DNA of 53,260 nucleotides from Octopus bimaculoides (GCF_001194135.2 NC_068989.1:29361647-29414906); one strand, 5' to 3'. Positions 1 through 53,260 are shown, counted from the first letter of the stretch. A program made the numbers and translations. The notes: generated from the sequence alone by a model not told the origin.

Positions 1-10561: not shown

Positions 10562-11474
10562 GGAGATCTTTTCCTTTTGGCCGGCACATAGAAAAAATAA
10601 TTTTTTTAAACTAAACACTTTCAAATTTCGTATACTGGTAGAATGTGTCATTTAAAACATAATTTACTCTTGACGTTTTTAAGAAAATTCTTTATTTTCG
10701 AAGTTATTTCGTGTTAAAGTTGTCATATTTCGGTAATTTCAACCAATCAATGACGTCTGCTGAGGTGAAAACAATTACTGCTGTGGTTTCTCAACAACAC
10801 GTTGTGGCGGTGGAATGGGATCTTTTCCCTTGAATAAAATTACTGCCGTTGTTTGTCAACAACAACTATCGACTGTATTTATTTCGTTTGTCACTGTTAT
10901 TTACGACATCGTTCGTGCGTTTGTACTGGTTTTAGCCTTATTGTTTTAGGGTTAGGGTTTTAGGGTCAGGGTTAGGGATAGAGTGTTAGGGTTAGAGTTA
11001 CCGAAAAATGTGAAAAATGAAGAAATTGGAGGGGGAGGGAGCAAAAATGTCTTTCCGAAAATTGTAGCTGAAAAAAACCCTAACTCTAAAACCCTATCCC
11101 TAACCCTAAAACACTAATCCTACCTCTAAAACCCGAACTGTAACCCTAACCCTAAAACCCTAAAGCTAAAACCAGTACAAACGCATGAATGATGTCATAA
11201 ATAACGGTGATAAAGTAAATTTACACCGCCAGAACGTCTTGTTGACAAACCACAGCAGTAATTGTTTTCACCTCAACAGACATCATTGATTGGTTGAAAT
11301 TACCAAAATACAACAACTTTAACACGAAATAACTTTGAAAATAATGAATTTCCTTAAAAACACCAAGAGCAAATGATGTTTTAAATGACACATTCTACCA
11401 GTATACGAAATTTGCAAGTGTTTAATTGACAAAAAATTATTTTTTCTATGTGCTGGCCAAAAGGAAAAGATCCC
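10562..11474. mobile_element. Large foldback MITE-like element with telomere-like repeats near the apex
   Basis: Termini gatcttttccttttggccggcacatag / ctatgtgctggccaaaaggaaaagatc; arms of about 440 bp pair throughout; (TTAGGG)-like runs at 10945-11000 and (CCCTAA)-like runs at 11077-11165. Confidence 0.8.
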
Positions 11475-11569
11475 GAATAAAAACTGGTGGGATAGCACAC
11501 ATACATACTGACATTCATCACTTTCTATTTTTTGTTTTCGAAAAATTTATAATCACAATAAATACTAAT

Positions 11570-11870
11570 AGAATCCGAATCTGAAGCATATTTTTAGAAA
11601 ATTTCATTAAAAAATATCCATGTTTCTTAAAGTTATGTAGAAAGAAATTCGTTGGAGCACATTTGTGTAGGTATGATTCAGCTAATTCTAGCATGTCACT
11701 GTATATCAGTGAGCATGCTTTACGGGAAGTCGAGAGGTCTTTGCAACATGCGTACGTAAGCAAATGTGCCCTACTGACTTTCTTTCGTCATAACTTCCAC
11801 AAAAATGGAAATTTATCAATGAAATGTTTTACAAGTATGCTTCACGTGGTGTAGATTCCGATTATATCTG
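11570..11870. repeat. Second, older imperfect foldback (DNA-transposon-like subterminal sequence)
   Basis: gcacatttg/caaatgtgc, agttatgtagaaagaaa/tttctttcgtcataact and catatttttagaaaatttcatt/aatgaaatgttttacaagtatg pair in nested order. Confidence 0.5.
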
Positions 11871-11986
11871 AATTTGTTGTGAAAAAATGTTTTTGGGTAA
11901 GTGTGGACAAAAGATTCAGAAAATTCACATGGGTCGGCTTTATTCCTGCATAACTTTCGGAAAAATAAGTATTTTAAATGAAGATT

Positions 11987-12220
11987 AGGATCTTTCTGAA
12001 TTGACGGGCACCACTTGTTTTCTTAATTAAACACTTTCAAACTTGGGATACTGGTAGAATGTGTCATATAAACCATCTCTTTCTCTTAGCCCTCTTAACA
12101 AAAATTTATATATTGCAAGTTATTTCATATTAAAATTGTCGTATTTCTGTAATTTCAACCAATCACTGACGTCTATTCAGCTGAATATAGTTACTATTGT
12201 TTTTGTAAACAATAATTTTT
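11987..12220 (+). mobile_element. Left arm of the same GGATCTTT MITE family, cut by an RTE-B copy
   Basis: ggatctttc...aaacactttcaaacttgggatactggtagaatgtgtcat...aatttcaaccaatcactgacgtc matches 10565-10760 and the 32433-32967 element. Confidence 0.7.
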
Positions 12221-12857
12221 GCCGGTGTCAAGATCCAGTGGCACTGGCAACAATCTCGCTTGAATGTCTTGACACGTGCCACCGGCATATGTGCCAGGAA
12301 GGCGATGCTGGGCACAGGTGCTATCATGATTTCGCTTTCGCTTGCCCCAACAGGTCTTCGCAAGCAGAGTTTAGTGTCCAATGAAGGAAGGTACGCATAA
12401 GTGAGCTGGCTACATCCCTGGCAGAGGCCTTGGATTTAGGTCTCACTTAGCTTGTTGGGTCTTCTCATGCACAGCATATTTCCAAAGGTCTTGGTCAGAA
12501 GTCATCACCTTGGTGTTGTCCAATGTTTGAAGGTCTTGCCTCACCACCTCATCCCAGGTCTTCCTGGGCTTACCTCTTCAACAGGTTCCCTCAACGGCTA
12601 GGGTGTGGCACTTTTTCACACAGCTATCCTCATCCATTCTCGCCACATGACCATAACAGCGTAATCGTCTCTCTTGCACACCACAACTGATGCTTCTTAG
12701 GTTCAACTTTTCTCTCAAGGTACTTACACTCTGTCTAGTATGCACACTGACATTACACATCCATCGGAGCATACTGGTTTCATTCCTTGCGAGCCTACGG
12801 ATGTCCTCAGCAGTCACGGCCCAAGTTTCACTGCCATGGAGCATGGCTGTTCGTACA

Positions 12858-12858
<1 letters not shown>
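12221..12858 (-). mobile_element. RTE-B LINE fragment (ORF C-terminus, partial 3' UTR)
   Basis: [79 protein letters not shown]. Confidence 0.9.
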
Positions 12859-12947
<89 letters not shown>

Positions 12948-13075
12948 ATATACATATATATATATGTGTATATATATATATATATATATACACATATATA
13001 CATATATGAATATATAAATATATAAATACATTGATATATATATATATTTATATATGCATATATATATCCATGTAT
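12859..13075. repeat. (TA)n(CA)n microsatellite
   Basis: Direct reading. Confidence 0.9.
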
Positions 13076-13409
13076 CCACAGATATTTGTAGGTTTCTTAA
13101 AACTACTTTTTTGGGGACCCACAAGTCCCTAAATTGCTCTTAATGTTAAGGACATGAATTTTTAGTTCAGTTCTATTAAACTGCTACAAGAAACAGTAAT
13201 CATGAGGTTAAGCTGCTGAAGTCTAAGAGTATATGGTTATGAGTTCAAACCTATTTCACCTGACGGAAAATGTTCCATTCCTGCTTCACATGTGATTAGA
13301 CAATGATAGGTAGGGCTTCACTGTAAAATCAGTTGCTTCAACAAAACAAAAAACCCCTGCCCACCCATACTAGCATAGAAAATAAATTAATATAATCTCT
13401 CTCTGTCTG

Positions 13410-13441
<32 letters not shown>

Positions 13442-13475
13442 CACATATACTTTTACTTTTACTTGCTTCTATCAC

Positions 13476-13599
13476 TTGACCATGCCCATGTTTTGGCTCT
13501 TGTGCGGGTGGCACATAAAAGACACCATTTTTGAGCATGGCCGTTGCCAGTACCGCCTGACTGGCCTTTGTGCGGGTGACACGTAAAAGCACCCACTAC
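13476..13599 (+). mobile_element. RTE-B 3' UTR fragment running into an N-gap
   Basis: ggcacataaaagacacc...cgtaaaagcacccactac matches 4790-4855. Confidence 0.75.
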
Positions 13600-14105
13600 N
13601 NNNNNNNNNNNNNNNNNNNNNNNNNNNNNNNNNNNNNNNNNNNNNNNNNNNNNNNNNNNNNNNNNNNNNNNNNNNNNNNNNNNNNNNNNNNNNNNNNNNN
13701 NNNNNNNNNNNNNNNNNNNNNNNNNNNNNNNNNNNNNNNNNNNNNNNNNNNNNNNNNNNNNNNNNNNNNNNNNNNNNNNNNNNNNNNNNNNNNNNNNNNN
13801 NNNNNNNNNNNNNNNNNNNNNNNNNNNNNNNNNNNNNNNNNNNNNNNNNNNNNNNNNNNNNNNNNNNNNNNNNNNNNNNNNNNNNNNNNNNNNNNNNNNN
13901 NNNNNNNNNNNNNNNNNNNNNNNNNNNNNNNNNNNNNNNNNNNNNNNNNNNNNNNNNNNNNNNNNNNNNNNNNNNNNNNNNNNNNNNNNNNNNNNNNNNN
14001 NNNNNNNNNNNNNNNNNNNNNNNNNNNNNNNNNNNNNNNNACAATATATATATATATGCATATATATAATTATATTCATACATATATATGCTTATATATA
14101 GATGC

Positions 14106-14136
<31 letters not shown>

Positions 14137-14860
14137 CAAAAATAAGCAACAAGGATATTCAAACTTAATGCAATACGATTGTTTCATGCGACTCCATTTA
14201 TTTAAGCAATGTGAACATTACATTAAATGTCAAATGCAGAGCAATCCTCAGCTGCACAAAGATATAGAAATTTACTGAAATTTTATTTCAACAGAAGGAC
14301 ATATTGTTGTAACTACATTTAAACTCTCCAAGTGGAAAGGAAGAATACAAAACCATCTTGACTTAGCCAGACCATACAGGCTAGTAATTATTAATTCCAA
14401 GTAGATTTTAACTGTCACTGATTTAATTTGTTTTTGTTTTTTTTTTTGTTTCATCTTATCAGACCTAGTGATTCAAAGCTTAAGAGGGCACCAGCTTTTA
14501 AGGAAAAGGCTGATGCCCTCTTAAGCTTTGGGAAAGGGAAAGGGGTAAACAATATACATGGATGATATGGTTATAAAGATTCTTTTGGTTTTAGTGACAA
14601 CCTATTATAAGTTGGGGGGTTTTCTCTACTAGCAGACCATTTTATAATGGAGCAGGGGAAGTTTAACATAAGGCACCTAGGTCAAAAGTATATAAAATAA
14701 AGTTGCTATATGTGTACAGATGCAGTATATGTTTATTCATAGTTTTCATTAATCAGAATAATGTATCAATATTGTTTTACATATGGTAAGTTTGGAAAAT
14801 TTGGGATACCAATATTTGCTTAATTAATATGTGAATAAATAAAAGCTAATTATAAATTAT

Positions 14861-15499
14861 TGGCATGTAAAAGCACCCACTACACTCTCTGAGTGGTTGG
14901 CGTTAGAAAGGGCATCTAGCTGTAGAAACTCTGCCAAATGCTGTGAGTGAGAAGACCCGGCAAGCCAAGTGAGACCTAAATCTAAGGCCTCAGCCAGTCC
15001 ACTTATGCATACCTTCCTTCCTTNNNNNNNNNNNNNNNNNNNNNNNNNNNNNNNNNNNNNNNNNNNNNNNNNNNNNNNNNNNNNNNNNNNNNNNNNNNNN
15101 NNNNNNNNNNNNNNNNNNNNNNNNNNNNNNNNNNNNNNNNNNNNNNNNNNNNNNNNNNNNNNNNNNNNNNNNNNNNNNNNNNNNNNNNNNNNNNNNNNNN
15201 NNNNNNNNNNNNNNNNNNNNNNNNNNNNNNNNNNNNNNNNNNNNNNNNNNNNNNNNNNNNNNNNNNNNNNNNNNNNNNNNNNNNNNNNNNNNNNNNNNNN
15301 NNNNNNNNNNNNNNNNNNNGCATGTAAAAGCACCCACTACACTCTCTGAGTGGTTGGCGTTAGAAAGGGCATCTAGCTGTAGAAACTCTGCCAAATCAGA
15401 TTGGAGCCTGGTCTAGCCATCTGGTTTCACCAGTCCTCAGTGAAATCGTCCAACCCATGCTAGCATGGAAAGCGGATGTTAAACGACGATGATGATGAT
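14861..15499 (+). mobile_element. RTE-B 3' end, rearranged, spanning an N-gap
   Basis: gagaagacccggcaagccaagtga ORF end, 3' UTR and terminal (GAT)n; 77-bp block duplicated on both sides of the gap. Confidence 0.8.
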
Positions 15500-15639
15500 G
15501 CAAAAACCATGAAGTAGTATTAATTTTAAATGCTTTGGTAAAGTACATTTAGACTTATTTACACCAATATAAAGAACCATAGATAAGATGTGAAATTAAA
15601 ATTTTTTTATATATATTGGACTAAAAATTATTTCATTAT

Positions 15640-16400
15640 TTTATTCAACCTTCTGAGTCCACCCCGAGAAAATTTCTATCTACTTTCTTGAATCCATTTA
15701 TTTCCTTGTCCAAGTTATCCTCAGTGATACTAGTGATGTCTTTGATCATTCCTCTGTCCTCATCATTCAGTCCTTCTATACTTTCAAGGCTTAGGTCCTT
15801 ACAATTCTCCCAGGTATCTTCATTAAATATAGCCTCATTAATTTTCAATGTAGTGTTTTTGATCATCACTCTCTTAACCTCATCAAGCTCTAATGCTGTA
15901 AGCCATCCTTTCTTTCTTATTACCCTTACCTGGTCACAGAGTCTCTGTTCCATAATATTTGAGCCCTACTTTTCCGTCCACATCTCATGCATCCTCTTTC
16001 TATATCCTTTTATGGGCTTCCCTTCATCATCAACAGGTCCACTCAAAAATAACATTCCATGATAGCTTTATTCATCATCTTAGTCTATTTTGTTCTGGTA
16101 GCCATATAATGACGACTGAGCTTGTGCCGCTCACCCACAGAGCATTTGCTAGATGATAGTCCATCACCTATAGTTCTGCCCTCATTTACACTGTTGTTTG
16201 CATTAATTATATTCATTTCTCTCATGCAGAGGAAAGTGTCGATAAAGTGTCACAACCACCAGTATTTTTATTGAGTCACCATCTCTAGAAGGGTGTCTAC
16301 CCTTAAAAGGGGTTCCTCTGCTCTTAAAAGTTTAAGTGAGCTATCTTGTGCTGGGCAACAACCGAGTAGTCAGAGCTCTGCAGCTGGTGAAATACACACA
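15640..16400 (-). mobile_element. 5' end (UTR and ORF N-terminus) of an R4/Dong-type RLE non-LTR retrotransposon
   Basis: ATG at 16216: MNIINANN...MATRTK*TKMMNKAIMECYF / GPVDDEGKPIKGYRKRMHEMW..EQRLCDQVRVIRKKGWLTALELDEVKR, the N-terminal signature of this clade as I recall it. Confidence 0.65.
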
Positions 16401-17094
16401 CACATCTATATACATATCCATATGCATACACATACCCAGACATGCATATGTAATCACATACTTGTATGTCATTCACCATTGTTATTATCATTGCTGTCTT
16501 AAGCAGTTAGGGCTTAATAAGCAGCACAACTAATAAAGAGTTGCTATTTGGATGGCTGTTGACCCCTTAGAGTTCATCCACCCACAGGTCTTGTATTTCA
16601 TCCTGCAGGTTGACCAGATAGCAGAAAGCACCCTCCTCACTAAGGAAGCTTTGTTGGGGTGCTGGTTTAGTCACCAATGGCCCAACACCTATGATTCAGT
16701 AAAAAGAAGAAAAAAGAAGTCTGTGAGGACAGGGTATAGAGAAGGAAAGCAACAGAGTTTAGTGGTTCAGTTATAGAAGTTTAAATATCTCTGAAAGGGC
16801 AGTTGGGGGTGCTGGGGTAGTTGCTGCTGCTTATTGTTATTGATATTAATGTTTTAAAGGTTTTTCCCAAACAGGGATAATAGCATTCAGCGTGTGAGTT
16901 TGACTAAGCTGCTGGTGACATAAGTGAGGGAAGAGGAGAATCTTGTAGCAAGTTATTCCCACAGATTGGTTGGTTAGATATTCACACAGGCTGTTTGATT
17001 GGTCTAGTGGCAGGTGGGAGGGGTTCCAGGAAGAACAAGAACAAGTTAGGCGAAAAAGAACCCATTTTAAATATATACATATATAATTTAAAAA

Positions 17095-18965
17095 ACTAGG
17101 GAAAGATGAGTGGATAGTGAGAGCTGTGCAAGCCATGTACAGGGATGCTGTCAGTAAGGTGAGGGTTGGCAACAAGTACAGTGAAGAATTCCGGGTAGAG
17201 GTAGGGGTCCACCAAGGTTCAGTCCTCAGCCCCCTCCTATTTATCATAGTCCTCCAGGCAATAACACAGGAATTCAAGACGGGATGCCCCTGGGAGCTCC
17301 TCTATGCTGATGACCTTGCTCTAATTGCTGAGTCACTATCAGAACTAGAGGACAAGTTTCAGGTGTGGAAGCAAGGACTAGAATCAAAGGGCCTTAGAGT
17401 CAACCTAGCTAAAACCAAAGTCTTAATAAGTAAGAAGGTAGACAAAACACAAACTCCTTCAGGTAGATGGCCCTGCTTGATCTGTAGAAAAGGCGTAGGT
17501 AGAAACTCCATAAGATGTACCCAGTGTAAGCTATGGACACATAAGAAGTGCAGCAATATCAAAGGAAGGCTAACTAGCAAGATAGTTTTTGTATGTGGCA
17601 GATGCTCAGGAGCAATAAACACTGAAAATGTGCAGAAAACAACCTTTGCCACACTCCAGGGAGAAAAACTAGAAGTAGTTGATAGCTTCTGCTACCTAGG
17701 TAACCAAGTCTGTAGCGGGGGAGGGTGCGCTGAAAGTGTATCTGCTAGAATAAGAATAGCCTGGGCAAAGTTTAGAGAGCTCTTACCTCTGCTGGTGACA
17801 AAGGGCCTCTCACTCAAAGTAAAAGGCAGACTGTATGACGCATGTGTACGAACAGCCATGTTATATGGCAGTGAAACATGAACCGTGACTGCTGAGGACA
17901 TGCGTAAGCTCGCAAGAAACAAAGCCAGGTATGCTCCGATGGATGTGTAATGTCAGTGTGCATACTCGACAGAGTTTATGAACCTTGAGAGAAAGGTTAG
18001 ACCTAAGAAACATCAGTGGTGGTGTGCAAGAGAGACGATTGCCCTGGTATGGACATGTGACAAGAATGGATGAGGATAGCTGTTTGAAAAAGTGCCACAC
18101 CTTAGCAGTTGAGAGAACCTGTGGAAGAGGTAGACCCAGGAAGACCTGGGATGAGGTGGTGAAGCATGACCTTCAAACTTTAGGCCTCACCAAGGCAATG
18201 ACTAGTGACCGGGACCTTTGGAAATATGCAGTACGTGAGAAGACCCGGCAAGCCCAGTGAGATCATAAGCTGTGACTTCTGCCAGAAGTGTAGCCAGCTT
18301 ACTTATTCATATCTTTACCTCATTGGACACTAAACTCTGCTTGTGAAGACCTGTTGAGGCAAGTGAATTTGAAATCTGAAATCGAAATCGAACTGAATCC
18401 GATGACTGGCACTTATGCCAACCTCTCCTTCGTTAGACACTAAACTCTGCTTGCGAAGACCTGTTGGGGCAAGTGAAATCGAAATTAAACTTGAACCATA
18501 TTTGATGACTGGCACCTGCTCCAGTGGAGCACTAACAGCACTGTCTGAGCGTGTTCATTGCCAGAGCAGCTGTCTGACTTCTGTGCTAGTGGCCCGTAAA
18601 TAGCACCATTTGAGCGTAATCGTTAGCAGTGTCGCCTTCTAACACTTGTGCTGGTGGCACGTTAGAAAATCATTCGGTACCAGTGCCACTGGACTGGCTC
18701 CCATGCAGGTGGCACATAAAAGACACCTTTTTGAGCGAGGCCGTTGCCAGTACCACCTGACTGGCCCTTGTGCCGGTGGCACGTAAAAGCACCCACTACA
18801 CTCTCTGAGTGGCTGGCGTTAGGAAGGGCATCCAGCTGTAGAAACTCTGCCAGATCAGATTGGAGCCTGGTACAGCCTTCTGGCTTGCCAGTCCTCAGTC
18901 AAATCGTCCAACCCATGCTAGCATGGAAAGCAGACATTAAACGACAATGATGATGATGATGAATG
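17095..18965 (+). mobile_element. 5'-truncated RTE-B LINE with RT core, embedded PHD finger, ORF end and full 3' UTR
   Basis: ORF 17117-17881: GVHQGSVLSPLLFIIVL, ELLYADDLALIA, GLRVNLAKTKV, VDSFCYLG, RIRIAWAKFREL; premature TGA at 17879-17881; (GAT)n tail at about 18950. Confidence 0.95.
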
Positions 18966-19249
18966 AATATGTACACAAATATATATAAGGAATTGCTATT
19001 CATAAATACATGGGTTTAATAATTAATCTAACAAAGGGAAGAACAGGCAAATGTGTAACTTCAACTGAAGTTTTTATGATGGTAACACAAGTGGTGAAAG
19101 AAAAAAGAAGAGGAGATAGAAAAGGGATATTGAGGGAGTGAGAGAATATGCAAGAGAGAGAGAGGGGATACATTGTGTTTTTATCAATGAGATTCTAACA
19201 TGTTTTCCTGGAACAGAGCAAGCTAGGTGAAAAGTTACCCATTTATATA

Positions 19250-20620
19250 CCGTAAAAAGCCATGTAATTTACGCACTTTTTTTGGCAAAAACAAAAATAG
19301 ACTTTAGTGGGTGTGTAAATTACATGAGTAGATCATTTCTAGAATTTTTTTAGAATTTTTTTTTGTTGAAGAATGACGTACAAATGTAAACATTCATGCC
19401 AGAAGTTGACACATTTAATATCAGAATAGGTTTTTACAGAAAAAATATAATAAAGTTGACTTTTATTTATGCTGGACAGTATAAAGCTTACTTTTTGTGC
19501 ATAAATTTACTAAAACCATTAAATGGTTAACTACTTTTTGAAGTTTAACATTCATGCTGGTAATCACGGTCCAGGCCATATTTTACTGCATCTAACGCCA
19601 ACGACAACATCATAATTCATCCTTGCGCATGTGAACTCATTAAGTGAATATGACTTAGCGTTCCTACAGAAACCTTCATCTACCTTATACAATGTTTAAT
19701 GTCATTTCACATTCATGTTGAATTATGCAGCAATCTTATGTTCTCTTTATAGAACACTTGTAATGTATGTATTACCAGTTTTTTGGTATAGGAGATTTTT
19801 ACTATTCTTGTTTATGTCTCCTCACAGACGTGTATTCTAACAAGTTGCTTCTTAAATTTCGTACCTCTCTTGTTCAATAAACACTGAGTCAAACTTGCAA
19901 AGCTGTTTATTTTCTCTTTTTGATTTTGAATGCTTATTTTAGAGGGTTACCAGACTATCAGTTTGGTCTCCTGGCTAAAACGGTAATGACAAATTTTTAA
20001 TGTTTGCTTGACATCTTATAAGTGTGAAAGGTATTAAAATTTTGATATTCCGTATCAAAGGTTCCAACAAGAATAGACAGAAAATCAGAGCTTGAGACAA
20101 GAAGACACTTTCGACCAATCAGAATTCTGTTTACATAGTCTGTTTCATGAGTCACCTTCTTCTGTCAGTTGAGTAAAGTGTCATCTAAGCTGATGTTTTA
20201 TTGGTAATTAAATTTATTTTGCAACACTTGTGCGTATTTATCAGCTTTGTTTTTGTTGATAAGAATTATCAACAACTTTTCCTGTGATCACGATTTGAGA
20301 AGACATACAGAAGTATGCTAAGGATCAGACATAATCTCTTGTGGGCAAGAAATGTAAAATAAAGTTTATTATAAACAGCACAAACACTTCGTAATTTAAT
20401 AGCTTTCAGTGTGCTACCTGTGAAACAGAAATTATTATTATTTAGTGAAAATTTAATAAAATCTAATCTTAAGTAAGTGAAATTATGCTAAATACAACTA
20501 AATTGAAAACCTTTTTCCCCTGGCCATATCGACAATTCTGAAAACTTTTGGGTGCAAATTTTATTGTGAAAATCACCTGCATAAATTACACAGGTGTGCA
20601 AGTTACATGGATTTTTATGG
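19250..20620. mobile_element. Tc2/pogo-like (TcMar) non-autonomous DNA transposon
   Basis: TA|CCGTAAAAAGCCATGTAATTTACGCAC ... GTGCAAGTTACATGGATTTTTATGG|TA imperfect TIRs with TA duplication; no transposase frame recognised. Confidence 0.65.
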
Positions 20621-20624
20621 TACA

Positions 20625-20625
<1 letters not shown>

Positions 20626-20655
<30 letters not shown>

Positions 20656-20662
20656 GTTATTG

Positions 20663-20724
<62 letters not shown>
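20626..20724. repeat. (TTA)n/(TTG) trinucleotide microsatellite
   Basis: Direct reading; origin of the poly-N / poly-I ORFs. Confidence 0.95.
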
Positions 20725-20955
20725 GCAGTGAGGTGGCAGAATCATTAGCACACCAGGTGAAATGATTAGCACTATTTCGTCTGTCGCTATGTTCTGAGTT
20801 CAAATTCTGCCGAAGTCGACTTTGCCTTTCATCCTTTCAGGGTTGATAACTTAAATACCAGTTGAGTGCTGGGGTTGATGTAATTGGCTATTCCCGTCCT
20901 ACAAATTTCAGTCCTTGTGCCTATAGTAGAAAGGATTATTATTATTATTATTATT
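20725..20955 (+). mobile_element. tRNA-derived SINE family B with (TTA)n tail
   Basis: A-box tggcagaatc, B-box gagttcaaattc, central gtcgactttgcctttcatcctttcagggttgata (resembles the Meta/Sauria-type central domain); copies at 31495-31926 and 38915-39118. Confidence 0.8.
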
Positions 20956-21502
20956 GAGTGAGGGAGCAGTGCATGCCATCAAAGTGGCACTGCGGTACAA
21001 TTATATGAAGGCCAATATACCCATCATAACTACCTGTCTGATAAGGGTACACCAGGCACATGCATCACAAGTATATGTGTGCAACATGGTGATCTCGCAT
21101 CAAGATAAACAGTGCATGACCTTGCAGGTGGAGCACAGGATTTTTGTCAGATCGAGTAGCCCATACCACTCAAAAAGTCCCTGAATAAGGTTTATTTAAG
21201 GATGATGAATGAAACATCCATGTTTTCAGAGGTGAATTATTCAAACCCCAAGAATTCCTCTCAACACATGGCTATGACGCACCCCCACTACTTCTGCTCA
21301 TGATCAGAGATGCACATATCATCAGCCATCAAGAGACATACTCAACTGGTTAAGGTCAAACAACTGACAAGCAAATCTGTGGTATTGAGCAAAATATTTG
21401 CTGTAGCCCATCTTTTATACCGAAACAAAACAATATACATGATAACTTCCATCAATTAAGATCAGAAGCCATGAGAGCCACTGCCTGGTATTGCATCAGG
21501 TA

Positions 21503-21522
<20 letters not shown>
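20956..21522. repeat. Unclassified about 570-bp element bracketed by (TTA)n arrays, possibly a LINE 3' UTR on the minus strand
   Basis: GC-richer block between two (TTA)n runs; single copy in this window, so its repeat nature is inferred. Confidence 0.3.
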
Positions 21523-21549
<27 letters not shown>

Positions 21550-23972
21550 TATGGCCACGATACTGTAAAGTCATGGAAATTTGAAGCTCCGTAAGTTGGA
21601 ATAGTGTTTGTAATCTTTTCAGCCTTCTNNNNNNNNNNNNNNNNNNNNNNNNNNNNNNNNNNNNNNNNNNNNNNNNNNNNNNNNNNNNNNNNNNNNNNNN
21701 NNNNNNNNNNNNNNNTTTTTGGATTCTAACTACTTTTGGCAAAAGCAAATATTTTGCAATTTTCTCTAATTATTTAAAGATGGCTGATAAAGAAACCATC
21801 ATAATGTTTTATAATGGGACACATTCCTTGTCAGAGAAAAATGAGAACAGAGACGTAGAATGGCCTACACTTGGCAAATGTGTCACCGAGGCAAATACTG
21901 TTTCGTCTCTAAGCAACATCAAAACTTCCGGTGACAATGATGACAAAAACAACAGTAATAGCAGCTGCAGTGACAACAACAACAACAACAACGATACTAA
22001 AGAAGTAAAGCTTACAAACACGAACACCACCACTGCCACCACCACCAAAACTGCCTCTTCTGCAATTTCTTTTGTGATTGCTGCAAAAAATTTGGAGGAT
22101 TTCCACATAGATGAAGAAGATTTTAAAATGGCATGGAAAATTGTTAAAAGGAATAGAAGGGTAACCCTAAACCCTCCATCTGATGTAATAGAGAATATTT
22201 TGAGATGCACAGTCACATACTGCTGCATTGGAGTTAAATGATGCCAGGTGGAAAATGGTCCTAAGAGCGAAATACAAAAATGCCTTGGGCGCATGTGGGA
22301 ACAGAAGACTCACATCACCTGGGAAAAGAAGTTTGGAACTATTGAGATGATATTTGGGACAGAAGAAGAAACCAGTTATCATTCCAGGAATGAAAACTTC
22401 TTCTTAACCCCCAGCTATCATGGCCAATGCCTTGCTAAAGTTAGGGCATTGAATGTGCCACCAGAAATATCCATCACCTGGTTAGTGGCAACCACCTCAC
22501 CAGGTTTAGAAGACAAAGTAACAATCTTGGAGGTCAAGAAAATACCTAAGTAAAACTGGTCAGGTATAGGTATGGAACTGACCTTACAATGAAAGCAAGA
22601 CCATATCGACCAGCTGCCCTATCTAATCAATCTCTTGAATGGTACTCACCTGTCAGTATTAGTGGAGGATAGAAAGCCAAGATACTACAAATGTGGATCT
22701 GTGATTCACTTAAAGGCTTTCTGCCCTGAAACAAGAAAAACTAAACTCCCACTGCTGCCAATACTACAAACACCACAAATGCAAAATCATGAAGAAGTGC
22801 TCAAGATTCCTACACCCACACCCACATCCACTCCCAAACCAAGACAAAGAAGGAGTCTACCCCCAGTTGTCATGGAAAAGTAAGCTTCTCCTGAATGCTC
22901 TATCTTCCAAACCAACATCAACTGCAATGACATGGAGAAAGAAGAGCTGAACAAAAAAGGGGGCAGGCAAAAGAGGAGGAGAATACATGGTCCTACTCCA
23001 AGACTTCAACAAAAAGATACATAGGAACAACAGCTACAACACAATTCACAACCACTCCAATAAAAACAATAATGACAAGAACAATACCTTCAAAAACAAC
23101 AATAACAACAACAGCATGAAATCACAGAAACACAGACACAAGCAATTATGGAACTTCAAAAACAAGAATATTCATCAGTCTGTAAACGAAGTGTATCCAT
23201 CAATTTCCCTGTTGTGAACAAGTGCAATAGTGAATTGATAGATTTTGTAAGTCAAAACAAAAACAAAATAGTGACAGAGGAAAATGAATTTGAGGATGTC
23301 ATTCTCAAAACCCCAAAGGACAGATTTTTATTAGGTTGAGGAAAAAGTTTGTGTGCTGTGTTAAAATAATTCGTTTTTATATATTTTTGTGGTGTGTGTG
23401 TTCATTCAGTTCATTATTTTAACATGGTGCACAAACTTTTTCCTCAACCTAGTAATTAAAATGTCGTCAGACGTTTATAAAATTATAAGGGAAAAGTTCC
23501 CATGTAGTGTGGGGATTTTTCAAAAATCAGTTGATAAAAGGCTGTTGGAAGGGCCTTTTAAAAAATTTTCACCAGTAGAGAAGCGTAGATCTTCTGGACT
23601 TCTTGAAAATCAAGGTGAGTAACCTCCTCTTTTTGTTTCTCCGACTAGCATGACCGTGTTGAGAATGGGGTGTGTGAATGTGCTTGGTCTGGGATCAGCT
23701 TGGAAGCAAAGTCACTTGCTCAATGATCTCAGGTTGCTTGATTTAGATGTGGCTGCCATTAGGGAAACAAGGATCTCTGGAAAACACACTCTAGCATCCA
23801 TTTTCAAGGACTATGAGGTAATTTCATCTTATGGTCTATCAGGAGCAAGTGGCAGTGTAACAGTGCTACTCCAGAAATCCTTAGATCTCCAAGTATGAGC
23901 TATCTCCCTGGACCCAGATGGTAGGGTGGTGGTCCTGGATGTGAATGGCAGCAAAGGTGGTGCCTTTAGATT

Positions 23973-24599
23973 TGTAAAAATTAACACTTCCTTCTCCAAG
24001 CCTAGATTCGAAACCGAATCTAAGAATTCTCGGTCGTCCAAACCACCTCGATCAACGGGCGCGAAAAGCAGGTTTTCTTTGTCCTGTCAAAAAGTGATTG
24101 ATCATCTCCCTTTAACCTTCGACCTCATAGATGTCAGGCGAAGTTCAACTGGACAGCAACTGGCCTACTAAGGTACTAAGCCTGCTGCAGTATGTCTGTC
24201 CTTCTAGCTGCCACGATTCTTATAAATAGAGTGGTCAACAAGACAGACACAGACAGACGGAGACTGTGATGCGCGCAGACTGAACCAGAACTCTGCTACT
24301 ACCAAGACAGAGATCTTTTGCCGGGCCAAGCAAGATGAAAGAACGAACACACACTCACACATGAACATATCTAGTCTTAGGGTACATCAACTCCAGATGT
24401 ATCCTGGTTCCATCATTTTTCTAGCAACTCGAAGCAAGTTGCCAAAATTGAATGTAGTGGCAAATATTATTTATTAACACCAGCAAATAAAAAAATCTTA
24501 TAGTTAAACCAGTTATCACTTTGTCATTTCACAGGCAAACACATGCCTATCGCACCGACACTAAACAAAAACATACCACATTTTGGTGACTCCACTACA
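23973..24599 (+). mobile_element. Solo LTR (627 bp) inserted in the L1/Tx1 endonuclease
   Basis: TGTA...TACA termini, 4-bp TSD GATT/GACT, TATAAATA at 24221-24228 and AATAAA at 24486-24491; removal restores GAFRLLVVYTPTGARRPDF in frame. Confidence 0.85.
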
Positions 24600-26329
24600 G
24601 ACTGCTGGTGGTTTATACCCCAACAGGGGCTAGAAGGCCAGATTTCTTCAGACATTTAGAAACATTCTTGGGAACATCTGATACTTTAGTATTAGTGGGG
24701 GACTGGAATAGGAAATGTACAAAACTGGCTACATACAAAACTGTGTGGGTTTTGTACATAGCAGAAGTGGGTGTAAAAGCCTCGAAAACCTGCTTAGGAC
24801 TTTCCAGCTTTCTGACAGATACTGACTGGATTTCCATGATGTGCCAATATGGACATAGAGCAACCACAATGGGTCATCCAGATCATGTTTAGATAGAGTA
24901 TTTGTTAGGTCAGAGGATAGGGATAGCGTAGATTGCCCACGATTTAAATTGGTCAGCTACACAGATCACAAATTTGTGATATGCACACTCAATTTAGATA
25001 GGATCTATAGACAGGTACCTGGTTACTGGAAGTTGAATGCATCCTTACTGGCTCACAAAGAAGACTACAGGGACTGGATTAGTGAACTAGTTAAGCGGCA
25101 GTTGACAGGAGCAATTGTTAACAACCAGTTGTGGATTGCTTTGAAGAGAGCAATTAGAGTAGAATTGATAGCGTTTAGCAAAGATTTAGCAATAGAAAGA
25201 AATAGATTAGAAGGAGAACTAGTTAGCAAACTAGAAGAGGCTATTAGTAAAGGCATCACAACTGATGTGTTAGCAGCAAGAATGGCCCTTGACCATTTCT
25301 TTGAGGTGAAACATGAAAGGTGCTTTGTCAGAGCTAAGGCCCATGTGCTAAAACGCAAAGGAACTAAAGCCATCTGATGGACCCAAACGGTAGAGATGTG
25401 TCATGGAAACAAAATCACGATCAAGTCTTTGATGGATCAGGACAGGCGTGTACTACTTGGTTCTGAGCAGATGTGTGCAGCTTTCCAGCAGCACTCTGTG
25501 TGGCTATTTGGGGAGGGTGATGGGTTGGCAATGGTAGTGGACTTTACTTCGTATTTGGATGGCCTACCACAGCTCTCAATAATGGATGCAAGATTCTGCA
25601 AAAAGCTAATTACAGCCACTGAAATACAGGAGGTGATGAGTGATTGCACAAGTCACAAATTGCCTGGTTTGGATGGTCTGCCATATGAATTTTATGTATT
25701 TATGCCAGATTTGTTTGGCAGCCTCTTGACAAATGTCTACAGTAACTGGCAGCAGAATGGGAGAATTCCTAGTGCTGTTAGCCAAGGTGTGGTAACACTG
25801 CTCAGAAAAGATGCTGACAGTGGAGACGTGCTAGGGAATTTTCAGCCCATAACTCTGCTAAACACGGAGTTTAAGATTCTGGTCAAGGTGTTAGCGAGAA
25901 GGTTGGTGCTTATCATCAGTAGCTGGTTGGGGAGGCACAAACGTGCACGATCCTGAGCAGGTCTATCTACAACAACCTCCACCTTATGCAATACATGTTA
26001 AAGAGAACAGGGACTAAAGATGGCTTTGTTGGGGTACCTGATCAATTTAGATCAGTCAAAAGCTTTCAATAGGGTCAACCATTGCTACTTAGAAGCTACT
26101 ATTCTATATTTTTAAGACGAGGAATTATGTACATTATTTACAACGGATGGATAGGTGTCTTCATCTTGTTTGTTGTTATCACAAATTTTTGGCTGATGTA
26201 TTCTCCAGCCTTCATCAGGTGTTCTGGTGGAATTTCGAACCCAACCCTTTATTTGACTAATGGGGTACAGTTCTCATTCTTAAGGTATGTTGCTGATGTT
26301 ATTTTTCTGTTGATATTATTTTTCATGTC

Positions 26330-26398
26330 CATGCCTGGGATTGAACTTAAAATCTGAAGCTTAGTAGCCCATGCTCTTATTCACTATGCTATATGCCC
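26330..26398 (-). ncRNA. tRNA-like Pol III head inside the PLE-2 terminal arm
   Basis: GGGCATA-TAGCATAGTGA (A-box-like)...CTACTAA loop...GTTCAATCC (B-box), starting 30 nt after the GIY-YIG stop; imperfect cloverleaf, not a functional tRNA. Confidence 0.6.
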
Positions 26399-27354
26399 GT
26401 GGGCAATTATAGAGTGAATTTTTAGGGCTTATAAACCTAGTATTTTATCTTTTCTTAATACTGGTTTCCATATTACATTCATATCAGCACTGGGTCTGCT
26501 TAGGAGGTTATTGTGCTCTAGCATATGTGCAGCCACTTTTAATTTTCGTATTTTACAGTGGTATCCTCTGTCAATTATTTTAACTTCATCCCACAGCAAG
26601 AGGTGGTCTCTGTTTTTCCATACACAATCGGCTATACCCGATTTTTCAACATTCCCTTGTGTCACAGCTTTATGATGTTCCTTTACCCTTACTTTAAGTG
26701 GGTGGCATGTTTTGTCTTTGTATAACCTACCACAACTGCATGGGATAGAGTACATGCAGGTTTTGGTCATATTCTCTTCTATGGGTGGTTTTACTCGAAG
26801 TTATTTGTGAAGTACTGTATTACTTCTGAATACTGTGCTGATGTCATATGGACCACATATCTTTTGTATCTTTACCGAGAGGCCTTTAAGATAGGGTAGA
26901 CTGTGCTCAGTATATGGGTTTCACCCTCTCTCCTAATTGGAATGGATAGTATGTTCTTTGTAGTTGTTGGATACTGGATTGCTTCTTAGCCTGATCATTT
27001 CTTCCTGGTGTGTATCAGGATCACTACTTATAGTCTTTGCTCAATATTTTAGGCACTGAGAAGTCCCTCTCTTTATACTGTATGGATGGTGGGAATTGTC
27101 CAGTGAAGGTTGGCTTGTGGTATATAGATGTCCTGAACCCATACTCAGCATGTGTTATTAATATGTCCAGGAATGCCAGCTGGCTACTAAACCTCAAATA
27201 AGAACATGGGCTACTAACCCTCAGATTCTAAGGTCAGTCCTAGGCAGGGACTTGAAAAATAATATCAACAGAAAAATAGCATCAGCAACATACCTTAGGA
27301 ATGAGAACAGTGTACCCCATTAGTCAAATAAAGGGTTGGGTTCGAAATTTCACC

Positions 27355-27402
27355 AGAATACCTGATGAAGGCTGGAGAGTACATCAGCTGAAACATGATA
27401 AC
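27355..27402 (+). ncRNA. Minimal hammerhead ribozyme motif (decayed) in PLE-2 inverted arm; second copy at about 26180-26222 on the minus strand
   Basis: CTGATGA (27362-27368) A GGCTG-gagagtacat-CAGCT GAAAC (27390-27394) AT; the expected ACGT stem III palindrome reads ACAT (CpG-type decay). Confidence 0.6.
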
Positions 27403-27641
27403 AACAAATAAGGTGAGGACACCTATCTGTCCATTGTAAATAATGTACTTAGAAGCTGTCCTTAAAGCAACTGGTTTTGGACCTGTTTTCAGAGGCTGGA
27501 TTGCTGCAATGCACAGCAGCAGCTGCTCAGTGGTCAAAGTAAAGGGCTACATATCGGAACTGTCACATGTCACCTCTTCTGTATATGTTGCAATATTTGT
27601 TCTGGCTCTGCTTTCTAAGTTCAAATCCTGTTCTAGCATAC

Positions 27642-27780
27642 TTTGGGGGTAAACTTAATCCATTGACTAGTTTAACACTACCACTTGGTACTTTGAGTGC
27701 ATGTAGCAGAGCTTTCTCTTTTGTAAGCATTTGGATAAGGTCTCCCCTCCCCTCCACTAATCTTTTCCCCTTTTCAGCAT
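27642..27780 (-). CDS. Candidate internal coding exon (DAEKGKRLVEGRGDLIQMLTKEKALLHALKVPSGSVKLVNGLSLPP)
   Basis: Acceptor ttttggttttgttatattag, donor AA|GTATGC, open frame; but the plus strand is also open with usable splice sites (27637-27722), so the strand is unresolved. Confidence 0.3.
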
Positions 27781-27998
27781 CTAATATAACAAAACCAAAA
27801 ATTTTGAAAAAACAGTTTTGACTATGAATTAATTAGCCATCTTAATAGACCTTCCTAACATTTTAAATGTTTGTAACTATTTGAAAGCAAATTAATGTAA
27901 TATGTGTTTGGCAATATTTGTGGTTAGTTTTGAATTTTAGATAACAAATGCTAAAAGTTTGTTTTCATGAGAAGAATATTCAGGTTAAGTCCCTTCAA

Positions 27999-28222
27999 CC
28001 CTTTAACATTCAGATTATTCTCTCAAATCTAATGTTTTCTTATTTACATTGTTTTAAATTAATCATGCATTGTCTCATAACTTCAAAATTTTGAAGATGT
28101 GATTGTATATTCTTAGAATGACATTGAAGGGTAAGTGTGCTAGGCTGGATTTGATTGGTCTGAACATAAAATAGATAGCAAGCATATTTGAACCAGATAT
28201 AGCCAGTTTAAATGCTAAAGGG
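27999..28222 (-). mobile_element. piggyBac-type MITE, older copy
   Basis: CCCTTT...AAAGGG ends; reverse complement of 42577-42793; TTAA sites degenerate. Confidence 0.6.
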
Positions 28223-28719
28223 TTTTTATGTCATTGGGCAATTTGATCTAGTTTACTAATTTTAGTAATTAGTTACCCACAAGTAAATGGCATCAATAAG
28301 GGATAAAAAGAAACAAGAACATTCCATAACCTATAGACTTCATTAATCTATAGACTTCATTAAAATGTAGACTTTCTGTAGGAATATTTAGAACGGGTAT
28401 TTCCAAATATTTTTCATTCTATTTATGATATCCCGAAACTACCAACTTTTTGAAAATAAGTTTGCCTCTACACTATAATTTGAGTTTACACTTCTTAAAC
28501 AACTGAGAGAAAATAAATTCAAAATACTTGTTTTAAGTTTAAATGATAATAATACAAGTATCAGTCTTTTGAATTAGATGAACTCTGTTAGAAACGCAAT
28601 AATCATGAAGTGTATAATTGTCTTTAACTCCAAAATGGTAAAAAGGAAAATGATTAGTAATTTTCTCACAAAGTAGGTGTACTTCAAATTTTCTTTCCGA
28701 CTTCTGATTATAAGAAGTA

Positions 28720-28891
28720 AGGAGTGGCTATGTGGTATGTAGCTTGCTTACTAACCACATGGTTCTGGGTTCAGTCCTACTGTGTGACACCTTGGGAAAG
28801 TGTCTTCTATTATAACCTCGAGCTGGCCAAAGCCTTATGAGTGGAATTGGTTGATAGAAAGAAGCCCGTTGTATATATGTATATATATATA
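28720..28891 (+). mobile_element. SINE family A, 5' half running into an N-gap
   Basis: ggagtggctatgtggtatgtagcttgcttactaaccacatggttctgggttcagtcc head. Confidence 0.85.
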
Positions 28892-28967
28892 NNNNNNNNN
28901 NNNNNNNNNNNNNNNNNNNNNNNNNNNNNNNNNNNNNNNNNNNNNNNATATACATAGATATATATAT

Positions 28968-30594
28968 AATAAAAATAAATTAAATATAGAGATATTCTAT
29001 TGACAATCCAATAATTTATTTATATTACAATATTACATTAAATACTATGAATATAATATATAACATAGCATAATATTATATAAATAATTATAAAAATCAT
29101 AAAAGACTAACAAATTGTTTCAACTTATATATATTTTTTTTCTGATTTACTTAATCACAGTTCCATTACATAAAAGTCTCAAAAGGGTCCTTGGTTTCAG
29201 AAAGATGAAATCCCATGTGAAAGGATGGCTGGATTGTAAAAATTAATTCAAATGTCTGTGTTATGAGTGTGAGCGTTGACTATTCAATCTGACATCAATT
29301 ACAATTAAAAAACAACAAAAACACTTTAATGGACAATACAATCAAGTAAGTGCAATCCACAACTATCGAAATTCACTTCATTATATCTCAAACACATACC
29401 AATTGAAACCTTTTGATGTCTAAGAAGATAGTCTCTTGTCATCACAACATACAATGATAATATGTGTATATAAATGTATACAATTAAGTATCTAAGTCTT
29501 CTCCTATGTGTAACTGCAACAGAAAATATATAAGCAATTACATCTTCTCCTCCGAGAAATTAATAAATATAGATTATTATTAGTTAATTTAAACAATAAT
29601 TTTTTTTATACCAACTAATTTAAATAGATAAAAGAGTTGTATTGAAGATGTAATTCTTTACTCTTTACTCTTTTACTTGTTTCAGTCATTTGATTGCTGC
29701 CATGCTGGAGCACCGCCTTTAGTCGAACAAATCGACCCCAGGACTTATTCTTTGTAAGCCTAGTACTTATTCTATCAGTCTGTTTTGCTGAATTGCTAAG
29801 TTACGAGGGATGTAAACACACCACCATCGGTTGTCAAGTGATGTTGGGGCACAAACACAGATACACAAACATATACACACACATACATATATATATACAT
29901 ATATATGACGGGCTTCTTTCAGTTGGCCCAAGGCTATAATGGAAGACACTTGCCCAAGGTGCCACGCAGTGGGAATGAACCCGGAACCATGTGGTTAGTA
30001 AGCAAGCCTCTTACTACACAGCCACTCCTGCGCCTATATATTTTTATATGTTTTTTGTTGCAGTTACATGTAGAAGATGTAGATACTTAATTATATACAT
30101 TTATATGCACAAATATTATTATTATATGTTATGATGACAAGAGACTATCTTGGACATGAAAGGGTTTCAATTGGTATGTGTTTGAGATATAATGAAGTGA
30201 ATTTTGATGGTTGTGGATTGCACTTACTTGACTGTATCGTCCATTAAAGTGTTTTTGTTGTTTTTTAATTGTAATTGATGTCAGATTGAATAGTCAATGC
30301 TCACGCTCATAACACAGACGTTTGAATTAATTTTTACAATCCAGCCATCTTTTCAAATGGGATTTCATCTTTCTGAAACCAAGGACTTATATATAATGGA
30401 ACTGTGATTATATAAATCGGAAAAAAAATATATATAAATTGAAACAATTTGTTGGCCTTTTACAGTTTTTATAATTATTTATATAATATTATGTTATGTT
30501 ATATATTATATTCATAGTATTTAATGTAATATTGTAATATAAATAAATCATTGGATTGTCAATAGAATATCTCTATATTTAATTTATCTTTATT
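28968..30594. mobile_element. AT-rich foldback element, arms of about 580 bp, loop of about 95 bp, with a SINE in the right arm
   Basis: 28968-29547 is the reverse complement of 29643-29654 plus 30043-30594 (e.g. ccttggtttcagaaagatgaaatccc / gggatttcatctttctgaaaccaagg). Confidence 0.85.
29656..30034 (-). mobile_element. SINE family A with internal deletion
   Basis: Head ggcgcaggagtggctgtgtagtaag at 30034, tail gactgaaacaagtaaaagagtaaagag at 29656. Confidence 0.9.
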
Positions 30595-30730
30595 ATTGAA
30601 TTATATCAATATTTATATGGTATCCAACTGAAGTACCAGTGAATTGGATGTTTCACACACCCCTTTGAAGGATTTCTTTTCCTCAGTTTGTTACTTTATA
30701 TATATATATACATGTGTGTGTATATGTTTG

Positions 30731-31489
30731 TGTTGTGTCCCGCATTATAATGACTACTTTGTCATCTGCGTGACTGGCCCGAACGGCGTACCTTGCTGTC
30801 TGACTCCAGTCATTGTGTCTGTCCACTATTTATTTGTGGTGGAACAACCCACTTCTCTCACTCAGGGTATCCTCCATAACACCTTCTCTTTTGAAATTGT
30901 TTTTTTCTTCCACACAGAATTTTTTTTTCCACAATGCCCCAGGTAGTAACAGTTCTCCATTCTTTACCAGTAGTGCTACTAACACATAGCAACCTGACTG
31001 AAATCCTTCAAACGGACTTATATTATTTTTTTTTTCTGTGTCCCACTGTTGTGGAGTGCATGAAATTAGAATCCTCATCACCATTGTTGTATTTTGTGAA
31101 ACCTTCATCGCCACTGTTATATCTTGCATGTGTTTGAAACCTTTGTCAACAGGATTTTTAATATTTTTCACTGTGTGTAGTTCGAATCCTTCTTCCACAG
31201 GATTTTTAATATTTTTCTCTGTGTGTAGTTCAAATCCTTCTTCAACAGGATTTAATATTTTTCACTGCATGTTGTTCAAATCTTCATCACCACTGTTGTG
31301 TCTTATGTTAGCAATTTCAAACATCCCTCGTCACCACTGTTATGTCCCGCATTATAATGACATACTTCATCATCTGCGTGACTGGCCCAAACGGCATGCC
31401 TCGCTGTCTGACTCCAGTCACTGCATCTGTCCACTATTTATTTGTGGTGGAACAGCCCACTTCTTTAATTCAGGGTGTCCTCCACAACA
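30731..31489 (-). mobile_element. Complete TRIM-like miniature LTR retroelement (759 bp)
   Basis: LTRs 30731-30881 (151 bp) and 31338-31489 (152 bp), TGTT...AACA ends, 16 substitutions plus 1 indel by manual alignment; TSD GTTTG (30726-30730, 31490-31494); PBS TGGTGACGAGGGATG after the right LTR; PPT AAAAGAGAAGG before the left LTR; no ORF. Confidence 0.9.
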
Positions 31490-31494
31490 GTTTG

Positions 31495-31926
31495 GCACAA
31501 GGCCAGCAATTTTGGGAGAGGGGTAAGTCAACTACATTGACTTCAGTATTGACTAGTACTTTATTTTATTGACCCTGAGAGGCTGAAAGGCAAAGTTGAC
31601 CTTAGCAGTATTTGAATTCAGAACATAAAGACTCAGATGTGCCATTAAGCATTTTGTCTGGCACACTAATAATATTCTGCCAGTTCACTGCCTTTATCCC
31701 AATATTAATAATGGTTTCAAACTTTGCCACAAGGGCAGCCATTTTGGGGAAGGAGATGACTTGATTACATCGACCCAGTGTTTCACTGGTACTTATTTTA
31801 TCAACTCCAAAAGGATGAAAGACAAAGTCAACCTCAGCAGAATTTGAACTCAGAACGCAAAAACAGACAAAAATACCACTAAGCATTTCACTTGGTATGC
31901 TAACAATTCTGCCAGCTCGCCGCCTT
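31495..31926 (-). mobile_element. Two head-to-tail copies of SINE family B
   Basis: Copies at about 31495-31693 and 31705-31926, each with aaggc(a/g)g(t/c)ga(a/g)ctggcagaa head and central cctttcatcc-type domain. Confidence 0.8.
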
Positions 31927-31939
31927 AATAATGATAATA

Positions 31940-32240
31940 AACCCTCTTAAGTATGAAATAGCGTGGCTATGGAAAATGAAGGTGAAGTTAGTGCCAATTA
32001 TTGTTGGGTCCTTGGGAACAGTATCAGAAGGCATCAGGGGGAATATAAAAGAAATTGGAATAGAGTGCAAAGTAGAACTGTTACAAAAGGTTTGCCTACT
32101 TAGCATGGCCAGAATAATCAGGAAAATATTAAATAGCTGAATAGAATGGATAGCATGATACTGTAGGCTGCATGTAGGAAGCCTGCTATGCATGCAAAAC
32201 TTCAGGAGCTCCAACAAAATCTGTGATAAAGAGAAATAAT
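31940..32240 (+). mobile_element. 3' end of an R4/Dong/NeSL-type RLE retrotransposon
   Basis: PLKYEIAWLWKMKVKLVPIIVGSLGTVSEG...VELLQKVCLLSMARIIRKILNS* is the end of the restriction-like endonuclease domain; short UTR and (TAA) tail. Confidence 0.75.
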
Positions 32241-32432
32241 AATTTCTAACGGATCTTCACTGACATAGTGATATCTACAGATCAGAACATTGAATTAGAA
32301 AGTCAAAAGGTCTCAAAACCTGACATTTGAAGTGGAGTGTATTCATAGAGCCTCAATTATGTAGTAAGATTTTTGTTTACTGCATGAGTGCTGTCCATAT
32401 ACACTAACAAGGAAAATAAATATTCATTTTTC

Positions 32433-32967
32433 GGATCTTTTTTAAAACGGGGGCCACATTTTTCATTAATGTTTTACGTAGTGTTTTTGGTACCGAAAGA
32501 CTTTCAAACTTCGTATACTTATCTATTTTGTGTTATAGAACAGAAAAATATTTTTGTATTCGAATTTATTTCATGTAAAAAATTGTCTTATTTCGATAAT
32601 TTCAACCAATCACTGACAAGTATTCAGTTGTTTACATTTACTCCTTTGGCTGATTAAGCCATAACTTCGTTTTATTTGCTTTTTTCTTTTTAAATTTGCT
32701 GTTTTACCCTAACCCTATCACTGATAGAATTGTTTCAGAATCGTTTGTTTATGTAGTCGGCACTTAATGTATATCGGCTGAATGGACGTCAGTGATTGGT
32801 TGAAATTACAGAAATACGACAACTTTAACATGGAATAACTTAGGGATTTCTTTTTTTTTTAAGAAGACTAAGAGAAAAAGATGTTTTATATGACACATTC
32901 TACCAGTGTTCCAAGTTTCAAAGTGTTTCGTTAATGAAAAATGTGGCCCCCGTTTTAAAAAAGATCC
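32433..32967. mobile_element. MITE of the GGATCTTT family (535 bp)
   Basis: Perfect 37-bp TIR GGATCTTTTTTAAAACGGGGGCCACATTTTTCATTAA; internal aatttcaaccaatcactgac in both arms; accctaaccct at about 32706. Confidence 0.9.
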
Positions 32968-33063
32968 CATTTTTCTTCACATTGTTTTCTACTTCTACAA
33001 ATATAATCACTGTTTTCAACAAAGGTTTCTTTTTATTTATATATTTTTTGGTATCACTAATAG

Positions 33064-33475
33064 AGTTTAACAAACCAAGATATAGGCATGCCAACTGAGA
33101 GTTTATATTGTCTCAATGGTAAATACATTTAATTATCAATGGTTCAGTCTTCAAAGCCATAAAAAAGTTCTGTGAAGCAGTTTTGTTGCAAGCAGTGAGA
33201 ATGTTGTATAAGTATTTTCTTAGTTTTCACCACTGAATACAAACCTCTGACAAGCCTGAAAGAACAATATATTGCTAAAGATGGAGAAATGTAAAAATTA
33301 CATAAATATACAAGATAAACTGGAGATAAATAATGAGTACAAAATAATCTTTTAACACTTCTCTAATTAAATCTTGGCTTGTGTGAATACATTGTTCTAT
33401 AATTAAAGATATTTTAGGTACAGTGGTAAAGTACACAAACTAGTTGTCTTGGCAAAGTATAGCTCAAGAGTAAAG
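33064..33475 (+). CDS. Candidate chain of three small coding exons: 33064-33118, 33224-33290, 33418-33475
   Basis: AG/GT sites, phases 0>1>2>0 compatible, each exon open only in the required frame; joined peptide SLTNQDIGMPTESLYCLNVFTTEYKPLTSLKEQYIAKDGEMYSGKVHKLVVLAKYSSRVK, not recognised. Confidence 0.35.
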
Positions 33476-34010
33476 GTATAATTTCATGTTATCCTTTTTT
33501 ACTACTTGTTCATCTGTTACAGTTTTATCTACTTCATTCATTTGCCACCATATTTTCTATTGTCTGGCTAGAACAGAGCTCTAGCCAGAATTGATCAGTG
33601 ACTAGCAACAACTTAATCCTTACAAATACTCAGTTATTCTTCATAAGACATTGACTTTTCCCTTTGTCTCTCTATTAATTAAAAGTGATAAGTTGAACAT
33701 ATGAGAAAAGAGTACTCAGTATGTTTAGATTTTAGAGTTTACTGAAACTGAATGTTTGTTTTGCAACTGGGGTTTCACACCACTGAAATCTTCAGAGAAG
33801 ACTTGTTAGAATTTGGTTTAATTCTGTATATCTGTTGGTGTGAGTGTGGTCAGTCAGATACACCACTAAACTGAATTGTAATAAGTCTAACCAAGTCACT
33901 GGCAGGTTGATCAACATATACATTAGAAGCTAATGAATTTAGACTGAAAGCCTGGAACAGAGAAAGAATTACAACCAGAATGAGGAAAGTGAGAACTTCC
34001 AAATGGTGCT

Positions 34011-34318
34011 GTTGTTGTTTGTTCCTTCTTGAGCCATGCCTGGCTCATAAGGGCTGGTTTCTTGGTTTCATTGGTATATAGATTCTCCACCTGAATTGGA
34101 TGCTGGTCCGTTGCAGGTGAGCTGCTAGATACAGGAGGAAAGAGTAAGAGAAAGTTGTGGCAAAAGAGTCAGCAGAAGTTTGCCATTACCTTCTGCCAGA
34201 GCCACATGGAGCTTAGGTGTTTCATTCATAAACACACACATCGTCTGGTCTGAGATGCAAACCCATGATCCCTTCACTGCTAGTCGACTGCTCTAACCAC
34301 TAGGCCATGTGCCTTCAC
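34011..34318 (-). mobile_element. tRNA-derived SINE family C with (AAC)n tail
   Basis: Head gaaggcacatggcctagtggttagagcagtcgac; 13-bp TSD TCCAAATGGTGCT at 33998-34010 and 34319-34331. Confidence 0.85.
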
Positions 34319-34577
34319 TCCAAATGGTGCTAACATATATTAAATTAATAGAGAGTAAAGACAATAGACAACTTCTGATGAAGGATAGCTGAGTATTTGT
34401 AAGAATTAAGCTAATACTAGCCACTGATCATTTTACATCTCTCCTATGTATGTGATATAACAATTTCACTCAAAAACCTAAGCAATCTATCCAATCTTCT
34501 CACCCATTCATTCATAATCTTCTGTGGCCATCAGTAGTTTTTTCCCCGTTAGAATGTATGAATTTTCTCAATATATA

Positions 34578-34806
34578 TGCACGAACTGAACGCCTAAAAA
34601 GCACTTGTGCTGGTACCACATAACCATGCCTGTGCGGTGCCTTGTAAAAGCATCCAGCACACTCCATAAAGTGGTTGGCATTAGGAAGGGTATCCAGCCA
34701 TAGAAGTCATGCCAAATCAGGCTGAAGCCTGGTACAGCTCTGCAGCTTGCTAATTCTGGTCAAACCATCCAACCCATGGACAATGGACATTAAATGATGA
34801 TGATGA
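34578..34806 (+). mobile_element. Old RTE-B 3' terminal fragment
   Basis: gtaaaagcatccagcacactcc...gtggttggcattaggaaggg...aacccatgg...ttaaat(gat)n. Confidence 0.7.
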
Positions 34807-35329
34807 ATGTATGTAGTTAAGTATAATAGTGTCTTAAGTATGGAATCTCAAGTATTATTTATTGTCCAAAGCAAGCCTTTCTTTCCCTTTATACACTGCC
34901 ATTACTATCTTTCATTCCTCTAACTTTCTTCCCATTGTAAAAATCCTACATATGGACATTTGTTCATTTGTTTACTAGTTGTAACATACAAAATATCAAT
35001 GAATCCAAAGCTAAGTTGTTGACCACTTCTCTCTCTCTCTCTCACTCCCCTCAATATGTAATATAGCAATTTTCCACAAAAATCCATGCAATTCATGCAT
35101 TTTTTCAGGAATTTCATGACTTCTGTCACCACATTTTCTATTGTTTTTTTTTAAAACACAGGAACAAATAGAACCAGATAAACAATAAGAAATGGATGGA
35201 AAATTGGATGAATGAGAAGGATTGTTGTCGTTTTCAATTCATCATATGTTTACTGTTAAAAACTTGGATCAGGCTTGACAGAACATCAGGAGTCCTAAAA
35301 AGTTGTTTTCATACACTGATTCTGTAGTT

Positions 35330-37725
35330 ATCATCATCATAATCATCATTTAACATCCATTGTCCATGGGTTGGACAGTTTGACTGGGCTGGCACGCTGG
35401 AAGGCAGTTCCAGGCTCCAGTCTGATTTGGTATGGTTTTCTTTGGCTGGACGCCCTTCCTAACACCAAGCACTCTGAGTGTAATGGGTGCTTTTATGTGT
35501 CACTGGCACAGGTGCCATTTGCATGACACTGGTATCTTCCACGACTGATTTTGCTTGACTTGATGGGTCTTCTTCTCAAGCACGACATAATGCCAAAGAT
35601 CTTGGTCATTGCTCTGTGAGGTCCAACACTCAAAAGGAACTCAGCCACCTTGCCTCCATGAAGCCCAACATTTGAAAGGAGCTCAGCCATTTTGTCTCTG
35701 TCAGGCCCAACGCTCGAAAGGAACTCAGCCACTATGCCTCCATGACGTCTAACAAAGTCACCTACTTTGCCTCTGTGAGGCCCAACGTTCAAAGTTTGAT
35801 TTTTTATGTGCCACCAGCACGGGTGCACTTGGCTTGTTGGGTCCTCTTAAGCAGAGCACATCGCCAAAGGTCTCGGTCACAAGCCATTGCCTCTCTGAGG
35901 TTCAAAGTTCAAAGATCATGCTTCACCACCTTGTCCCATGTCTTCCTGGATCTACCTCTACCACAGGTTCCCTCCACAGTTAGAGATCGGCACTTCTTTA
36001 CACAGCTATCCTTGTCCATACGCATCATGACCATACCAGTGCAGGCATGTCTCTTGCACACCACATCTGATTCTTCTTATGCCTAACTTTTCTCTCAAGA
36101 TGCTTACACTCTGTCAAATATGCACATCCAGCGAAGCATACTGGCTTCATTTCTCTCAAGCCTATGCATATCCTCGGCTATTATAGCCCATGTTTCACTG
36201 CCATGCAGCATAGCTGTTCGTACTCAGGCATCAAACAATCTACCTTTCACTCTGAGAGAGAGGCCTTTTGTTGGCAGTAGGAGTAGGAGCTCTCTGAACT
36301 TTGCCCAACCTAATCTTATTCTCACAGCTATGCTCTTGGAACATCCACCTCCACTACTAACCTGGTCACCTAGATACTGGAAGCTATCTACTATTGCTAG
36401 TTTGCCTCCCCCCGCCCCCGGCAGTTGATGGAGTCTATTTTCTGCACATGTTCAGCATTTATTATGCCAGTGCACCTTCCACAAACAAAAGTTAGTTTCT
36501 CTGTTAACCTTCCTTTGATGTTGCTGCACCTTTTGTGTGTCCAAAGCTTAGACTGGGTGTATCTTATGGAGTTTCTACCTACACCTTTTCTACAGATTGA
36601 ACAGGGCCATCTACCTGAGAGAATTTGTGATTTGTCTGCCTTCCTTCTTACCATGACTTGGGTTTTTGCTAGGTTAATTCTAGACCTTGTTTCCATACCT
36701 GGAACTTCTTCTCTAGCTCAGGTGGTGATTCAGCTATAAGAGCAAGGTCATCAGCAAAGAGAATCTCCCAGGGGCAGCCTGCTTTGAATTCCTCTGTTAT
36801 TGCCTGGAGGACTATGATGAACAAGAGTGGGGGGGGGCAACACCGATCCTTGGTGAACCTCTACTTGTACCTTGAATTCTTCACTGTACTCATTGCCCAC
36901 CCTCACCTTACTGGTAGCGTCCCTGTACAAGGCTTTTACAGCTCTCACCAACCACTTGTCTATCCCTAGTTTCTGCATTGATCGGGGGGACTCTGTCAAA
37001 AGCTTTCTCGAAGTCAACAAAAGCTAAGTACAGAGGTTTATCTTTGGCCAGGTATTTCTCCTGCAGTTGCTTTACCAGAAATATAGCATCAGTGGTGCTT
37101 CTACCTGGCACAAAGCCAAACTAGACTAACTCTCTCCCTGATTAGATAAACTATGACTCTCTCCGCAACTTTCATCACCTGATCTAACAACTTGATACCT
37201 CTGTAATTATTTGTGTCTAAAGCGTCACCTTTACCTTTGTAACAGTTGACTATGGTGCTGCTACACCAGTCATTGGGTATGACTCCTTCATATATCACCT
37301 GGTTAACAATACGGGTGACTAGACCATAACCCACACCACTGGATATTTTAAGCATCTCAGCAGTGATTCCTGACAGGCCGGAGGAGCTTTCCCTGCATTC
37401 ATATCCTTAATTGCTTTATCTACCAGGGTACTGTCAATTTGGGTAACTGGTCCCTCGGTTGGGTCAACATTTGGCAGACTCTCCTCCTCCCATTCATTCT
37501 CCATGTTCAGCAGTCTTTCATAATGGCATCCCCAAGCCTCTTTCTTTGCAGACTCATTGACAGCAAGAGTACCATCATCCATGTGGACACATTTCTCTCC
37601 TATGACATCACAATTTTCTCTCACACACTGTCTTGCAATCCGAAATACTTCAGTTCATTGGTCCTCATGGAGATGAACATAGGCAAATGTCTTTTCTATT
37701 TCTCCCTTGGCTAGATAAACACTGA
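35330..37725 (-). mobile_element. Older, degraded RTE-B-related LINE (RT through 3' UTR)
   Basis: WCSSTIVNCYKGKGDALDTNNYRGIKLLDQVMKV, PGRSTTDAIFLVKQLQEKY, AFVDFEKAFDRVP, VHQGSVL, PHD-like WPCSICRKGVGRNSI; (GAT)n tail at about 35335. Confidence 0.9.
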
Positions 37726-37789
37726 ACTGCAAAAGAAACGCGAGGCATGTGTGACTGTGAAATATATTCTAATTTCATTATGTCAGAGA

Positions 37790-38790
37790 TAAATTCTGAT
37801 AAACCTAATAAAGTCAATTTCTTGGATGCATTTTGACCACAGTCTATGGATTGTTGTCATGTGTTCTGGTAATGGGCAGATCCACCACATCAAGATTGTA
37901 GGGTGTGACATGTTCAATATTGTGTATGCCCTGGGTGTTCAAAATGGCCATACACCATTGGTACATGTAGTGCATGAGGTGGTTCATAAAAGCCATTGGT
38001 ACCTGTGCTCATACCCTGAGGAAAGCTGCCTCCAGTTCCACATGAGTTGTTGGCTTTGGGACCACCTGGTCCAGCCGTCTCTGCCTGCACCAACATTTTG
38101 GAACATATAGGGCCCAATTCTCTGATTCAGGCCTATAGCACCCCAAACTAGGATGCTTTGGCCACCCCACACATCCCTCTCCACAACAGAAGTCTCTGTA
38201 GCATTCACCCCTCCTACGCCACTCTGTCACTCTACCGAGGTGGAAACACAGTACTGGCTCTTATCAGAAAAGACTATTGACCTCCATTGTTGATGCCGCC
38301 AACGTCGGTGCTGTGTAGCCCTCTGTAGTTGTGCCTGACAGCGGTGGGGACAGGCTCTCAAGCAGGAAGACTGTTGGCAGCCAGTCGATGTTGTACCACT
38401 TCATTGCTGTCCAGTGCCAATGGTCTTGCGAGCTGGTCTGAAGCAATCACGGAGGTGTTGTAGGTGGATGAGGCAGTCCTACCTGGGCATGGTCTGCAAC
38501 GCTGTTGTTGTATCGATGTTACAGGTGATAGATGGTGCTGACATGGACATTGTAAGCTTTTGCAACAACCATGGCACACTGCCCTGCTAGAAATCAGCTG
38601 ATAGCTTGTTCTTTTGCACTGCTGATAGTCGGGTCATACCTGATGTGTCCAAATTATGAATGCCAGGAATGCAGTTCAAGTTGATTTTTATACCCATAAT
38701 CTCCATGAGATGCACATGCATTTTGGTTTTCATGACAATTGTTTGTGACTGTTACTGTTACCTTCCCAGAAGTTTTTATACCTATATGTG
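37790..38790 (-). mobile_element. Tc1-like transposase remnant
   Basis: VVERDVWGGQSILVWGAIG (cf. ERDRFGGGSVMVWGGI) and RPCPGR (cf. RPRSGRP) motifs across broken frames; TIRs not resolved. Confidence 0.65.
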
Positions 38791-38914
38791 AATATGAAAG
38801 AGATAGAAAGAATGTGCCATAGTTTAGCCCTTAAACTAGTCAGAGTTAGGTTGTTTGTGTTGTAGATTCTTCATACTTGAAAAGTCTGGCTGTCAAACAT
38901 CAGCTGATGATGAA

Positions 38915-39118
38915 TATTGGTTTCAAATTTTGGCACAAGACCAGCAATTTCAGGAGAAGAGATAAGACAATTACATCAACCCAGTACTTATCTGGTATTT
39001 ATTTTATCAACCTTGGAAGGATGAAAGGCAAAGTCAACCTCAGCAAAATGTTAAGATGGATGAAATGTCATTTAGCATTTTGCCCAGAATGTTAACAGTT
39101 CTGCCAGCCCACTGCCTT
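38915..39118 (-). mobile_element. SINE family B
   Basis: ggatgaaaggcaaagtcaacctcagc...ctgccagcccactgcctt homologous to 31705-31926. Confidence 0.8.
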
Positions 39119-39337
39119 ACTGATGCTGAATATTGCCTGATTTGAATACATGACTGCATTCATCCTGTTTTCCTGCCTACTCTGCTCTCAGACTAGGTGT
39201 GTTCTTCTTGACTGATTTGCAATCAAACTTTGATTTGTTAAATTTAATGACATCATCAAGTGCATTCATGAAATTTATTGGTCAGCTGTTTGCCGATATC
39301 AGTCAGTGAATCTGATGTGTAGTTGTTGAGGTGCCTA

Positions 39338-40517
39338 TGACAGCTGGTTGAAAAATTCATAGGCTGACCAAGTTACTCTCATGGAATGTAACCAAATTAG
39401 GTATATTTTTCAATATAGCCTCCCTTGCAGTCCACTCACTTCTTCCATTGGTATAACAGTGCTTGGATCCCGTTGGTGAAGAAACTTTCATCCTTGGTCA
39501 AGAAGTCATTGTCACTATGACAATGGTTCCTAGCCAAGTGTTATTTCATGTTAGGGAACAGATAATGGTCAGATGGAGCCAAATCAGGAGAATATGGAGG
39601 GTGATCAACCAGTTCAAAGCCACATTCACACACAACAGCCATTGGAAGCAAGGACATGTGCTGGAGCATTGTCCTGATGAAACAAGATCCCTTTTGTCAT
39701 TTCCCTGTCTGTTTGGTCTTGATAGTCTTTTGTAACTGCATCAGAAGTTGGCATAATACTCTCCATTGTGGCCCTTTTGAAGATAGTAAAAAAACACAAT
39801 GCCTTTTGCATACCAAAAAACTGAGGCTATCACCTTCCCTACAGATGAACAGACCTTGGCCTTCTTTGGAACAGGAGAGGTGTTTCCACTGTATGGATCG
39901 CTTCTTTCACTCTGGCTCAAAGTGATGAACCCAACATCCTAGGTAAGGAAACATTCAAGGAAACCAGCTGGATCTGCCTCAAACAATGGCAGATTTTCCC
40001 GTGATGTGATCAACCTGGTGTACTGTTGATCAGGTGTCAGAAGACATGGCACCCACCAAGCAGAAACCTTCATCATGCCAAATTCATTGTGCAGAATATT
40101 CTCACCTCTCTCAAGACATGTTAATAGCATTGGCTATTAACAGTATTGTCAATCACTTGTCATCCATCACCATGTGGTGAAAGGATTTCTAGACTCTTCC
40201 TTCCCCTCCTAAATTCAGCTGTCCACTGTTGCTGGAGCATCATCCCCTAATGTAGCAACCATGTCAGCATAAATGTTGTTGGGAGTTAAACCGTTTTTCT
40301 GCAGGTACTTAACACCACAATGCCAAATTTTGTCCATTTTCAAAAGAAGTCGTTACTAGTTACTTTTGAAGTCTTCTTTGAACAGTCAGATGTCAGTTTA
40401 CCAGGGAAGAAACAATGTAGTTATTGATAAAAAGGGTTGAAATTAATGCATGCATGATTTCATAGTTGTAGCATCACTCCTTCCTAGTCAGCCTATGAAT
40501 TTTTCCGCCCACCCTCA
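39338..40517 (-). mobile_element. Near full-length degraded mariner (DD34D) element
   Basis: TIR core GAAAAATTCATAGGCTGAC at both ends with TA flanks; WVPCLLT, FLT*D-ECWVHHFEPE, FHQDNAPAH, DHPPYSPDLAPSD motifs. Confidence 0.9.
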
Positions 40518-40577
40518 TATTTCTGATATCATGAAGTCTCAACTGAAATATCCAGTTTATTTTTCAAACTTGGACAG

Positions 40578-40792
40578 AGCCCTACTAATTTTCTTCCGTA
40601 TGTTCTATATCACATCTTTACTAATATTCTGGATACAGAAAGTGACCAATGGGTAAATCTATGGTCACTCGTTCTAGTTGACCAACAAGACAACAGAAAG
40701 ATGGCTGCAGCTTATTGGGCACTGTCTGAGATACTCAGAGTTAATCACCAGCCTAATTTTCATTTTGTAACTGAGTTATTGGAGTATGAATT
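40578..40792 (+). CDS. Candidate internal coding exon of an unidentified plus-strand gene (SPTNFLPYVLYHIFTNILDTESDQWVNLWSLVLVDQQDNRKMAAAYWALSEILRVNHQPNFHFVTELLEYE)
   Basis: 215 nt open in AT-rich DNA, acceptor ttttttcaaacttggacag, consensus donor GTGAGT at 40793-40798; all three minus-strand frames contain stops. Confidence 0.55.
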
Positions 40793-41837
40793 GTGAGTGT
40801 CCTACATCTGTGTAACTGTGGACAAACTGAAGATACTGATAAAAGAACAAGATAAAAGACACATCTGTGATCATGCCTGACACAACCTGTAGTCGAAAGA
40901 TGATGATGATGAAGATTCTATAATCATGTGTCTATATATTTCCACTCTAAGTACCTTTAAGTATTCAGACTATTAAATAAGTTAGTCTTCAGGCATAATC
41001 ATATGATCTCACAAGAAAAAAAATCAAACTAGGTAATATTCAATTTAATCGCCCATCATCTGAAGTATGATTGGATAAAGTAAAACTGTTTTTGTAGTCA
41101 CCTCTGGGTCATCTTTTTTTACCTCCTCATTTCTACACACCCACAATCTAGTTTGACTCCCAGTTTCACTGCTTCGATAACAATCAACTATAATTTATAA
41201 TTAATAGCCAAATAACAATCGTTGAGAAATGTGTCAGTTGTAGAGTGGTTGTAAAGCAGACGATCAGGTTAGCTGCACTAAGTAAAAAGGAGATGGACTT
41301 TCCCTTCTGTCTGGTTACTGATGCACTCTTAGATCTGATGCTGTTTATTTCTGACATCTAAATGAACTTGACATATAGATAAAAAATCTGTCAAAATACC
41401 TAGTGAATATCAACTCAAAACACTTGAATTGCAAGTAACAGATAATGATATCAAGTTTAGTGGGGAATACTATGACCTCTGTTTTCATTCATGAACAAAA
41501 CGAATCCCATCTATGTAATTTCAAAAAAGCAAAAAATAATAAACAGTTGTAGATAAGTAGTAAAGCTTTACATTGAAGAATAGAGAGAAAAAGAATGGAA
41601 ACAGCTATGATGTTCTTAAACTAACTTGAATATCTTCCAGTTTTCCATTCTAAAACCATGCCAGCAGTTAATGTAACAAACTAAACCATTTCTTGAAACA
41701 TATATTTTCTTAATACTTTGGAATAATGATTGTATTTAATCTTTAATGGCAAGTCTTTAGTATCAATATTTCTTTTATTTATCCCTGTGGCTAAGTACAT
41801 AAAAAAAGTTATGATTTTAATAAACCTTCAACAAATA

Positions 41838-42008
41838 GGTGCAGGAGTGGCTGTATGGTAAGTAGCTTGCTTACCAACCACATGGTTCCGGGTTCAATCC
41901 CACTGTGTGGCACCTTGGGCAAGTGTCTTCTGCTATAGCCTCGGGCCGACCAAAGACTTGTGAGTGGATTTGGTAGATGGAAACTGAAAGAAGCCTGTCG
42001 TATATATG

Positions 42009-42051
<43 letters not shown>

Positions 42052-42274
42052 CTGTGTTTGTCCCCCCCCCAGCATCGCTTGACAACCGATGCTGGTGTGT
42101 TTATGTCCCCGTAACTTAGCGGTTCGGCAAAAGAGACCGATAGAAAAAGTACTAGGCTTACAAAGAATAAGTCCTGGGGTCGATTTGCTCGACTAAAAGG
42201 CGGTGCTCCAGCATGGCCGCAGTCAAATGACTGAAAGAAGTAAAAGAGTAAATGAGTAAAGAGAGTAAATGAGC
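41838..42274 (+). mobile_element. Full-length SINE family A
   Basis: A-box tggctgtatgg, B-box ggttcaatcc, caccttgggcaagtgtc core, internal (TA)n(TG)n, (GAGTAAA)n tail. Confidence 0.95.
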
Positions 42275-42576
42275 TATGAGAAGCCAAAATTGATGTCATA
42301 AAGCTGCAAGTTCAGTTATCTACTGACATTGTCATTTTCATCAATAAAAATTGTGCAGCCTAAAATCCTTGGTAAAGTAAATTTTGATAGTCTCACTTTA
42401 TTTAGTTCACTGCTTTCCTGTGGCAAATAAGAAAATGATCATTATGGTAAGTTGTGTAGTGCTTTTGTTTGTAAGTCTGAAGGCAAGGAGAAACATTCAA
42501 AGCCTTTTACAAAGATCAATATAAATATAACTGTTTCCAGCTGGTTTTATATTCAGTTTGAATATTTTCCATTTAA

Positions 42577-42793
42577 CCCTTTAGCATTTAAACCAGCCAT
42601 ATCAGGCTCACATATTCCTCTGTATTTTATGTTCAACTGGCCAGATCCAGCCTCTCATGTACTCTACGATGTCATTCTAAAAAGAAACAATAACATCATT
42701 GAAATTTAAAAGCTACGAGACAAATACATGATTAATTCAAAATTATGTGAATAAATAAATATTATGTTTATCATATGTCCAAATGCAAAAGGG
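42577..42793 (+). mobile_element. piggyBac-type MITE (217 bp)
   Basis: TTAA|CCCTTTAGCATTT ... AAATGCAAAAGGG|TTAA. Confidence 0.85.
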
Positions 42794-45220
42794 TTAATAG
42801 TTGGAGTGATACTATGATGGCCAATAGTGTTGACATTTTAAATTTGTCTACACATATATAAAAGATACCACATTTGGTCCCAAGACTAGTTCCAAAACAT
42901 TACCTGAAGATTATTGGAAAGAATATTTGTAGAAGGATGTCAACACCAGTAGAAATAACTCATCTCAGAAAAATTCAGACAGGTAAACTTTTCATATTTT
43001 CTTTTTCCTTTGACTACAAAGGAAATATATGAGTTTCATAGAACAAAATGCTGCAGCTTGTGCATGCTTTGTACACAATAATGAGGTAAGCAATATAGTT
43101 GCCAGTGGATGAGATCAAATTGAAGAAGTGAAAAAAAAAAAAAGGAAAAAGAAAAATCAACAGGACAGAAAAAAAAATCATTATTAGCAGGATTTGAACT
43201 CAGGAAGTACAGACATAGCACACTGTCCAAAATAATAAAATTTATTTAGAGCTCATATATATTTACAATAATTTACTCATAAATTATTTCAAATATGTAC
43301 AAGATTTTGTAAGCTGTCACTGGGAACTTTGTACCAACAACATGCAGCTAAGAATATTAGACAATAATACATTGCCCAGAAAATGAATAGCTAATGAGAG
43401 ATGGAGTGAACATTTTTTGGATTACACTATCATAAACCATTGACTGTAAAGGTAATATATTTCTGATTCTTTGTTAATGAACATATATAACATCAGCGAA
43501 TTAATAAAAACAGTTATGCAGCACTCTAGAATGTTTTGCAACATTCACTTCCATCTTTCTCAAGTCAATGAGTTCATCTGTTTTATAGCCAGATGCCATT
43601 CCTGTTTTTCAAATAAAGAATCTATTTGACACATCTATGAAAGTGCAAAGTAAGCATATTTGTTGATAGATGTGACAACATTGCCCGTAGTGACATTCAT
43701 AGATCATGCAAATGTACACAAACACATAGCTATACACACACACATATATATACATACAAGACAAATTTCTTTCAGTTCTACCAAATCCATGCACAGGGTT
43801 TTGGTAGGCCTGGAGCACAAAGTGCCATGTAGTGAAATGAAAAGTAAAATTCATAGGAAAAAGAAAATATGAAAAGACATGGTTGAAAAGCAAACTTCAT
43901 AACCACACAGCCATACAAGAGCCTGAGCTAATAATAAACCAGTTCAAAACATTATATTTCATCTCCTTCCATCATTGGTTGCATGCTTAATCTAAAGAAA
44001 ACACTAATTTTATATGTCAATGATGAAAAAGCAAATGGGCTTATTTTAAATTTATTCAACACTTCAACTAAGAAAAAAATAGGTGGGAACATCATAAAAA
44101 CTCAAGAGAAAATAAAAAATTAATTTTAATGATAGTTGCCACAAAGGTTAACTTAATTAACTAATTATTCAGCCCATCTCAAATTGTGTTTGAATGTCAT
44201 TTTATACAATTCTTTTCTTTCTTGTTTGTTTAGCAAGAGTTTTGAACTAAAATGATGTATCATTATAGATGTGTTTTGAAAAAGTTATTTTTACCAATAC
44301 ATGCATAAGCTACGGTCTCACTTGTCTAATTTATTTTTATAGATTAAGCTAGGATTAACAGAAGAGTAAGTTTTATGAGAAGTGAGCAGAAATCTTGAAG
44401 ATATGTTTGAAGGATTGGTGCATTAACGCTGTATAATTGTTTGAATATGCAAATTGCAAATATCAAATATGAAACTCATTGATCTTCTGGATGATTTGTT
44501 AATCGCTTATCATTGGCTGATCTATATATAATTTATTTGACTGATAATATCCTTTATTAACAATTCAAAATTAAAGATTTTGCCATCAGAGTGATTATGA
44601 TTGCAAAGATAACAAAAGGATGGTCTTTTTTTACTGTTTATTCAAAGAAAGTATCCGGTAATTTGTCTCTTTATATCTCATTTACACCTAATACGAAAAA
44701 GTTTTGTTAACATTTCAAATTGTATATCAGTCCATCTTTTGTTTCTTTTATACTCATCTGTGATTAGCCAGATCAATACAGATACACTTTTCATATTTAT
44801 CACAATTCTGTAAATCTATTTTCATTGGTTTTAATCATGCCACCTTCCAACTCCTGATTATCAGGACAATGTATTATTCTTTTACACTCTATTATGTGTA
44901 TGTGTGTGTTAAATGCAGTTCCTGTCACAAGGATATGCACATGTTACTATGTATCTTCAACTACTTCTGATAAACTATTTGGAGAAAATTTCTTTCCAGC
45001 TAAATATTCCCTCTAGAAAAGAAATTAGAGTTGATAAGAATCATTTGCTTTATCTAATTTGGCAATTCTTATCCTTCTAATTTTGCTTTTCATTGCTTCT
45101 GGGTTCCTAAAATAAGTATCACATACACCAAGTTTAATTTAACTGACTATAGAACTTCTTACAAAAAGCTAGTATGCTCTGTAAAAGGAATATTAATAAT
45201 AAAATAAATATGAGCTAATA

Positions 45221-45305
45221 CACACACTAAAACTGGAATGATACAGACAAGATTAGCATGGCCTCTGCACAAGGATGACAAGTAAATTCATGTGATCCAT
45301 GTTTT
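45221..45305 (+). pseudogene. U6: U6 snRNA pseudogene, 5' stem-loop missing
   Basis: cacacactaaaactggaatgatacagacaagattagcatggcctctgcacaaggatgacaagtaaattc...ccatgtttt aligns to U6 from about nt 18 to the oligo-U end; ACAGAGA box mutated to ACAGACA. Confidence 0.9.
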
Positions 45306-45308
45306 ACA

Positions 45309-45660
45309 GGTGCAGGCATGGTTGTGTGGTTAAGTTTGCTTCCCAACCACATGGTTCCAGGTTCAGTTCCACAACATAAAGCCTTGAGTGGACTTGAGAA
45401 AAACTGAAAGAATCCGTGTGAGTGTATATACATACATACACACACATTTACGTATGTCTGTGTTTGTATGTCCACTGCTACCACTTGATAACCAGTGTTG
45501 GTTTGTTTACTTCCCTGTAACTTAGCAGTTCAGCAAAAGAGATCTATAGAATGAGTAATGAGCTCAAAAAATAAGTACTGGAGTCAATTTATTCAACTAA
45601 ACCCTTCAATGCAGTGCCTCAGCATGGCCACAGTCCAATAACTGAAACAAGTAAAAGATA
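45309..45660 (+). mobile_element. SINE family A, diverged
   Basis: ggtgcaggcatggttgtgtggttaag head, tail cagcatggccacagtccaataactgaaacaagtaaaag. Confidence 0.85.
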
Positions 45661-47756
45661 ATGTTTACAATAAAACAGTCCTTCTGATGCAATGTTACTG
45701 TTAAATATTTTCAGTAATATCCCTAACTCTTTGTACCAGAAAGGTAACTGACACCATTAAGGAGTTTAAACAAAGCCACTTTAAACTACTTTCATATCAT
45801 ACAAAAGCTTCAAAGATATTGTACTTTGCTTCTTGGAGATAGAATTTACATATTTCCAACTCCAATGGCACCTAGCAAACAGACCTTTTGGTTATAAACC
45901 CCTTGTTAATGATATTTGAATAATTGGCTGATCTTTTTCTTCTTTAAAATCAAATTAATAAATTGTTTGAGAAATCACTACTTGTATTTTCTTTACAAGT
46001 GTCTTAACATTTGGCTGTATGAATTTTATCTCTTGGTCAGGGGGACCCTCATCATCTGACTGTTCCTCAAAGAGTTGCTTTCTGCTCATCGCTGAACCAT
46101 TTTTGTGTAGAATCATCACAAGTTATGAAAAGTCGACTCTCTCTAATCATATTCAATGAAAACAATGGCTGGCATCCAGTGAAAAAGGAGAATTCATCCC
46201 AAACTAGGACTACACTTGAAAAAAAGTTATATTCTGTGTTATGAGATCTGAAGTGTTAAACCAAAATACAGTTAATGAGGAGAAATAGTCATCAGTTGGA
46301 AGTATTGCACAAAAATTTGCAAAGAGCCCATTACTGGTCAACTGTAAATGGTGCTGTTCTTAAGATAATAATACAAAAACCACATATTGCCCAAATCACT
46401 CAAGAAAAAATTATGGCACTATTGAAGTCTTGCTACATCTGACTAATTTTTTCAGATCATTGCAAAATTATTAAGAGGTAATGCAGTTTATTAATTATGA
46501 AGGGGATAAATATTATATTGCATTTCTTTACTTTAAAACAGGAGTCATCAACAATTTGCCAAATAGATTATTTTGATTAAATATACCAATAAGGCCAAAG
46601 AAGCATATGTTTCTTACCCATCTTGAAATGCAATAAGACAACTTAATACATCTATATAAAACTGCCTGTCATGACTTACGGTATATCTCCTTTAACACGT
46701 AGTTGAAATATTAAAATTCTTTGAATTTAAAGAATTATGTTCAAATGATGATAGACAAATAAATAAATAGAGTTGAAATTAAAATTACAAATACTAATTT
46801 TCTACAATATTTCAGGACTGTAGAAATTGATTAGATTACCTAAGAAATAGGGAGAAAAAAAAAAGGATTTTTTTTTTAATAGAATTCATTAGTGAATCAC
46901 ATCTCCATATCAACTTTATTGGGTATCTGCATATTTAGGAAAATCCACCAGCATTAGGGCATGCCAACTGTTTCACTCCCTTCCTGCTTCATGCCAGTCA
47001 TCAACTCAGTCAAGAAGATATCAATAGCATCGGTTAAGAATAGAATCCAGTGGAATATTTTGGGTGTAACTTAATATTCAGAACTCTGCAGATGACAGTA
47101 CTATAACACAAATGTCGCTTATGACAATATGACTTTATCTTTGTAAAAGATCTACAACAGAAAGTTTGACACAAACAACACCAACTAAGAAAGAGATATT
47201 GAAAGATACTAATGAACCCACTCCACTTTGGTAGTGACAAGCAAGGAGACAAATATGTCATCCTAAAATTTAAAGAATATATGGAGTTCTAAAGAAGTCA
47301 CATCTTCAAATTCAATATCATACTTGTGCTACTGAGACAAAGATCAACAGCAATTATTCTAAAACAATTGTGCATATTGCCACTAACATTTTCCAAAGAA
47401 GGATTCTCTAGATTCAGTGTTCCCTAAAATCAATAGCCATACCCTGTAGCTGAAAACTGAGCAGAAAAGTAGAGAGGATGTAGACATAAATCAGCAATGG
47501 TGAGGAATTAGTTACACACTCTCCAATTTTAAATTGATCACAAGGTATGCTCAGGTTGAACTGACATATAAATAGTAGCTATTCCTTTTGACACATCAGT
47601 TTGGATTAGGTGATATATAGATTATTTGCTGTGGATAAAGTGAAAAATTTAGGAAGGGAGTGGGGAGTTATGCATTTGTTGAGAACTTGAATGTGAAAAA
47701 AATTTGTTCAACAAAATAAACATTTTCCTGCCATATAATATATACCATCTACAAAA

Positions 47757-50030
47757 AATCACTGCAGAGATGCTCAAAATATCTGGCAGTGTCAGCTATA
47801 GCCTAGTCACCCGTATTGCTAACCAGGTGATACATGAAGGAGTCATACCCAATGACTGGTGTAGCAGCACCATAGTCAACTGCTACAAAGGTAAAGGTGA
47901 TGCTTTAGATACAAATAATTAGAGGTATCAAGCTGTTAGATGAGGTAATGAAAGTCACGGAGAGGGTCATAGCCCAACTACTCAGGGAGCGGGTCAGTTT
48001 AGATGAGATGCAGTTTGGGTTCGTACCAAGGAAAAGCACCACTGATGCTATATTTCTGGTAAGGCAGCTGCAGGAGAAATACCTAGCCAAGGATAAACCT
48101 CTGTACNNNNNNNNNNNNNNNNNNNNNNNNNNNNNNNNNNNNNNNNNNNNNNNNNNNNNNNNNNNNNNNNNNNNNNNNNNNNNNNNNNNNNNNNNNNNNN
48201 NNNNNNNNNNNNNNNNNNNNNNNNNNNNNNNNNNNNNNNNNNNNNNNNNNNNNNNNNNNNNNNNNNNNNNNNNNNNNNNNNNNNNNNNNNNNNNNNNNNN
48301 NNNNNNNNNNNNNNNNNNNNNNNNNNNNNNNNNNNNNNNNNNNNNNNNNNNNNNNNNNNNNNNNNNNNNNNNNNNNNNNNNNNNNNNNNNNNNNNNNNNN
48401 NNNNNNNNNNNNNNNNNNNNNNNNNNNNNNNNNNNNNNNNNNNNNNNNNNNNNNNNNNNNNNNNNNNNNNNNNNNNNNNNNNNNNNNNNNNNNNNNNNNN
48501 NNNNNNNNNNNNNNNNNNNNNNNNNNNNNNNNNNNNNNNNNNNNNNNNNNNNNNNNNNNNNNNNNNNNNNNNNNNNNNNNNNNNNNNNNNNNNNNNNNNN
48601 NNNNNNNNNNNNNNNNNNNNNNNNNNNNNNNNNNNNNNNNNNNNNNNNNNNNNNNNNNNNNNNNNNNNNNNNNNNNNNNNNNNNNNNNNNNNNNNNNNNN
48701 NNNNNNNNNNNNNNNNNNNNNNNNNNNNNNNNNNNNNNNNNNNNNNNNNNNNNNNNNNNNNNNNNNNNNNNNNNNNNNNNNNNNNNNNNNNNNNNNNCTG
48801 CTATCTGGATGTCCAAGTTAGTAGTGGCGGTGGGTGCGCTGAAAGTGTAGCTGCTAGAATAAGAATAGCCTGGGCAAGGTTCAGAGAGCTCTTACCTCTG
48901 CTGGCGACAAAGGGACTCTCACTCAAAGTAAAAGGCAGACTGTATGATGCATGTGTACGAACAGCCATGCTTCATGGCAGTGAAACATGGGCCATGACTG
49001 CTGAGGACATGTGTAAGCTCGCAAGGAATGAAGCCAGTATGCTCTGATGGATGAGTAATGTCAGTGTGCATACCTGACAGAGTGTAAGAATCTTGAGAGA
49101 AAAGTTGAACATAAGAAGCATCAGTTGTGGTGTGCAAGAGAGACGATTGCGCTGGTATGGTCACATGGTGAGAATGGACGAGGATAGCTGTATGTAAAAG
49201 TGGCACACCCTAGCGGTTGAGGGAACCCGTGGAAGAGGCAGGCCTAGGAAGACCTGGGATGAGGTGGTGAAGCACGACCTCTGAACATTAGACCTCACCA
49301 AGGCAATGACTTGTGACTGTGACCTTTGGAAATATGCTGTGCATGAGAAGACCCGGCAAGCCAAAATCCAAGGCCTCTGCCAGGGATGTAACATTCCTTC
49401 ATTGGACACTAAACTCCGCTTGCGAAGACATGGTGAGGCAAGTGAAATCGAAATCGAACTAAATTTGTAGGAATACTAAACTTGACTTGCGACGACCTGT
49501 TGGGGCAAGCGAAAGTGAAATCGTGATGGCACCTGTACCAGTGGAGCACTAGGAGTACCGTCCTGAGCGCGATCGTTGCCAGAACAGGTGTCTGGCTTCC
49601 ATGCTGGTGGCACGTAAATAGCCCCAGTGTGATCGTTACCAGCGTTGCCTTCCTGGCACGTGAAAAGACATTCGAGCGAGATCGTTGCCAGAGCCGATGG
49701 ACTGGCCCCTATGCAGGTGACATGTAAAATACACCATTTCGAGCGTGGCCGTTGATCGTTACCAACGTCGTCTCCCTGGCACTTGTGCCAGTGGCATGTG
49801 AAGGGACATTCGAGCGAGATTGTTGCCAGTGCCGATGGACTGGCTCTTGTGCAGGTGGCATGTAAAAGCACTCACTACACTCTCGGAGTGGTTGGCGTTA
49901 GGAAGGGCATCCAGCTGTAGAAACTGCCAAATCAGATTGGAGCCTGGTGTCGCCTCCTGGTCCACCAGTCCTCAGTCAAATCGTCCAACCCATGCTAGCA
50001 TGGAAAGCGGATATTAAACGATGATGATGA
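47757..50030 (+). mobile_element. 5'-truncated RTE-B LINE spanning an N-gap
   Basis: IPNDWCSSTIVNCYKGKGDA, QFGFVPRKSTTDAIFLVRQLQEKY, ORF end at about 49365, modular 3' UTR, (GAT)n tail. Confidence 0.9.
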
Positions 50031-51009
50031 AAAACCTATCATTTCTAATAAACCTGAAAGAATCAAGTCTAGGGTTTACTAAATCAGCTTCTTCTACCTG
50101 ATACTTTTCAGTAACTCCAAAATCTTTGATTTTAAAGGAAAAGATCAAATATCATAACAGAAGTAACATATTTTGCCACACTGTATCACACCACAAACTT
50201 GAAGTCTGCAGTAAGTTAAAGCATAGTAGACATTTGTTGCTGCTGTTCTCATTTACACATTGCCTCTCTGTCTGGACATCTTAATTTGTTTCATCATATA
50301 ACTCAGTACTACAAGTTTGTAGAAGTCGAGTTGATCAATGAAATGAATAACAATGCAATAGCAAATTATATAACTATCATAATACAGATTATTGGAAAAT
50401 TTGTAGAAATGAAGTGTACATACAAGGTGCAGACAACATTTGTTTGCAGTTTCAACTGCTAATTTTATGCATAATTACCCTGCACGCATAAGCAAAAGCA
50501 GAGTATTGTAATCACTCATCTTTGTATGTTTGCAAAATTACTGGAAAACGGCTGAATGGATTTTCACCAAATTTGGCAGAAATACTCATTGGGTGAGTAG
50601 CTTGAAATGATGAAAATTTGGCTTGATTATCTTCAAACATACATAAATATGTAACTGTGTATGTGTGTGCATGTATAGTGATAGATTTGAGGGTGTCATT
50701 TATTTACGAGTTGATTTCTTAATTTCACCAGAGTATAAATACCTACAATGGTGACAAATTTCCTGATAAGCAAGTGGTCATATAAATTATATCCTACAAC
50801 AAACTACAGTACATTTGATTCACCTGCTATCATTGAAAGACATTCCTATGCAATATTTTCTCTAAGTATTTCATCTTGTTCACTTTCTTTTTCATATGAA
50901 TTGACCCTCGTCTGCATGTAGACATGTGAGTATAAACAGACATACATACATAGATATGTGATTGTGTGTGTATGTGTGTACAGTGATGGATTTGAGGGTT
51001 TAGTTTATT

Positions 51010-51394
51010 TACGAGTTGATTTCTTTGATCACACAACATGTGACATTTGGCCTCCCAACTTGCCTGACTGCAATCCCCTCAATGTCTTTGTGTGGGATAT
51101 GGTGGAACAAGGGACCAACAAATCCAGCAGCAACATGAAGAAGATAAGCTGAGGGCCAAGATTACCAGGAATTTCAGGGGCCTAAAACGGGAAATAGTGA
51201 TGAAGGCCTGTGGAAAGTTCCGAGGTTGCTTGGAGGCTGTCATCAAGGCCAAAGGTGGGTTCATTAAATGAGATCAACAGAACATGTCATGAAGACAAAC
51301 TGACCTAAATGTGACGAATATATCTGACAAAATAAGGACACTTTTATTTTTTCCTGAGTTAGTCATCATGTGAATGAATACCATCCACACCCTG
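51010..51394 (+). mobile_element. C-terminal fragment and right TIR of a maT (DD37D)-like transposon
   Basis: DIWPPNLPDCNPLNVFVWDMVEQGTNK...KACGKFRGCLEAVIKAKGGFIK*; ends CACCCTG|TA. Confidence 0.75.
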
Positions 51395-51896
51395 TAACAT
51401 ATACAAGCAATCTAACAGCAAACAGAAATAGTATAATGTATGTTAGAGAATGCATTTTTTATGAGAATAAACTTAAAACATTTAGATAAACATTTTAAAA
51501 AATTGTCTTAAATAGAAAATGTAAAAAAAAAAAATGTATAATATTTATTTCAAAAAATATAAGTCAGCAACATGTATGAAAGGAATCAAGTTAACAGAAA
51601 TCAGAAATAAATAGGATCGATTCACCAAATGTGTAAATATCAGTTCAAGTGAGAAAGACATGCATGTTGAACTACTGTAGAGAACAGTGATATCAACAAA
51701 TCTAGACTTTTTCAATCATAGATCAGTTTTATGTGTCACAATTTTCTTCTCTTAGACTGGATCAAAATCAGTTGTATTTCCAGAGTTACATTTCAATGCA
51801 TTCAAACACTGTTTTATGATGCCTGCAATTAAAATTTTAAAATATTAATTATAATTCCTTTGTATTAAATATTTAGTATTAATGTAATCTACTATC

Positions 51897-52075
51897 CCAT
51901 GCTTGCATGAGTTAGAAAATTTGTTGATGCAAGTTTACTACAGCTGGATGCCCTTTCTGTTACCAACCTTCACATCTTTCCACGTAAGGTAATAATCTCC
52001 CCATGACTGGACATGCTTCAATGCAAAACTGGAAATGAAGGGCACCACTTGTTTACTATTATTATGCTATGTTAA
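51897..52075 (-). repeat. Old repeat with RTE-like tail, inverted relative to 52340-52570
   Basis: ctggatgccctttctgttaccaaccttcacatctttcc vs ggaaacaagtgaaagttgctgacaggaaggctatccag. Confidence 0.55.
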
Positions 52076-52214
52076 AACAAGGAAACACAAACACAGACCC
52101 TTTTATTTTTAATTAAGTCAGTCTTGGGCTTCTCAAGAGTTTCACTCAAACAAAATTGTAATCTTAATAATCTCTATGGTACTGAGTATTCATTCTTCTG
52201 ACAGTCAACATTGT

Positions 52215-52800
52215 GTAAGCCTGTATATAGGTTAAATCTCATTGCACAACACCTTAAGCAAGTGTCTCCTACTATAGGCCAGGTTGACAAAATCTTTGAG
52301 TGGATTTGGTAGATGGAAACTGAAAGAAGCCAGCCATGTGTGTGTACTCTAGACCAGACATCACTTGATGGTTGTAAATGAGCACCATCATCATACAAGG
52401 AAAGGTGATTGTTTCCAGTCTTCCAAGTAAAATATGTCCACTATGGGAAAATATTATCTTGCTTGGAAACAAGTGAAAGTTGCTGACAGGAAGGCTATCC
52501 AGCCATTAAAAATCTGCCTCAACAAATTCTGTCTAACCTATGCAAGCATAGAAAAAAAGGGTATTAAATGACAATTACATAGGCACACAAATGGCCCTTT
52601 GATTAAGAAGCTTGTTTCCCAACTACTAGGTTTCTGGTTCTTTTCCACTGTGTGGCACCCTTACACTTGTTCAGTCAACATTGATTTGATGGAGAGTGTG
52701 CTAATGTACAGCACATACATTTGATCACTATAAACAAATCATTTGTGCACGCTGTTCAGCAAAAACTGAACACTCATATGTCATCTTCGACAGGAGATTC
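52215..52800 (+). mobile_element. Cluster of old SINE-A heads joined to other repeat bodies
   Basis: caccttaagcaagtgtctcctactataggcc...gagtggatttggtagatggaaactgaaagaagcc and a second head at about 52580. Confidence 0.6.
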
Positions 52801-52814
52801 CACCACCATCATCA

Positions 52815-52816
52815 TC

Positions 52817-52848
<32 letters not shown>

Positions 52849-53000
52849 TGAGAGTGCGTGTCTGTATGTATGTATCAATCACTAAAACTCAAGAACTAAC
52901 CAACAGATTTCATTCAAATTTTACACATGCACTACTTAGGGCCATGGAGTATCAAGGGCCCAAAAAATTCTCAACTTCTTACCTAATGTGAGCCTGGAGT
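52815..53000 (+). mobile_element. Possible non-autonomous Helitron 5' end
   Basis: A|TC then (TA)n AAAACTGAGAGTGCGTGTCTGTATG and gatttcattcaaattttacac motif; no 3' hairpin-CTAG found. Confidence 0.3.
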
Positions 53001-53121
53001 AATCTCTTAGACAGATTGCTCTGCATTTTAAATTGATGTAATGATTACATTGTTCAATTAAATGGAGTTGCATGAAACAGCCGTACTGCATTACCTCTGG
53101 ATATGCTTGTTGCTTATTTTG

Positions 53122-53156
<35 letters not shown>

Positions 53157-53158
<2 letters not shown>

Positions 53159-53260
53159 TCTTACTCTTTTACTTGTTTCAGTCATTTGACTGCGGCCATG
53201 CTGGAGCACAGCCTTTAGTCGAGCAAATTGATCCTAGGACTTATTCTTTATATGCCAAGT
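53157..53260 (-). mobile_element. SINE family A 3' end, cut by the window edge
   Basis: tactcttttacttgtttcagtcatttgactgcggccatgctggagcac. Confidence 0.9.

Follow-up and report, generated by a model that had tools for sequence, protein, structure and literature searches.

Why is the interior of a small octopus retrotransposon dominated by repeats of its own primer-binding junction, and were these repeats used? The question arises in a 53,260-nt stretch of Octopus bimaculoides DNA (GCF_001194135.2 NC_068989.1:29361647-29414906), which was analysed whole and is termed the window here; it includes 2622 N in scaffold gaps, and positions are counted from its first letter. The region 31489-30731 on the minus strand is a complete TRIM, an old non-autonomous LTR retrotransposon by its defining features. 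The element is 759 bp long with an interior of 456 nt, and its parts, in their order on the minus strand, are the following.

31490-31494, minus strand: TSD CAAAC on the 5′ side of the TRIM, read directly as ...GCCAAAC followed by TGTTGTGG
31338-31489, minus strand: 5′ LTR, TGTTGTG...CATAACA (BLAST self-match of 88.8% over 152 nt, E 1e-51; alignment; nhmmer 179 bits)
31325-31336, minus strand: PBS TGGTGACGAGGG of the last cycle, with linker G at 31337 and junction CA-G-TGG (pairing with tRNA-Ser-GCT)
30893-31025, minus strand: unique, non-repeated rest of the interior, 133 nt (no significant match to the HMM of the repeat units; no other match in the window)
30882-30892, minus strand: PPT AAAAGAGAAGG, abutting the 3′ LTR (read directly)
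30731-30881, minus strand: 3′ LTR of 151 nt, TGTTATG...CACAACA, with terminus ...GGGACACAACA (BLAST, alignment, nhmmer)
30726-30730, minus strand: TSD CAAAC on the 3′ side of the TRIM (read directly)

The LTRs, of 152 and 151 nt, differ in alignment by 16 substitutions and one indel (89.4% identity), an LTR-LTR divergence of about 11% for this single copy. Both start with TGTT(G/A)TG and end with CA(T/C)AACA, which provides TG..CA termini with a short terminal inverted repeat. Transitions account for 15 of the substitutions and a transversion for the other, and two TG/CA doublets are ancestral CpGs that decayed on opposite strands; the LTR pair at this locus thus displays a strong transition and CpG-decay bias. 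The element resembles TRIMs in its short LTRs, non-coding interior of <500 nt, PBS at the 5′ LTR, PPT at the 3′ LTR, TSD and total length of <1 kb. The two ORFs in the TRIM (162 and 122 aa) are without a Pfam domain, and the 162-aa ORF, a spurious frame that spans the repeats, was without a homologue among 5.8 billion proteins in a search that would also catch ORFs on other copies.

The octopus element nevertheless departs from described relatives. Unlike TRIMp3 elements (Helenus/Ajax/Cassandra), its LTRs carry no tRNA- or 5S-like sequence, and unlike a retrozyme they have no hammerhead in Rfam, while the repeat units read GUGAUGA and not CUGAUGA (PMC10886601). These differences draw on ARAGORN, which predicted 0 tRNA genes in the window, on Rfam at its gathering threshold, which gave no hammerhead, and on an Rfam search of 30300-32300 at E up to 10, which returned no tRNA, 5S or hammerhead match in or near the TRIM. 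The TSD is 5 bp in comparison with 4 bp in the animal Helenus. A reading of the TRIM as a structured RNA, ribozyme or snoRNA was rejected: nothing exceeded the Rfam threshold and the fold of the leader RNA was unremarkable (z = +0.40). The GUGAUGA of the PBS-like units (31282-31292, 31103-31113 and 31073-31083, minus strand) is also a C-box motif, but as a snoRNA C box it was discarded and treated as chance, the archaeal C/D match in Rfam scoring 14 bits against a threshold of 36. The only Rfam match above threshold in the window is a full-length U6 spliceosomal RNA at 45208-45306 on the plus strand (70.2 bits, E 8e-16).

Several other repeats populate the window. Two tandem SINE-like copies of ~232 bp, 74-78% identical to each other, adjoin the TRIM at 31561-31940, with the target site CAAAC at their edge. 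A (CA/TA)n microsatellite (30696-30733) abuts the 3′ LTR and its TSD, and a 35-nt copy with 94% complementarity to this microsatellite lies 800 bp away at 29863-29897. A sequence at 32433-32967 looks like a young MITE-type DNA transposon: its 37-nt terminal inverted repeats match perfectly (32433-32469 and 32931-32967) and bracket 461 nt, in which an inner 49-nt inverted repeat is nested (32579-32627 and 32778-32826). LINE-type RT fragments are present at 17117-17881 (plus strand) and in many ORFs; the best match is 80% identical to a protein of Octopus vulgaris, as expected of an octopus host. A repeated ORF motif, SESVVGAFTCHPH..., is found at several places.

The primer was sought among a panel of 38 human tRNAs, of which 13 sequences were taken from PMC10359600, including tRNA-Ser-GCT-1-1 (...GGGTTCGAATCCCACCCTCGTCGCCA), and 25 served as negative controls only. 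The PBS forms 12 consecutive pairs, one of them G-U, with the 3′ end of human tRNA-Ser-GCT plus CCA, whereas the next best tRNA of the 38 forms 7. With the two strands of the window taken together, none of the ~101,000 18-mers forms a better duplex with the 3′ 18 nt of this tRNA than the PBS (-24.3 kcal/mol); other strong sites for the tRNA-Ser end, near 36419 and 36907, consist simply of G-rich runs and were dismissed as PBSs. The CA-G-TGG junction has the same arrangement as in retroviruses. By this pairing, reverse transcription of the TRIM is predicted to be primed by tRNA-Ser(GCU), an assignment made with the human sequence that assumes a conserved acceptor stem and an octopus 3′ end of ...CCTCGTCG(CCA). 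Possession of a PBS for tRNA-Ser(GCU) distinguishes the element from biv-TRIM, which is without a recognisable PBS (PMC6934838).

The earlier note had described the interior, on the minus strand, as an array of LTR-end plus PBS units with 48-bp tandem units and a tRNA T-loop complement between them. All of these features are present, at or within 1-3 nt of where it had placed them. The 16-mer AACARTGGYGATGARG, with ≤1 mismatch allowed, matches four times on both strands of the 53 kb and each match is on the minus strand in the TRIM interior: 31341-31326 (the true PBS, with 1 mismatch), 31297-31282, 31118-31103 and 31088-31073. Shuffles yield an expectation of 0.01 such matches. The proposal that these units form an interior array is supported. 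The three internal sites of recurrence were therefore listed correctly, but a fifth motif that combines an LTR end with TGG, CCACAACAGTGG at 31054-31043 (AACAGTGG at 31050), had been missed; in all, the array has five ACAYAACARTGG-like sites. The tandem units, which had been placed at 31149-31285, were recovered by Tandem Repeats Finder as a 48-bp repeat of 3.1 copies with 87% matches at 31146-31289 (score 218). The copied LTR end also proved longer than the 4 nt that had been claimed. The 19-mer ATGCGGGACAYAACAGTGG joins the terminal 15 nt of the LTR to the linker G and TGG, and is matched by ATGCAAGATATAACAGTGG at 31129-31111 with 3 mismatches, all of them transitions (0.00 expected); up to 16 nt of LTR end were copied into the units. 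The region is A/T- and purine-rich, and loose similarities are easily drawn by eye in such sequence, but the excess of 16-mer matches, the 19-mer match and the repeat score run counter to chance or low-complexity resemblance, an explanation which the shuffles refute and whose probability is next to nil.

The array extends from 31352 to 31026. With borders set at a recurring ATGC-like anchor, it consists of eight adjoining units, which measure 37, 45, 48, 48, 45, 37, 31 and 36 nt. MAFFT aligns all eight in register. Four units (S1, S2, S6 and S7) are of the PBS type and three (S3-S5) of the 48-bp type, whereas only a stub remains of S8.

31316-31352, minus strand: S1, last 15 nt of the LTR, then G, the PBS and GTTTGAA, a decayed T-loop complement (alignment; unit HMM E 1.6e-4)
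31271-31315, minus strand: S2, GACACAACAG followed by TGGTGATGAAG and ATTTGAAC (motif match, alignment, HMM)
31223-31270, minus strand: S3, 48-bp type, A/T-rich spacer followed by TGTTGAAGAAGG and ATTTGAAC (Tandem Repeats Finder period of 48; similarity to S2)
31175-31222, minus strand: S4, 48-bp type, with an intact GGATTCGAAC at 31189-31180 (Tandem Repeats Finder, motif match, alignment)
31130-31174, minus strand: S5, 48-bp type, shortened, TGTTGACAAAGG followed by TTTCAAAC (repeat comparison, alignment)
31093-31129, minus strand: S6, ATGCAAGATATAACAG (16 nt of LTR end with 3 transitions) followed by TGGCGATGAAGG and TTTCAC (19-mer match; duplex with tRNA-Ser)
31062-31092, minus strand: S7, ATACAACAA followed by TGGTGATGAGG and ATTCTAAT (motif match, alignment)
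31026-31061, minus strand: S8, truncated, ATGCACTCCACAACAG and TGGG, then an A run (motif; unit HMM E of 0.13 only)

An HMM of the eight units matches only these eight places in the 53 kb, the next match having an E of 0.62, and candidate remnants of further units near 31015 and 30916 were not significant with this model. A proposal that the LTR itself ends in a further unit (CAGATGATGAAG in U5 is PBS-like by eye) was abandoned when the LTR body minus its last 16 nt gave p values of 0.79 and 0.87 for local similarity to the array. Sequence similarity links the two unit types. In S3, TGTTGAAGAAGGATTTGAACTAC matches TGGTGATGAA-GATTTGAACAAC of S2 at 19/23 positions (p = 0.003 before correction), and the similarity between S5 and S6 is weaker (p 0.048 before correction). 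As an HMM trained on only the four PBS-type units misses the 48-bp units when the whole window is searched (E 4.6), the common origin of the two types to which these similarities point is moderately supported and not proven.

The array comprises 311 of the 456 interior nt (68%), but sequence complementary to tRNA amounts to ~100 nt (~22%). The interior therefore is about one-fifth anti-tRNA and not two-thirds as had been suggested, and the remainder of the array is copied LTR end and A/T-rich spacer. Within the tRNA-complementary part, units S7, S6 and S2 form duplexes with the 3′ 18 nt of tRNA-Ser-GCT of -19.2, -18.6 and -12.8 kcal/mol, respectively. Among window 18-mers, S1, S7, S6 and S2 rank in the top 0.004%, 0.1%, 0.13% and 1.5%, and for each of the four, Ser-GCT is the best partner of the 38 tRNAs. 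Consecutive pairs with tRNA-Ser number 11 in S7 (2 of them G-U), 9 in S6 and 9 in S2, and S6 retains a C opposite the discriminator G of the tRNA (TGGCG...). Pairing above that of controls accordingly is upheld for the four PBS-type units, whereas the three 48-bp units, and also S8, pair with the tRNA 3′ end at background level.

The T-loop complement withstood scrutiny as an anti-T-arm sequence: published tRNA sequences contain GTTCGAATCC, to which GGATTCGAAC is exactly complementary (PMC10359600). It is found as GGATTCGAAC in S4 and as GGATTTGAAC at 31237-31228, both within the 48-bp repeat (GGATTYGAAC), and the window has 4 matches to the motif compared with 0.2 expected. An extension of this complementarity, in which the 48-bp unit would copy tRNA-Ser through the variable and anticodon arms, had some appeal in gapped local alignments but was rejected: with identical scoring, Ser-GCT did no better than Ser-CGA, Leu or Sec. 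The sequence accepted here as tRNA-derived is confined to the PBS and the T-arm 10-mer.

What might the original unit have looked like? Comparison of the units points to an ancestor of ~42 bp that straddled the U5/PBS junction. It held 8-16 nt from the LTR terminus, the linker G, a PBS part of 11-12 nt (TGGCGACGAGG) and a T-arm complement of 9-10 nt (GGATTCGAAC), which by then lay closer to the PBS, by 4-5 nt, than in the complement of a real tRNA. The differences among units are mostly transitions, many at CpG. The CG of TTCGAA, which is intact in S4, has become TTTGAA in S1-S3 and TTCAAA/TTCACA in S5/S6. Similarly, the two CGs of TGGCGACG are variously TG, as TGGTGACG in S1, TGGCGATG in S6 and TGGTGATG in S2 and S7. 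As the variable positions are mostly at CG, the ancestral unit may be reconstructed as about ATGCGGGACAYAACA-G-TGGCGACGAGG-GGATTCGAAC-(A)CAC. Its PBS and GGATTCGAAC parts are exact complements of tRNA-Ser-GCT in the correct order and on the correct strand, and the chance expectation for such a perfect 10-mer in 456 nt is about 4e-4.

The spacing between these two parts is informative about how the units arose. The T-loop complement starts 16 nt after TGG in the complement of a canonical tRNA and 14 nt after it in S1, but at 11-12 nt in the internal units, which consequently have in common a shortening of 4-5 nt relative to the real tRNA. This shared shortening, together with the copied U5 end, indicates that the units are copies of one another and not fresh copies of tRNA. 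The same two features in all internal units disfavour the idea, raised in the earlier note, that the array records abortive strand transfers which occurred repeatedly. In that scheme, each unit would have been templated afresh from a primer tRNA as the plus strand was made, and synthesis would then have switched back onto U5. Such iterated read-through would account for the composition of the units, which are a U5 end joined to >18 nt of anti-tRNA in the correct order, and for unit borders of (A/G)TGC that resemble both U5 (TAATGC) and the complement of the tRNA variable arm (GCGTGC). However, no canonical tRNA could supply the shortened sequence and the internal units thus inherited it from one template; in addition, similarity beyond the T arm is gapped and not significant, with local alignment scores for the 48-bp unit of 35.5 for Ser-GCT versus 40 for Ser-CGA. 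Fresh templating of every unit is quite unlikely.

The (A/G)TGC borders are positions of short identity between the leader and U5 (TAATGC). They are compatible with template switching by RT or with replication slippage, which the data do not separate. An alternative route to multiple junctions is the collapse of a tandem TRIM, such that an LTR-interior-LTR-interior array lost most of each LTR and interior by deletion. Plants, cestodes and bivalves harbour tandem TRIMs that carry additional LTRs (PMC6934838), but to generate the octopus array the same type of deletion would be needed seven times, and apart from its last 16 nt the LTR does not resemble the array (p about 0.8). A collapsed tandem accordingly has a very slim probability.

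The age of the array can be gauged against the LTR pair (identity 0.894). Identity among the 48-bp units is 0.87-0.91, as in the LTR pair, which dates this triplication to about the time of insertion. The PBS-type units are 0.72-0.84 identical, with differences that are mostly transitions. Between types, identity falls to 0.63-0.75 and the differences are transversion-rich, beyond the LTR rate with P down to 4e-6. As this divergence exceeds that of the LTRs, the two unit types appear to have separated before insertion. The comparison suggests that the array, with both of its unit types, predates insertion of this TRIM copy, and presumably it was carried through at least one round of retrotransposition. 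A pre-insertion array is the sole evidence, and an indirect one, in favour of the array as a feature of the family.

Which units were used? Both LTRs end at the same base, which demonstrates that S1 primed the cycle that produced the present copy: S1, which adjoins the LTR, was the only unit used as PBS in that cycle. Each PBS-type unit nonetheless keeps A(C/T)AACA(G/A)TGG, the junction as at the real LTR end, and three of the extra units are formally competent, as judged from their sequence, as 'integrase end + CAGTGG + PBS' modules. If priming took place at one of these, the product should in principle have a longer LTR with a valid integrase end. The array might then be a selected cassette with several start sites, in which tRNA-Ser primes at any PBS-type unit and redundancy protects against mutation or 3′-tRF silencing. 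Apart from the conserved junction, this possibility draws on the 11, 9 and 9 consecutive pairs of S7, S6 and S2 with their best-matching tRNA, on pairing that survives C-to-U changes as G-U, and on the 18-nt core of LTR end and PBS, in which the PBS-type units differ from their consensus by transitions only and which seems better kept than the flanks. Short PBSs and initiation at two PBSs are familiar from other systems: Ty3 and Ty1 function with PBSs of 8-10 nt, and retroviral vectors with two PBSs, as Voronin and Pathak reportedly observed in 2003 and 2004, initiate at both. The octopus RNA is like these vectors in its more than one predicted tRNA-binding site, but the vectors are artificial with full 18-nt PBSs, whereas the octopus array is natural and decayed with matches of 9-12 nt.

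Several observations oppose a selected cassette. The 3′ LTR of the present copy ends at the normal place through use of S1, the three central units have lost the PBS, and neutral decay also produces transition-only differences, as the 15:1 ratio in the LTR pair illustrates. The better-kept core would fit selection and also neutral decay with that bias, and selection cannot be shown from one copy. A selected multi-start cassette has a low but real probability. That a single TRIM RNA actually starts reverse transcription at several PBS-type modules, so that progeny LTRs differ in length and the element is buffered against PBS loss or silencing, is somewhat more doubtful still. A different function would be that of a decoy or sponge, in which the anti-tRNA repeats titrate 3′ tRNA fragments or tRNA-Ser and thereby shield the TRIM or an autonomous partner from PBS-directed silencing. 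LTR retrotransposons are repressed by 3′-tRFs via the PBS (bioRxiv 10.64898/2026.01.22.698655), and each TRIM RNA would provide four sites that pair with one tRNA end. Nevertheless, complementarity of 9-12 nt is short in comparison with the 18-22 nt of tRF-guided targeting, and the TRIM copy is old and decayed; a role as sponge is highly unlikely.

The account that we consider probable, with some reservation, is that the array is a tolerated by-product of serial duplication in a TRIM primed by tRNA-Ser(GCU). Ordinarily, plus-strand strong-stop DNA extends over 18 nt of primer tRNA and halts at m1A58. In the standard scheme of reverse transcription, an initial stretch of >18 nt of anti-tRNA is most simply explained by read-through past position 58: plus-strand synthesis would have read further into the primer tRNA and a small deletion would have followed. 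The array then would have grown by serial duplication, through RT template switching or replication slippage, for which the short ATGC/TGC identity where units adjoin is a possible site. In an element without coding constraint the extra units most likely were tolerated as by-products, and the copies have since decayed mainly through transitions, many at CpG.

Parallels for parts of this arrangement exist elsewhere. Second contacts between primer and template are made by the Ty1 boxes with the T and D arms of tRNAiMet, by the bipartite PBS of Ty3, by the PAS of HIV-1 with the T arm, and by RSV U5 with the T arm. The octopus element is like these systems in having, besides a short PBS (11-12 nt), a further segment that complements the T arm of its primer tRNA. 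However, its putative T-arm box is repeated and immediately follows the PBS on the 3′ side, which gives the impression of a tRNA copy that has undergone a small deletion. A strong-stop-DNA model for tRNA-derived SINEs was reportedly put forward by Ohshima et al. in 1993 for a squid SINE. The octopus units share with that model the joining of U5 to a long stretch of primer tRNA, but contain only the 3′ third of the tRNA, in antisense, and reside inside an LTR element and not in a free SINE. Short tandem arrays also occur in non-coding parts of LTR retrotransposons, for example Ogre/Tat elements, where they are seeds of satellite DNA (PMC7004042). Like those arrays, the octopus repeats are head-to-tail, tens of bp long, in an untranslated part, variable and fast-evolving; unlike them, the repeat unit includes the LTR terminus and the PBS. 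Domination of the interior by tandem copies of its own U5-end/PBS junction also sets the element apart from known TRIMs. We know of no description of repeated U5-end/PBS units.

Further copies of the element were sought by several routes. BLAST and nhmmer searches with the TRIM, the LTR and the unique interior found no second copy in the window or in a 20-kb O. vulgaris locus, and a route to the orthologous locus via the ORF at 21780-22241 gave no match. Exact LTR patterns in metagenome (two scans), prokaryotic genome and viral contigs returned nothing or chance matches of 19-23 nt.

The TRIM, with its clear PBS for tRNA-Ser, joins the few animal TRIMs in a genome, that of the octopus, in which LTR elements have received little attention. 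A private duplication, confined to one dead copy, would make the array no more than a curiosity. If instead it is a feature of the family, the array would be a natural counterpart of engineered retroviral vectors with two PBSs. It then would offer a simple system in which to study how the presence of several PBSs affects primer choice, plus-strand transfer and LTR boundaries, whether silencing by PBS-directed tRNA fragments selects for redundancy, and how tandem repeats originate inside retroelements. Should the start modules be real, the octopus TRIM would be a retroelement that naturally carries its primer-binding cassette in multiple, redundant copies.
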